Source: an uncultured Candidatus Saccharibacteria bacterium | Lineage (GTDB): Bacteria; Patescibacteriota; Saccharimonadia; Saccharimonadales; JACDBH01 | DNA: 64,000 nucleotides | Assembly (NCBI GenBank): GCA_965231105.1 | Contig: OZ246417.1 | Location: forward strand, 576,908 to 640,907 | Reading direction: 5' to 3' | In this document: piece by piece, positions 1-64,000 of the stretch | Numbering within the stretch: position 1 is the stretch's first letter | How the letters are laid out: the number at the start of each line of letters is the position of its first letter | Position numbers and translations under genes: made by a program | Notes under the pieces: generated by a model | What the model saw: only the letters and a program-made list of their open reading frames with translations | What the model was told of the DNA's origin: nothing | Database searches by the model: none

Positions 1-1
1 T

Positions 2-601
2 ACAAAGTCAGCCATCCGTTACGCACGACTTAATTCTCGACTCGTTAAATGGACCATGAGCTGCTGTCTAATTATCATTCTCATGCTCGGAACGGTATTT
101 GTGGGTGGATGGTATATCGATAACACTAAGAACTCATTAAGTTCATCGATCACCCAAACCAAAACTACCATTGCTGAGCAGAAACTTGATCAGACAAGGC
201 AAGAAGCCGAAAGTCTATCTCAAGGTGTGAAGCTGATTGTGCAAGTGCTATCCAAGGAAGTGCAGTTCTCGAAACTACTTCAGCAAATTGGTAAGTTAAT
301 GCCTGCAGGCGCTACCCTTGGTGATATTCAGCTATCTAACAAAGTTACTGGTGCAATTGACCTTACGGCTAACGCGATTGATTACCAGTCAGCTACACAG
401 GTACAGGTAAACCTCCAAGATCCTAAGAACAACCTCTTTGATAAAGTAGATGCCACGAGTGTTACCTGCTCCGATACGCAATCTGGAGGTTCAAACGATG
501 TGGATAGCCGATACAAGTGCCAGATTCTTATTAAGGCACTCTTCAAGAAAGATGCTGCCGTTACCTTTATTGGCTCTAAGGCTTCGGGGGCTACGCAATG
601 A
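2..601 (+). CDS. PilN-like type IV pilus assembly protein (5' end off-window)
   Basis: The reading frame stays open to position 2, so the true start lies upstream of the window. It has a short basic N-terminus, one TM helix (CCLIIILMLGTVFVGGWY) and a coiled-coil/periplasmic part. It shares an ATGA overlap with a PilO-like gene. The call rests on architecture and context only. Confidence 0.5.
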   Translation, partial: TKSAIRYARLNSRLVKWTMSCCLIIILMLGTVFVGGWYIDNTKNSLSSSITQTKTTIAEQKLDQTRQEAESLSQGVKLIVQVLSKEVQFSKLLQQIGKLMPAGATLGDIQLSNKVTGAIDLTANAIDYQSATQVQVNLQDPKNNLFDKVDATSVTCSDTQSGGSNDVDSRYKCQILIKALFKKDAAVTFIGSKASGATQ

Positions 602-1254
602 ACTCAAAACGCTTCTTCTTTGTAATGCTCGGGGTATTCGGCCTAAGCATTGCGGGCGGTATTGCTATGCTCTATTTCGCCAACAATATCTTAGAGAGCC
701 GTTCACAGAATGTGGTGAGCTTAAAGCTTGAAAGCAGAGAGCTTGAAGAACAACAAAGTGCTTATCAAAAGGCAAAAGCCGACGTAGAAAAATATGCGTA
801 CTTAAACGACATCATTAAGAGTGCGCTTCCACAGGATAAAGACCAAGCTCGCAGCGTACGTGAAATATTTACCCTCGCTGAACAGTCTGGCATCAAAATT
901 CGCTCTATCCAGTTCCCTTCTTCCACACTTGGAGCTAAGGCCACCGCACCTGCCGCTTCAGCAGATGGCAGTACACCAACAACACCAAGCGCTGCGGCAT
1001 CTGCTACCGCCATAACACAAGCAAAGCCAGTAGATGGCCTTAAAGGTGTTTACGGTATCGAAACAATCGTTACCCCGTATGCTGATAATGATGATTACCG
1101 AGTTACCTATTCTCAGCTTATTGAGTTCCTGGAACGCATAGAATCAAATCGCCGCGCTATGCAAGTCTCGAGTATTCAGTTAACTCCCCTCGGGCAAGAT
1201 GAATCAGATTCCATATCATTCGTATTAGTACTTAATATATTTATAAAGCCATGA
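598..1254 (+). CDS. PilO-like type IV pilus assembly protein
   Basis: N-terminal TM (FFFVMLGVFGLSIAGGIAMLYF), a coiled-coil (LESRELEEQQSAYQKAKADVEKY) and a C-terminal globular part. ATGA overlaps occur at both ends (598 and 1251). Confidence 0.5.
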   Translation: MNSKRFFFVMLGVFGLSIAGGIAMLYFANNILESRSQNVVSLKLESRELEEQQSAYQKAKADVEKYAYLNDIIKSALPQDKDQARSVREIFTLAEQSGIKIRSIQFPSSTLGAKATAPAASADGSTPTTPSAAASATAITQAKPVDGLKGVYGIETIVTPYADNDDYRVTYSQLIEFLERIESNRRAMQVSSIQLTPLGQDESDSISFVLVLNIFIKP

Positions 1255-1550
1255 AAAAATTAGATACCACTGCACTCACCACTAAACTTCGTCCTCTTAC
1301 TAACTTTCTAAAGAAAGACTACGTTGGTATTTTCCTAGCGATTATTGCGCTCGTCTTCGGCTTCTTAATTTGGCGAATTGGTAATCTTGCCGGCGCCGAA
1401 CCAACCGATGATGCTATAACTGAAAAGCTCCAGACGGTCGTGCGTCCTCGTATTGATCCAGATAGCATTAAGCAGATTGAAGAACTTAGGGCGCAGAACA
1501 TCAATATCGAATCGTACTTTACCGATCGAGATAATCCGTTCCAAGAGTAG
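1251..1550 (+). CDS. small single-TM protein translationally coupled to the PilN/O-like genes
   Basis: 99-aa ORF whose start overlaps the upstream stop (ATGA). It has one TM helix (GIFLAIIALVFGFLIW). No recognisable family. Confidence 0.5.
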   Translation: MKKLDTTALTTKLRPLTNFLKKDYVGIFLAIIALVFGFLIWRIGNLAGAEPTDDAITEKLQTVVRPRIDPDSIKQIEELRAQNINIESYFTDRDNPFQE

Positions 1551-1552
1551 AT

Positions 1553-2185
1553 TTAGTTGCCGTATTGAACAAGGTTGCGCTCGTGAGCGCCTACTATAGC
1601 GCGTGATTTTTCGTAAGGGTTTGGCACAAAGGAAAAGGTGTAGTTCTGCTGCTCACCGGCAGTTTCTACAATGAGGGTTCCATAGTTAAAAATATGAGCT
1701 AAAATACCGTTCTGTCTTACCGTAACATCCTGAACATCGCCGATAGAAAGCTGGGACACCTTACGATGGAAGAGACTGGTATAGAGCACCTGAGCAATCT
1801 TCTCACTCGTTACATAAATCACATTGCTGACATATAAGAATATACCGATAAACATCCCTACTAATGCAAAAAAGGTAAGCAGGAATGATACGGCCACGAT
1901 TGCACCACGCATTTGGTTAAAGCCGGTACCACCAAGGAGCTTATCTAAATCGGTCGCTGCTACCGCAATCCCTACGATAAGGGTAACAACAGTAACTAAG
2001 ATACCGGTGAATAAAATAGCGATGAGACCAATAGGGTGTTTGCGGATTTCTTCAACCAATTCTTCGTTGGTATCAAATTCTATAAGTTTAAAGTGACGAC
2101 GTCCTTCTGGTGAAAGTCGCTGGCTGGCTTGTTCTCTGTGTGCCGCCTCAAGTTGTTGTTGCTTTTGATCCATCGCGTCTCTCAT
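1553..2185 (-). CDS. bacterial PH (bPH_2/YdbS-YdbT-like) domain membrane protein
   Basis: Two TM helices are followed by IYVTSEKIAQV...LSIGDVQDVTVRQNGILAHIFNYGTLIVETAG, typical of bPH_2 domains. It shares a TAATG overlap with ruvB. Confidence 0.6.
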   Translation of the reverse strand: MRDAMDQKQQQLEAAHREQASQRLSPEGRRHFKLIEFDTNEELVEEIRKHPIGLIAILFTGILVTVVTLIVGIAVAATDLDKLLGGTGFNQMRGAIVAVSFLLTFFALVGMFIGIFLYVSNVIYVTSEKIAQVLYTSLFHRKVSQLSIGDVQDVTVRQNGILAHIFNYGTLIVETAGEQQNYTFSFVPNPYEKSRAIVGAHERNLVQYGN

Positions 2186-3219
2186 TATAACAGGGACTCT
2201 TGGTCTTTTTTATCTTTCTTTGGATGTTTCTTAAGGTGTTCGTGTGCCTTATATGTCGTCTTACGTCCTCGGGGTGTGCGTTCAAGTAAGCCGATTTGCA
2301 TAAGATACGGCTCGTAAAAGTCTTCAATGGTACTTCGTTCTTCTGCTGTCAAGGCAGCAAGCGTATCAAGCCCCACGGGACCACCATCATAGTTTTCAAT
2401 AATAGCGTTTAAAAGCATTCTGTCCGCTGGATCTAGCCCAAGTTCATCAATCTCAAGCAAGCCTAAGGCTCGGAGATTTATATTAGTATCGATAATGCCG
2501 TCGCCGTTTACATCCGCATAATCTCGTACACGCTTGAGTAGGCGATTAGCAATGCGCGGTGTCAAACGGGCTCGTTTAGCAAGCTCCTCTGCTGCATCCT
2601 GATTGATCTTAACGCCCAAAATATCTGCTGCCCTGCTAATAATCTGTTCTATTTCTGCAGGTGTATAAAACTCTAGACGATGCAGCATACCAAAACGATC
2701 TCTCAGTGGTGCGGCCAAGTTTCCGGTACGGGTTGTAGCTCCAATGAGAGTAAATTTGGGCAGGTCTAAACGTAGACTACGTGCTGACGGTCCTTTGCCA
2801 AGCATGATATCTAAACGAAAATCTTCCATCGCACTATACAGCACCTCTTCAACCGAACGGTTTAAGCGATGGATTTCATCAATGAATAAAATGTCACCGT
2901 CACTTAAGTTAGTGAGCAGGCTCGCAAGATCACCGGCCCTTTCTATGGCAGGGCCTGAGGTTACACGAATGTTCGCGCCCATCTCGTTCGCAATAACTGT
3001 TGCCATGGTAGTCTTACCTAAGCCGGGAGGGCCATACAAAAGTACATGATCAATTGGTTCGCCTCGTTTCTTGGCAGCATCAATTGCAAGTTTTAAGTTC
3101 TGCTTGATTCGTTCCTGTCCGATATAGTTAGCAAAATCTCGAGGACGTAGCGTTATTTCCAGTTCTGCTTCGACGGGATCTTCTTCTGCTGAGGTCGCAA
3201 TAATTCTTTCTATTGCCAC
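2185..3219 (-). CDS. ruvB: Holliday junction branch migration helicase RuvB
   Basis: [16 protein letters not shown], Walker [10 protein letters not shown], Walker [11 protein letters not shown] and a winged-helix C-terminus. GTG start overlaps the ruvA stop (TAGTG). Confidence 0.95.
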
Positions 3220-3797
3220 TATTTCTGCCCTTTGAGCGCGTGCTTTATTCTCGTTTCAGTCGGTAGTTTCGCATCAATATCTTTTAACGCGAGTCCTGCA
3301 TCTTGGGCCGAGTAACCTAGAGCTATTAGTGCCTGTACAGCTTCATCGTTTGCAGCCCCTGGTGCCTGCAGGAAAGTTGTCGCATCTTCACTCGCTACAA
3401 GACCTACTTTATCTTTAAGCTCCACAACCACACGCTCCGCTACCCGCTTTCCTACGCCGCTCGCAGCCTGAATGAACTTTAAATTACCTTCTGCGATAGC
3501 GAGACGAACATCATTTGTGTTGCCAAGACTTAAAATACTAAGCGCCATCTTTGGCCCTACGCCATTTACGCCGAGAAGTAATTCGAATAATGATTTAGCT
3601 TCGAGATGTGCGAATCCATATAGATCATGCGCGTTCTCGCGGATGTGTTCGTGCACATAGAGCTTAACTGATTGCCCAGTGCTTAATGAAGCGAAGTCGT
3701 CAACAGACATTAATACGCCGTAGCCGACACCGGCTACATCAATAACAACCTCTTCCCCCAGTTTTTCGGCAATAACGCCAGATAATGTCGCAATCAT
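3219..3797 (-). CDS. ruvA: Holliday junction DNA-binding protein RuvA
   Basis: MIATLSG...[12 protein letters not shown]-fold start, HhH region [13 protein letters not shown]...[12 protein letters not shown], and C-terminal domain III. Immediately upstream of ruvB. Confidence 0.9.
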
Positions 3798-3821
3798 GTA
3801 CGACCTATTATCTCACACTTC

Positions 3822-4736
3822 TTATGCTGATGTATGGGGGCGATGGCCTGATTTATTAACTTCGTTAGCAGTGATCATAGCGTTACGCATTTGCTCAGCA
3901 AGATCACCCATGCCAGCTGGTGAGTGCGGAATAAGGATCGTATTTGATTTGCCCGTAAGGCCAATATCTTTAATGGTGTCGAAGTACTGGGTCATCATGA
4001 CAAGATTCATGACATCCTGTGCATTTGCTCCCTGTACTGTTTGCGCAAAGTTCTCAACAGAATCCTTAAGGCCTTCAATAATAGCTCGGCGCTGGTTGGC
4101 AATACCCTGTCCTTGTAAGGCTTTACTTTCAGCTTCACCTTCAGCAGCTTTCACCACACGAATCTTATCTGCTTCAGCCTGTTCAACAGCAGCAGCACGA
4201 AGACGCTGAGCAGCGTTAATCTCGTTCATACTCTGCTTAACTTTGGCATCCGGATCAATATCAGTTACAAGCGCTTTAACAATACCGTATCCAAAGTCAT
4301 CCATAACTTGATCAAGTTCGCTTTTAACGGCCGAAGCAATTTCGTCTTTTACCTGGAAGAGAGAGTCGAGGTCAACAGTTGGTACACGGGCACGAACGGT
4401 ATCAAATACGAATGAAGTGATCTGTCCTTGCGGATCTTGAAGACGATAAAACGCATCAAGTGCTTTTGCAGGTAATACATAATACTGCACGCTTACCACG
4501 ACAAACACGAATACGTTATCTTTCGTCTTAGTTTCTACCCGCACATCAAGCTGCTGCACGCGTAAAGATAGACGCCCGGCAATTCGATCGATAAACGGAA
4601 TTTTAAAGTTAAGACCTGCTGATGAAACTTTTTTAAACCTTCCAAACCGTTCAACAATTGCTGCAGTCTGTTGTTTTACCGTAAAGAGACCGCTCGCTAA
4701 AAGAATGAGCAGCGCGATCACAATTATATAGACCAT
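3822..4736 (-). CDS. SPFH/band-7 (stomatin/prohibitin-like) membrane protein
   Basis: N-terminal TM, then VKQQTAAIVERFGRF...GLNFKIPFID, and a C-terminal Ala/Glu-rich coiled coil (AQRLRAAAVEQAEADKIRVVKAAEGEAE). Confidence 0.85.
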   Translation of the reverse strand: MVYIIVIALLILLASGLFTVKQQTAAIVERFGRFKKVSSAGLNFKIPFIDRIAGRLSLRVQQLDVRVETKTKDNVFVFVVVSVQYYVLPAKALDAFYRLQDPQGQITSFVFDTVRARVPTVDLDSLFQVKDEIASAVKSELDQVMDDFGYGIVKALVTDIDPDAKVKQSMNEINAAQRLRAAAVEQAEADKIRVVKAAEGEAESKALQGQGIANQRRAIIEGLKDSVENFAQTVQGANAQDVMNLVMMTQYFDTIKDIGLTGKSNTILIPHSPAGMGDLAEQMRNAMITANEVNKSGHRPHTSA

Positions 4737-4797
4737 GAGATTCCTCCTTGAATACTAAGCGTAGTATAGCTCCCTCTCTGTAAAATAGAAAGAAAAA

Positions 4798-5271
4798 TTA
4801 AGCTGTTCGTGCCATAGAATGCGTAATGGCTGCCGCTAAGGCATCGGCGCAGTCGTCAGGCTTTGGCACTTCTTTAAGCTGCAATACTACTCGAACCATT
4901 TCCTGTATCTGTTTCTTATCAGCCTTGCCGTAACCAGTGAGAGCCTGTTTGATCTGTTGGGGCGTGTATTCGGCGATTTTAAGACCAGCCTGCTGGGCAG
5001 TAAGAAGCACTACTCCTCTAGCCTGCGAAACGGTCATCGCAGTAGTGACATTCTGAGAGAAAAAGAGCTTTTCTACCGCCATTTCATCAGGTTTCGTGTC
5101 TTTAATGATTGAGGTTAGTTCCTCAAAGATAGTATGTAAGCGCACTGCGTCATCCTCTTTAACAGGCGTGCGAATCACACCTGCATCAACAAGCTGAGGT
5201 TTGCCTTTGACCATTTCAATAACACCAAATCCCAAAATGCCCGTACCTGGATCGATGCCAATAATTCTCAT
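4798..5271 (-). CDS. ruvC: crossover junction endodeoxyribonuclease RuvC
   Basis: MRIIGIDPGTGILGFGVI start, internal EKLFF and a C-terminal DCADALAAAI motif. Overlaps the yebC stop. Confidence 0.9.
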   Translation of the reverse strand: MRIIGIDPGTGILGFGVIEMVKGKPQLVDAGVIRTPVKEDDAVRLHTIFEELTSIIKDTKPDEMAVEKLFFSQNVTTAMTVSQARGVVLLTAQQAGLKIAEYTPQQIKQALTGYGKADKKQIQEMVRVVLQLKEVPKPDDCADALAAAITHSMARTA

Positions 5272-5972
5272 GTGAGGTTTATGTGTGTGTTGACCACATC
5301 ATCAAGCTCATCAAGCGTATCCATAAGTCGCTCAATTTTAGCAGCGGTGTCAGGATCAGTGACCTCAACAGTGTTGTTGGGCTCATAGGTTAACTCGGCA
5401 TCAATAACTTCAAGGCCAGCAGCTTTAAGATTGTCGCGAACCTTAGCAAGCTCTTTAGGATCGGTATACACAATCGTCTCTTCGCCTTCTTCGTTTGCGT
5501 CTTCAGCTCCGGCATCCAAAACCGCCAGTAACGTGTCTTCACCGGTTCCTTTTACGCGAATTACCCCTTTGCGAGCAAACTGAAAAGCCACCGCACCCTT
5601 TTCGGCAATACTGCCGCCGTGCTTGGAAAACGCGTGTCTTACTTCTGGATAGGTACGGTTAAGATTATCTGTGGCACATTCAACAAGTATCGCAACTCCC
5701 CCAGGGCCGTAGCCTTCATACAAGACTTCCTGAAGCTGTGCGGCACTTTTATCTGATACACGCTGAACGGCACGCTCGATATTTGAAAGTGGCATGTTAG
5801 CTGCTTTGGCTTTTTCAATTGCCATCGCCAGACTAGGATTCATAGTAGGGTCTGCGCCGCCACGGGCAGCGATAGCAATTTGATTACCAAGACGCGTAAA
5901 GACCGCGCCACGCTTTGCGTCGGTGACGGCTTTCTGCCTCTTAATCGTTGACCATTTACTATGTCCGCTCAT
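5268..5972 (-). CDS. yebC: YebC/PmpR family DNA-binding transcriptional regulator
   Basis: MSGHSKWSTIKRQKAVTDAKRG...FTRL is the family-defining N-terminus. Confidence 0.9.
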   Translation of the reverse strand: MSGHSKWSTIKRQKAVTDAKRGAVFTRLGNQIAIAARGGADPTMNPSLAMAIEKAKAANMPLSNIERAVQRVSDKSAAQLQEVLYEGYGPGGVAILVECATDNLNRTYPEVRHAFSKHGGSIAEKGAVAFQFARKGVIRVKGTGEDTLLAVLDAGAEDANEEGEETIVYTDPKELAKVRDNLKAAGLEVIDAELTYEPNNTVEVTDPDTAAKIERLMDTLDELDDVVNTHINLT

Positions 5973-5981
5973 ACTTTGTAG

Positions 5982-5990
5982 ATTATAACA
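5982..5990 (-). promoter_or_regulatory. extended -10 box (TGTTATAAT) 9 nt upstream of the yebC ATG
   Basis: The minus strand reads TAATCTGTTATAATctacaaagtATG, with no Shine-Dalgarno between the box and the start. Confidence 0.5.
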
Positions 5991-6198
5991 GATTAGATTT
6001 CTTAAATAATGGCAACTTTTGGGCGAGCAATGTACTTAATACCCCCGCACCATACTTCATAAGGTCAGAGAGAACAATGGGGCTGACTATCGCTATACCC
6101 AGTACAGTAAGGAGCGCTACAATACCAAACCAAAAACGATACTTCATACGAAGCTTCTTGAGCTCAAAATGCGGGCTTGAATGCCTCACCCCTGCCAT
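5983..6198 (-). CDS. small membrane protein (hypothetical)
   Basis: GGAG lies 9 nt upstream of the ATG and overlaps the stop of the upstream gene. One TM helix (FWFGIVALLTVLGIAIVSPIVL). Confidence 0.4.
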   Translation of the reverse strand: MAGVRHSSPHFELKKLRMKYRFWFGIVALLTVLGIAIVSPIVLSDLMKYGAGVLSTLLAQKLPLFKKSNLL

Positions 6199-6202
6199 TC
6201 AC

Positions 6203-6925
6203 TTATGCTCCTTTTTTATCGGTAACCGATTCCAAAGAGCGTATAGCATCCTTAAATTCGCCCATGCTTAAGGGGTAAATAAGGCGTGACGGGAAGAAAA
6301 CCACGACACCGCTTGAAAGCGGAACATGCAAACCCTCTCTTGTTTCTGCGGGCGATTTAAGAGGTTGAGGCACATGCTGTTGAACATCGTTATCTGCGGT
6401 TTCATCATCAGGTTCTTCTTCATTTTCACCAACAGAAGCATTGCCGGATAAGTTTAAAATCCCGTTTTTCAGTAGCCCAGCATATTCAAAGGTACTTTGA
6501 ATAGTTTTTGCAGTCAGGCCTGCGACAGAATCCTTAATGCCAAACTTTCGAATAAGAATCGTGGAGAGCATGGAAGGCAATGGTTTGCCGTCAAAATCCC
6601 GTGCAACCGAACTAAATAATTTAGGGCTAAGAGCAGCCTCTCTGAGAGCCACCTCTTTTTCACCCTCGAGCGGGAAGATAAGACGTTGCGTCAGTGATGC
6701 CTCCTTATACAAAGCACCGGCTCGCTCCAAAAGTCCGTAGTGCACCAACGCCGCGATAACACGACCTGCACGTCCCCCTATTTTTTCAGAGTCCGATTTA
6801 TGTCCCATGGCTTCCGCTAGGGTCATTCGATCGTACGGTCCTGAACCCAGTTTCTCTCTTACTCGAGTTATTTTTTCAACCGCTTCCCTGAGATCGATCA
6901 CGGGATAAGCTGTACTTCGCTGCAT
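6203..6925 (-). CDS. hypothetical protein
   Basis: 240-aa ORF with a strong SD (TAAGGAGGgtaatcttATG). It has an acidic linker (ENEEEPDDETADND). No motif recognised. Confidence 0.6.
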   Translation of the reverse strand: MQRSTAYPVIDLREAVEKITRVREKLGSGPYDRMTLAEAMGHKSDSEKIGGRAGRVIAALVHYGLLERAGALYKEASLTQRLIFPLEGEKEVALREAALSPKLFSSVARDFDGKPLPSMLSTILIRKFGIKDSVAGLTAKTIQSTFEYAGLLKNGILNLSGNASVGENEEEPDDETADNDVQQHVPQPLKSPAETREGLHVPLSSGVVVFFPSRLIYPLSMGEFKDAIRSLESVTDKKGA

Positions 6926-7057
6926 AAGATTACCCTCCTTATTAAGCTATGGTCATTATGGCTCTATACGGCTTTAATTGTCAAGATTTAGACAGCTTTT
7001 GCGGTTTTTGTACGGCTCCATATTTTAATTCTAGAGATAAGCTAGAAGGAAATGCTC

Positions 7058-8482
7058 TCATTGCGAGACCGTTAGGGCCTTCCTGCGGGAAAGCGCGAGA
7101 ATCACACATACGATAGCTGCATACAATATGAGCATCCCTATAAGACTCACTGTCACAGAGAATTGCATATGGGGAACACGTGAGAAAATAGTCGCCATAT
7201 CCAGTACATAGGTCAGGATAATTTGAGCAGGCCACGCAAGCCATCCGGCAAGCGGCGCAATAAACATGCCAGCAAGGCCAGCAATAAAGCTTAGGAGCAT
7301 CGCAAGAGGAATAAGCGGAACTATAAAGACGTTGGCAAGTAAGGCAATAAAACTCGAAGTGCTAAATATATACAAAATAAAAGGAAGGGTCATGATTTGA
7401 GCACATACAGTCTCAATCATGAGGCCTCCGAGTAACCCAGGTTCTTTTTGAAAAAGCCTGGTATTTAATAGCGGTGCAATAACTAGAACACCAAAGAAGG
7501 CTAAAAATGAAAGATACCAACCAATATCAGACCAAAGATAGAGCGGGCTCCACAGTGCCGTAAGTGCTGCGGTAAAACTTATGAGTAAAAGTGGCTTTAT
7601 AGCTCTCCCGTAATACCACGCCGCAAGACTAAGGACACTAATAATGGACGCACGAACAATGGAGGCGCTTGCGCCGGTAGCGAGCAGGAAACAAAAGATA
7701 AGAACAAGCGAAGCAATGAGTGTCTGATACTTCGAGCGTTTGCCTGCTATACGTTTTACTGCCTGCACAAGAATGGTTAGGTTATAGCCCGAGGCCGCGA
7801 TGATATGTGTAAGCCCCACTACAGCTAACACTTCCTTTGTTTCTTCAGGGAGAGTGTCTCGCTGTCCGATCAGAATGCCAAGCGAAAAAGAAGCATGCGG
7901 TTCTGGAAGCGCGTTACCAAGTCCGCTCGCAAATCGACGAGTTAGATCAAATATAACCGAATGGGACTTTCCCGTAACTTCCACCTCCGCAAAACTTATA
8001 TATGCCACTAAGGAACCACGAGAAGGAGAGAACTTACCCTTTACTCTCACCTGATCACCTCTATAAACCATTTTCTCACCAAAACCACTTACGCTCACCT
8101 TGCCTACAAGTGACTTCTCTTCAGGAAGTTCAAGCTTCAAATCTCCTACGTTAAAACTGAGTTGCGCATATTCATCATAGACTGCATCACTTAGTGCAGT
8201 GCCCGTTAAGGTAATGGTCTGCCTACTAATTTTGTCGAGCTCACCTACTTTGTCCATGTATACTCCGCCCCGCCAGCACCCCAGGGCAAGTCCAAAAAGC
8301 ATCACTGCATACACCGAGATTAATCGTGCACGCCGAAAGCTTACTACAGCAAAGATGCCGAAGAGCCATACATACAAAATAGGTACGGGAGGCAGCTTCC
8401 GTGCTAACCCAAGCCCGACTAAAATCGCACAGCAAAAGAGCGTGATACGTGTCGTTCGGCGGTATCGTTTAACTCGCTCCAT
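7058..8482 (-). CDS. comEC: ComEC/Rec2-family DNA internalisation channel (no metallo-beta-lactamase domain)
   Basis: N-terminal TMs, an OB/DUF4131-like segment (LTGTALSDAV...YRGDQVRVKGKFSP), and a polytopic competence domain (VVGLTHIIAASGYNLTIL...). The ORF ends after 474 aa. Confidence 0.8.
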   Translation of the reverse strand: MERVKRYRRTTRITLFCCAILVGLGLARKLPPVPILYVWLFGIFAVVSFRRARLISVYAVMLFGLALGCWRGGVYMDKVGELDKISRQTITLTGTALSDAVYDEYAQLSFNVGDLKLELPEEKSLVGKVSVSGFGEKMVYRGDQVRVKGKFSPSRGSLVAYISFAEVEVTGKSHSVIFDLTRRFASGLGNALPEPHASFSLGILIGQRDTLPEETKEVLAVVGLTHIIAASGYNLTILVQAVKRIAGKRSKYQTLIASLVLIFCFLLATGASASIVRASIISVLSLAAWYYGRAIKPLLLISFTAALTALWSPLYLWSDIGWYLSFLAFFGVLVIAPLLNTRLFQKEPGLLGGLMIETVCAQIMTLPFILYIFSTSSFIALLANVFIVPLIPLAMLLSFIAGLAGMFIAPLAGWLAWPAQIILTYVLDMATIFSRVPHMQFSVTVSLIGMLILYAAIVCVILALSRRKALTVSQ

Positions 8483-8553
8483 GTACCGCTGATGATACGG
8501 TCTCTGCTCTCAGATGCAAGCATGAGCACAAGCTATTAGTTGTTTAAAGTCGA

Positions 8554-9288
8554 CTAGAGATAGGTTACGTCTTTAAGGTCACCGTTATTGTACCCAGTGT
8601 TTTCAAAGCACTGAGGCGTGAGTTCTTTGCTTATCTTAAACATATCTACAACCAAACAGCTCGGTATACCTTCATCGTTCATATTGTTGGTAGTAGATAT
8701 AAAGCGCCATCCATCTGCTAGCTTAATCGCGATAGACAGGGTTTTATCAAGGAATTCACCATCGGCACACCCGTAACCAACAAGCGCAAACCGGTTTGTA
8801 ATCTCTTTCCTGACTTTAAAATAGCCTGGTTGAAACACAGATTCAGCCGCTGAGCCAATTGCACAGCCCGAATAGCTGTTTTCTAGAAACTGTGTTAAAT
8901 CACTTGAAGCAGCCACGCCACTGACAATAACGTTCTTATCGCCCGGATCATTGATTTTATCTTCTTCAAGTCGAGGTAGGTTCTGTGCAGAATACTGCAT
9001 GAATGCTTGATGACTAGCATCACCCAATTTACCTCCTAGACATCCGTTGAACTGAACATTAACAGTAGTGAGTAATATACCACCGTTCTGTGAACACTCA
9101 TCAAACGACGCATATGATGTCGACGGTAGCTGGTTTTTCTTAAGCTCGGCAACCTGATTATTAAGTTTATTGACTTGAGACTGTTGCCAGAACCATGCCG
9201 TCGGGATTAAGGCGAGAAGAACAATGATAACTAATGCTAATGATTTACTTTGCCTTTTAGGCTCACTACTGTTTTGTGCAGGTTCCAT
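8554..9288 (-). CDS. membrane-anchored hypothetical protein
   Basis: N-terminal TM (LALVIIVLLALIPTAWFW), a coiled coil, and a Cys-containing extracytoplasmic domain. Confidence 0.55.
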   Translation of the reverse strand: MEPAQNSSEPKRQSKSLALVIIVLLALIPTAWFWQQSQVNKLNNQVAELKKNQLPSTSYASFDECSQNGGILLTTVNVQFNGCLGGKLGDASHQAFMQYSAQNLPRLEEDKINDPGDKNVIVSGVAASSDLTQFLENSYSGCAIGSAAESVFQPGYFKVRKEITNRFALVGYGCADGEFLDKTLSIAIKLADGWRFISTTNNMNDEGIPSCLVVDMFKISKELTPQCFENTGYNNGDLKDVTYL

Positions 9289-9312
9289 ATTATTCCTTTT
9301 GAAGGAATTGTA

Positions 9313-9873
9313 CTACCTAGCCCCAGGTTCCGGAATCCCAAATCTTATGCGCAAAGAAGAAAGTCTCGCATCAAAAGCTTCGACAAGATCAAAGTCGAAT
9401 CTCTGCGAAGCAAGATCAGCGCTAAGCAAAAGACTGCTTGCGGTTGCCGCCATAGCTGTTTTTCTACCTGCCTGGGCTTCGGCACTCGTATTCCCATGAT
9501 CGAGATCATGGAGATTTTGTGCTAATGTGCCGGCTGCTTCGGTAAAAGCCGCAAAATGATAAGATACCCGACCAAGTCTAGAAGCTACGGTGAAGATTCT
9601 TTGTCTATCTTGTTCCTTAAAGTCCAGTTCCGCTGGGGGCAGATCTGCCCACCGAGCAAATCTGAGTGCGTACTGTAAACTGTCAGGTGCAATAGCTGTC
9701 TTTACCGTCTCAGGATCTTTAAAGTCTTTAGCGAGAAGATCCTTGGTCAGATGGGTTAATACATGGCGAGCATTAGCTTCAAAACCATGAGGTTCTTGTT
9801 CCCATGCGCCCTGAGTAACATCATAGGTGTATAGATTGTTATAACAAGTCTGCAGTTCGGTTGGGGTAAGCAT
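9313..9873 (-). CDS. hypothetical protein
   Basis: The track ORF (to 9918) runs into tRNA-Lys, so I start it at the internal Met (MLTPTELQ...). No family recognised. Confidence 0.5.
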   Translation of the reverse strand: MLTPTELQTCYNNLYTYDVTQGAWEQEPHGFEANARHVLTHLTKDLLAKDFKDPETVKTAIAPDSLQYALRFARWADLPPAELDFKEQDRQRIFTVASRLGRVSYHFAAFTEAAGTLAQNLHDLDHGNTSAEAQAGRKTAMAATASSLLLSADLASQRFDFDLVEAFDARLSSLRIRFGIPEPGAR

Positions 9874-9890
9874 ATGATTCAGTATGTAAA

Positions 9891-9967
9891 TGGAGGGCCC
9901 AGTGGGACTCGAACCCACGACACTCTGCTTAAAAGGCAGATGCTCTAACCTGCTGAGCTATGGGCCC
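9891..9967 (-). tRNA. tRNA-Lys (anticodon TTT), CCA encoded
   Basis: The minus strand folds as GGGCCCA-TA-GCTC-AGCAGGTTA-GAGC-A-TCTGC-CTTTTAA-GCAGA-GTGTC-GTGGG-TTCGAGT-CCCAC-TGGGCCC-T-CCA. All four stems are perfect. Confidence 0.9.
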
Positions 9968-10023
9968 ACAAGCATGTGTGAGCAAAACAACAGGGGTTAT
10001 TATCTGTTTTTATCTGTAAAATG

Positions 10024-10521
10024 TCAATGCTTGCCCTTTTTATGCTTCTCTTTACCATGATCTGGCTTAGAGATCGTAAAGGCAATCGTTATAACACTGG
10101 CGACAATACCCGTAGTGACAATCGGGCTCTGATAACTATGTAATATCTCCCAGATTTCAGTTGAGCCAATACTGCCCTGTAAGCCTTCGGAGAGCAGCGG
10201 CACAACAAGTAGGGCAGCGAGCAGCGCAATCGCGAGGGCAGGAACAAAGGCAAATATCGCCTTACTTCTTGGAATTTGTTTACGTAAAAACACCGCGCAG
10301 ACAAGAGCAGGCGAAAGAAGCACGGCTATTTTTGCAATTCCCACGGAAGCGTTGAGACCGCTACTAAGTGATGAGGCAAACAGGCTCACTTCAACGCCAG
10401 CCGCGCTAAGAAGTAAAGTACCCGCACAGAGCGCCAAGAAGACTACGCCAGTATTTGTACGCATAAGCAGCAGGAGAACCGTAACAACGGCCATAATACC
10501 CAGGAGGATATATTCGGTCAT
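10024..10521 (-). CDS. polytopic membrane protein (hypothetical)
   Basis: 165 aa, about 5 hydrophobic helices and a basic tail (HGKEKHKKGKH). Confidence 0.55.
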   Translation of the reverse strand: MTEYILLGIMAVVTVLLLLMRTNTGVVFLALCAGTLLLSAAGVEVSLFASSLSSGLNASVGIAKIAVLLSPALVCAVFLRKQIPRSKAIFAFVPALAIALLAALLVVPLLSEGLQGSIGSTEIWEILHSYQSPIVTTGIVASVITIAFTISKPDHGKEKHKKGKH

Positions 10522-10550
10522 ATCTTTAAGTCTATCACGCTTATGCCAAA

Positions 10551-11123
10551 CTAGAACTGTAGGGCCTTATCGTAGCCAATACCTAACTCTTTAGCACGAC
10601 CACTCTTGAACTCAAGCACATAACGTGTCGGCATATTGGGACAGTAGTTTTGCGGGTATGTTGCGGGCTCAACTTCAGACGCAGAGAAAACGACGCGCTT
10701 GTCATGATCAAGCCACACCATATCAATAGGGAACCGCATGTCTTTCATCCAAAAACAGTGATCACTCGTATCATGCTCTTCAAAGACAAAAAGCATCGCC
10801 TGATCAGATTTTATACAGCGCCGGTCACTAAGTCCCCTCTCTCTAGTAACCAATGTATCAGCTACTTCTAGCTTAATCGTTTCACCTGCCACAGAAAGGC
10901 TTTTATCGTGGCGATACGATTCAAAACAGCTCAGTTCGTACGCACTAAATAGCGCAGCAAAGACTGACCCAATAAGCACTATCCCTAAAATAACAGCGGG
11001 CAATAATCTGCTTTGTAGCTTACGCCCCAACACGGTCTTTGCGTGGTTGTCTTTTTGCGTTTTGTTCAACATACTCGATGATTTTTTCAGCCACATTACG
11101 TTCTGTGACCTTTTCGATACCAA
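10551..11123 (-). CDS. DUF192 (COG1430) domain protein
   Basis: MLFVFEE...FWMKDMRFPIDMVWLD...VLEFKSGRAKELGI matches the DUF192 pattern. The start is uncertain: internal Met codons at 11096 and 11072 would shorten the overlap with rimK. Confidence 0.65.
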   Translation of the reverse strand: MVSKRSQNVMWLKKSSSMLNKTQKDNHAKTVLGRKLQSRLLPAVILGIVLIGSVFAALFSAYELSCFESYRHDKSLSVAGETIKLEVADTLVTRERGLSDRRCIKSDQAMLFVFEEHDTSDHCFWMKDMRFPIDMVWLDHDKRVVFSASEVEPATYPQNYCPNMPTRYVLEFKSGRAKELGIGYDKALQF

Positions 11124-11931
11124 ATCCAGGGCTACTATTTACTTCCAGTACTAATGGGCCCCGTTCTGAACGCATAATATCAACGCCACAGATCGAAAGT
11201 CCCATAGCTTTTGCTGCCTTTTGAACAGTTTTCTTCTCTTCGTCAGTAAGACGTACAGCTATGCCTTCTCCACCTTGATGAAGGTTTGAGCGAAAATCGT
11301 CATCAAGCGACTGACGCTTCATGCTCGCTACGACTTTACCACCTACTACAAACGCACGAATATCTTCACCAGCAGATTCTTTAATAAATTCTTGCAAAAG
11401 AATGTTCGTACCATCGTCGTCCATCACATAGAAAGCCTGCATAACAGACTTTGCTGCCTTCTTAGTTTCGGCTAATACCACACCATTCCCGTGTGTACCA
11501 CGAGCTAACTTAATAATGACCGGAAAGCCGCCCATGTCATCAATAAGATCTTCTATATCATTTAGGCTACGGGTAAATACCGTTTTAGGGATACCAACAC
11601 CAGAGCGAGACAGTAGCTGAATTGCACGCAGCTTATCACGAGAACGAACAATGGCAATTGAGCTTGCAGTGGTAAAAACTCCCTGCATTTCAAACTGACG
11701 CACAATAGCCGTACCGTAGCGAGTCATATTGCTCGCAATACGCGGAATGATGGCATCGTAACCAGTAAGCACCTTACCCCTATAGCGGATAACAGGGTTA
11801 CTTTGTTCAATGGTGGCATGACAGTATTTATACTTAATAATGTCCACTTCGTGGCCACGCTTAAGCGCCTCTTCCTTCAAGCGTTGGGTAGAGTAATTGA
11901 TATTACCATTCGATAATATTGCTATCTTCAT
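11020..11931 (-). CDS. rimK: RimK-family alpha-L-glutamate ligase (ATP-grasp)
   Basis: MKIAILS...STQRLKEEALKRGHEV, ...GFPVIIKLARGTHGNGVVL..., ...ICGVDIMRSERGPLVLEVNSSPG. Shares an ATGA overlap with the upstream protease-like gene. Confidence 0.85.
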   Translation of the reverse strand: MKIAILSNGNINYSTQRLKEEALKRGHEVDIIKYKYCHATIEQSNPVIRYRGKVLTGYDAIIPRIASNMTRYGTAIVRQFEMQGVFTTASSIAIVRSRDKLRAIQLLSRSGVGIPKTVFTRSLNDIEDLIDDMGGFPVIIKLARGTHGNGVVLAETKKAAKSVMQAFYVMDDDGTNILLQEFIKESAGEDIRAFVVGGKVVASMKRQSLDDDFRSNLHQGGEGIAVRLTDEEKKTVQKAAKAMGLSICGVDIMRSERGPLVLEVNSSPGFGIEKVTERNVAEKIIEYVEQNAKRQPRKDRVGA

Positions 11932-12413
11932 AATTGACCTCTTTCACTCAGTTTCGCACGTTTCTTGCGTAACAATTCATTCTCTTCTTTAATCAGGGTC
12001 TTACCGGTCTTAACGTCAACCATGAATTTGCCTCTTAAGACGTTGCGCCCGATGAGCACAGGATATACTTGCGTACTTCTATCAGCAAGGGTAAAACTCG
12101 CTCTAATTCTACGACCCTCTAAGACCACCAACAGTTTGATCTTGAAGCGGAGGTCCTGATGGCCATTTGAGCTTATCACAATATCCTGCGTATATGCGTC
12201 AAAATAATGCTCTTTGCCAGTAAACAAGGGATGTCCTGGGCCAAAGAAGATAACTGAAAGTTTATCGTTCTTAACTTCAGCGTATGAGACCCATATAGCA
12301 GAGGTGCGTGCTCCCGTATCGATACGTGCATGAACAGTCTCGATTCCCTGTTCAGGGAACGAGATAACCTCGGCTCTACCGATAGTTTTATAGGGTTTAG
12401 CTATCTGGCCCAT
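11928..12413 (-). CDS. RimK-associated retropepsin-like/ATP-dependent zinc protease family protein (DUF785, RimB-like)
   Basis: VHARIDTGARTSAIW motif, about 160 aa, and translationally coupled to rimK, as in rimB-rimK pairs. Confidence 0.65.
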   Translation of the reverse strand: MGQIAKPYKTIGRAEVISFPEQGIETVHARIDTGARTSAIWVSYAEVKNDKLSVIFFGPGHPLFTGKEHYFDAYTQDIVISSNGHQDLRFKIKLLVVLEGRRIRASFTLADRSTQVYPVLIGRNVLRGKFMVDVKTGKTLIKEENELLRKKRAKLSERGQL

Positions 12414-12422
12414 AACCCGGAT

Positions 12423-12431
12423 ATTATAACA
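12423..12431 (-). promoter_or_regulatory. extended -10 box (TGTTATAAT) 9 nt upstream of the ATG at 12413
   Basis: The minus strand reads AGTATGTTATAATatccgggttATG, with no SD. Confidence 0.45.
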
Positions 12432-12463
12432 TACTTATGCTTTTTTATCAATATATTTACCCC

Positions 12464-13798
12464 TTATGAAATGATGTGCCTTTTTATTAATTCTACGACG
12501 TTATGAGTAGTTTCACGTAAGTTGCTTTTATCGTCAAAACCGGCATCTTTTAAGAAGATATTACAGAGTTTAAGGTTAGGTTTTGCGGGGAAATCTTCTG
12601 CACAGAAAAGTTGCAACATAATGTCAGCCTCAGGATGCCACCGAGCTTTATCATCAATTTTCTTTAACTCGCCTCCCTCAAACTTGTAATTGCCTGTTGT
12701 AATCGTCTCATCTAAATAGGCGGGTTTGCCTGTTTGATTAAAAAGCACCACAAAGGACCGTGGTCCGTTAATGGGCTGACGGATATCCTCTTTGGGAATC
12801 TCATACGGTTCGTGCGCAAGCTCGAGTATATGCAAGAGATAGAGCGGCACTTCACTATCCTGCTCGTTGAGCAAGGGAAGTAAGCCAGTTGTACGGGCGT
12901 TTATTTCTAAGACATACACCGTCTCACTCTCATCAACCAGAAAATCAATCCCAAAGATGCCACGAAAGCCTGACGTTCTGAGTATATCTCCGATAGTTTG
13001 GGTAATAGCCTGTATTTGAGAGGTAATTTTTTCTGACTCATTCTCAATAAATCTTCCTCCGCAGAAAAACATTCCTCCACGACCTTCTGGATCAAGCAAT
13101 TCAGGATTGCGTACTAACTGTTGCTGTAAAGGTCCAAGCAATAATCTGTCCGCCGAAACAAAGACCTGAATACTTCGCTCAATCCCATGTACGAATTTTG
13201 AAACGATACATTGTCCCGCAAATTTCTCTTCATGCAAGATTCCGAGCGCACGCATAAAATCTTCGAGTGATGTAACAATAAAAGTTCCACGCCCACCGCC
13301 GCTCGCTTCAGACTGCACCACAAATATATCGCCAAGCTTGGCTGTAAAGTCCTGGTACATCTTCCGTTTTTCTGAATCGGTCCAATCCTGAAATGGCATC
13401 ATGACATATTCAGGAATAGGGACCTTGCCGGTAAACAACTCTCTAAATACACGTTTATTCTCAAAACGACTGAGTTCAATAGGGTTGATGATGAGTAAAT
13501 CCTCACGCATACCTGCTGGTACCACTACAGACTTATAGGCTATGAACCTGTAGTCTGGGAGAGTTTCGGTGGCAACAACCTTAAACTGAGGTGTCTCGAT
13601 AATATTTTGTGTGGTAAAACTTTCGAGGTCATCATTCTGAATCCCGAGATCAACAATAAAATCTTCATCATAATGGCGACTATTCGCACAGACGAGCTTA
13701 TAGGCTTTAAACCACTCTTCTGGGCCCAACTTTGCCCATACAGAAGGACCAATAGCCCCGATCTTCGCATCCGCGTTATAGGTGATTTTTATATTCAT
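12464..13798 (-). CDS. ATP-grasp domain protein of unknown substrate
   Basis: FVVQSEASGGGRGTFIV, ...GFRGIFGIDFLVDESETVYVLEINARTTG (ATP-grasp Mg/ATP region), plus unrecognised flanking domains of about 130 aa (N-terminal) and about 110 aa (C-terminal). Confidence 0.7.
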   Translation of the reverse strand: MNIKITYNADAKIGAIGPSVWAKLGPEEWFKAYKLVCANSRHYDEDFIVDLGIQNDDLESFTTQNIIETPQFKVVATETLPDYRFIAYKSVVVPAGMREDLLIINPIELSRFENKRVFRELFTGKVPIPEYVMMPFQDWTDSEKRKMYQDFTAKLGDIFVVQSEASGGGRGTFIVTSLEDFMRALGILHEEKFAGQCIVSKFVHGIERSIQVFVSADRLLLGPLQQQLVRNPELLDPEGRGGMFFCGGRFIENESEKITSQIQAITQTIGDILRTSGFRGIFGIDFLVDESETVYVLEINARTTGLLPLLNEQDSEVPLYLLHILELAHEPYEIPKEDIRQPINGPRSFVVLFNQTGKPAYLDETITTGNYKFEGGELKKIDDKARWHPEADIMLQLFCAEDFPAKPNLKLCNIFLKDAGFDDKSNLRETTHNVVELIKRHIIS

Positions 13799-13846
13799 AT
13801 GTCATAATCCTACAGGAGAATAACTGGTTCGCAAATTGGAGTATAC

Positions 13847-14791
13847 ATGTCATCTCTCGCCCAAAAAATTCGAGCGATTTACTTTCAGCGCTTTGACGAA
13901 TTAGAGCTTGAATACCAGTTGCACTATGCCTCACGATTATATTCTTGGAATGATGATCCCGAAGCGGCTGAAAAGCTTCGTGAGTTGCGCCCTGTAATTG
14001 TTCCACCATCGACATCCGAGCGCCTTAAAAATCTCCAAGCAATTTCAGAAGAACTTGCTCACAAAGATTTTGAACGCGACGTTAATAACTACGGCTTGCG
14101 AAAACCGTATTTTGATAAATACCCTCATCTTTTACTGATTCATTCGGCATTATTTAGAATCAGACACTGGTACTGTATCTACGGTATAGACGAACGGGAT
14201 GCTCTCTTTGAGTTACTCCCCCAGAAGGAGATTGAAGCGATGATTACATCACTAAGATCAGACTCCGCAGCAATTCGTATTCTCTCTACATATGCAATTA
14301 ATACATTTTACCTATACGAAAAGTTGTACAAACAAGAGAGTGGCTCCCAGAATACTACTCATCTCTTAGAAATCGGAGCAGGTTATGATCACTCGAATCT
14401 TAAAGACTTACAACTAAAAATATACCTCTACACTCACAGCATTCTTGGCGAGACGCTGTTCTATTTCCAACCAATCTTACGGCATGAAGAAATGTATACG
14501 CAGATGCTTACAGAGATTGAGAAAATCCTAAGCGATCATTTCGACAAGATTAATCTTGATAACAAATTTGAATTCTTAGTATGTGCACAAATCTGTAATT
14601 TTGATACCTCGCTCGCAGAACAGATTTATCAAGAGGCAGAAAACTCAGTACACCAAGAAGGTTTCATTGTTGATATGCACAATCAGAACCGTAATCCACT
14701 TAAACAGACATTTCTCATGTCCGAACATCGGAATGTTCTTTACATCATGAGTCAATCAAAGCCACTTTTTAACACGCAGCCAATTAACTGA
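13847..14791 (+). CDS. hypothetical protein (divergent from the ATP-grasp gene)
   Basis: 314-aa ORF with GGAG 6 nt upstream of the ATG. No motif recognised. Confidence 0.55.
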   Translation: MSSLAQKIRAIYFQRFDELELEYQLHYASRLYSWNDDPEAAEKLRELRPVIVPPSTSERLKNLQAISEELAHKDFERDVNNYGLRKPYFDKYPHLLLIHSALFRIRHWYCIYGIDERDALFELLPQKEIEAMITSLRSDSAAIRILSTYAINTFYLYEKLYKQESGSQNTTHLLEIGAGYDHSNLKDLQLKIYLYTHSILGETLFYFQPILRHEEMYTQMLTEIEKILSDHFDKINLDNKFEFLVCAQICNFDTSLAEQIYQEAENSVHQEGFIVDMHNQNRNPLKQTFLMSEHRNVLYIMSQSKPLFNTQPIN

Positions 14792-14792
14792 T

Positions 14793-15908
14793 CTACTGTT
14801 TATGGCGGCGGAAATGGGTACCAAATGAATTTAATACTTTTCGGCGTGCCTCAGCATCATTCCATTGGGGGATTTCTTGAGAAGGCAAGCGATAGAGATC
14901 ATGCTCACGAATACCTTCTCGCTGCTCGCCGTACGTAGGGATTGTTGACGGATTTGCCCAACTCACCTGATTTTCGATAGCACCTGGAATTTGCACCGTA
15001 CGAGATTTATCTTGAGCTAACAACTGAGTATGTACGAGTTTCTTAAGAGCCAAACGAGTCCCCGCCGTTGCTTTTAGCTTCTCTACATAAGCCAAGTAAC
15101 CATGTCGATCTGCACCGGTAAGCTCCGAATGAGCTTCCGATAATGCTGCCTTTAGTGTTTCGTCTTGCAAAATCTCGTCAAGCAAGGTTGCGGTGCTTGC
15201 GCTACGGAGATTACGATCATGAGCCGGGATACTCTCGATAGCAACAGGGTGTCCATTTTCAGCATACACATTATCTTGACCGGCATAGTAGTAGCTTCGG
15301 ATTGGCACACCCGCCACATCTACGCTAACGGAGCTAAACTGATAGGCAAGTTCGGTAGCATGCAGCACAAGGAGCTGTTCACGTGTAAGGAAGTTAATAC
15401 CGACCTGCACTTTTGTCTCTCTTGTTTCTTCGCCTGCATATAAGATAGCGATAAAGTTCCCGTTTGCACCGGGACCTCCAGACCACACAATGTCATGACC
15501 CTGAAGTTCAGCATACACAGTTGGTATAACGAGCGCATCTGGACGACCAACTTTCTTAAACTTGCTTGCAAGCGATCCAGGGCTCATGTTAGCACCAAAG
15601 GCCAGGGTAGGAATTCTGTCTTCCATGCCCGGCACGCCGGCCGCAGCAAGAAACTCGTTGGCAGGCACTTCCTTCCCTGCTTCGGCTCTCATAGTAAAGG
15701 CCAAATTGCCATCATCATTTTTTACGAGTAATTCATACACGTATGAGCCATCTGTAACATAACTGGATTCGGGGCGCTGCCCGGGGTACAGCATAGGATC
15801 ATTATTCTGAGAGGCAGACAAATAATCCGTTACCCGTGCTTCGGGGACAAATTGCGCCGAGGAGATTTCTGGTCTGAGACCTTCATGAGACATTATAAAA
15901 TAATACAA
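14793..15908 (-). CDS. hypothetical protein with a possible gamma-glutamylcyclotransferase-like (AIG2/GGCT) core
   Basis: LAFGANMSPGSL resembles the GGCT-like Y/F-G-S-N-M/L motif, with a Glu (LHATELAY) about 80 aa later. The assignment is weak. Confidence 0.45.
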   Translation of the reverse strand: MYYFIMSHEGLRPEISSAQFVPEARVTDYLSASQNNDPMLYPGQRPESSYVTDGSYVYELLVKNDDGNLAFTMRAEAGKEVPANEFLAAAGVPGMEDRIPTLAFGANMSPGSLASKFKKVGRPDALVIPTVYAELQGHDIVWSGGPGANGNFIAILYAGEETRETKVQVGINFLTREQLLVLHATELAYQFSSVSVDVAGVPIRSYYYAGQDNVYAENGHPVAIESIPAHDRNLRSASTATLLDEILQDETLKAALSEAHSELTGADRHGYLAYVEKLKATAGTRLALKKLVHTQLLAQDKSRTVQIPGAIENQVSWANPSTIPTYGEQREGIREHDLYRLPSQEIPQWNDAEARRKVLNSFGTHFRRHKQ

Positions 15909-15944
15909 TATTTATGTACTTTGGTCAATCTACACGATAGATTG

Positions 15945-16061
15945 TTAGCCGTTAGCTTTAGACACTCGCAGATAAACAAAGAATAGAGCTGCGACAAGTA
16001 TAAGTATGAGCATCACAATCATTGTTATAAAGCCATGTTCTTTAGGCTTAAGCGTTTTCAT
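15945..16061 (-). CDS. possible 38-aa single-TM micro-protein (not in the ORF track)
   Basis: It translates as MKTLKPKEHGFITMIVMLILILVAALFFVYLRVSKANG. It lies in an otherwise empty 190-nt gap upstream of dnaJ's downstream region. No clear SD. Confidence 0.3.
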   Translation of the reverse strand: MKTLKPKEHGFITMIVMLILILVAALFFVYLRVSKANG

Positions 16062-16102
16062 TTGTTCGCATTATGCACCGCAGGTGTGAGACTTGTAAAG
16101 TT

Positions 16103-17194
16103 TTAGCGCCAAAAGCCTTTTTTGCCTGGCGATTCTTCGGCAAACTGTTCAAGCAATTCTTGTTGTTTTTTGCTAAGTTTTGTCGGTGTCTCAACGTTTA
16201 TCGTAACAATATGCGCCCCTCGCGTACCTCCACGAAGATGCGGAACACCATGTCCAGAAAGCTTAAAATCTGTACCGCTCTGGGTGCCGGCGGGAATCTT
16301 CATTCGTACTGGCCCGTCCACAGTCTGGACGTCAATTTCCGCACCTAAAGCAGCGTCTACCATCGAAACCGTTTGCTGTGATAAGACGAGGTCACCTTCC
16401 CGGGTGAACTCTTTGTGTGCCTTAACACGAACATTTACATAGAGATCACCCCGTGGTCCATTTGCAATTGCCTCTCCATGTTCACGCAAACGAATGGTGG
16501 AGCCATCATCGATACCGGCAGGAACTTTAAGAGTAATTTCTTGGTTTTTGCGTTCGGTTCCCTTGCCTTTACAAACGGTACAGTCTTTTTCAGGTACCTT
16601 ACCAATTCCTCTGCAAGTGGGGCACACAGTGGCCTGCTGAATGTTGCCAAAGATAGTGCGGGTTACGTTTACAACCTGGCCAGAACCCTTACAGGTTGCG
16701 CACTCTTTCATCTCATGTCCGGGCTCAACCATTTTACCCTTACAATGCGAACAGGGTTCGTCCATAACCAGATTTAGTTCTACTTCAGTACCAAATATAG
16801 CCTGTTCAAAACTGATAACAACATCTGTTTCGACATCGCGACCGCGGCTCGGGCGTTGCTGCTGACGACCGCCGCCGAAGAAACTGTTAAAAATGTCCCC
16901 TAGTCCAAGATCGCCAAAATCGAAGTTAACATTCTGGCCGCCGAATCCACCAAATGGATTGCCGTCACTGGCGGCACTGCTCCCTACACCCGCATGCCCA
17001 AACTGATCGTAGCGTTTGCGCTTTTCGGGGTTACTGAGGACCTCATAGGCTTCGTTGGCTTCTTTGAACTTCGTCTCATCACCACCTCGATCGGGGTGAT
17101 ATTCAATAGCTTTTTTACGAAAAGCCTTCTTTATTTCATCAGGGCTGGCATTCTGACCAATACCCAAAACCTCGTAATAATCACGCTTACTCAT
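16103..17194 (-). CDS. dnaJ: molecular chaperone DnaJ
   Basis: MSKRDYYEVLG...HPD J-domain, a G/F region and four CxxCxGxG zinc motifs (CSHCKGKM, CATCKGSG, CPTCRGIG, CTVCKGKG). I prefer the ATG at 17194 to the track's GTG at 17200. Confidence 0.95.
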   Translation of the reverse strand: MSKRDYYEVLGIGQNASPDEIKKAFRKKAIEYHPDRGGDETKFKEANEAYEVLSNPEKRKRYDQFGHAGVGSSAASDGNPFGGFGGQNVNFDFGDLGLGDIFNSFFGGGRQQQRPSRGRDVETDVVISFEQAIFGTEVELNLVMDEPCSHCKGKMVEPGHEMKECATCKGSGQVVNVTRTIFGNIQQATVCPTCRGIGKVPEKDCTVCKGKGTERKNQEITLKVPAGIDDGSTIRLREHGEAIANGPRGDLYVNVRVKAHKEFTREGDLVLSQQTVSMVDAALGAEIDVQTVDGPVRMKIPAGTQSGTDFKLSGHGVPHLRGGTRGAHIVTINVETPTKLSKKQQELLEQFAEESPGKKGFWR

Positions 17195-17206
17195 GCTCAC
17201 AATATT

Positions 17207-17234
17207 TTAGCACTCTACCCGGGTAGAGTGCTAG
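17207..17234 (-). promoter_or_regulatory. CIRCE-like HrcA operator upstream of dnaJ (10-nt spacer; perfect 13+13 palindrome)
   Basis: TTAGCACTC-tacccgggta-GAGTGCTAG. The core tagcactctaccc/gggtagagtgcta is a perfect palindrome. On the minus strand the arm merges into TGCTAAAAT (extended -10), 9 nt before the dnaJ ATG. Confidence 0.7.
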
Positions 17235-17263
17235 CTTTTTGCGAGGATGCTCTCGTTATGAAG

Positions 17264-17536
17264 TTATATAGTGTGGGTTGTGCTACCGCGTCCACTTAAC
17301 GCCCTATAGATAGCGAGAGCAATACATGCACCGCCTATAGCGACCAAGACACTTCGGATGTTAAAACCGGTTACACCTGATTCACCAAATAAGCCCATCA
17401 CAAAGCCACCGATAACCGCGCCAATAATACCAACGATGATATTTGCTATCCCACCCTGCTCTGCATCAGTCCTCATAATCATTGAGGCGATCCAGCCAGC
17501 CAAGGCTCCTAAGATAATCCACGAGATAATTCCCAT
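17264..17536 (-). CDS. GlsB/YeaQ/YmgE-family (transglycosylase-associated) stress membrane protein
   Basis: MGIISWIILGALAGWIAS...GIIGAVIGGF is typical of the family. AAGGAG lies 8 nt upstream of this internal Met, so the track's 17587 start is rejected. Confidence 0.8.
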   Translation of the reverse strand: MGIISWIILGALAGWIASMIMRTDAEQGGIANIIVGIIGAVIGGFVMGLFGESGVTGFNIRSVLVAIGGACIALAIYRALSGRGSTTHTI

Positions 17537-17623
17537 ACGTATTCTCCTTTTAAGATTTGTATAGAAATAAGTATGTCCTACTGGCAAGTTAACAAAAATT
17601 AAAATTCTTACACCTCTAAAGTG

Positions 17624-18136
17624 TTATTTTCGAGGGACAAGCTCTAAGGCTGCGGAGAGCGCAACTATATCCTCAGGTTTCGGTGAAGTAGCCATCCTAT
17701 GGTTATAGTGCACGGTTACCAGATTTTTCATAATAACCAAACCATCGCCTACATCTCGTTTTAGCTCTACGCGAGGAACACGGGTTACTCCTTTTATAAG
17801 ATCTATACCTCCAAATATAATAGCTTCCGTCGCTATAGGTTCTTCATCTTCAACAGCCGTGTTTACAAGAATAAAAGCCCCATCCGTCTCCCGGCAATCG
17901 GTAAGTTCAAAGCGTAGCGCCGGATATGCTTCTGCCTGCCAGGCAGCAACCGGAAATTCATACTCTGTCTTCTTTCCTTTAACTATCAAGCTTCTGGATG
18001 TACAGCCTAACTGCCCCGCTGCCTCAGCTGCCTTTACCTTTTTAAACGTTCTCTCGGCAGCCCTCACGCGGTCTTCAGGTGATCTAAGAAATCTGCGGGG
18101 CTTGGGTAAATCCGTAAAAAGAGATGTTTCATTCAT
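17624..18136 (-). CDS. hypothetical protein
   Basis: 170-aa ORF between dnaK and dnaJ. No motif recognised. Confidence 0.5.
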   Translation of the reverse strand: MNETSLFTDLPKPRRFLRSPEDRVRAAERTFKKVKAAEAAGQLGCTSRSLIVKGKKTEYEFPVAAWQAEAYPALRFELTDCRETDGAFILVNTAVEDEEPIATEAIIFGGIDLIKGVTRVPRVELKRDVGDGLVIMKNLVTVHYNHRMATSPKPEDIVALSAALELVPRK

Positions 18137-18206
18137 AGCACAATAAGCGTAGCTCGACTATTAACGCAAAACTGTGAAATTTATTGCTTAGAGGATAATT
18201 CTCCCT

Positions 18207-18587
18207 CTAGGCTATATCCGTTATTGCTGCTAAACCGTATATAACTTCTTCTTTAATAAATTCCGCGTCCACCTCTTTCTCGTCCATGATATATGCTTCG
18301 TCAAGTTCTATTTCGTACCCCTTGCTCCCCCAGTACATCATGAGTCTGTGATCAGGCACCACTTCTCCTTCCATCTCTATCAGGGAAACGAGTTGCATCA
18401 CTTCGACAAAGGATCCTGCATGCACATCATACGCACTCTTTGCCCTTGCTGAGCCAGATAGAAGCCTTACCCCTTCGTTATCGTCACCTTCTTCATCGGG
18501 AGGAACTGGCTCAAACTCAACACCATAAAATGCCAAGGTAACAGCATCGAGTATCTCGCGATGAGATGAGGGAGAAAACTCAGACAT
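18207..18587 (-). CDS. acidic hypothetical protein immediately downstream of dnaK
   Basis: The ATG lies 9 nt after the dnaK stop, with AAGG overlapping that stop. The protein is strongly acidic (EFEPVPPDEEGDDNEG). Confidence 0.5.
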   Translation of the reverse strand: MSEFSPSSHREILDAVTLAFYGVEFEPVPPDEEGDDNEGVRLLSGSARAKSAYDVHAGSFVEVMQLVSLIEMEGEVVPDHRLMMYWGSKGYEIELDEAYIMDEKEVDAEFIKEEVIYGLAAITDIA

Positions 18588-18596
18588 AATCAAACC

Positions 18597-26357: not shown

Positions 26358-28139
26358 TTAATCCCGTTTTAACATTACGGTGAAGGCTTCGGCTGGGATG
26401 TCTACTTTTCCAAAGCGCTTTAGACGTTCCTTACCCTTTTTCTGCTTCGCCAGAACCTTTTTCTTCCGCGAAACATCACCACCATACAAACCGGTAGTAA
26501 CATCTTTTCGGTACGCACTAATATCTTCACGGGCGATAAAACGTCCACCGATACCGGCTTGCAACGCTACCTGAAAGTTTTGTCTTGGGATAACTTCTTT
26601 TAATTTTGCCACCGTTTCTCGTCCTAACCGTTCAGCTTCACTGCGGTGTACCATAATGCTTAAGGCATCAACACGATCTCCGGCTACATAAAAATCAAGA
26701 CGAACGAGATTCTCGGCCCGATAATCATCAAGTTCGTAGTTAAAGGAGCCATAGCCACTCGTGATACTTTTCAGCTGATCGTAAAAATCGGTCAGCAAGT
26801 TAGCGAGCGGCGCTTCAAAGGTGATAAGTGCCAACTGTGCGTCAACATAGCTCACATTCTTTTGAAAGCCCCGGCTTTGTACGATGAGCTGAATGACAGA
26901 CCCTACATAATCCTTAGGCGCAACTATCTCCCCCTTAATCCATGGCTCACGAATTTCAGCAATCTGGGCGGGATCCGGCAGGCTTGAGGCGGCCTTAATG
27001 ATCAGCTCTCCTCCGCTTAATAGCTGAACATGATAATCGGTCGAGGGATTGGTAATAATAAGTTCAAGGTTGTATTCGCGTTCTAACCTTTCCTTCACAA
27101 TATCCATGTGAAGTAAACCCAAGAAGCCAACACGAAAACCAAAACCCAAGACCGGTGAGTTTTCTGGTTCATACACTAAGGCCGAATCACTTAAAGATAG
27201 TTTTTCGATCGCATCCTTAAGGAGCGTGTAGTTTTCGTTGCTGTCCGGAAACAACCCAGCATACACAAATGGCTGGACATCACGATAGCCGGGCAGGGGT
27301 TCGGTGGCAGGCTGCTTCGCGAGTGTCACGGTGTCACCTACTTTTGCTTCACGCGTACTTTTAAGGTTCGTTACAACATATCCGATCTCGCCAGCTTTTA
27401 GTTGTGCAGCAGGGGAGAGATTAGGATTCAAACTTCCCACTTCCAGTGCAATACCTTGAGAACCAGTTGAGATCATTTGAATTGGCGCGTTCTTAGCTAT
27501 ATGTCCATCTACCACACGAACATATAAAATAACGCCGCGGTAATCATCATAATAACTATCGAAAATTAATGCCCGGGTCGCCTGTTCGGCTGAACCCTTA
27601 GGGGAGGGGACCTGATTAATCACAGCCTCCAAAACCGCTTCGACTCCCTGACCTGTTTTGGCACTTATAAGAAGAATGTCTTCCTGTTTGCACCCTAGGA
27701 GACTGATCACTTCTTTACTCACCCGCTCTACATCGGCTGCAGGTAGATCAATCTTATTTAAGACCGGAATAATGTGCAGGTCTGCAGCCATAGCAAGATA
27801 TACATTTGCCAAAGTTTGAGCCTGAATTCCCTGGCTGGCGTCAACAACTAAAATAGCCCCTTCGCAGGCTTCAAGACTTCTGGATACTTCATAGCTAAAA
27901 TCTACGTGACCAGGCGTATCAATGAGGTTAAGCTCGTAGTCTTTGTATTTCATTCGGACCGGAGCTAGTTTGATGGTAATACCGCGTTCACGCTCAAGAT
28001 CCATTTTGTCTAGAAGCTGCGCCTTCATCTCACGCTTCTCAACCGTACCGGTCAATTCCAGCAAGCGATCAGCAAGTGTAGACTTGCCATGGTCGATATG
28101 GGCGATAATACAAAAGTTTCTGATGTGATCTTGATTCAT
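26358..28139 (-). CDS. lepA: translation elongation factor 4 (LepA)
   Basis: IRNFCIIAHIDHGKSTLADRLL, DTPGHVDF, NKIDL, and the LepA-specific C-terminus ...GKVDIPAEAF. The start is set at the Met 10 nt downstream of TGTTATAAT. Confidence 0.95.
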   Translation of the reverse strand: MNQDHIRNFCIIAHIDHGKSTLADRLLELTGTVEKREMKAQLLDKMDLERERGITIKLAPVRMKYKDYELNLIDTPGHVDFSYEVSRSLEACEGAILVVDASQGIQAQTLANVYLAMAADLHIIPVLNKIDLPAADVERVSKEVISLLGCKQEDILLISAKTGQGVEAVLEAVINQVPSPKGSAEQATRALIFDSYYDDYRGVILYVRVVDGHIAKNAPIQMISTGSQGIALEVGSLNPNLSPAAQLKAGEIGYVVTNLKSTREAKVGDTVTLAKQPATEPLPGYRDVQPFVYAGLFPDSNENYTLLKDAIEKLSLSDSALVYEPENSPVLGFGFRVGFLGLLHMDIVKERLEREYNLELIITNPSTDYHVQLLSGGELIIKAASSLPDPAQIAEIREPWIKGEIVAPKDYVGSVIQLIVQSRGFQKNVSYVDAQLALITFEAPLANLLTDFYDQLKSITSGYGSFNYELDDYRAENLVRLDFYVAGDRVDALSIMVHRSEAERLGRETVAKLKEVIPRQNFQVALQAGIGGRFIAREDISAYRKDVTTGLYGGDVSRKKKVLAKQKKGKERLKRFGKVDIPAEAFTVMLKRD

Positions 28140-28149
28140 TGCTGGACAG

Positions 28150-28158
28150 ATTATAACA
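28150..28158 (-). promoter_or_regulatory. extended -10 box (TGTTATAAT) 10 nt upstream of the lepA ATG
   Basis: The minus strand reads CCTCTGTTATAATctgtccagcaATG. It lies between the murJ stop (28174) and lepA. Confidence 0.45.
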
Positions 28159-28173
28159 GAGGTAGCTACCCTG

Positions 28174-29775
28174 TTACCAATCAATCTTCACGGGCCTAAG
28201 AATAAACTTCCTTGCCTTGCGCAGTTTTGCTATTACCGGAATTGCCTCTTCAAGGCTAAAGAGCGAAGACAAACCAACGTGCACTATCATAGTAATAAGA
28301 GTAATAAAGCCAAGCTTAAGGCCTAGCGTCGTGATACCACGGTCATCGATGCTTAGCGGGAAAATCTGAACCATAATGTACGTCGCAACCACACTAAAAC
28401 CAGTTACCGATAGAATACGCCAAACTCCACCCCAGAAACGTATATCGAAGAGCTTGTGGTCGCGAATAAGCATAATACCGAACAAAATCACCACCTCACT
28501 CAGCGCTACGATTGTCTGAGCAATCGCCAGTCCTGCAACACCGTAATGTTCAGGACTGGATAATTGCCAGGCGAGGAAGATGTTTAAAGCAATTGCAAAA
28601 ATAGATACACCTAGCGGTGTCCAGGTATCTTTCTGGGCATAGAAATAGCGCGAAATAATCGCATACATAATTCGGAAGAAAATAGCGCCACATAAGAATC
28701 CGAAAATAGCAGTAATCTCAGCAGAACCGCGGGCAAAGATCAAGCGAGCCAAATAACCGCGGGCAAAGAAACCGATAACAACAACTGGTATGGCAATCCA
28801 AATCATGGCTCTGAGCACTCGTAAGAAATCTTGGCGAAAGAGATCCGGCCTACCCTGGCTGAGACGTTCAGTCATACGCGGAAATGCAGCCGTTGCAATG
28901 GTCGTACCAATCAACTGAATTGGTACAGTATGAAGGGTATAGGCATTTTCATAATAACTAATATTGGAAGTACCGAGCTTAGAGGCAAAGTTTGTCTCAA
29001 CAATACTGTTAATGGAGTCTATGCCTTGGTCGACAGAGCGGGGAGGAAGCTGACGCAAAACACGGCGGAAATCTGGATCGCCATAGTTGATCTTGCGATG
29101 GAATCTGTACTTCAGTCCACCCAAGCCGAAACAAACAACCAGAAGCTGCAGAATAGCACCGATCAGTGCTCCAATACCGAGGCCCACGATGCCCACACTA
29201 TCTCGAAAGATAAAGATACTGGCAATAATACTTAAGTTATAAAACAGCGGCGCGATTGCGTAGAAGAAGAACCGACCGAATGTTTGCTGTACGGCCGTCA
29301 GAATACCCGAGATAGTAAACAGGAATGGGTTAAAGGCAATTAACCGCATAATAATAACCGCATTATGCTTTTGTTCGGGCTCGAGGCCTGGGGCAACTAA
29401 ACTTAATAGAGGCTCGGCAAAGATAAGGATAATAACGCCGATAATACCCAAAATAATAGCCAACATATTAAGAAGGCTATTGGCTAGTTCCCATGCACCC
29501 TTTCGGTCGTGTTTTTCGAGATGATCAGCAAGGATAGGAATAAAAGCCACACCAAGCGCACCTGCGGCAATAGTATAGAAAAAGAAATCCGGGATTTTAA
29601 AGGCAGCAAAAAAAGCATCGGTGCTTTCTGCGCCGAACTGTGAAAAGTTTGCGTTCACTAACTTAACGCGCAGGAACCCGAGGATCTGTCCCACCAGTGC
29701 TGCACCAATAAGCAGGGCGGCTGCATTCCCTAAAGAAATGCGCCTGTTTGCACGTTCAAAGAACCTATTCTTCAT
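28174..29775 (-). CDS. murJ: lipid II flippase MurJ (MviN family)
   Basis: 533 aa and about 14 TM. The N-terminus LGFLRVKLVNANFS...DAFFAAFKIPDFFFYT is typical of MurJ. Confidence 0.85.
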   Translation of the reverse strand: MKNRFFERANRRISLGNAAALLIGAALVGQILGFLRVKLVNANFSQFGAESTDAFFAAFKIPDFFFYTIAAGALGVAFIPILADHLEKHDRKGAWELANSLLNMLAIILGIIGVIILIFAEPLLSLVAPGLEPEQKHNAVIIMRLIAFNPFLFTISGILTAVQQTFGRFFFYAIAPLFYNLSIIASIFIFRDSVGIVGLGIGALIGAILQLLVVCFGLGGLKYRFHRKINYGDPDFRRVLRQLPPRSVDQGIDSINSIVETNFASKLGTSNISYYENAYTLHTVPIQLIGTTIATAAFPRMTERLSQGRPDLFRQDFLRVLRAMIWIAIPVVVIGFFARGYLARLIFARGSAEITAIFGFLCGAIFFRIMYAIISRYFYAQKDTWTPLGVSIFAIALNIFLAWQLSSPEHYGVAGLAIAQTIVALSEVVILFGIMLIRDHKLFDIRFWGGVWRILSVTGFSVVATYIMVQIFPLSIDDRGITTLGLKLGFITLITMIVHVGLSSLFSLEEAIPVIAKLRKARKFILRPVKIDW

Positions 29776-29825
29776 CTAACAAATAGTATAGGCTAAAGCG
29801 CTCACAAAACCAGCCTGAGTTTGGT

Positions 29826-31694
29826 CTAATACAGAGACGCGGTCTTCGGCATTTTAGTGCCTTCAAGGATCTTCACAACATCTTCAGCTTCAACGGTTTC
29901 TTTTTCAAGAAGTGCGTCTTTCAGAGCCTCGAGTTTACTTAAGTTAGCCTTAATGACTTCGCGTGCTCGACGAGCCGCCTCAGCAATCAGACTCTCAACT
30001 TCGTCATCGATAATCTTTGCCGTTTCGTCTGAGTACTGGCGCTCATGAACCATTCGCTCAAGCATCATACCTTCTTCAACATGAAAGACTTGGTTACGGA
30101 GTTTCTTACCCATACCCTGATTTACAACCATGTCACGAGCAAGCTCAGCCGCTTTCTGCAAGTCAGAGCCAGCGCCAGTCGTTACGCGGTCATCGCCATA
30201 CTTAACCTCTTCTGCGATGCGACCACCCAGCATACGTGCTAGTACATCCTTATACTCAATAATGCTGTGATAGCTTTTATCTTCTGGTGGGATAAACCAT
30301 GTCACACCGCCTGTACCGCCACGAGGAATGATAGTGACTTTGTGCACCATATCGCTATCAGGTAATACATGGCCCACAATGGCATGACCCGCTTCATGGT
30401 ATGCAGTCATTTCTTTTTCTTTTTCGCTCATAATCTTGCTCTTGCGTTCAGGACCAATGGCGACTTTTTCAAACGCAGCAGTGACATCGTTTTGTGTAAT
30501 CTCATGACGGTTGTCACGTGCAGCTAAGATAGCCGCTTCATTCGCAATGTTTGAAAGATCTGCACCGCTACTGCCGGCCGACTTAGCAGCCAAAGCATCA
30601 AGGTCTACATTTTTAGCGAGCGGCTTCTTAGTAAAGTGAATCTTAAGGATAGCTTCACGATCCTTACGGTCTGGCAATCCAATGTTGACGCGTCGGTCAA
30701 AACGGCCAGGTCGAAGCAGGGCAGGGTCGAGGACATCGGCTCGGTTCGTTGCGGCTAAGACAATGACATTCGTACCTTGCTCAAAACCATCCATTTCAAC
30801 CAAGATCTGGTTAAGCGTTTGTTCGCGTTCATCATGACCACCACCCATACCTGATCCACGACGGCGTCCCACGGCATCAATTTCGTCTACAAAGATAATG
30901 CATGGTGCGTTCTTTTTTGCTTTTGCAAACAAATCACGAACACGAGATGCCCCAACACCCACGAACATTTCGACAAATTCAGAACCAGAGATACTAAAGA
31001 ACGGTGCGCCAGCCTCTCCGGCTACAGCACGAGCTAACATAGTCTTACCAGTACCGGGAGGCCCTACCAGCAAAACACCCTTCGGTATCTTGGCCCCTAC
31101 CGACTCAAACTTTTTAGGAAACTTCAAAAATTCTACAACTTCTTGTAAGTCCTGTTTTGCTTCATCGCTTCCCGCGATATCTTTAAACGTTACCTTATCT
31201 TTTTCATTGCCATATAGACGAGCCCGGCTTTTGCCGAAGCTCATAGCCTGATTCCCCTGCCCCTGTGCACTCCGTAGCATAATAAACAACACTACACTGA
31301 TAAGAATGACTGGTAAGAGGGAGATCCCGAGGTTTGCCCAGAGACTGCCGCTATCCGATTCTGGCTTATATTCGATCGTTACTTTGCTCTGATCTACTCC
31401 GTTGTCCGTCACTAAGCTATCATTCGTGTCTTTTTGGCTGGTGAGTGATGGCTTATCTTTGCCTTTTTCAGTGATTTCAAGTTTTGAACCTTGAACGGTA
31501 ATCTTCTCGTAATTGCCCGCGTTTGCTTGCTGCACTACTTCTGAAAGCGGTACGCTTTTTAGTTGACTTGGCTGGTTATAGCCAGCATATAGCACGACGC
31601 CGATAAGGATAAGGATTGCTATAAAACCAAAGTTCTTGAATCCCTTACGACGATCTCCACCCTTCTTGTTTGAACGGAACGGTTTTTTCTCCAT
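29826..31694 (-). CDS. ftsH: ATP-dependent zinc metalloprotease FtsH
   Basis: Walker A GPPGTGKT, Walker [12 protein letters not shown] region, and HEAGH zinc motif. Confidence 0.95.
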
Positions 31695-31702
31695 AACATT
31701 CT

Positions 31703-31710
31703 ATTATACA
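31703..31710 (-). promoter_or_regulatory. extended -10 box (TGTATAAT) 8 nt upstream of the ftsH ATG
   Basis: The minus strand reads CCAATCTGTATAATagaatgttATG. Confidence 0.45.
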
Positions 31711-31734
31711 GATTGGGCCGAAGCTCGTATAGAT

Positions 31735-32640
31735 TTATGCACTTACAATACGGGCATGTTTCTTATCCAGCGAAACCCGATGTTCAGGACCAACGACAAA
31801 AGTAGAGTGTGGACGAGCGGTTTTAATAGCCATAGTAAGTCGCTCAAGCTGCATACGATTAAACTGCCTTTTACCGTTTTGACGGAGCCAGTGCGCCACC
31901 ATTTCTCGCGCTACATTGTGTGGCAACATTACAATATCCACCCTACGAAGGGTTTGAGTGTCAGGCTGAGTGTGCAAAAACGTATTAAGTTGTGTATCAA
32001 TAGCATGATTAAGATCGTGCTGTCTTTTGATAAGTTGCTTTAATCGATCATGAGCCTCAGGTGATGCCGCTTTTAGCCGAGGCACGACAACGTGTCGTAA
32101 ATAGTTACGTCTGTACGCGAGATCGGTATTTGTGCTGTCTTCGCGCCAAGTTAAATTATTATGCCCCGCATACTCTCGTAATTTCTCTTTCGGTACGTGA
32201 AGAAGTGGACGTAATATGCCATCAACCGACTTCAATGATGTCATGCCTTTTCGGCCGGTCCCACGTAAAACATTGTGTACTGCCGTTTCTACAGCATCAT
32301 CCTGGTGGTGTGCCGTAATAATGGCTTGGGCTGCAGTCTGTTTCCTTACCGCATCCAAAAATGCATATCGTGCTTCTCGAGCTTTATTTTCACTCGCACT
32401 CTCCCCAAGTTTCCCTTCTGCATACACAAAAGGAAGGCCATACTGTCGCGCTAGTTTCTCAACAAGCAGCCTGTCCTGACGCGAATCTGGGCGAATACCA
32501 TGATCAAAATGAGCCACGGTTAATTGCACATGCGGCAACTGGGCAAGCATATGAAGAAGCGCTACAGAATCAACCCCTCCACTGACCGCTACCACGTAAC
32601 GGCCTGAAGGAATCCGCATAGTCTTTACAATGTCTAACAT
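31735..32640 (-). CDS. tilS: tRNA(Ile)-lysidine synthase TilS
   Basis: PP-loop VAVSGGVDS, HFDHG.R, and ITAHHQDD. TGATAAGAT lies 6 nt upstream of the ATG. Confidence 0.85.
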   Translation of the reverse strand: MLDIVKTMRIPSGRYVVAVSGGVDSVALLHMLAQLPHVQLTVAHFDHGIRPDSRQDRLLVEKLARQYGLPFVYAEGKLGESASENKAREARYAFLDAVRKQTAAQAIITAHHQDDAVETAVHNVLRGTGRKGMTSLKSVDGILRPLLHVPKEKLREYAGHNNLTWREDSTNTDLAYRRNYLRHVVVPRLKAASPEAHDRLKQLIKRQHDLNHAIDTQLNTFLHTQPDTQTLRRVDIVMLPHNVAREMVAHWLRQNGKRQFNRMQLERLTMAIKTARPHSTFVVGPEHRVSLDKKHARIVSA

Positions 32641-32686
32641 TCTTTAATCTTATCAGCATAAGCAAGTTGATGGAGCAAATCTGTTC

Positions 32687-33094
32687 TTAGGATGCATTTT
32701 CAGGCGCCAGTAAATCGGCCACTGCTATCTCGCTACCTATAATAGGCGTCCAGTGTAGAAGCCTTCTCCGTTCAACATGAAGGCTACCACGACTGAAAGA
32801 ATCTAAATGCTGTTCTCTGACTTCGGTGTCAAAGTGAGGATCACTAAGTATATTTTCTGCAACTTGATGGGCTATCTCACGTTCGACGCCCCTATATCCA
32901 TCTCTCGCCAGCTTCTGGCTATCTGGTCTGACTGCCAAAACTTTTTTAATAATTTGCTCGGCTTCCTCGACTCCACTGATCTCAACGATTCCTGCACGGA
33001 TTAACATGTTGTCATAAAAACCGGGTGGATTGTCTGCAATAGCATAAAGCGTATCGATAAATCGTCGCTCATAGACAATTTGAACCGCACTCAT
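32687..33094 (-). CDS. hypothetical protein
   Basis: 135-aa ORF with no recognised motif. Confidence 0.45.
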   Translation of the reverse strand: MSAVQIVYERRFIDTLYAIADNPPGFYDNMLIRAGIVEISGVEEAEQIIKKVLAVRPDSQKLARDGYRGVEREIAHQVAENILSDPHFDTEVREQHLDSFSRGSLHVERRRLLHWTPIIGSEIAVADLLAPENAS

Positions 33095-33210
33095 ACCATC
33101 GTTTATACACCTATTATAATGAGTTGCAAGCGTACAGTTTCTAAATACTCTGTAAGAAAAATTACATAAAATTTGAATTACAACTCTAGGTGAGGTTTCT
33201 TAGCTACATA

Positions 33211-33238
33211 AATAAAAAGACGACCTAAAAGTCGTCTT
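33211..33238 (-). terminator. rho-independent terminator after tRNA-Met
   Basis: The minus strand reads AAGACGAC-ttttag-GTCGTCTT followed by TTTTTATTT. Confidence 0.55.
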
Positions 33239-33251
33239 AATAAACTCTTAT

Positions 33252-33328
33252 TGGTAGCGGCGACAAGATTTGAACTTGTGACCCCAGGCTTATGAGTCCT
33301 GTGCTCTAACCAACTGAGCTACGCCGCC
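33252..33328 (-). tRNA. tRNA-Met (CAT), elongator-like, CCA encoded
   Basis: GGCGGCG-TA-GCTC-AGTTGGTTA-GAGC-A-CAGGA-CTCATAA-GCCTG-GGGTC-ACAAG-TTCAAAT-CTTGT-CGCCGCT-A-CCA. The body resembles the E. coli elongator tRNA-Met as I recall it. Confidence 0.85.
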
Positions 33329-33510
33329 TTAAAGTGATTACGGATGATGATTGTAGCACGATTTATCTCTGTTAGCCAGAACTAGGAGTTTTCAATTTGC
33401 CTTTTGTAAGCAATCTGCTTTAATACCCCTATCATTATATGGGTGCTGTTTTTATAACTAATTAAGATTAGATCAGTATAGTAATGCAGTACTAATAAAT
33501 AGGAGAACAT

Positions 33511-34155
33511 ATGAGTAAAGGTAAAACAGAGCGCACATCAGGGCTCGCAATAGCGGGTTTGATCATAGCGATATTTTCACTCGTTACATCTTGGGTGCCG
33601 ATCCTGAATAATGTCGTATTCTTTTTCGCCATCATTTCATTGATCTTAGGTATCATCGGCTACCGTTCGATCAAAAAGGGTAAGAGAGTCGGTCAGGGAC
33701 TCGCTATAGCCACGATAATAATCTCCCTCGTAGCCGGTGGATTGGTCCTTGCGACACAGGCATTTTACGGTGAGGTTGTCGATGATGTAAGCGATTCAGT
33801 TCAAGAATCGTTGAATGATTTTGATGGTACCAATACCGAGAAGCTGCTTGCGAACAATGTAGACGTGACGCTTGGTTCATTCGTTTTTAATCCTGGCACA
33901 GAAGCAGAGTACAGCTATGACGACACCACGGAGTTACCTGTAACAATCAAGAATAAGGCGTCTGAACGGTCTAGCTATACAGTAAAGATCGAAGCGGTGG
34001 ACGCAAACGGTGTCCGTATCGCTGAGGATACCGTTTATGTATCAGACTTAAATACTGGTCAAAGCATCGCAGAAAAAGCATTTCAATATGTTGAATCGAG
34101 CAAGGTAGAAGCATTAAAGACCGCCACCTTTAAGATCTTAGAGGTTTCGAAGTAG
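33511..34155 (+). CDS. DUF4190-like membrane protein with an extracytoplasmic C-terminal domain
   Basis: GLAIAGLIIAIFSLV...ILGIIGYRSIKKGK..GQGLAIATIIISL is the typical DUF4190 double-TM. SD is AGGAGaacatATG. Confidence 0.6.
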   Translation: MSKGKTERTSGLAIAGLIIAIFSLVTSWVPILNNVVFFFAIISLILGIIGYRSIKKGKRVGQGLAIATIIISLVAGGLVLATQAFYGEVVDDVSDSVQESLNDFDGTNTEKLLANNVDVTLGSFVFNPGTEAEYSYDDTTELPVTIKNKASERSSYTVKIEAVDANGVRIAEDTVYVSDLNTGQSIAEKAFQYVESSKVEALKTATFKILEVSK

Positions 34156-34205
34156 GAATATCTTAGGGTATTTCCCTGCGAAGAAAGCCCTCCTCACAAA
34201 ATAAT

Positions 34206-34240
34206 AAGAACTCCTGGCCTTGGAGTTCTTATTTATTATT
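34206..34240 (+). terminator. rho-independent terminator
   Basis: AAGAACTCC-tggcctt-GGAGTTCTT followed by ATTTATTATT. Confidence 0.6.
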
Positions 34241-34541
34241 TCGTTCTTTATAACTTCGCGATGTCTCGGTCTACGGACAAGATACTTTTATCTGAAGTTG
34301 GCAAGAATTCGTATGCAAGTGCTTTGAGTAATGACATTTTCTTTTTTCGTTTCCTAAAGTTTAGTTTTTTGTTTGTCATATTTGTTTTCCTTTATGACAA
34401 GAACTATTATAGCTTATGCTTGTTTTTTTGTCAAGCATTTTATATAAAAATATGTTCTGATATTGCTTTTACCCGTAGTGTGTGTTTTACTTAAGGCGCA
34501 GGTACTTATCTGTTAAGCCATACGAATTCAAAGACAGTTCA

Positions 34542-34615
34542 CCTTGATTGTGTAACAGTTCGAGAACGGTAAGCAAGTACGGAAAAGTGGTCGACCTGAA
34601 AGTTAACAATCAAGG
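34542..34615 (+). promoter_or_regulatory. long-range stem in the 5' leader that pairs with the SD of the RRM gene
   Basis: CCTTGATTGT (34542-34551) plus TAAC pairs with GTTA plus ACAATCAAGG (34602-34615). The 3' arm contains the AAGGA that sits 10 nt before the ATG at 34625. Confidence 0.4.
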
Positions 34616-34624
34616 AAACAATAC

Positions 34625-34918
34625 ATGTACAAGCTATTTGTAGGTGGCCTTCCCTTCGCTACGACTGATGACGAGCTGAAGGAAGTGTTCGCCGCTCACG
34701 GTACTGTTGCTTCAGCTGTTGTGGTCAAAGACCGCGACACTGGCCGCAGCAAGGGCTTTGGCTTCGTCGAGTTTGAAAACGACGACGAAGGTAAGGCTGC
34801 TGAGAGCGCCCTCAATGGTTCTGATCTTGGTGGCCGTTCTATTACGGTTAACCAGGCTCGTCCAAAAGAGGACCGACCTCGCCGTGATTTTGGTGGTGAC
34901 AACCGCCGCAGCTGGTAA
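34625..34918 (+). CDS. RRM-type RNA-binding protein (glycine/arginine-rich tail)
   Basis: RNP-2 LFVGGL, RNP-1 KGFGFVEF, and an RRDFGGDNRRSW tail. Confidence 0.9.
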   Translation: MYKLFVGGLPFATTDDELKEVFAAHGTVASAVVVKDRDTGRSKGFGFVEFENDDEGKAAESALNGSDLGGRSITVNQARPKEDRPRRDFGGDNRRSW

Positions 34919-34934
34919 TTTATTTACCAGTAAC

Positions 34935-34963
34935 AAAACTCCCTTCTTTATGAAGGGAGTTTT
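34935..34963. terminator. bidirectional hairpin terminator between convergent genes
   Basis: AAAACTCCCTT-ctttatg-AAGGGAGTTTT, with an A-run on one side and a T-run on the other. Confidence 0.6.
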
Positions 34964-35343
34964 TATTTGAGCTCATACCAGAGCATAGCTCCCGTTTTAT
35001 CTTCTGGGTTATCTGCATGTGGTGCGTACGATCCGACCTGCCGAATCTTTACTGCTTCTTCGCCAAAAACTGACGTCATCATATCAAGACTCTCTCGTGA
35101 AACAATCGCTGCATAGATAAGTTGAGCACCAACTTCTTCAGCAAGACTTACCGAGCGACGTAAAAGCAGTTTTCCTATGCCTTGCCTCCGAAAATCCTCT
35201 TCTACATCTATGTTTGCTATACAAAACCATCGTGGAGTCTGATCATATGATGCCTGGAGAAGTCCGTGCGGATACGTAAGATCGTACATAGAATAATTAT
35301 TACGGATATATACCCTTGCGACAGAAACTTCAGATGTTTCCAC
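34963..35343 (-). CDS. GNAT-family N-acetyltransferase
   Basis: The acetyl-CoA motif RRQGIGKLLLRRSVSLAEEVGA. Confidence 0.75.
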   Translation of the reverse strand: METSEVSVARVYIRNNYSMYDLTYPHGLLQASYDQTPRWFCIANIDVEEDFRRQGIGKLLLRRSVSLAEEVGAQLIYAAIVSRESLDMMTSVFGEEAVKIRQVGSYAPHADNPEDKTGAMLWYELK

Positions 35344-35346
35344 GGC

Positions 35347-36000
35347 CTACAATTTGCCTTCCCACTCCGCATAAAACTCTTCTAAATATCCCTCCATATA
35401 TACGTGGCGATGCTGGGCCATTTTCTTACCTGTTGCGGTATACATGCGATCTTTGAGAAGAAGTAGCTTCTCATAAAAGTGATTAACACCTGAGCCTTTA
35501 TCGTTTTTGTAGCTTTCAAAATCCTTATGATCTTTTGGCTTGTTGTCTGGGTCATAAATTGCCCGATCATGAGCACCGCCATAGGCAAAGGTACGAGCTA
35601 TACCAAGTGCACCCATTGCATCGAGCTTATCGGCATCATGAATAATCTTACCTTCGAGCGTACTCATATTTGAGGCAACGCCCGCACCCTTAAATGAGAC
35701 CTTACGAATAATATCTTCAATCTGCAGAATAACTGCTTCATCAACATTCAAGCTTTCAAGCCATTCGCGAGCAGCCTTTGGACCTGCCTCCATATCACCA
35801 TCATGGAACTTCCAGTCTGCGATGTCATGAAGAAGCGCACCCAGTTCAACAACTAGGGCATTTGCCTTTTCTGTTTTATTAATATGTCTCGCAAGCTGCC
35901 AGACACGATACATATGCCACCAATCATGGCCAGTACCTTCACTGCTAAATTTTTCCTTAATGAAATCAGCAGTCTTTCGAATAAGTTCTTTATCTGTCAT
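35347..36000 (-). CDS. HD-domain phosphohydrolase
   Basis: GHDWWHMYRV...LLHDIADWK...HDADKLDAMGA. Confidence 0.85.
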   Translation of the reverse strand: MTDKELIRKTADFIKEKFSSEGTGHDWWHMYRVWQLARHINKTEKANALVVELGALLHDIADWKFHDGDMEAGPKAAREWLESLNVDEAVILQIEDIIRKVSFKGAGVASNMSTLEGKIIHDADKLDAMGALGIARTFAYGGAHDRAIYDPDNKPKDHKDFESYKNDKGSGVNHFYEKLLLLKDRMYTATGKKMAQHRHVYMEGYLEEFYAEWEGKL

Positions 36001-36006
36001 GGCAGT

Positions 36007-36015
36007 AGTATAACA
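36007..36015 (-). promoter_or_regulatory. extended -10 box (TGTTATACT) 6 nt upstream of the ATG at 36000
   Basis: The minus strand reads TTAATCTGTTATACTactgccATG. Confidence 0.45.
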
Positions 36016-36017
36016 GA

Positions 36018-36383
36018 TTAAGCGTCACGCTCGGGTTCAGGGCCAATATATGGCTTCCCAACTGGTAAATAGACACTCACAATGACCGCAATTGATCCCG
36101 CTAACAAAAGGAGGATACTAAGTGCCCGAGCCTTAAAAAACGCAATAATACCTACTGCTATGAGTCCAAAGCCAATAAATATCAGTCGTTTAACCTGCAT
36201 ATTGTTAGTCTCTCGCAAAGCACGTCGCTTGGAATGACGCTCGCGAATGGGTCCATCTGAGTAAGCGCCCACCAGCACATCTACTACCGTTTCGCCGAGC
36301 TGTCCTGCTACTTCCTGACGAGATGCAAAATCTTTCTGTCCCCAACCTGGTTTGTGTTGCGGATATTGTTTCTGAGTGTCCAT
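36018..36383 (-). CDS. two-TM hypothetical protein (paralog A)
   Basis: Shares EVAGQLGETVVD and a C-terminal ...LIF.G..GII.FF....S.LLLLAG...VYLP.G block with the next gene. Confidence 0.55.
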   Translation of the reverse strand: MDTQKQYPQHKPGWGQKDFASRQEVAGQLGETVVDVLVGAYSDGPIRERHSKRRALRETNNMQVKRLIFIGFGLIAVGIIAFFKARALSILLLLAGSIAVIVSVYLPVGKPYIGPEPERDA

Positions 36384-36431
36384 ATCTTAGCCACATATTA
36401 TATGCAATCTCTCGAGAGACATAAAGGCCTG

Positions 36432-36830
36432 TCAGGACTTCGCTGATTTGTGATAGCCAATAGGGGCATACACTCCGATAATTACTAGTACCGCTCCGGC
36501 TAGTAGCAACAGCACACTAAGTCCAAGGTTAATAAAGAAGAAAATGATACCAATCACCACCACGATAAGACCTAAAAAGATGACAAGTTTTACTACCTTA
36601 TTAGAAGTAGCCTTTTTACCTTCTTTCTCGACGGACTGCGGAGGTTGAAAAGGTGCCTTTAACAGATCTGCAGGCTCATATCCGGCGACTTTAGTATGAC
36701 CGGCCTCATGCGTATTTTTTTCTGAACCTGGATCTACTTGTTCTACCGTTTCATCAACAACAGTTTGTCCCAGTTGTTCAGCTACTTCAGTTTTTTGTGC
36801 ATTTGGTTGCTGTCTGTTATCAAGAGTCAT
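36432..36830 (-). CDS. two-TM hypothetical protein (paralog B)
   Basis: AGGAG lies 5 nt upstream of the ATG at 36830 (MTLDNRQQ). Shares EVAEQLGQTVVD and the LLLLAG TM block with paralog A. Confidence 0.55.
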   Translation of the reverse strand: MTLDNRQQPNAQKTEVAEQLGQTVVDETVEQVDPGSEKNTHEAGHTKVAGYEPADLLKAPFQPPQSVEKEGKKATSNKVVKLVIFLGLIVVVIGIIFFFINLGLSVLLLLAGAVLVIIGVYAPIGYHKSAKS

Positions 36831-37014
36831 ATTTTCTCCTGAAAACAAGTATAGTGGGCTGTGTGTAAAAAACCTGTGAAAAAGGTTACTTTTCGCAATA
36901 ACAGATACGGACGAATGGTTCGCTGTGAGTTTAAGGCAAAATCTGCTTAAATAGAATGAGCATGATGGAGTTTGCCCAGATTGCTTTTTTGTAAATTTAT
37001 TCTATAATTTGAAT

Positions 37015-37686
37015 ATGAAACGGCTCTATAAAGCCTTCTACAAGACAGTTATTTACACCAAGAAAAATCGGTTCGCCATTTTTCTCATGATTTTTCTAAG
37101 CCTCGTTTTTGCTGCTGCCACTGCTTTATCTGGCCCTCGATCCGGAGAACCCATCGTTTCTGAAACTAATCAGGAGCAGTCACCAACTATTGCTTCTGCA
37201 AATTTAGAAGTTAGCGAATCGCAGTCCCCTGAAGAAAGCCAGCAACTAAGTATCTCCGCCCAAGAACAGTCACAAACAGGTGACACAACTGCAGAATTGA
37301 GCTCTGGATCAAATTCCACCCCTCCGAAAACTTCTCCAGACGGCACCCCTCAATCCTTTGCGGTATCAGGAACAAGTACAATCACCGTTCCGGTGGGCGG
37401 TAAGAGCACATATGGCTCTATCTTTACTACCGATAATAGCGCAGTGACATGGCAGATTGCTTCGTCAAATGCTGCATGGACCGGCGAAACTCCAGAAAGT
37501 TATTCTAATAGCTCCGCTTCAATGTATGTTCATAAAACAACTTCAGATTCGGCAGTACTCTTCCAGGTCGAGGCACTGCCCACCGCAGTGGTTGGCGAAA
37601 TCCATGAATTTAAAGTACGCATCACAGACCCTGCCCGAGGAATCGACCAAGTATTTACTATCCAAGCAACTGTTGTTGCCAATTAA
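37015..37686 (+). CDS. secreted/membrane-anchored Ser/Thr/Gln-rich hypothetical protein
   Basis: The signal-anchor FAIFLMIFLSLVFAAATALSG. TATAAT (37003-37008) lies 6 nt before this ATG. The track's TTG at 37009 is rejected. Confidence 0.55.
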   Translation: MKRLYKAFYKTVIYTKKNRFAIFLMIFLSLVFAAATALSGPRSGEPIVSETNQEQSPTIASANLEVSESQSPEESQQLSISAQEQSQTGDTTAELSSGSNSTPPKTSPDGTPQSFAVSGTSTITVPVGGKSTYGSIFTTDNSAVTWQIASSNAAWTGETPESYSNSSASMYVHKTTSDSAVLFQVEALPTAVVGEIHEFKVRITDPARGIDQVFTIQATVVAN

Positions 37687-37834
37687 TTTTAATTTAGACA
37701 ATACCGTTAACATTCGTAATTAGGTTCAAATTATGGTCTTTTTTGGACTTTTTTGTGATTTTTATCAATTTTCTCCCGTTATTTAATATTTTTTTAATTA
37801 TTTAGTTGTTAAATTAAGCGCGAGAGTACCTACA

Positions 37835-38515
37835 ATGAAGATATTACTTATTGAAGACCATGCCGAACTTGCTCGAAGCCTCAAAGATTTCTTAGCACGC
37901 GAAGGCTGCGTAATTGAAACAGCCACTACGGGCGTGGAGGGCCTGCGTCTTGCAACAGGCCGCGAACACGACGTTATCGTGCTCGATCTTGGGCTACCTG
38001 ATGTTGAAGGACAAACCGTATGTAAAAGTATTCGCAAGGCAGGAGTCACGACGCCAATTCTTGTATTAAGCGGATCAGCCGAACCGCCAACTAAAGTTAA
38101 ATTGTTCTCATATGGCGCTGACGATTATGTCACCAAGCCTTTTCATGCAACCGAACTCCATGCCCGCCTCCTTGCACTCAAAAGACGGGGTCAAGCCCAG
38201 GCCAAGTTAGACAATGTGCTCAAGGTAGACAATCTTGTACTCGATCCTGATCGGCGTCGGGTTGAGCGCGCGGGCCAGCACATCGAACTCAGGCGTAAAG
38301 AATTCGATATATTAGAATATCTCCTACGCAACCGCGGGAAAGTTATTACACGCTCAATGATTATGGACAATGTCTGGGATGTAGGAAGTAATACTTGGAA
38401 CAATACTGTGGACGTCCATATTAAATATTTACGCGATAAAGTAGACAGACCATTCAAGCGCAAGCTCATACAAACAGCTTATGGACTAGGCTATACTATC
38501 GATGACGATAGATAA
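37835..38515 (+). CDS. OmpR/PhoB-family response regulator
   Basis: Receiver MKILLIEDH...VIVLDLGLPD...VTKPF, and a winged-helix output LVLDPDRRRV...IELRRKEFDILEYL...VDVHIKYLRDKV...GLGY. Confidence 0.9.
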   Translation: MKILLIEDHAELARSLKDFLAREGCVIETATTGVEGLRLATGREHDVIVLDLGLPDVEGQTVCKSIRKAGVTTPILVLSGSAEPPTKVKLFSYGADDYVTKPFHATELHARLLALKRRGQAQAKLDNVLKVDNLVLDPDRRRVERAGQHIELRRKEFDILEYLLRNRGKVITRSMIMDNVWDVGSNTWNNTVDVHIKYLRDKVDRPFKRKLIQTAYGLGYTIDDDR

Positions 38516-38552
38516 GCCCGCAACTAACGAAGCAAAGAGAAAGGAGTGGGCA

Positions 38553-38666
38553 ATGAAAGAAGTCGTAACAACTATCCTCACGGATGCAAGCGTTCGTGAT
38601 GCTACTGCAATTGAAAGCACGTTTATGCAACAGGCAGTTGCAGCACCCTGGCTAGATGCAGCGTAA
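38553..38666 (+). CDS. untracked 37-codon ORF between the response regulator and the kinase
   Basis: AAGGAG lies 6 nt upstream of the ATG. It translates as MKEVVTTILTDASVRDATAIESTFMQQAVAAPWLDAA, with no Cys and a single Trp 5 residues from the end. Below the track's length cutoff. Confidence 0.45.
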   Translation: MKEVVTTILTDASVRDATAIESTFMQQAVAAPWLDAA

Positions 38667-38696
38667 GGTAAGAACGCTCAGCCAAGTGGTTCGCAG

Positions 38697-38720
38697 GCCG
38701 GATGTCTATAAACATCCGGC
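38697..38720 (+). promoter_or_regulatory. GC-rich hairpin between the micro-ORF and the kinase
   Basis: GCCGGATGT-ctataa-ACATCCGGC. No U-tract follows, so it may be a processing or attenuation element rather than a full terminator. Confidence 0.35.
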
Positions 38721-38741
38721 TACCCATTAAACAAGGATCGT

Positions 38742-40115
38742 ATGCTGCACCGTTTTTATACAACTTTCATTCTTCCCCGCTCCAAAGATCCAGACGCCTC
38801 TGCCCGCGAGCTCGTTCTTAACTGGCTTCTGTTTGGTATTATCGTACTGAACTTTTTTAGTTGCGTTAATTCATTGGTAAGTCTCTTGGTCTTGGGCAAA
38901 TCATATATCTTGCCCCGTTTTCTCTTTATTACTGCGCTCCTCGTTTTTTGGATTAGTCTATATACAATCTCGAGAATTAAAAATAAACAAAAGCTCGCCG
39001 AACGCATTGTCGTTGCAACGTTCTTTTTACTGGCAAGTTTTGTTATTGAAGCTTGGGGCATCCTTACGCCCGCAGGCGTTTTAACATTCAGTCTTGTCAT
39101 AATTATGGCCGGCATATTACTCGGCTCAATATATGCCGTGTATACGGCACTACTTGCGACGCTCGTAACAGCAATCTTAGAGTACTTACGAATAAGTAAT
39201 GTTATCGAACCGAGTCTCCAATGGATGAGCCGTAGTTCCACCATGGGCGATGTCGTGGTACATGGCACTATTTTTAGCATTCTCGCGCTAATATCTTGGC
39301 TATTTAACAGACAGATGGAAATATCGCTCAGAAGAGCAAAGCGTTCAGAAGCTGCACTACTGAGGCAAAAATTATTGCTCGAAATTAGAATCGAAGAACG
39401 AACTCGAGAATTAGAAGCAGCCCAACTGGAAAAGGTTCAACAATTCTATCGTTTTGCCGAATTAGGACATTTAAGTACTGCTCTGTTTCATGATCTTGCC
39501 AATCACGTTATGAGTGTGAGCCTTGATATTGAGGGTTTGAAAAAACAGCATAGTCCCGATATAAAACGCATCCAAGAAAATATGAATCATATCGATGAGG
39601 TTGTGCAGCGTGTACGCCAGCACATACAGGGCAAAAAGAGTATTGAGTCGTTTAACGCTGTGAGCGAGACAGAGGAAGTAATAAAGATTTTGTCCTCATC
39701 CTCCAAAAAAGCACGTGTACTCGTAGAGCTACATATTTCGCCTTCGGCTGAAGTGCTACAGTATCGAGGTGACATTACTCGTTTCCGACAAATTGTTACT
39801 AACCTCATTATGAACGGAATCGAGTCATACAAAAAAGAAGGCGGATTGTCTGAGCGACTTGTAACGGTACACATCGAGAAGCTTTCGGATCACCTTCATA
39901 TTAGCGTCCACGATCATGGCAAAGGCATTCCTAGCTCTCTGCAATCAAAAATATTTGAACCGTTCTACAGCACAAAAGACAAAGGTATAGGCATCGGACT
40001 TTTCATCGTCAAGAAAGTAACAGAAGAAGACTTTAAAGGCACCATTGCCGTTACGAGCACCAAGAAAGAAGGCACTACCTTTACTGTTAGCCTGCCACTT
40101 AAACATAATGAGTAG
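38742..40115 (+). CDS. sensor histidine kinase with a polytopic membrane sensor domain
   Basis: The first 200 aa or so are about 5-6 hydrophobic helices with only short loops, followed by a coiled coil. H-box LSTALFHDLANHV, N-box NLIMNGIES, G1 DHGKGI, G2 GIGIGL. Confidence 0.85.
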   Translation: MLHRFYTTFILPRSKDPDASARELVLNWLLFGIIVLNFFSCVNSLVSLLVLGKSYILPRFLFITALLVFWISLYTISRIKNKQKLAERIVVATFFLLASFVIEAWGILTPAGVLTFSLVIIMAGILLGSIYAVYTALLATLVTAILEYLRISNVIEPSLQWMSRSSTMGDVVVHGTIFSILALISWLFNRQMEISLRRAKRSEAALLRQKLLLEIRIEERTRELEAAQLEKVQQFYRFAELGHLSTALFHDLANHVMSVSLDIEGLKKQHSPDIKRIQENMNHIDEVVQRVRQHIQGKKSIESFNAVSETEEVIKILSSSSKKARVLVELHISPSAEVLQYRGDITRFRQIVTNLIMNGIESYKKEGGLSERLVTVHIEKLSDHLHISVHDHGKGIPSSLQSKIFEPFYSTKDKGIGIGLFIVKKVTEEDFKGTIAVTSTKKEGTTFTVSLPLKHNE

Positions 40116-42060
40116 CAAGAGCACACTTAATAAAGCCATCGGCAAAGCGCTCCACTATATAGATTCTCAGCAACAAGAAAATGGTGGGTTCATAAGCCAT
40201 TCGAGTTCGTCTTCTCAGAATTTCACTCAAAGCATTCCTTATCAAACTACTTTCGTACCGGCTTTAATGTTAGCCTGTCTTTCGGTTAATAATAAACCCG
40301 TAAGCCAACAACTGCGCGTACGTTTAGCACAATTTTTATTAGAACAAAGAAGTCCTTCAGGATCTTTTAACTATTGGACAAAAGATGGGCCGGAACATAC
40401 AACTCTTCCCTACCCAGATGACCTTGATGACACATTCTGCGCGCTCATTGGACTTACGCTTCATGATTCCTCACTTATTAATGAGGAGGTGCTTGTAAAG
40501 ACAATCTCTCTTCTTTTGGCAACCGAAATTCAGGTCGGTGGACCCTACCGAACTTGGCTCGTGCCTCAGGCTGCTCATAAAGTATGGCAGGATGTAGATC
40601 TAGCCGTTAATACGAATATCGCCTACTTTCTTTCACTGGTGAGTCGGCCGCTTCCCAATCTCACAAAGTTCATGGAAGATGCAATAAAACAGGATTCCTT
40701 ATCTTCTCCGTACTACCCCTCTGAGTATCCGCTTATTTATTATCTTTCTCGTACGTATCGGGGTTCGCTGCAAACAAAGCTCCTGCAAAAAATGCGACGG
40801 CTACAAAAACTCAAGAAGCTATCTTCGCTTGAGAATGCGCTTCTCCTTACATCGTTATTACGCCAAGACAAAATGTCTGATCTTTCGGATCTCGTTCAAG
40901 AATTGCTCACTCAACAACAATCTGACGGCTCCTGGCCAGCGAGTGCATTTTGCATAGACCCAAGCGTTAAAGGTAAGAAGCATTTTCATGGCGCCTCGGT
41001 ACTTACTGCTAGCTTTGCTATTGAGGCACTGACAATTTACCAACGATCGATTTCGCAGCAAGAAACTTTACGGGAGCCAAAAGAACAAAAGACCGATGTA
41101 CTTGAAGAATTGCGGCGCATGGTCACGGCGGAATGCCGCACACTTCCTCGCTATCTTCGTGAAGATACCTTGGCTTTTGAAATAAAGGTTCTAGAAAGTA
41201 AAAATGGTTTAGAAATTGTTGGTTTACCGCAGGCGTTTAACGATTCGCTGCGACATCCTTTACGCAATAAAAAGGAATTCTTGCTACATCTGGGCTTGGC
41301 AAATCTTCATGGCTGGACCGCTTATACGATTTATGATGATTTTATTGATAATGAAGGACAGCCGCACTTGCTCTCGGTAGCCAATATTTCTATGCGTCGA
41401 TCGTTGCAGGGATTTTTAAATGTGCAAAACTTAGATTTCCAAAAATATGTACAACAAACATTTGATTACATTGATAATGCCAATGCCTGGGAATTGGCCC
41501 AATGTCGTTTTGTGGTAAACGATACTAAAATAGCTATTGGTAAATTGCCATCCTACGGAAATCTATCTAAGCTAGCCGAGCGCTCATTAGGCCACACCCT
41601 TACACCGCTCGCAATACTAATAACCGGAGGGAATTCCATAAACTCATCATATTTTCGCGAACTTCAAAACTTTTTTAAGCATTATCTTATCGCCAAACAA
41701 CTCAATGATGATGCCCATGATTGGCAAGATGATGTTCGAAAAGGCCATATAACATACGTAGTAAGAACACTTCTGCATGACCTTAATGTACCTATGGGCG
41801 AGCAATCTCTGGTACGCCTAATGCCACGTATGCAGAAACAATTCTGGCACTATTCACTTACGCATATATGCAAGCTTATGAGACGCCATGTTACGCTAAG
41901 TCAACGAGCACTGGCCAAGTTAGAGATATTAAAACCTCAGAATGTTTTCGTGAAATTACTTGAAGATATTGAGGTTTCAATTAATGAAACTGAGTCATCA
42001 CAGGCCCAGGCCATAAATTTTTTAAAGCACTATAAAAAGCACACGAGAGTAGTAGCATGA
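40108..42060 (+). CDS. two-domain isoprenoid enzyme-like protein: N-terminal SHC/prenyltransferase-repeat (alpha/alpha toroid) domain fused to a C-terminal class-I isoprenoid-synthase-like domain
   Basis: The start ATG overlaps the kinase stop by 8 nt. The N-half has QW-like repeats (KALHYIDSQQQENGGF, RLAQFLLEQRSPSGSF, LVQELLTQQQSDGSW) and DDLDDTF (40417-40431), resembling the class II DxDD(TA) motif. The C-half has DDFID (41335-41349) and NDDAHDWQDD (41704-41733), about 125 aa apart, like DDxxD and NSE/DTE. Confidence 0.6.
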   Translation: MSSKSTLNKAIGKALHYIDSQQQENGGFISHSSSSSQNFTQSIPYQTTFVPALMLACLSVNNKPVSQQLRVRLAQFLLEQRSPSGSFNYWTKDGPEHTTLPYPDDLDDTFCALIGLTLHDSSLINEEVLVKTISLLLATEIQVGGPYRTWLVPQAAHKVWQDVDLAVNTNIAYFLSLVSRPLPNLTKFMEDAIKQDSLSSPYYPSEYPLIYYLSRTYRGSLQTKLLQKMRRLQKLKKLSSLENALLLTSLLRQDKMSDLSDLVQELLTQQQSDGSWPASAFCIDPSVKGKKHFHGASVLTASFAIEALTIYQRSISQQETLREPKEQKTDVLEELRRMVTAECRTLPRYLREDTLAFEIKVLESKNGLEIVGLPQAFNDSLRHPLRNKKEFLLHLGLANLHGWTAYTIYDDFIDNEGQPHLLSVANISMRRSLQGFLNVQNLDFQKYVQQTFDYIDNANAWELAQCRFVVNDTKIAIGKLPSYGNLSKLAERSLGHTLTPLAILITGGNSINSSYFRELQNFFKHYLIAKQLNDDAHDWQDDVRKGHITYVVRTLLHDLNVPMGEQSLVRLMPRMQKQFWHYSLTHICKLMRRHVTLSQRALAKLEILKPQNVFVKLLEDIEVSINETESSQAQAINFLKHYKKHTRVVA

Positions 42061-43103
42061 AACAAATCCTGGCATATCGTCCCGCAATTCGAGAGACAAT
42101 GGAGACCTTCATTAATCTTAAGGAAAAGACTGTGAGTCCAGAGATACAGTGGGGGTCTGATTTTGTGCGACGCCTTCGCTCGTTTGCGACAGGCGGCAAG
42201 ATGTTAAGAGGCGGTCTGGTTTGTTATAGCTACCAACTTTTCAGTAAGAAGAAACCTTCGGCGGCAGCTATTAAGGCTGCTGCGGCATTAGAATTCGCTC
42301 ATGCCGCACTCCTTATTCATGACGACCTTATGGATCATGACGATATTAGGCGGGGACAGCCAGCCATTCATTATCAATATCGGATGCTTGCAACAAAGCA
42401 GAAACTAAAAAATGCGACGGAATTCAGTCAAGCAATGACTATATGTGCCGGCGATATGACTCTTGTTTTTGCTTTTGAATTACTAACCGCTGCCGCGGCA
42501 AAAGCACCTGAGATAAGTGCGTTATTTGCGCGTGAGTTAATGGCCGTTTGTGCAGGGCAGATGCAGGATATCCATCTCAGCTCTACCCCTACACCTTTTA
42601 AACGAGCGATTTACACTACCATGGAAGCAAAAACAGCATCATATTCAGTAGCCTTGCCCTTAGAAATGGGTGCCTTATTGGCAGGCGAAAATCCGAAGAC
42701 GCGTACTGTTTTACATAAACTGGGCATGACCGCAGGAACAATTTTTCAAATCCGCGATGATGAGCTTGGAGTCTTGGGTGATTCGATTGCGCTTGGCAAG
42801 CCGGTAGGCGCAGACATAAAAGAAAATAAGAAAACACTCATTCAGTACTACCTATTTAAGAAAGCCTCTGATATAGAATGCCGGCGGTTAAAAACTATTT
42901 TTGGCAATCCTAAGGCATCCGAAAAAGATATACAGTACGTTCGAAAATTAATTGATCAACATGCAATTTGCACCCTAATCGATCGGGAAATTTCTCATTT
43001 GCAGCAACGTGCGCACGACTGCATTGATAAGCTACCCGTAGATACAAAGGCTAAACTTGAGTTGCGCGCACTCGCTGAGTTTTGCGCCAAACGTCAGAAT
43101 TAG
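42057..43103 (+). CDS. short-chain polyprenyl diphosphate synthase (FPP/GGPP synthase family)
   Basis: FARM LLIHDDLMDHDDIRRG (42321-42344), SARM FQIRDDELG (42756-42770), and GKPVGADIKENKKT. ATGA overlap with the upstream gene. Confidence 0.9.
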   Translation: MKQILAYRPAIRETMETFINLKEKTVSPEIQWGSDFVRRLRSFATGGKMLRGGLVCYSYQLFSKKKPSAAAIKAAAALEFAHAALLIHDDLMDHDDIRRGQPAIHYQYRMLATKQKLKNATEFSQAMTICAGDMTLVFAFELLTAAAAKAPEISALFARELMAVCAGQMQDIHLSSTPTPFKRAIYTTMEAKTASYSVALPLEMGALLAGENPKTRTVLHKLGMTAGTIFQIRDDELGVLGDSIALGKPVGADIKENKKTLIQYYLFKKASDIECRRLKTIFGNPKASEKDIQYVRKLIDQHAICTLIDREISHLQQRAHDCIDKLPVDTKAKLELRALAEFCAKRQN

Positions 43104-43109
43104 CCGGAC

Positions 43110-43559
43110 TTATACGAGTCTACGAATAATCTTCGCACTACTCATCGTAAGTATTTCTGGAATGACGCAAGTGTTTTGGCTACTCGCCCAATATACTGAT
43201 GCTTGGCTCTCAAGTTGTTCAATCGGTAAAAGCTGCCCGTTTGCTGTAGGTGAAATCAATGCAACATCCACCACGCATTTAGGTGCATTTTCGTCGAGCA
43301 ATTCAACTTCATATACAAGATCATAAGGACGTTGCGCCTGTAACTGAAATTGTCGGGCCTGTGCTTCAGTTTCAAATAAAAAGAGTGACTCTAGTCGACT
43401 TGGTAAGGCTGGGAAGTCTTTCAGTCGCGCGTTTTCAAACACTGCTTCGAGAAGAGCCCAGTTATGCATGGGCGACATGCGTACAATTCTCCCCCACGTA
43501 CCTGGTTCGATAATACTACCATTACCAAGCGAATATGAACCCAACCAAAAATAACTCAT
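43110..43559 (-). CDS. hypothetical protein
   Basis: 149-aa ORF convergent on the isoprenoid operon. No motif recognised. Confidence 0.5.
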   Translation of the reverse strand: MSYFWLGSYSLGNGSIIEPGTWGRIVRMSPMHNWALLEAVFENARLKDFPALPSRLESLFLFETEAQARQFQLQAQRPYDLVYEVELLDENAPKCVVDVALISPTANGQLLPIEQLESQASVYWASSQNTCVIPEILTMSSAKIIRRLV

Positions 43560-43624
43560 CCCACAATTTTACTGTATTTGATGCAATGTTTTCTCCTTTT
43601 TATTATTAGTGATATTGTTGGTTC

Positions 43625-44092
43625 ATGACCAAGAAGCCACTGCTTATTTCCTTGATCATCCTTACAGTTATTACGGCAGGAGCTTTCTATTTACTCACAA
43701 GCTCACCCGATGATGCTTCAACACAAAATTCAGTAGATTCAGCCCAGCAAGGGACCAGTGCTCAACCCTCCGCAACTATGGAAATGAGGGGTAAATATGC
43801 GGACTATACAGAAGGAGCTATTAGCAATACGACTGGTACGAAGCTTTTATTTTTTCACGCAGCCTGGTGTCCACAATGTCGCGATCTTGAAGCTGATATT
43901 ACCCAAAAAGGCGTCCCTTCAGGCGTAACAATCTTTAAAGTTGATTACGATACAAACCAGTCTCTTCGACAAAAGTACGGCGTTACGCTCCAAACAACAA
44001 TTGTAAAAGTCGACGACACGGGCAAGCTTATAGACAAGTTTGTTGCATACGAAGAGCCCTCAGTTGATGCTCTTATAAAAAACCTACTTTGA
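43625..44092 (+). CDS. membrane-anchored thioredoxin-family protein
   Basis: N-terminal TM and a WCPQC active site. TGATATTGT lies 6 nt upstream of the ATG. Confidence 0.8.
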   Translation: MTKKPLLISLIILTVITAGAFYLLTSSPDDASTQNSVDSAQQGTSAQPSATMEMRGKYADYTEGAISNTTGTKLLFFHAAWCPQCRDLEADITQKGVPSGVTIFKVDYDTNQSLRQKYGVTLQTTIVKVDDTGKLIDKFVAYEEPSVDALIKNLL

Positions 44093-44093
44093 T

Positions 44094-44834
44094 ATGACAT
44101 TACTTATACTTTCATTCATCGCTGGAGCGCTTACGGTAGCAGCTCCATGCATACTGCCTCTACTTCCTGTGATTGTTGGTGGGTCTTTGGTTGAAACACC
44201 GAAAGAAAAAACTGAACGTCAATGGTTGCGGCCCCTCATCATTGCAACCAGTCTCGCCCTATCTGTCATAATTTTTACCTTGATTTTAAAAGCAACCACC
44301 ACTTTTTTGGGCATACCTCAATATGTATGGCAAATCATATCAGGCATTATAGTTCTGCTCTTGGGCATTAACTTCTTAAAACCTGAACTTTGGGAAAAGA
44401 TACCGCTCGTTAATAAGCTTAATTTAGTTTCAAATAAATTACTGGGCAAATCATTCGCCAAAGGAAATTTTGGCGGCGATATTCTCATTGGCTTTTCATT
44501 AGGCCCGGTGTTTGCAAGCTGCAGTCCTACATACGCACTTATCATTGCCTCTGTTCTACCCGCTTCGTTCCTTCAGGGACTTTTATACCTTAGCGCCTAC
44601 GCCGTTGGACTTGCAGGAATGCTGCTTATTGTGGCGTATGCAGGACAGGCCATCGTGGGCAAGCTTAATTGGCTAAGTAATCCAAACGGTTGGTTCCGTA
44701 AGCTCATTGGTATTGCCTTTATAATTGTTGGTATCACGGTGCTCTTCGGTTTTGATAAGAAAATTCAGTCGTATGTGCTCGAGCGTGGTTGGTATGACCC
44801 TATAAGTAACCTTGAAAAGAGATTATCGGACTAG
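44094..44834 (+). CDS. ccdA: CcdA/DsbD-family thiol:disulfide electron transporter
   Basis: ALTVAAPCILPLLPVIVG and a second ...GPVFASCSPTY Cys motif. Six TM. Adjacent to the thioredoxin gene. Confidence 0.85.
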   Translation: MTLLILSFIAGALTVAAPCILPLLPVIVGGSLVETPKEKTERQWLRPLIIATSLALSVIIFTLILKATTTFLGIPQYVWQIISGIIVLLLGINFLKPELWEKIPLVNKLNLVSNKLLGKSFAKGNFGGDILIGFSLGPVFASCSPTYALIIASVLPASFLQGLLYLSAYAVGLAGMLLIVAYAGQAIVGKLNWLSNPNGWFRKLIGIAFIIVGITVLFGFDKKIQSYVLERGWYDPISNLEKRLSD

Positions 44835-44964
44835 TATGCCAGTTACTCACCAACAACTGCCACAACCCTAGCAGGTGCACCGTCGATTTCAAGTTTGAGC
44901 GGTAAGGCATATACAGTGAAATCCTTGCCTTCCAACGCGGCAAGATTCGTAAGATCTTCTATAA

Positions 44965-45498
44965 TCAGGGCACATGCCTGACTAAAGCATAGCTAATCGC
45001 GAACGCATGATTAAGAGGTGGTAGTTTCACTATTTTTGCATTCGGTAGCACCATATCTACCGTCTCTAATACGCCATCGTCCTCTGCATTTGGCACATAA
45101 CATGTAAACTTCTCGCCGCTAAGTCCCCCGTCGATCAATTGTTCTACATACCGCACCGAAGGCAGTAGTGCGGGCGCTTGTTGCTGGCGCTGTGGACCAA
45201 TCTTCTCGGCTCCGGTTACTTTGCCGCAAATCAGGTGTACCTCTTCGACCCGCGGGTCTTCAGCCGCAAGTCGAACGGCCAAAGATGATCCTGCGCTAAT
45301 TGCGAATACTTTACGCGGTGCGTACGCACGCAGGCGAGCATATTTTTCTTCATATGTTTCAGCGGTTTCCCATCGCGCATCGAAGAAGTCGATGTGTCGT
45401 TTGGGTGAGCGGAGTCGATTTAAAAAAGCTACGTACTTCTTTTGGGCATCAGATAAACGCCCATTCCCTAATCCTGGAATATATAAACTCTCAGACAT
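44965..45498 (-). CDS. hypothetical protein (possibly a small alpha/beta-hydrolase-like fold)
   Basis: 177-aa ORF. FAISAGSSLA loosely resembles a nucleophile elbow. Weak. Confidence 0.45.
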   Translation of the reverse strand: MSESLYIPGLGNGRLSDAQKKYVAFLNRLRSPKRHIDFFDARWETAETYEEKYARLRAYAPRKVFAISAGSSLAVRLAAEDPRVEEVHLICGKVTGAEKIGPQRQQQAPALLPSVRYVEQLIDGGLSGEKFTCYVPNAEDDGVLETVDMVLPNAKIVKLPPLNHAFAISYALVRHVP

Positions 45499-45571
45499 AC
45501 CAATAAATGTATCATCTTATTGAGATCAGATGCTAACCCGTGATATCCTTAAGCATAAGTAGAATATATGC

Positions 45572-48121
45572 ATGGGAAGTATTAAGGGGCAATTGCGCAC
45601 GCGATTAAGTAAACTCCGAGCTCTCGCTGGAGTAGCTTTGCTGGCGTTTGCAATGATGACGTCTATCCCCTTGGCTCAAGCAGCACCTGCCGTGACGTTT
45701 ACTGGCAACTCCTCGGTAAGCGGTAAATGGTACGACCCAATCTCGCTTAGTACCCTACAGATTACTGGCAGCGGCAACCCCACTGTTTCAGTGGAGCTAA
45801 GTGTTCCAGAGGGTCTTATTGGTATGACCACGATGACGGGGCTGACTTTTACTATCCAGGATGATGAACGGCTTAAGTTTACCGGCACTATGAGCAATAT
45901 CAACGCAGCCTTAGCGACACTTTATTTTGAGGCTGAAACTACAGAGACGGTAGTATTAGAAGCGTCGGTTACGGGCGCCGATGAAGTGTATTGGCCAGGA
46001 AACGGACATATCTATGAATATGTGCCCGTAGGTGGCAACATCAACTGGGTAAATGCCAATACCGCAGCTCAAGCTCGTACGAACGGCGGGATGAACGGTT
46101 ACCTAGCAACGATTACCTCTGACGAAGAAAATACCTTTGTAGCTGCTCGGTTAACCGGTGCGGGCTGGATGGGAGCAAGCGATGCCGGTACAGAAGGCGT
46201 CTGGCAGTGGGTTACCGGACCAGAAGCTGGAACAACATTTTGGAATGGTGCTATTGGCGGTACGGTCGTACCGGGTCAGTATGAAAACTGGAATGAAAAC
46301 GAGCCAAATAACTCTGGAAACGAGGACTGCGCGCAGTATCTTATTGGTGCTGGCGATGAAGGTCAGTGGAATGACTTAAACTGCTCGACCAGTATGATTG
46401 CTGGATATGTCGTAGAGTACGGTGATGATGATACCGTTCCAGAAGTCGCTACTAAAAGTATTACTATCAATGTTGGTTGGGATACGTACGAAGTCGATTC
46501 ATGCGAAGATCTGCAAGACTATGTTACAGGTGCACCTCACAAGATGGATACGCTTGTACAAACAGCCGACATCGACTGTGAGGGTGTAGACTTTGAGCCC
46601 CTTTTTCAGGACACACCGTTTAGCGGTGTTTATGATGGCCAGGGACATACAATTAGTAATATCACTATTGATGAGCCGGGCAGTAGCGTAGGACTCTTTA
46701 GTGCCACTGAGAACGCCGATCTGCATGACCTAACTATTTTTGGTTCAGTCAGCGGAGATGGCAAAGTTGGTGGACTCGTTGGAGATGCTCAAAACACTGA
46801 TATTGCCGCCGTCCATTCACATATGGAGGTAACGGGCACAGATGATTATGTGGGTGGATTGGTTGGAAACTTTGTAACCCGGAAAGAAGTTAGCTTCTAT
46901 GATAGTTCGAGTAGCGGGAATGTGAACGGCACAGACACGGTTGGCGGGTTGGCAGGTGCTGTGCAGGCATATGATCGTGCTGAACTTTTTATGTTTAAAG
47001 TATTCGCGACAGGCAATGTTACCGGGACTATTGTAGGCGGTGGTTTAATCGGATATATGACCATTTATTCAACAGTAGCCGATGAAACAAGTGCGAGTTT
47101 GCAAGATGCATACGCAACCGGTAATGTAACAACCGATTACTATGCCGGTGGCTTAATTGGCAAATTGGATACGAATAACGATGATGGCACAAACCCTACT
47201 ACATTCAGCCTGCGTCGTACCTATGCAACGGGCGATATAACAACTAATGAATATGGCGGTGGACTTATTGGCGAGTATATAGGGCCAACAGAGGATGGAG
47301 TTGATGTAACTATCAGCGACAACTTTGCCGTGGGTGAAGTTGTCTCGCAGGATCCAAGTATCGGAGGTGGCTTAATCGGCAGTTATACGGACAATGAACC
47401 TATTACGGCCGATAATAACTACTTTGATTCAGCGCGTACTGGGCAGGATGATTGTAGTGGTGGCGATCCATTCCCCGGTACCTGTACGGCCATCGATGAC
47501 TCACAGCCTGATTATTTCTTTAACAACACAACTAGCTCGCCGCTCGATGAATGGAACTTTGGCGAGATTTGGGTAATGCATCGCTTCACTTATCCTACCT
47601 TCGAATCTATTAACGAAGACGATCTCAATGGTGACAATATTCAGGACTCAGAGCAAAACAATCTGAGCGGGTATACCAGTTCTATTACTGGCAAGAAAGT
47701 TCTTATTGATGTTGGTAGCGGCTGTGAAATCACCACCGATGACTTGATGCGTGAATCAAGTCTGACCGTAAAAGACCCTGGTTATGAATATGAAAATGGG
47801 TTATTCGATTTCGCTGGGGATTGTGGAACGCCTGGATTTACGACTACGATTAAGCTGTATTACTATGGCATTTCTAAGGCTGGGCTTATTGTTCGAAAAT
47901 ACAACCCTACCACTCATGCCTTTACTAACCTGAGCGCGAGCTATGGCGCAACCCTCACCGAAACAACTATTGATGGCAGTTTAGTTACTATCGCCAGCTA
48001 CCAACTTACCGATGGCGGCCCCTTGGACCTAGATGGCATTGTGAACGGTGAGTTTGAGGACCCTGTTGGTTTGGCGCGCGCAAATGTAGGCGCCCCTAAC
48101 ACAGGACTATCTCGACGTTGA
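45572..48121 (+). CDS. large secreted surface protein: C-type lectin domain, GLUG-type repeats and a C-terminal choice-of-anchor-like domain
   Basis: Signal peptide ...SIPLAQA/AP. CTLD about 45998-46420 (WMGASDAGTEGVWQWV...YENWNENEPNNSGNEDCAQY...GQWNDLNC), with EPN at 46301-46309 and WND at 46367-46375. Seven GGL(V/I/A)G repeats lie at about 46754-47387. The C-terminus reads ...DGGPLDLDGIVNGEFEDPVGLARANVGAPNTGLSRR. Confidence 0.8.
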   Translation: MGSIKGQLRTRLSKLRALAGVALLAFAMMTSIPLAQAAPAVTFTGNSSVSGKWYDPISLSTLQITGSGNPTVSVELSVPEGLIGMTTMTGLTFTIQDDERLKFTGTMSNINAALATLYFEAETTETVVLEASVTGADEVYWPGNGHIYEYVPVGGNINWVNANTAAQARTNGGMNGYLATITSDEENTFVAARLTGAGWMGASDAGTEGVWQWVTGPEAGTTFWNGAIGGTVVPGQYENWNENEPNNSGNEDCAQYLIGAGDEGQWNDLNCSTSMIAGYVVEYGDDDTVPEVATKSITINVGWDTYEVDSCEDLQDYVTGAPHKMDTLVQTADIDCEGVDFEPLFQDTPFSGVYDGQGHTISNITIDEPGSSVGLFSATENADLHDLTIFGSVSGDGKVGGLVGDAQNTDIAAVHSHMEVTGTDDYVGGLVGNFVTRKEVSFYDSSSSGNVNGTDTVGGLAGAVQAYDRAELFMFKVFATGNVTGTIVGGGLIGYMTIYSTVADETSASLQDAYATGNVTTDYYAGGLIGKLDTNNDDGTNPTTFSLRRTYATGDITTNEYGGGLIGEYIGPTEDGVDVTISDNFAVGEVVSQDPSIGGGLIGSYTDNEPITADNNYFDSARTGQDDCSGGDPFPGTCTAIDDSQPDYFFNNTTSSPLDEWNFGEIWVMHRFTYPTFESINEDDLNGDNIQDSEQNNLSGYTSSITGKKVLIDVGSGCEITTDDLMRESSLTVKDPGYEYENGLFDFAGDCGTPGFTTTIKLYYYGISKAGLIVRKYNPTTHAFTNLSASYGATLTETTIDGSLVTIASYQLTDGGPLDLDGIVNGEFEDPVGLARANVGAPNTGLSRR

Positions 48122-48744
48122 ATAAAAAAACCTTCACTGCACTCGCGGTGGTAGTTTTAGTTATAGCAGCTTCGATAGCCCTTACCCTATCAAGGCAGCC
48201 GGAGCCGACTACAGAGCAGGACGCACCTGTTATTACACATTCTACAGATGCCCCAGATGAACAGCGACCAGATAAGGCTACATATCAGTGGACTGGACGA
48301 AATTATGATCCTAGGCATATTACCCTGCCCTCCATTGGTGCCGAAGGTTTTATACAGAATGTGGGTGTAGATCAAAATCAGGAGATTGCAGTGCCCACCA
48401 ATACGCATCTTGCTGGATGGTTTGTGGATAGCGTGCGACCCGGCGAAAAAGGTCTATCCATTATTGACGGCCACGTCAGCGGGCGTGAATCTAGTGGCAT
48501 CTTTGAGAAACTGGGTGACCTGCAGATAGATGATGTGTTTTATATTGAGTTTGGCGATAACAGCCGCAAGGAATTTAAAATCACTGCCAAATACACTGTT
48601 CCGGAAGCCGAAGCAGCTGCTAGGATCTTTGACCAGGATCCTAACATAGCCAATCAGCTTAATCTTGTAACATGCGCCGGTGAATACAATCAAGACACAA
48701 GGCGGTTCGACGAGAGAACTATAGTAACCGCGAGCGCGCAATAA
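48118..48744 (+). CDS. sortase-family transpeptidase (class F-like)
   Basis: N-terminal TM anchor, the catalytic-His region LSIIDGHV, and the Cys motif LNLVTCAG with a downstream Arg. TTG start overlaps the adhesin TGA (cgTTGAat). Confidence 0.8.
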   Translation: MNKKTFTALAVVVLVIAASIALTLSRQPEPTTEQDAPVITHSTDAPDEQRPDKATYQWTGRNYDPRHITLPSIGAEGFIQNVGVDQNQEIAVPTNTHLAGWFVDSVRPGEKGLSIIDGHVSGRESSGIFEKLGDLQIDDVFYIEFGDNSRKEFKITAKYTVPEAEAAARIFDQDPNIANQLNLVTCAGEYNQDTRRFDERTIVTASAQ

Positions 48745-48789
48745 AGACTAGCCTTTGAGTAGTATAGCCGCTATAGTTTTCTAGTAAGA

Positions 48790-49383
48790 ATGCAGAGATT
48801 CAAACGATATTTACTCCTAAGCCAGGTTAACTTATTTGCGTGGCTAACACTTTCTAGCGTCCTTGCCTCCAGCGTCGTTTTTAAGAATGGTGGTGTGAGC
48901 AATTATGGCAATCACTACAACACTGTCGTATTCTATTCAATTGCCTTCCTCGCAGGTGCCATTTATGTATACCTGGCTGCTGAATCTCTTTTACTTCTGA
49001 ATCAACGGTTTAAGCTTTTGGCCCGCTACTTAAACATTCTTTCTGTTCTTTTATTGCTCGTCTTTATCACCACATTTCCTCGCCGATTTGGCATGATCTT
49101 TTCAGATATTCATGACAATGTAAGTAAGGTCTTATTTGCCTATGAATTTCTCCTGGCTCTCTGGCTGATAGTTAAACGACCGAAAGCTGAAACCTTGATC
49201 TACGCACTAATCATGACTGGCGGTTCGCTTGTTGGCCTACTCTCGTCCATGCATATTCTTAATCTCATGTTTGTAGGTCAAATGGTAGGCGCCCTTGGCT
49301 TTGCCCTACTCCTGGTTATTGTATTGCCAAAAGTAATTGCTACGGACTTAGGAAAAAGATCAGGTAAGTCACGGTCCAAATAA
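48790..49383 (+). CDS. polytopic membrane protein (hypothetical)
   Basis: 197 aa and about 6 hydrophobic helices. Confidence 0.5.
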   Translation: MQRFKRYLLLSQVNLFAWLTLSSVLASSVVFKNGGVSNYGNHYNTVVFYSIAFLAGAIYVYLAAESLLLLNQRFKLLARYLNILSVLLLLVFITTFPRRFGMIFSDIHDNVSKVLFAYEFLLALWLIVKRPKAETLIYALIMTGGSLVGLLSSMHILNLMFVGQMVGALGFALLLVIVLPKVIATDLGKRSGKSRSK

Positions 49384-49406
49384 CCCCTGGAAGAATAGTA
49401 GAGAAC

Positions 49407-49961
49407 CTATGCTAGAACGGCTTTGGATAACTCTGTAATAATAACCTTGTAACCTTCATCGCTAAAATGAATGCCATCTTCATTATGGTAGTCTTTGCCA
49501 CTGTCCATGAGTGGCTTTAGCACACTCCAGGAGTCAAAGTATGCAACATTCATTTCCTGGCAAACTTTTTTAGCATGGTCGTGGTACTGCTTCATTAAAA
49601 TATTCGTTAAGGCTTTACGTTTAGGGTGTTCCGATAAAATAGACCCGTTGATAGCCGGTGGTAAAAAATAAAGTATTTTTGAAGTACCAAAGATGCCAAA
49701 TATTTTCTTTAAGTTTTCTGTAAAAGTCTGAATATCAACAGCTTTCCACGGGCTTGCATCATTAGTTCCCACCGATAATATAACGAGGTCGGGTTGAAGT
49801 CCTGCAATATACAAAGCTTTTTTAACGCAGTCATTAGAATCCCACCCTCCGACCGCACAATTATATACGTCATAATCGGGTAGTTTTGATTCAAAAATTA
49901 AGACCTCGTCCTTACTAACATGTGCGAGCAAGCTATCACCAAATAATACGAGCTTTTTCAT
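49407..49961 (-). CDS. SGNH/GDSL-family hydrolase
   Basis: Block I LFGDSL, block III GTND, and block V ...DGIHFS. TGATATGAT lies 6 nt upstream of the ATG. Confidence 0.8.
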   Translation of the reverse strand: MKKLVLFGDSLLAHVSKDEVLIFESKLPDYDVYNCAVGGWDSNDCVKKALYIAGLQPDLVILSVGTNDASPWKAVDIQTFTENLKKIFGIFGTSKILYFLPPAINGSILSEHPKRKALTNILMKQYHDHAKKVCQEMNVAYFDSWSVLKPLMDSGKDYHNEDGIHFSDEGYKVIITELSKAVLA

Positions 49962-50016
49962 GCAAATATCATATCAAACAAAATAGGCAGTGAGATAGCA
50001 GTGACACTAGTCAAGA

Positions 50017-50982
50017 TTAAGACCAAAGTACGTTGGCATACGCACGTACAACTTCACGCTGCACGGTTTCTCTAGTCGAGTGACCTGCCGCTACAAAGTG
50101 CAAGAGAGCGTGATCTACAGCTTTACTTAAGTCATACGCAGCAGACGGCATGCAAACAAAATCATATCGTCCATGCACAATCACGATATCAATACCCTTC
50201 AACTTGTTAGCATTGTTAATTATGTAGTTTTCCTCAATAAAGCAGTTATTGCCCACGATGTAGTGAGCCTCTAGATAGGAGAGGGATTCTGAGGCAAAAT
50301 CTTTCAGATCTTTCTCAACACGGGATGGCTGGTAGTCTAGTTTAACAATGGAAGATTCGTAAGCCATCCATTCGTGAGCAAACTTTTTCCGCTCTTTAGC
50401 ATCACTACTACCCATCTTTTTCTTATAATAATCATCAATGTTGTTACGATTTGCTTCAGGAACAACAGATACAAACCGTTCCCAAACTTCAGGAAAATGC
50501 GAGGCAATACGCCCCTTTAGGTAGAAGTCATTATCCACTGCACGTGCGAGGAAAATGCCACCGATGAGCATTTTTTCAACGACATCGGGATTGGCAATTG
50601 CATATAGCAGTGCGAGTGTGGAACCCCATGAGAAGCCGTAAAGAGAAATCTTATCAAACCCTAACTCGTTTCTCAGTTTGTTAATATCTTCAACAAGATC
50701 CTGAGAAGTGTTATGTTCTATTGAAGCAAAGGGAGTGCTGCGGCCAGAACCACGCTGATCATGAAAAACAACGCGATGCTTTTTAGGATCAAAACGAGTA
50801 AAGTCTGCTTCATCAAAGCCACCACCCGGACCACCATGCAGGTAAAATATTGGTTTTGTTACATTTTTATTGCCCCAGTCTACCCAGTAGATTTCATGCC
50901 CATTCCCTACTTTTAAACGGCCGGAACGAATGATGTCTTTATCTTCAATTGGCTTCTGCTTCTTATCTTCTTCATTTGTCAT
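50017..50982 (-). CDS. pip: prolyl aminopeptidase (proline iminopeptidase, alpha/beta hydrolase)
   Basis: The oxyanion motif YLHGGPGGG, nucleophile elbow GFSWGS, and C-terminal ...AGHS. TGGTATTAT lies 6 nt upstream of the ATG. Confidence 0.85.
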   Translation of the reverse strand: MTNEEDKKQKPIEDKDIIRSGRLKVGNGHEIYWVDWGNKNVTKPIFYLHGGPGGGFDEADFTRFDPKKHRVVFHDQRGSGRSTPFASIEHNTSQDLVEDINKLRNELGFDKISLYGFSWGSTLALLYAIANPDVVEKMLIGGIFLARAVDNDFYLKGRIASHFPEVWERFVSVVPEANRNNIDDYYKKKMGSSDAKERKKFAHEWMAYESSIVKLDYQPSRVEKDLKDFASESLSYLEAHYIVGNNCFIEENYIINNANKLKGIDIVIVHGRYDFVCMPSAAYDLSKAVDHALLHFVAAGHSTRETVQREVVRAYANVLWS

Positions 50983-51068
50983 TGCTACATAATACCAAAC
51001 GAGCTAGAAATAACCTCTGTTGCCAAACATTGTTGAATTCTTAATGCAATCTACAAATTCTGCAATGC

Positions 51069-51992
51069 CTAAAGGACCTGGTACTCGTCTGTGCCTTTTT
51101 CAAGCAAGTTAAGTAAAGAGCTTGTGCCCATATCGCTACACAATTTGATTACCGATTTAGTGTTATATGCCGTGTGACTGTTGGTGTTATACCAAACATG
51201 CATAGGTAGCTTTAAAAATTCCTCGCTTGGCGCCTGCCAGTCGATTGCCGCTCGGAGGGTTTCGTTCTGAAGACGAGGCAATAGGGCATCAAAATCAATC
51301 ATATTTAGAGGCGATATATGAACAATTAATGCGCCGTCTTTTAGTTTTTCAATATTTGATTTATCGATTATAGTCCCAGCACTTCCTGGAGCAGCTATAA
51401 ATACTACATCGCTTGTTTCGAGCAATACATCAAGTTCAACAAACTCTGCTCTTAGCTCAGGCTTTTCAGTACGACTATAGTAGCGAACCTTTGCAGGTGC
51501 AAAAGCATTAACAATATTAATAATTCTGCTGCCTATTTTGCCTGCGCCAATTACGCCAATTTCGGCACTATGCAAAGTTTCACTTGTCTGAAACGACTTA
51601 TCGCCAGGTCTGCCAAGCTCAAGTAGGTTACGCTGCATGAGCAGGGCAAGTGCTAAGGAGAATTCTGCAACCGCTGGCGAGTTAGCGCCAGGGGCATTAG
51701 AAATCTTGATACCTTTTTCCTTTGCTTTTTCCCAGCCAGTGATGAGAGCTTGCCAATCGGCACCGGTAAAAGCAATAACTTTCAGATCGGTTGCTGCTTC
51801 AATTACCCTATCGGTAACTTTTTCTATGCCGCCTAAGATATAGCCAACCTTGCCCTTTAGGGCTTCAATGAGTTCGCCTTCGGTTGCATTTGCCTTTTCA
51901 AGGCGCTCCACTTCATAGCCGGCTGCTTCGATTTGTTTAACGTGCTCCTCAGTGATAAACAGCGTATCTGTAACTAAGATCTTACCTTTCAT
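51069..51992 (-). CDS. D-isomer-specific 2-hydroxyacid dehydrogenase family protein
   Basis: NAD motif GVIGAGKIGSRI. I prefer the MKGKILVTD start at 51992, which lies 7 nt downstream of TGATATGAT (52000-52008), to the track's TTG at 52013. Confidence 0.75.
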   Translation of the reverse strand: MKGKILVTDTLFITEEHVKQIEAAGYEVERLEKANATEGELIEALKGKVGYILGGIEKVTDRVIEAATDLKVIAFTGADWQALITGWEKAKEKGIKISNAPGANSPAVAEFSLALALLMQRNLLELGRPGDKSFQTSETLHSAEIGVIGAGKIGSRIINIVNAFAPAKVRYYSRTEKPELRAEFVELDVLLETSDVVFIAAPGSAGTIIDKSNIEKLKDGALIVHISPLNMIDFDALLPRLQNETLRAAIDWQAPSEEFLKLPMHVWYNTNSHTAYNTKSVIKLCSDMGTSSLLNLLEKGTDEYQVL

Positions 51993-52085
51993 ATGTAACA
52001 TCATATCAGACAAAATAAAAATGACCTCTGTTTCCAGAAGTCATTATGCTTCTAACCAAGACTTCCCAGGCCTTAGAGGCACTTA

Positions 52086-52733
52086 CTAATAAAGTTCAAA
52101 TGAATCCACAAACGTATTAAACACTTCTTCAGTTTCGCCCCCCACCACAATTTGATACACTCGCTGACCACTATAGAAAATGATCGTATAGATATGAATG
52201 CTTTGAGCTTCCGTCTTTAGTCCATACGTAGCTCGCATGGCTTTATAGCCACGAAAATCTATGAGATCGCTTTCAGATACAATGTCCGCGTTACTACTTA
52301 CACTCACACCCCTTATTGCGCTTTTCAACATAGCATTTACCTGAGTATCTGATTCGTCTGCATATACGTTAGATATTTCTGATGCCGTAATGATATAACT
52401 TATTTTCTCATTTTGATCGCTATATACGTACAACCGTATCGGTATAGTGTCGCCGTCAAATGTGAAACTTGCCGAATGTTCAGTTGGGGTAGCAGGAAAA
52501 TCTGCTCTAAATCTGTCAGCTTGAGACTCGAAGGACTGCCATACACCCGGAGATACCAGTTTAGTAGTAGAAGCTTTGCTGTTGTTACTAATAAGGCTAT
52601 ATGAAACAAACATAAGCCCACTGAGAAGCATGCAAGATAGGACTAATGCAGGTAGCGGAATACTTTTAATGAATCTTGTGACTTCGTTGAGTGAAGACTT
52701 ATGATTCTTGATTCTCATTTTATTACTTTTCAT
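52086..52733 (-). CDS. membrane-anchored hypothetical protein
   Basis: 215 aa with one N-terminal TM (LPALVLSCMLLSGLMFVSYSLI). Confidence 0.5.
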   Translation of the reverse strand: MKSNKMRIKNHKSSLNEVTRFIKSIPLPALVLSCMLLSGLMFVSYSLISNNSKASTTKLVSPGVWQSFESQADRFRADFPATPTEHSASFTFDGDTIPIRLYVYSDQNEKISYIITASEISNVYADESDTQVNAMLKSAIRGVSVSSNADIVSESDLIDFRGYKAMRATYGLKTEAQSIHIYTIIFYSGQRVYQIVVGGETEEVFNTFVDSFELY

Positions 52734-52816
52734 TACAGCTCCTAAAATTAACTGAACTATACCACTACCAACTTATTAAAAAGAAAAAGGACTACCCAAA
52801 AGTAATCCTCTTTTCT

Positions 52817-52891
52817 TGGTAGCGGGGCCAGGACTCGAACCTGGGACCTCGTGGTTATGAGCCACGCGAGCTGCCACTGCTCCACCCCGCG
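52817..52891 (-). tRNA. initiator tRNA-fMet (CAT), CCA encoded
   Basis: CGCGGGG-TG-GAGC-AGTGGCA-GCTC-G-CGTGG-CTCATAA-CCACG-AGGTC-CCAGG-TTCGAGT-CCTGG-CCCCGCT-A-CCA. It has an unpaired 1:72 (C:U) and a body close to E. coli tRNA-fMet as I recall it. Confidence 0.85.
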
Positions 52892-52969
52892 ATACGTTTA
52901 GAGCAGTCCATATAGTACCGTAACAGATGTAAATTGTCAATTCGAGCCACATGGTAAAATGGTTATGGC

Positions 52970-53545
52970 ATGAAGTGGCTTCGTAAGATCCGTAATAGCC
53001 CGATGTTTATTGAGATTCTCCTGCTTATTTTGTCTGGTATTGCTATTTTAGGTCTTGCATCCTTTGTGCGTTTACGTACTGCCGAAGTTGCAGCCACGCC
53101 TTCACCCGTCGATGCAGTAAGTTCTGAGATAAGAAAGATGGATACGCTAGGTGTTGCCACTGCAACAGGCGATTCAGACGAGCCAACAGTACCGGAATCA
53201 CAAAGCACAAACAGCACTCCCAGCTCGCCCTCTCAGTTACGAGAGAGTACACCCGATCCAGATCCCTCCCTACCCTTTATACCTTCGGGCCCTGTTACCC
53301 TACCTACCCCCATCGTACCATTACCTCAAGTTACTATCACCTGTGATGAGAGTAAAAAAGCCACTCTCATCTTGAATTACAACCGAAAGGTATCCGAAGA
53401 AGAAGTTCGCCATAAAAAGGCGCTTGCTCTTGTACCTACCCTACTTCGTATCCCTCAAGAACTACTAATCAAACATAGTGCAATTCTTGATGAACTTAAA
53501 TCAACCCTTGTAGCAGATCTCGTTAAGATTAACTGCTCGCTGTAA
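52970..53545 (+). CDS. membrane-anchored proline-rich hypothetical protein
   Basis: N-terminal TM and a Pro/Ser-rich linker (STPDPDPSLPFIPSGPVTLPTPIVPLP). TGGTAAAAT (52952-52960) lies 9 nt upstream of the ATG. Confidence 0.5.
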   Translation: MKWLRKIRNSPMFIEILLLILSGIAILGLASFVRLRTAEVAATPSPVDAVSSEIRKMDTLGVATATGDSDEPTVPESQSTNSTPSSPSQLRESTPDPDPSLPFIPSGPVTLPTPIVPLPQVTITCDESKKATLILNYNRKVSEEEVRHKKALALVPTLLRIPQELLIKHSAILDELKSTLVADLVKINCSL

Positions 53546-53560
53546 ATTACCTAGCTAGGC

Positions 53561-54022
53561 TCATTCGCGTTGGCGATGAAAGAGGAAATCTAACCACGCA
53601 TTAAAATTACGCTGCAAGCTTCCGCCACTCGCTTTATCGGTTGCTAAGACGCTATCTTCAGGAGTTTGCAGCGGTACCGCCTCAATAGTGCGTGCAAGTG
53701 CTACCTCTTTTGGTACTATGATAAGCTTTTCACCCGGCAGTGCTTTATTAAAATGCTTGCGTGCCGCCAGTTCAAGATATTGATCAGTGTTATAGTACTG
53801 GTTTTTAAGTTTAAGATTCTCATTGGCCAGCTTCTGTACTTCATTCTGTTGCTGCAACGCTGAGAGCTGCTTCTGCAGACTGTAATTTGTTTGCACAACT
53901 TTGATACTACTCCATGTAACCATGAGAGCGACAATACCAAACGCAATCATGCCTAAATTGCGCACATCTCCGAGCGACTTTACGAACGGGCTATTTTGGT
54001 ATGTTTTGATTTTATCGAGCAT
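53561..54022 (-). CDS. septum formation initiator (FtsB/DivIC family)
   Basis: One TM, then a leucine-zipper-like coiled coil (LQKQLSALQQQNEVQKLANENLKLKNQ) and YLELAARKHFNKALPGEKLIIV. The start is set at the Met 12 nt downstream of TGCTATAAT (54035-54043). Confidence 0.75.
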   Translation of the reverse strand: MLDKIKTYQNSPFVKSLGDVRNLGMIAFGIVALMVTWSSIKVVQTNYSLQKQLSALQQQNEVQKLANENLKLKNQYYNTDQYLELAARKHFNKALPGEKLIIVPKEVALARTIEAVPLQTPEDSVLATDKASGGSLQRNFNAWLDFLFHRQRE

Positions 54023-54169
54023 TTTATGTTCTAAATTATAGCAAATAGATAAACATACATACGGGTTGTTGTAATTTAACAGTTTTCTCATGTTTTTGGT
54101 TTAAGTAAAGCGGACAATTTGTTACGCTTACGCTATAGAAGCATAACGGTATAGCGAAAGGTAGTTCTT

Positions 54170-54457
54170 ATGAGCATTGGTATAGAAACGACCGTCAGTC
54201 ATCCTTCAGCCGGAGCAAACTTTTATGCGAGTGATGATCAAGAAGTTTGGCGAAATGCAGCCAACTGCCTGGGCGTTAACACTGAGCTTTTCTTTCCCAC
54301 TGAAGATCCTGCGCTCGCCCGCCAAGCAAAAGAGGTCTGTCGCAACTGTGTAGTACGAGAGGAATGTCTCGATTATGCGCTCGCTAGTAATGAGATGGGC
54401 GGAGTGTGGGGTGGGACGGATGAAGATGAGCGTGCCGTGTTGCCTAAGCCCGTGTAG
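54170..54457 (+). CDS. WhiB-family (Wbl) Fe-S transcriptional regulator
   Basis: Four Cys in a C-x23-C-x2-C-x5-C arrangement (AANCLG...EVCRNCVVREEC), followed by a GVWGG turn and a basic tail. Confidence 0.9.
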   Translation: MSIGIETTVSHPSAGANFYASDDQEVWRNAANCLGVNTELFFPTEDPALARQAKEVCRNCVVREECLDYALASNEMGGVWGGTDEDERAVLPKPV

Positions 54458-54514
54458 TGGTTTATAAAAATCCCCAATCTGGTATACTCTGATCTGTTAA
54501 CCGCAATATTCTGC

Positions 54515-54590
54515 GGGGGTATAGCTCAGTGGTTAGAGCAGAGGACTCATAATCCTTTGGTCCTTGGTTCAAGTCCAAGTACCCCCACCA
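54515..54590 (+). tRNA. tRNA-Ile2-like (CAT, presumably lysidine-modified), CCA encoded
   Basis: GGGGGTA-TA-GCTC-AGTGGTTA-GAGC-A-GAGGA-CTCATAA-TCCTT-TGGTC-CTTGG-TTCAAGT-CCAAG-TACCCCC-A-CCA. The D arm, variable region and T arm closely resemble E. coli tRNA-Ile2 as I recall it. Confidence 0.8.
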
Positions 54591-54632
54591 ATATTTCGGC
54601 CTAGAATATCTAAGCGTGCTATTATTCAAGTA

Positions 54633-55352
54633 ATGTTCCCGATAATCGTTGTACTATTCCTCCTTTATAATGGCCTCGGGTTTATTGGTATCGCTCTGTT
54701 GGTTCTCTCGAGCACATTGTTAGTAAGAAGTCTTATTGATCACCGCCCCATCAAGCAATGGCATGTTATTTTACTCGCTCTTGGAATCGTGGCGCTATTT
54801 GGGCAGAATGCCATAGTTGGTCGTATTCGTACATCTGGAAATAAGTTTGATCAAAACATCATTTCGCGTACAGCATATGACATATACGTTCCGCAGAAAA
54901 CGATCGGCGGTTCAAAGGTAGATAGTATACGTGCCACAAGAAATGGAGATAGCGCAGGCTATGTCGTTGAATATACTGGCGAGCCCCTGATGTATCTTTA
55001 TGAAGATTCGGTCAAACATATGTCTACCTTTGGCCCAGCAATTCCCGGTCAGCTTTTTACATGCAATTTACCCAAAAACGGAATAGCCGATCCTGGCTGC
55101 AAGAAGATTGGGACAACCAAGAATGGGATTGATGTGTATGTTGATGCTGACCGGTATACGCCTGACAAAGAATCATTTTACGTTGCTTCTGCAATAATTG
55201 GACAGACACACGTTGGTCTTGAGGCTAGAGGCTATATAAAACCCGAGGACCTGTTAGCTTATTTTGAGGCACTGCAAAAAACTTCTCGCAGTGACCTGAA
55301 ATTCCGGAACGGCAACAATAACCTCCTTATCTTCCCCTATATTAGCTTCTAG
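54633..55352 (+). CDS. membrane-anchored hypothetical protein
   Basis: The track ORF starts inside the tRNA, so I moved it to the Met at 54633 (MFPIIVVLFLLYNG...). Two or three TMs and an extracytoplasmic domain. Confidence 0.5.
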   Translation: MFPIIVVLFLLYNGLGFIGIALLVLSSTLLVRSLIDHRPIKQWHVILLALGIVALFGQNAIVGRIRTSGNKFDQNIISRTAYDIYVPQKTIGGSKVDSIRATRNGDSAGYVVEYTGEPLMYLYEDSVKHMSTFGPAIPGQLFTCNLPKNGIADPGCKKIGTTKNGIDVYVDADRYTPDKESFYVASAIIGQTHVGLEARGYIKPEDLLAYFEALQKTSRSDLKFRNGNNNLLIFPYISF

Positions 55353-56026
55353 TTTTTGTTGCTCTTAGAGCGTTTAACTACGGTGCCATCTCGCTTCACA
55401 AGTTCCCATCCCAAAGAACATGGGCCTTCTGCTTCACATTGTGCGGCTGTAAAATCTTCCATTGGCTCATGAATTATTGCTCCGTACTTTGCTTTGAGTA
55501 GTTTTAGATACATTGCGCTTTTTCTACGTTGCCAAGTCCCCAGTACTTGCAAGCGATCTCTATCGGCAATAAGAAAACGTGCCGCAACCACGGCCGTCGC
55601 GGTGGTAAAGCCACTCTTAATAACATCCTCGCATACGATACCCATGTTTGAGCGCAGAGAGTAAAGCTTCATAAACTCTTCGTCACTGAAGCTAACCGTA
55701 TCGCCATCACTTCTTACTTTTCTAGTTTCTACATACTCCGCTCGTCGTCTACCGAGTTGCTCTGCTACCGGGCCAACCAGTCGATTAGTTCCGTGTGCAA
55801 CCCCTATAAGCACAAGCCTTCCATATTCTTGTTCGGGATACTTTTTGGATATTTCGGCTGCGGTAATATCTACCCACTGATCAAATAATTCAGAATCATC
55901 TGGAATACGATCAAAATCCAATTTTACCCCGTGGAATTCACCCACGAATTCGTGATGAACTCCTTCAGGATCTCGGATATTACCCTCTATAAGATTGTTA
56001 CGAAACACTTCAATCGGCTGTGACAC
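55349..56026 (-). CDS. type I phosphoribosyltransferase-family protein
   Basis: The PRPP-binding-loop-like GIVCEDVIKSGFTTATAV (hydrophobic-E-D-hydrophobic-x-S-G-x-T). GTG start. Confidence 0.6.
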   Translation of the reverse strand: MSQPIEVFRNNLIEGNIRDPEGVHHEFVGEFHGVKLDFDRIPDDSELFDQWVDITAAEISKKYPEQEYGRLVLIGVAHGTNRLVGPVAEQLGRRRAEYVETRKVRSDGDTVSFSDEEFMKLYSLRSNMGIVCEDVIKSGFTTATAVVAARFLIADRDRLQVLGTWQRRKSAMYLKLLKAKYGAIIHEPMEDFTAAQCEAEGPCSLGWELVKRDGTVVKRSKSNKN

Positions 56027-56101
56027 AATAGCGCTTTTGCTTACATTACCAGCACCTATTATGCCAGCTTTTTATTATCGGAACGTTGTATTTAATAGTA
56101 T

Positions 56102-56506
56102 CTATACGTTAGATCGACGACGACCCAAATCCAATAGCCCAATCAGCATCCAAGCAAGCAGCACATAGACAAGAGCAGCTACGAGCGTTTCAAATTCAAA
56201 TCGCGAAACCCCATATTGCGCTTGGTAATTAAAGAGCCCGAAGAATGGTGCAGCAAATGGCTGGCTGGTAGTGTAAATGAAGTCAGCAAATGCATTTGCT
56301 CGGTTTGCACCCAGTAAGGACAATACAAACCTAATTAGCAGCAGCCCTACAATGACTGAAGTAATGAAGTAAATGACCCTCGCAGCGACATTTACTCCTG
56401 GTTCTACGACTGGACTCGCATCATCTTCCGTTACGACTCGTGTATCTTTTTCGACGACCCCTTCCCCACGTGATAGGATCTCTCGTTTGTGTTGCATGAC
56501 TGCCAT
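56102..56506 (-). CDS. YggT-family membrane protein
   Basis: VIYFITSVIVGLLLIRFVLSLLGAN.....F.Y..S.PF..PF is typical of YggT/COG0762. Confidence 0.6.
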   Translation of the reverse strand: MAVMQHKREILSRGEGVVEKDTRVVTEDDASPVVEPGVNVAARVIYFITSVIVGLLLIRFVLSLLGANRANAFADFIYTTSQPFAAPFFGLFNYQAQYGVSRFEFETLVAALVYVLLAWMLIGLLDLGRRRSNV

Positions 56507-56524
56507 AGCGGTACACTCCTTCTA

Positions 56525-57793
56525 TTAGTGTACTTTCAGTGTAGACCCATTATTAAATAGTTCGCTGTAATAATTCTTATCACCCCAACGGAGCTCTTCG
56601 AGCACTGGTGGAAGCTGTATACGCTCAAATGTTATACAACCAGGATGTACTGAATTCCAAATAACTTGTCGCTTTTCTGCCACTGAGAGATCATCAAAAT
56701 CACGCCCACCAAACTGATCTATTTCTAAGCCCGTATTCAGAGCGTTATGCGCATAGCGAATTCCCGTAACCGTTTCGGTGAAGGTAATCGAATCATTGAC
56801 GACTGTACTTACTTGATCAACGTTGTCCGGAATATCATCCGTTACGCCGGTAACATAGTCTGGCTCATTACTCTCAGCCGTGTAGAGCTGTGCAAACCAG
56901 CGTTCGTTTGGCTGTGTAGGACTACTAGGATTCGCAGTGTGTGGGTCATTCGATACTGCAGTAATTTTATATGTACCGGCAGGAATTGACTCATTAAGTT
57001 GTATTGGCGGATCTGGCTGTTCAGGATATAGCGCATCCATAAGCGCATATGAAAGTAAGGACTCGTTGCCAGGGAACTTACAGACCGTAAAGGAAATAGG
57101 CACTGCTACACTGCTAATACTGTTGTTAGTGAGAGTGGCTGTACTGCTAAGCTGTGCATGCACCAGCGGACTAATGATTAGTCCTGAGATCATTATGAGA
57201 ACGAGGACCTTTGCAGAAAGAGCGAGCTTATTAGTATGCTCTTCACGTGGACGCTTGCCTATAAGCGCCATTCGCTTATTAGCTTGGTAAATTTGTTGGG
57301 AACGATAATGAGCGAGTAATCGTCGTACTTCAGAAATAATAATCATTAGAGAAGGAATATAGATTATAAGCAGTAGCCCGAGAGGCTTGCGAATAAAGTC
57401 AGCACCATAACCTACATACGGCACAGAATACCGCACTTTTCCTATGATTTGTGTTGCATCAAGCGCCGTATCGTTACTTTGATTTGCATCACCCTTGGTG
57501 ACAAATTTCTTAACTTCGTTTCCACTACCCAGTACTTGAACTATACGGTGCGTTACCGTGGAATTCTTATCTCGTGGATTAATGAATGTAACAATGTCCC
57601 CGGGTTGTAGTTTATCCGCAGGGACACGAGTTACGCTCACAAGATCACCCTTATTAAGCGCAGGCACCATACTACCACTTTGCACACTCAGCAAATGTCC
57701 GCCTTGTATGCGGGTTATGATTGCCAGTGCGCTTACGCCCACCAGAAAGGTTAGCGCAAGCGCGGCAAAGGATCGCTTAATAAAGCGTATCAT
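56525..57793 (-). CDS. SipW-type (archaeal/ER-type) signal peptidase I with a roughly 250-aa C-terminal extension
   Basis: N-terminal TM, catalytic Ser motif SGSMVPAL, VTHRIV (His), KGDAN and a C-terminal TM. A complete signal-peptide-like segment and an extra domain follow in the same ORF. Confidence 0.75.
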   Translation of the reverse strand: MIRFIKRSFAALALTFLVGVSALAIITRIQGGHLLSVQSGSMVPALNKGDLVSVTRVPADKLQPGDIVTFINPRDKNSTVTHRIVQVLGSGNEVKKFVTKGDANQSNDTALDATQIIGKVRYSVPYVGYGADFIRKPLGLLLIIYIPSLMIIISEVRRLLAHYRSQQIYQANKRMALIGKRPREEHTNKLALSAKVLVLIMISGLIISPLVHAQLSSTATLTNNSISSVAVPISFTVCKFPGNESLLSYALMDALYPEQPDPPIQLNESIPAGTYKITAVSNDPHTANPSSPTQPNERWFAQLYTAESNEPDYVTGVTDDIPDNVDQVSTVVNDSITFTETVTGIRYAHNALNTGLEIDQFGGRDFDDLSVAEKRQVIWNSVHPGCITFERIQLPPVLEELRWGDKNYYSELFNNGSTLKVH

Positions 57794-57804
57794 CTAATGA
57801 AAGC

Positions 57805-58422
57805 CTAATCTTCTACTACTGGTACCACTACTTCAGCTTCATTTGTACCGGTGAAGACGAGGTCGAAGTCGTTAATTTCGACTGGGCCACTGCCACTAAC
57901 CGCACCGGGTAAGAGTTGGACCTGAACATCGAAATTCTCCGTCTCTCCATCAGGAAGAGTAGCGGTAGGGCCACCTGAGCCAGGTACATTGTTAAATAAA
58001 GCTTCGAGTTGAGCTAAAGTGTACTCGGCTGATTCCTCTGGATTATTATTAGTGAACTTAACAACCACTTTAGACTTATCAAGTCCAGTACCAGTTACGG
58101 TTCCGACTGTTGCATATACAGTCACGTCAAGATCCACATTTCCTGTGTTTGAGAGAGAGAAGTGCTGCGGAGCACTGTAACCACCGCCAGGAACTAATCC
58201 AGTAAATGAAAAACCTGTGTCACTATTGTCAGTGTTAGCGCCCTCTACATCCGTATTGTCAATCACGAGACTGGCAGTTGCAGTTGTGATTTCGTTATCC
58301 GTTAAGGTCGCCGTACTGTTAAGCGCAGCAAATGTTACGCCTGTTGCTAACGCAACTACAGCACCAACAACCGTGACGGCACGTGCCACAGGATTAATTT
58401 TTCGTATTGCTAACATACCCAC
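57805..58422 (-). CDS. TasA/camelysin-like protein with a SipW-cognate-type signal peptide
   Basis: MGMLAIRK...VVALATGVTFAALNSTATLTDNEITTATASL follows the A-x-F/L-x-D/S...N-x-I/F-T pattern of SipW substrates. A beta-rich body follows. Directly upstream of the SipW-like gene. SD is AAGGGGGTG. Confidence 0.6.
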   Translation of the reverse strand: MGMLAIRKINPVARAVTVVGAVVALATGVTFAALNSTATLTDNEITTATASLVIDNTDVEGANTDNSDTGFSFTGLVPGGGYSAPQHFSLSNTGNVDLDVTVYATVGTVTGTGLDKSKVVVKFTNNNPEESAEYTLAQLEALFNNVPGSGGPTATLPDGETENFDVQVQLLPGAVSGSGPVEINDFDLVFTGTNEAEVVVPVVED

Positions 58423-58572
58423 CCCCTTAAATTATTTAATAACACTGTAGGCCTTAGTAAGCCTACCTATTCCACCCCTGCCCTCACAGCAGACATGTAC
58501 AAATACCATTGTATACCGCTTATGGCGCGTTTATGTTGTAAAAAGAGCAAATTTAATGTTCTGTTAATTTTC

Positions 58573-59904
58573 TTACATCGCTAGTTCTTGCGCGAAAGAG
58601 TAATCATAAAAACCTTCGGAATATCGATCCCAGTAATGGTGAGCTTCGTAACGAACGCTATTAGATGAATCGCTAATCCATGCACTTGGATGGTTCTTAG
58701 ACCATCGGGCTAAACTAGACCAATCATAACCGGCAACCATAACGAGCGTTCCATCACCTGCAGCACGCAATGCTGAAACAACTTTCTGCGAGGCAGCTTC
58801 CCAGTTTTTAGCCGCAGAGGGATAGCCACCGGTTGGCAAATCATGAGGTTCGTTCATAATGCCGTATGCTAATAAGCCAGGATGTCCCTTAAACGCCTGG
58901 CTCAACTTTACCCATACATCAACAAGTGATTCATGGGTTATGCCGGCACCAAGCTTTAGGACACCCCCAGCAGTCTTATACTCACCATAGTTATGCAGAT
59001 CTAACACTACCCGGATTCCATAGGCACTGGCCGAATCAAGAATTCTTCGTATTTCGGTAATCTCACTGTCTTTAAGCGCACCATTTAAAGAGGGTTGGAT
59101 GCGCTCCCAGCGGAATGGCAGGCGGACAATCTTAACACCACGCGCAGCAAGATAGGCAAAACTATCGCGTGGTTCATAGAAATAATCTCGGCCAGGCGTC
59201 CCAGGATTTGTGTTGGTTACACTATTGCCAAATTCCATTCCTGCAACATTCACACCATGAAGTTTATTGCTGCTCTTGAAAAACTTTTCCAAAATAGATG
59301 CTTGCGGGTGAGCTGTATCGAGGCTGCGTGGTCCACTCCCGTGCGCATAAATGGTGAGCTTATAACTACCCCACCAACTACCCGCTGCCCAGGCCGTAGT
59401 CCAGATATCATAGTTCTGTGCAGCTTGATACCAATGATCAGCAACGCTATTCCAACTACCGGCATCGTTGCCAGCCGGCCAGCCAAGCTCTCCTACAAAG
59501 CCCTTGGCACTATTCGCAGACAGCCACGAACCAAATGAGTTAAGTTCGTCTATGGCTTGCTGTTCAAGCGCATTACGAGAAACCGCAGTAGCTGTTGTAG
59601 AGGACGAACCATGACCTGGTTTCTTCACCAGCTCACTTGGCGATTCAACCACATGCTGTTCGGTTGCCGCAGTCTGTACCTCCGGCTGGGCGGTAGGTTC
59701 TGTGTTGGCATCTTCGGTCGCTTTTTTATGTTCATTGCGGGTAATAGAATATATTACTGTTCCCGCTACAAGCACACCACCTGCAGCTCCAAGCAGCATA
59801 GCCTGTTTACTTCTTGAAAGACTTTTCTTCGCTTTAAACCTGTCCTGTCCTGTTTTCTCTTTTATCACTTTGATCCAGTGTATAGACCGGTGACTGCCTG
59901 ACAT
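58573..59904 (-). CDS. membrane-anchored glycoside hydrolase family 5 protein
   Basis: GVNVAGMEFG, VVLDLHNY, GIMNEPH (acid/base Glu), and YEAHHYWD. N-terminal TM plus a low-complexity linker. Confidence 0.85.
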   Translation of the reverse strand: MSGSHRSIHWIKVIKEKTGQDRFKAKKSLSRSKQAMLLGAAGGVLVAGTVIYSITRNEHKKATEDANTEPTAQPEVQTAATEQHVVESPSELVKKPGHGSSSTTATAVSRNALEQQAIDELNSFGSWLSANSAKGFVGELGWPAGNDAGSWNSVADHWYQAAQNYDIWTTAWAAGSWWGSYKLTIYAHGSGPRSLDTAHPQASILEKFFKSSNKLHGVNVAGMEFGNSVTNTNPGTPGRDYFYEPRDSFAYLAARGVKIVRLPFRWERIQPSLNGALKDSEITEIRRILDSASAYGIRVVLDLHNYGEYKTAGGVLKLGAGITHESLVDVWVKLSQAFKGHPGLLAYGIMNEPHDLPTGGYPSAAKNWEAASQKVVSALRAAGDGTLVMVAGYDWSSLARWSKNHPSAWISDSSNSVRYEAHHYWDRYSEGFYDYSFAQELAM

Positions 59905-59907
59905 ACC

Positions 59908-61263
59908 CTACCCCTTTTCTGTAATGTCCTCTGCGATCATATGCGCAACCTTCTTACCATCACGCACTGCATAATTTGTACCCCGATCTTCAGGAAAAAT
60001 CTGTGAGAAATTCGCCATATAGAAACCTTCGAGTGGCGTTTTCATGTCTGGCAATTTATCCTCATACCCAATCCCTACTATATGCTGAGCGTTTTTAAAC
60101 TTAAAGACATACGACTCCTCTACATCTGATTCGCTAAAGTCTGGGAATAGCTTTTTAGCACCTTTAAACCAGCGCGCACGAATGGCATCGTCATCAAGAT
60201 TCATGAGCTCGCTATCATTTTGAGTGTAGTCACCGATGTAATACACATGATGACCATTTACCTTATCTGCCCCTACCAATGAATCAAGGCTTAAGAGCAC
60301 CAAGAACGGCGCACCTTCATCATGAATTTGATGCCAATAACGATCAGTAATTGGTTTTTTAGTCGTAAATACCATAACCACTGCGCCAAGGTAATCGATC
60401 GACGTCAGCTGATTTGCATATTCTTTGGTCATCTGCGGATGCTTTTCGCCTAGCTTTGCAAATGTACCGCTTGGTAGTGCAGCCAATACTGCATCATACA
60501 CGCGCGTCTTACCTTCTACTTCCAAAGCCGGCTTATCGTCCACATTGGTAAAGGCAGAAATTTTTGCATTGAGGTTAATTTTTACGTCGCGTTTTTTAAG
60601 CTCGGCAATCCACCGCTGCACCATAACTTGGAAACCACCGTCAAAATAACCAAGGCGTTCAGACTGCTCGCCCTTTTCTTTCGAAGTTTGGCGCACATGA
60701 ATGCGTGTCCATAGCCAGGCCATCGTAATCTTATCCCAATAGATATCAAATTTACCCACCAACAGCGGCTTCCAAATAAGATCCGTCGCTCGCTTACCGT
60801 TCCATTTGCACAGCCATTCGTAGGCTGTGACTTTGGTTAGTGGTTGCCACTTTTTGATAAAGAGCAAACGGACACCCGTTAGTCCAGTACGCAAGCGATC
60901 TATCATATTTAAGGGGCCAAAAGTTAAGAGATCCTTAGCAGTTGTGAACGGATACATCTTGCCCTTATAGAAAGCGCCGATTGAGCTGGGATGGAAATGA
61001 AGCTTATTAGCAATGCCCAGCTCTTTAGCCATATCAATCATATAGTTATCTGTTGTGTACAGAAAGTGATATGCCCGTTCAAGTGGCGTACCGTCTTTTA
61101 AGGCAAATCCTGAAGCGAGTCCGCCCAATACAGGGCCAGCTTCAAAGATTTCAACTTTGTATCCTTGTTTTGAAAGTTCATATGCAGCCGTTAACCCAGT
61201 CCAACCGCCACCTACAATTGCTACTGTTTGCTGTTTAGAGCCTGAGTTCTGCTTTGTTGCCAT
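59908..61263 (-). CDS. FAD/NAD(P)-binding oxidoreductase (amine-oxidase/phytoene-desaturase-like fold)
   Basis: The dinucleotide motif VAIVGGGWTGLTAAYEL...VEIFEAGPVLGGLA. Confidence 0.8.
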   Translation of the reverse strand: MATKQNSGSKQQTVAIVGGGWTGLTAAYELSKQGYKVEIFEAGPVLGGLASGFALKDGTPLERAYHFLYTTDNYMIDMAKELGIANKLHFHPSSIGAFYKGKMYPFTTAKDLLTFGPLNMIDRLRTGLTGVRLLFIKKWQPLTKVTAYEWLCKWNGKRATDLIWKPLLVGKFDIYWDKITMAWLWTRIHVRQTSKEKGEQSERLGYFDGGFQVMVQRWIAELKKRDVKINLNAKISAFTNVDDKPALEVEGKTRVYDAVLAALPSGTFAKLGEKHPQMTKEYANQLTSIDYLGAVVMVFTTKKPITDRYWHQIHDEGAPFLVLLSLDSLVGADKVNGHHVYYIGDYTQNDSELMNLDDDAIRARWFKGAKKLFPDFSESDVEESYVFKFKNAQHIVGIGYEDKLPDMKTPLEGFYMANFSQIFPEDRGTNYAVRDGKKVAHMIAEDITEKG

Positions 61264-61271
61264 AGTATTCC

Positions 61272-61754
61272 TTATATAACGCTTTCTAATGCACGGTCTT
61301 CATGATTTTTCTCCACCTTAAATGTAAACCGACTATTTAATGTAAACTGCACGATAAATACTACCGGTAAGGTAAGGTTCTTAACGAGCAGACTATTAAG
61401 TCCGATAATTTCACTCATCGTCCATAGCATGAATGAACTGATAAGAAATCCTGTGCAAGTCACCAGAATAAAGCTCACAAATCGCTTGAGAAGGCCATTA
61501 CGTGTACGGAAATTAAAGAAGGCATTCATAAGAAAGCTATATACCATTGCGAGTGCTATTGATATGCCATTATTTAGTATCACAGACATATGGGTTGCCT
61601 CGTCAATGATCCAGAAAGCTCCCACATCGATAATAACCGCAATACCGCCAATAATTCCGTAGAGAATTAGCTTCTCAAACCTATTAACTAACTTTACAAA
61701 TTTATCCGGTAAGAACGATGCCGGAATGCGATGTAATAGTTTTTCGCTCGCCAT
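61272..61754 (-). CDS. GtrA-family membrane protein
   Basis: 160 aa, four TMs, ...YGIIGGIAVIIDVGAFW... and ...LNSRFTF at the C-terminus. Confidence 0.75.
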   Translation of the reverse strand: MASEKLLHRIPASFLPDKFVKLVNRFEKLILYGIIGGIAVIIDVGAFWIIDEATHMSVILNNGISIALAMVYSFLMNAFFNFRTRNGLLKRFVSFILVTCTGFLISSFMLWTMSEIIGLNSLLVKNLTLPVVFIVQFTLNSRFTFKVEKNHEDRALESVI

Positions 61755-61766
61755 GTTTCCTCCTTA

Positions 61767-64000: not shown

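Follow-up and report, generated by a model that had tools for sequence, protein, structure and literature searches.

The two adjacent genes described here form a conserved two-gene unit, in which the gene of a small pilin-like secreted protein is followed by that of an archaeal/ER-type signal peptidase, which carries a second predicted substrate as a fusion. The arrangement resembles the Bacillus TasA/SipW/TapA biofilm-fibre system condensed to a pair of genes. On balance, we lean towards reading the pair as a self-contained module for a secreted donor-strand fibre, in which cleavage, polymerisation and the role of the fused cargo are inferred from sequence comparison, structure models and analogy with characterised filaments.

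The gene pair and its signal peptidase

Both open reading frames lie on the minus strand of the window (the whole 64,000-nucleotide stretch of DNA that was analysed) where the preliminary description had placed them, and all the strings quoted there are present. The genes and the leader in front of them are as follows.

56525..57793, minus strand: peptidase-fusion gene (422-aa ORF; from the ORF list)
57805..58422, minus strand: pilin gene (205-aa ORF) with a GTG start
58423..58572, minus strand: intergenic leader 5' of the pilin gene (sequence reading and hairpin scan)
58447-58466: terminator-like hairpin after the upstream GH5 gene (hairpin scan)

The gap from the pilin ORF to the peptidase ORF is 11 nt. 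A Shine-Dalgarno sequence (AAGGGGG) is located about 7 nt before an ATG at 58416, and this ATG is more likely to be the start of the pilin than the GTG; the protein would then have 203 aa, which is the length of the database protein P0121. No promoter was identified in the leader.

A pilin-family gene was found directly upstream of the peptidase gene in 31/31 Saccharibacteria-type loci that include the upstream side, where the genome scan used a single peptide pattern and the locus counts are lower bounds skewed towards close relatives. One locus (L049) has two tandem pilin copies before the peptidase. The closest matches among representative genomes were from Ca. Saccharimonadales MAGs, with 51-53% identity. 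In the window, the pair is flanked by YGGT 18 nt downstream and by GH5, amine oxidase, GtrA and a PMT_2-GH8 protein upstream. These flanking genes were rejected as members of the module because none of them is retained beside the pair in 45 other loci.

In the 422-aa protein, only aa 1-160 correspond to the peptidase, and the other ~260 aa form a separate module. The peptidase part consists of three elements.

57710..57769, minus strand: TM1, N-in membrane anchor, aa 9-28 (hydropathy; three K/R in aa 1-8)
57386..57709, minus strand: S26B (SipW/Sec11-type) catalytic domain, aa 29-136 (TIGR02228, invariant residues, pLDDT ~95, SEC11C match)
57332..57385, minus strand: TM2, running from out to in, C-terminal anchor typical of SipW, aa 137-154 (hydropathy and AF2)

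The AF2 model has a helix at aa 2-29, in the TM1 region, and the catalytic domain carries the motifs SGSMVPAL (aa 39-46), THRIV (aa 81-85) and KGDAN (aa 100-104). The model TIGR02228 (archaeal-type signal peptidase I) matched aa 12-158 with 98.8 bits, against a curated cut-off of 51.85. Ser41 (SGSM), His82 (THR) and Asp102/Asp108 (GDAN..D) are invariant in 41 homologues, and the active site is of the Ser/His and not the Ser/Lys type. When the peptidase model was searched with Foldseek, the top matches were human SEC11C (7p2q, E 2.4e-7) and SEC11A (7p2p, E 9.5e-7), both at 31% identity and with TM(target) of 0.61-0.63. The earlier assignment of this ORF to the ER/archaeal-type signal peptidases was thus borne out by profile, active site and fold. 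Judged by sequence and structure model, aa 1-160 is a bona fide SipW/Sec11-type (S26B) signal peptidase and the predicted cleaving enzyme. It differs from Bacillus SipW in scoring only 93 bits with the equivalog NF046067, under the cut-off of 190, and is SipW-like without being at orthologue level.

The upstream protein as a candidate fibre subunit

Four segments were distinguished in the 205-aa protein.

58327..58422, minus strand: signal peptide, aa 1-32 (hydropathy, AF2 helix, conservation, TIGR04088)
58258..58326, minus strand: predicted N-terminal donor strand of the mature pilin (ALNSTATLTDNEITTATASLVID), aa 33-55 (conservation, TasA position)
57841..58257, minus strand: pilin beta-sandwich body, aa 56-194 (AF2, Foldseek, conservation)
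57805..57840, minus strand: acidic, poorly conserved C-terminal tail and stop codon, aa 195-205 (sequence, conservation)

In the signal peptide, a basic n-region and a hydrophobic h-region precede the c-region G-V-T-F-A, and cleavage is predicted after A32 (A32|A33), within a stretch (aa 28-52) that reads ...GVTFAALNSTATLTDNEITTATASL. A helix was modelled by AF2 at aa 11-34. Among family members, T30 is invariant (as are L40, L52, G70, N92, F186 and F190) and A32 is near-invariant. The preliminary description had recognised a SipW-cognate signal peptide here, and this agrees with the matches of TIGR04088 to 16 of 32 pilin-family members (best E 4.6e-5), which are always encoded directly upstream of the peptidase; the window protein itself reached 16 bits (E 0.01, aa 18-49) against a cut-off of 19.

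Labels in public databases could suggest another function. Two family members are named 'ribosomally synthesized peptide with SipW-like signal peptide' by JGI, and four of the 32 pilin relatives score below the gathering threshold of 22.5 bits with PF12389 (Peptidase_M73, TasA/camelysin), the best being P0138 with 18.1 bits over aa 12-115. On these grounds the protein might be a camelysin-type (M73) metalloprotease or a RiPP precursor and not a structural protein, which we regard as very improbable. The JGI name is a mere label of TIGR04088, the protein is a confidently folded beta-sandwich of ~170 aa and not a short core peptide, and no modification enzymes are conserved nearby. Both readings were rejected because the family alignment contains no conserved His, Glu, Asp or Cys that would suggest an enzyme, metal binding or modification.

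The AF2 model of the pilin has a pLDDT of 82.8 and a pTM of 0.74, with pLDDT of 90-97 in the core. Its beta-sandwich body contains an LVPGG...F.L.N.G motif common to TasA and a conserved C-terminal strand, DFDLVFTGT, and its C-terminal tail is without a sortase signal or membrane anchor. The best Foldseek match was FimA 2m5g, a self-complemented FimA, with E 3e-5 over 188 columns, and further matches included FimA 5nkt, FimG, CS17/CS20, CfaB, the Sulfolobus thread 7pnb (E 2e-3) and the TasA-like AbpA 7ueg (E 0.027). The informative top matches are all donor-strand-complemented filament subunits, and the matches themselves are modest, with TM-scores of 0.40-0.48 for a model that includes the signal peptide. 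TasA was absent from the top 50 PDB fold matches, and searching the PDB sequences with a profile of the pilin family gave nothing meaningful.

The similarity to TasA/camelysin that had been proposed for this protein holds only as a remote similarity in sequence. No match of the window pilin to PF12389 was found at E<=0.1. When the family was aligned by hhalign with B. subtilis TasA (TasA sequence verified against PDB 8aur), the probability was 64.7% with a 32-sequence profile and 68.0% with a 59-sequence profile, with E-values that are pairwise and without database correction. The alignment spans only 64-69 columns in the N-terminal third, with TasA residues 17-86, and it pairs the signal-peptide end, the donor strand and the L.PG...F.L.N.G strands. 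The probability for a CPR TasA-like protein was 75%.

The segment just behind the predicted cleavage site is the best-conserved part of the family, with 3.4-3.6 bits per column in aa 33-55 versus 2.1-2.7 in the core; conservation in the pilin is highest in the 20 residues just past the site and in the last beta-strand. In TasA, the donor strand comprises residues 28-38, the first residues after SipW cleavage (PMC9674648). The segment aa 33-55 matches these residues in position and is paired with them by hhalign, and on grounds of conservation and analogy we predict that it forms the donor strand of the pilin. Taken with its modelled fold, the 205-aa protein looks like a fibre subunit. The further suggestion of the preliminary description, a dedicated secreted-fibre module, is supported by the synteny at 31/31 loci, the donor-strand pilin fold matches and the conserved post-cleavage segment.

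The same gene pair could also be a dedicated peptidase and substrate in which the 205-aa protein stays monomeric, as a beta-sandwich that is secreted or bound to the wall, for example an adhesin or envelope component, and the conserved motif serves peptidase recognition only. The low TM-scores (0.4-0.48) of the fold matches speak for such a protein, as does the AF2 monomer, which is a complete, self-contained sandwich. On the other hand, the C-terminal strand, which is the partner of the donor strand in such pilins, ranks second in conservation, the informative top structural matches are all donor-strand subunits with the self-complemented FimA as the first, and the homologous position of TasA is a donor strand by experiment (PMC9674648). 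With these points and the co-variation discussed below, we consider a monomeric protein somewhat unlikely.

A predicted internal signal peptide and a fused cargo

The 260-aa C-terminal extension of the peptidase starts with a basic loop, which is followed by a third hydrophobic helix and a surface domain. This extension with its second, fused predicted substrate was missed in the first reading and is the more unusual feature of the locus.

57221..57331, minus strand: basic loop, predicted cytoplasmic, aa 155-191 (9 K/R versus 3 D/E)
57155..57220, minus strand: TM3, predicted h-/c-regions of an internal signal peptide, ending P-L-V-H-A, aa 192-213 (hydropathy, homologues, TIGR04088 in relatives)
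57095..57154, minus strand: pilin-like N-terminal extension of the cargo (QLSSTATLTNNSISSVAVPI), putative donor strand, aa 214-233 (motif HMM, homologues, co-variation)
56528..57094, minus strand: fused cargo, aa 234-422 (homologue alignment, AF2)

Hydropathy analysis showed three hydrophobic segments with positive-inside charge in the 422-aa protein. The basic loop is predicted to act as the n-region of an internal signal peptide, which would be cut after A213 (A213|Q214). A (V/A/T/S)-x-A site is present at the end of TM3 in ~39/41 homologues, and in 38 of 41 close homologues an AxA-type site is followed by a pilin-like motif. At the equivalent internal site of distant CPR fusions, TIGR04088 scored 19.2 bits (P0048) and 19.8 bits (P0051) with a cut-off of 19, and 16.7 bits, under the cut-off, in the fusion P0057; it did not match the window's own internal site.

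The motif following this site duplicates that of the pilin (QLSSTATLTNNSISS in the fusion versus ALNSTATLTDNEITT in the pilin), and a motif HMM built for the pilin finds the internal fusion site at E 7.7e-6. Recent gene conversion was rejected as the source of the likeness because different codons are used at 6/9 identical residues. Since aa 214-233 have pLDDT <50 and are modelled as disordered, the motif lies outside the cargo fold. Furthermore, the strands of cognate pilin and cargo are more alike than those of non-cognate pairs (mean local score 41.0 versus 28.7), with the cognate pair ranking first in 9/20 cases and none of 20,000 permutations reaching the observed mean.

This co-variation may also reflect shared recognition by a co-evolving peptidase and not a shared acceptor groove. 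It would be equally expected for a monomeric secreted protein, with the peptidase as the shared constraint. Signal peptidases, however, normally read the -3/-1 positions, and here 16-20 residues behind the site are conserved and co-varying.

The cargo comprises a surface domain of ~165 aa and a short, poorly modelled tail, with AF2 pLDDT of 55-90. A Cys pair and an H..Q..E.W..DD..R..H pattern are conserved in the alignment. No Pfam or NCBIfam model matched the cargo (aa 205-422) or its relatives, Foldseek gave no confident PDB structural match, a PDB sequence search was empty, and neither sequence nor fold matched TapA. The part behind TM3 varies among homologues and is an LTD, a Ser/Asn-rich sequence or a domain of the window type. 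The peptidase is short and without cargo in ~13/32 complete loci, and therefore the cargo cannot be essential for assembly; no separate cargo gene was found downstream of the short peptidases. At one locus (L052), the cargo domain occurs as a stand-alone gene native to the same glycan locus.

One possibility is that the extension is never cut, so that TM3 remains as a permanent third span and the surface domain is tethered as a fibre anchor, for wall binding or for substrate recruitment. A precedent is PamR of the CPR Pam pili, which is tethered, carries a donor-type strand and has been proposed as an anchor (10.64898/2026.03.03.709456). Moreover, cargo homologues that stand alone start with an ordinary signal peptide and end in an LAxTG sortase signal by which they are anchored to the cell, so that the usual working place of the domain is the cell surface. 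Against permanent tethering, the (V/A/T/S)-x-A site that closes TM3 is kept despite the variable cargo, distant CPR fusions reach the curated cut-off for SipW-type signal peptides at this site, and the strand starts directly at the membrane, which would make its insertion into a pilin geometrically awkward if the extension stayed uncut. An uncut extension is thus judged unlikely.

The N-terminus of the cargo resembles the pilin donor strand, as that of a TapA-like minor subunit would (motif HMM and co-variation), and from this likeness and the analogy with Bacillus we interpret the extension as a minor subunit of the TapA kind that is attached to its own peptidase. In the mechanism that we propose, the pilin, minimal and remotely TasA-like, would be exported by Sec and cut by the dedicated peptidase after T-F-A32, which would expose the conserved N-terminal strand (ALNSTATLTDNEITT...). 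The exposed strand would enter the beta-sandwich of the next subunit beside the conserved C-terminal strand, giving a head-to-tail chain. The second gene would encode a three-pass protein with TM1, an external Ser-His peptidase, TM2, a cytoplasmic loop, TM3, the strand (QLSSTATLTNNSISS) and the surface domain, and the peptidase would cut its own C-terminal portion after V-H-A213, in cis or in trans. The freed cargo with its matching donor strand could then plug into the acceptor groove of the pilin and serve there as a minor subunit, be it a nucleator like TapA or an adhesin that caps the end, and the fusion would couple its amount and location to those of the enzyme.

A more speculative version, which is possible but less likely than not, is a self-priming device in which each peptidase exports and cuts in cis one minor subunit that primes or caps the fibre. 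If true, one membrane protein would be the processing enzyme and the initiation site and would also provide an exchangeable tip or adhesin domain, be it a lamin-tail domain, a Ser/Asn-rich one or the sortase-type surface domain of the window. Such a fusion would be the smallest known pilus biogenesis system, and genome-reduced CPR episymbionts could use it to vary fibre binding in a modular way.

Relation to known filament systems

The closest parallel is the B. subtilis tapA-sipW-tasA operon. As in that operon, a dedicated S26B peptidase is encoded beside its substrates, the major subunit is a beta-sandwich whose first residues after cleavage are the donor strand (predicted in the window protein), and there is a minor protein whose N-terminus resembles the donor strand. 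The N-terminus of TapA likewise resembles the TasA donor strand and was proposed to prime assembly (PMC9674648). The remote sequence similarity to TasA extends over the signal peptide, the donor strand and the L.PG..F.N.G strands. The differences are that the window has two genes instead of three, with the TapA-like partner joined to the C-terminal end of the peptidase and preceded by a predicted internal signal peptide, that the cargo has no similarity to TapA, and that the pilin is smaller than TasA (~170 versus 234 aa mature) and below the PF12389 threshold. The host also belongs to an ultrasmall episymbiont lineage and is not a biofilm-forming Firmicute.

[quoted passage not shown] For AbpB, it was proposed that its own strand primes assembly and that it bears adhesin domains (PMC9245690). 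These archaeal filaments, unlike the window system, use the generic archaeal signal peptidase, which is neither in the operon nor fused to a subunit, and the PDB profile search detected no sequence similarity between their subunits and the window pilin.

The best structural match, the type 1 pilin FimA (2m5g, 5nkt), is also an Ig-like pilin with an N-terminal extension. The TM-score is only 0.40-0.48 and the identity 18%; therefore, the relationship should be one of analogy or very remote kinship. The window host, unlike that of FimA, is a monoderm-type CPR cell, and chaperone or usher genes are neither present nor conserved at the locus.

A signal-peptidase fold also occurs in a pilus locus of Streptococcus pyogenes, in SipA (SipA/LepA-type). 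This protein is not known to have the catalytic residues and serves sortase-linked pili. Its structure (4n31), described in the PDB title as a signal peptidase homologue essential for pilus polymerisation, was the third-ranked match of the window peptidase (E 1.6e-4). In the window peptidase, the Ser/His/Asp residues are invariant, and the subunits of the window system are without a sortase signal.

Within the Saccharimonadia, the Pam pili (PamA/PamB) of Ca. Mycosynbacter amalyticus are donor-strand-exchange filaments formed without a trans-envelope machine, whose two-domain pilins of 39-55 kDa are assembled with membrane-anchored PapD-like chaperones (10.64898/2026.03.03.709456). The window system is separate and much smaller. 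Membership in the Pam pili was rejected: the NCBIfam CPR_pilus_* (Pam) models matched neither cassette protein, the only PamT match (13.5 bits versus a cut-off of 240) was in a neighbouring, unrelated ORF (54564..55352) whose start overlaps tRNA-Met, and neither a dedicated signal peptidase nor SipW or TasA appears in the Pam paper (10.64898/2026.03.03.709456).

Surface filaments play a central part when Saccharibacteria and other CPR bacteria locate their hosts and hold on to them. To our knowledge, the filaments characterised in these bacteria so far are limited to type IV pili and the recently reported Pam pili. In the literature searched, TasA homologues in Patescibacteria received only a passing mention (PMC9245690), and there was no description of the unusual architecture in which an internal signal peptide links a signal peptidase to a substrate of its own. 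The cassette would add a second donor-strand fibre system that needs two genes and is widely conserved. If confirmed, it would offer a compact, portable model of TasA-type assembly and nucleation and would explain why the SipW-cognate motif reaches into the mature protein, as that part would be the donor strand. The variable cargo domains would then be candidate host-recognition modules.

The gene pair and its genomic setting

The cassette consists of two ORFs, in which all the motifs quoted for both proteins in the preliminary description were found.

Genes of the pair
57805..58422, minus strand: 205-aa ORF, first gene, encoding the pilin-like secreted protein (the pilin)
56525..57793, minus strand: 422-aa ORF, second gene, 11 nt after the 205-aa ORF, encoding the peptidase fusion

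Since a Shine-Dalgarno sequence (AAGGGGG) lies ahead of an ATG at 58416, the pilin gene probably encodes 203 aa from this codon; the 203-aa version is identical to database protein P0121. The window (GC about 44%) is ordinary chromosomal DNA with DnaK, DnaJ, LepA, MurJ, FtsH, ComEC, WhiB and five tRNAs, and the nearest relatives of both proteins are from Candidatus Saccharimonadales/Saccharibacteria MAGs, which points to a genome of Saccharimonadia (CPR/Patescibacteria).

When species-representative genomes were scanned with the peptidase alignment, 46 loci were recovered. A pilin-family gene ended just 5' of the peptidase start in all 31 Saccharibacteria-type loci that included the upstream side (L004-L029, L031-L033, L048 and L049), a few MAGs of this type being labelled as other phyla. 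The same arrangement was present in the truncated locus L041, and L049 carried two pilin genes in tandem. None of the window neighbours YGGT, PRTase, GH5, amine oxidase, GtrA and PMT_2-GH8 was kept beside the pair in the recovered loci. Judged by synteny, the pair is a self-contained two-gene cassette.

Upstream of it, a surface-glycan gene set (58573..63974, minus strand) comprises GH5, FAD amine oxidase, GtrA and PMT_2-GH8, the last a 735-aa protein in which a PMT_2 glycosyltransferase is joined to a GH8 domain. An 849-aa protein (45572..48121, plus strand) contains a C-type lectin domain (PF00059, aa 173-274, E 2.5e-12); such domains are uncommon in bacteria, and the protein is therefore a candidate host-binding surface protein. 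The 671-aa ORF that lies a few kb before it (40045..42060, plus strand) has no Pfam match. A WhiB-family transcription factor (54170..54457, plus strand; PF02467, E 1.5e-21) is encoded in this CPR genome; such factors are characteristic of Actinobacteria, the group in which Saccharibacteria usually have their hosts. Three tRNA-Met(CAT) genes were located at 33252, 52817 and 54515. The last (54515..54590, plus strand) overlaps the TTG start of a 262-aa ORF (54564..55352, plus strand), which thus probably begins later; the very weak match of this ORF to the model of PamT, a protein of the Pam pilus system (13.5 bits, cut-off 240), is most likely due to chance.

The peptidase and the pilin

The peptidase accounts for no more than some 160 of the 422 residues; the remainder went unmentioned in the preliminary description. 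The ER/archaeal-type signal peptidase proposed earlier was borne out by the S26B profile: aa 12-158 scored 98.8 bits on TIGR02228, archaeal-type signal peptidase I (cut-off 51.85), and S41, H82, D102 and D108 were invariant among 41 homologues. The Bacillus SipW equivalog model was matched below its cut-off (93 bits vs 190). In the AF2 model the domain reached a pLDDT of about 95, with human SEC11C (E 2.4e-7) and SEC11A (E 9.5e-7; 31% identity) as the best PDB matches, followed by the pilus-associated SipA of S. pyogenes. Profiles and model together identify a Ser/His S26B enzyme of SipW/Sec11 type.

The pilin had been described as a TasA/camelysin-like substrate with a SipW-cognate signal peptide, a description that held in part. 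It scored 16 bits on TIGR04088, near the threshold (cut-off 19), and 16 of the 32 database clusters of its family (180-234 aa) matched this model. The pilin had no Pfam match, four of the 32 clusters matched PF12389 (camelysin/TasA) below threshold, and by these profiles it is not demonstrable as a PF12389 member. Aligning the family profile to B. subtilis TasA by hhalign, with a sequence agreeing residue for residue with PDB 8aur, gave a probability of 65-68% over 64-69 columns spanning the signal-peptide end, the post-cleavage strand and the L.PG...F.L.N.G strands. Nothing was found when PDB sequences were searched with the family profile. Remote kinship to TasA is probable but unproven.

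A confident beta-sandwich was predicted by AF2 from the 32-sequence alignment (pLDDT 82.8, core 90-97; pTM 0.74). The top Foldseek match in the PDB was self-complemented FimA (2m5g, E 3e-5, 188 aligned columns), and the further top matches included FimA 5nkt, the Sulfolobus thread subunit 7pnb, FimG, CS17/CS20, CfaB and the TasA-like archaeal bundling pilin AbpA (7ueg). Every one of them is a filament subunit complemented by a donor strand, matched at modest TM-scores (0.40-0.48); TasA itself was absent from the top 50. The predicted fold is thus pilin-like, and the protein can be regarded as a minimal pilin-like protein.

Conservation in the family was highest in the cleavage region and the next 20 residues (3.4-3.6 bits per column), followed by the C-terminal strand DFDLVFTGT (2.9 bits) and the remainder (2.1-2.7 bits). 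No catalytic-type residue was conserved in the alignment, which speaks against an enzyme; this reading and that of a RiPP precursor are unlikely. Cryo-EM of TasA showed residues 28-38, the first after SipW cleavage, to be a donor strand that enters the following subunit; the N-terminus of TapA is similar to this strand and has been proposed as a primer of assembly (PMC9674648). By analogy, the post-cleavage residues of the pilin are a predicted donor strand, which would explain why the "SipW-cognate signal peptide" motif extends into the mature protein.

An internal segment resembling the pilin N-terminus

Predicted membrane segments of the 422-aa protein (hydropathy)
TM1: aa 9-28, three K/R before it
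TM2: aa 137-154, followed by a loop (aa 155-192) with 9 K/R vs 3 D/E
TM3: aa 192-212, ending P-L-V-H-A

Directly after TM3 lies QLSSTATLTNNSISSVAV, closely resembling the mature pilin N-terminus ALNSTATLTDNEITTATASL. TM3 has a predicted basic cytoplasmic n-region, h-region and AxA-type c-region, and by topology it is a predicted internal signal peptide for export of the C-terminal ~210 residues. Of 41 close homologues, 38 had the pattern (V/A/T/S)-x-A followed by A-L-x-S-x-A-T-L-T-G-N-T-I-S in the region of residues ~176-226. An HMM for which pilin N-termini alone were used matched the internal site in the window protein (E 7.7e-6) and in locus L010 (E 6.7e-9). In the full-length AF2 model the motif segment (aa 216-228) was disordered (pLDDT <50) and outside the fold of the cargo, the part beyond this site, as expected of a free N-terminal extension. 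One main alternative for the cargo is an uncleaved, tethered accessory domain.

In more remote CPR peptidase fusions the equivalent place is occupied by the classical motif S-Y-F-S-D-x-E...N-x-F, and the TIGR04088 cut-off was reached internally in P0048 (aa 191-224, 19.2 bits) and P0051 (aa 231-265, 19.8 bits). In another CPR genome (L050; GCA_964633425.1, CAZWFX010000002.1, 2534..7731), a 576-aa SipW::lamin-tail-domain fusion, whose internal signal-peptide motif is SYFRDTEQSQLNVF, is encoded downstream of three classical TasA/camelysin-like genes (AFFNDTETSTGNTF...), one of them with SpaA_2 prealbumin-like domains. Fusion of peptidase and substrate thus also occurs outside Saccharimonadia. 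The proteins of a tight cluster (P0094-P0119; ~650-658 aa) combine an S24/S26-like peptidase domain with a long extension, lack the internal SipW-type motif and represent a different fusion architecture.

The mature pilin N-terminus and the internal segment were compared across 20 genomes with fused peptidases. Mean local scores were 41.0 for own-genome and 28.7 for other-genome pairs, a cognate mean reached in 0 of 20,000 permutations; the own segment ranked first for 9 of 20 pilins, and in fixed register 7.4 cognate vs 5.0 non-cognate identities were counted out of 20. Lineage variants were mirrored in L012 (LTSNTVALTNNSVTVA vs LTSNTVSLTGNRITVA) and L017 (..TSVTLTNNQVGV vs ..TSVAITGNQIGV). 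In the window pair, six of nine identical motif residues use different codons, which rules out recent gene conversion and indicates that the likeness is kept at the protein level. The shared constraint could come from the peptidase, the pilin acceptor groove or both. Co-variation over 16-20 residues would favour some role besides recognition of the cleavage site. The other main alternative is a pilin that is a peptidase substrate and does not polymerise.

Cargo domains and a proposed assembly route

Cargo varies by lineage, with lamin-tail domains (PF00932) in many and Ser/Asn-rich tails in others. The window type, common to P0002-P0004 and P0154, is a ~165-aa domain in which a Cys pair is conserved and positions with H, Q, E, W, DD, R and H are invariant; it matched no Pfam or NCBIfam model and had no confident PDB match. 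Its core (aa 263-351) repeats in many large proteins (P0162-P0260), up to 16 times in one of 2713 aa, and, given the lack of a Pfam or NCBIfam match, may represent an undescribed surface-repeat family. Stand-alone homologues (P0155-P0159, P0161) start with an ordinary signal peptide, and several have a C-terminal LAxTG sortase signal, which marks the cargo, from sequence, as a cell-surface domain. On a 1.0-Mb contig (L052, 1..7050), stand-alone P0156 with its sortase signal adjoins the GtrA, amine-oxidase and PMT_2-GH8 genes known from the flank of the window cassette; this suggests that the fusion arose locally through capture of a surface-protein gene lying nearby. In about 13 of the 32 complete loci the peptidase is short (167-207 aa) and lacks cargo, and no separate cargo gene was found downstream of these. 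The cargo therefore appears to be an accessory, not a requirement.

SipW/TasA systems are already known, and TasA homologues in Patescibacteria were noted in one sentence (PMC9245690). A full-text literature search of incomplete coverage found no account of the cassette in Saccharibacteria and none of a SipW-type peptidase joined to a substrate of its own. Among CPR bacteria, the Pam system is so far the sole donor-strand pilus on record; it is different from the cassette and involves no dedicated peptidase.

The dedicated fibre module proposed earlier is supported by the conserved synteny and the pilin-like fold model. The analysis shows the family assignments, topology signals, motif duplication, conservation and co-variation; the most likely route, with its cleavage steps, polymerisation and placing of the cargo, is inferred. 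Sec would place pilin and peptidase fusion in the membrane, where the peptidase would cut the pilin signal peptide off after A32 and cleave its own C-terminal part after A213. Pilins would polymerise through N-terminal donor-strand insertion, like TasA, AbpA and archaeal threads. The freed cargo, with a matching strand and a different body, would plug a free pilin groove as a TapA-/AbpB-like primer or end-cap and carry a variable binding domain in the fibre. As far as sequence and models tell, the logic of tapA-sipW-tasA would here be compressed into two genes.
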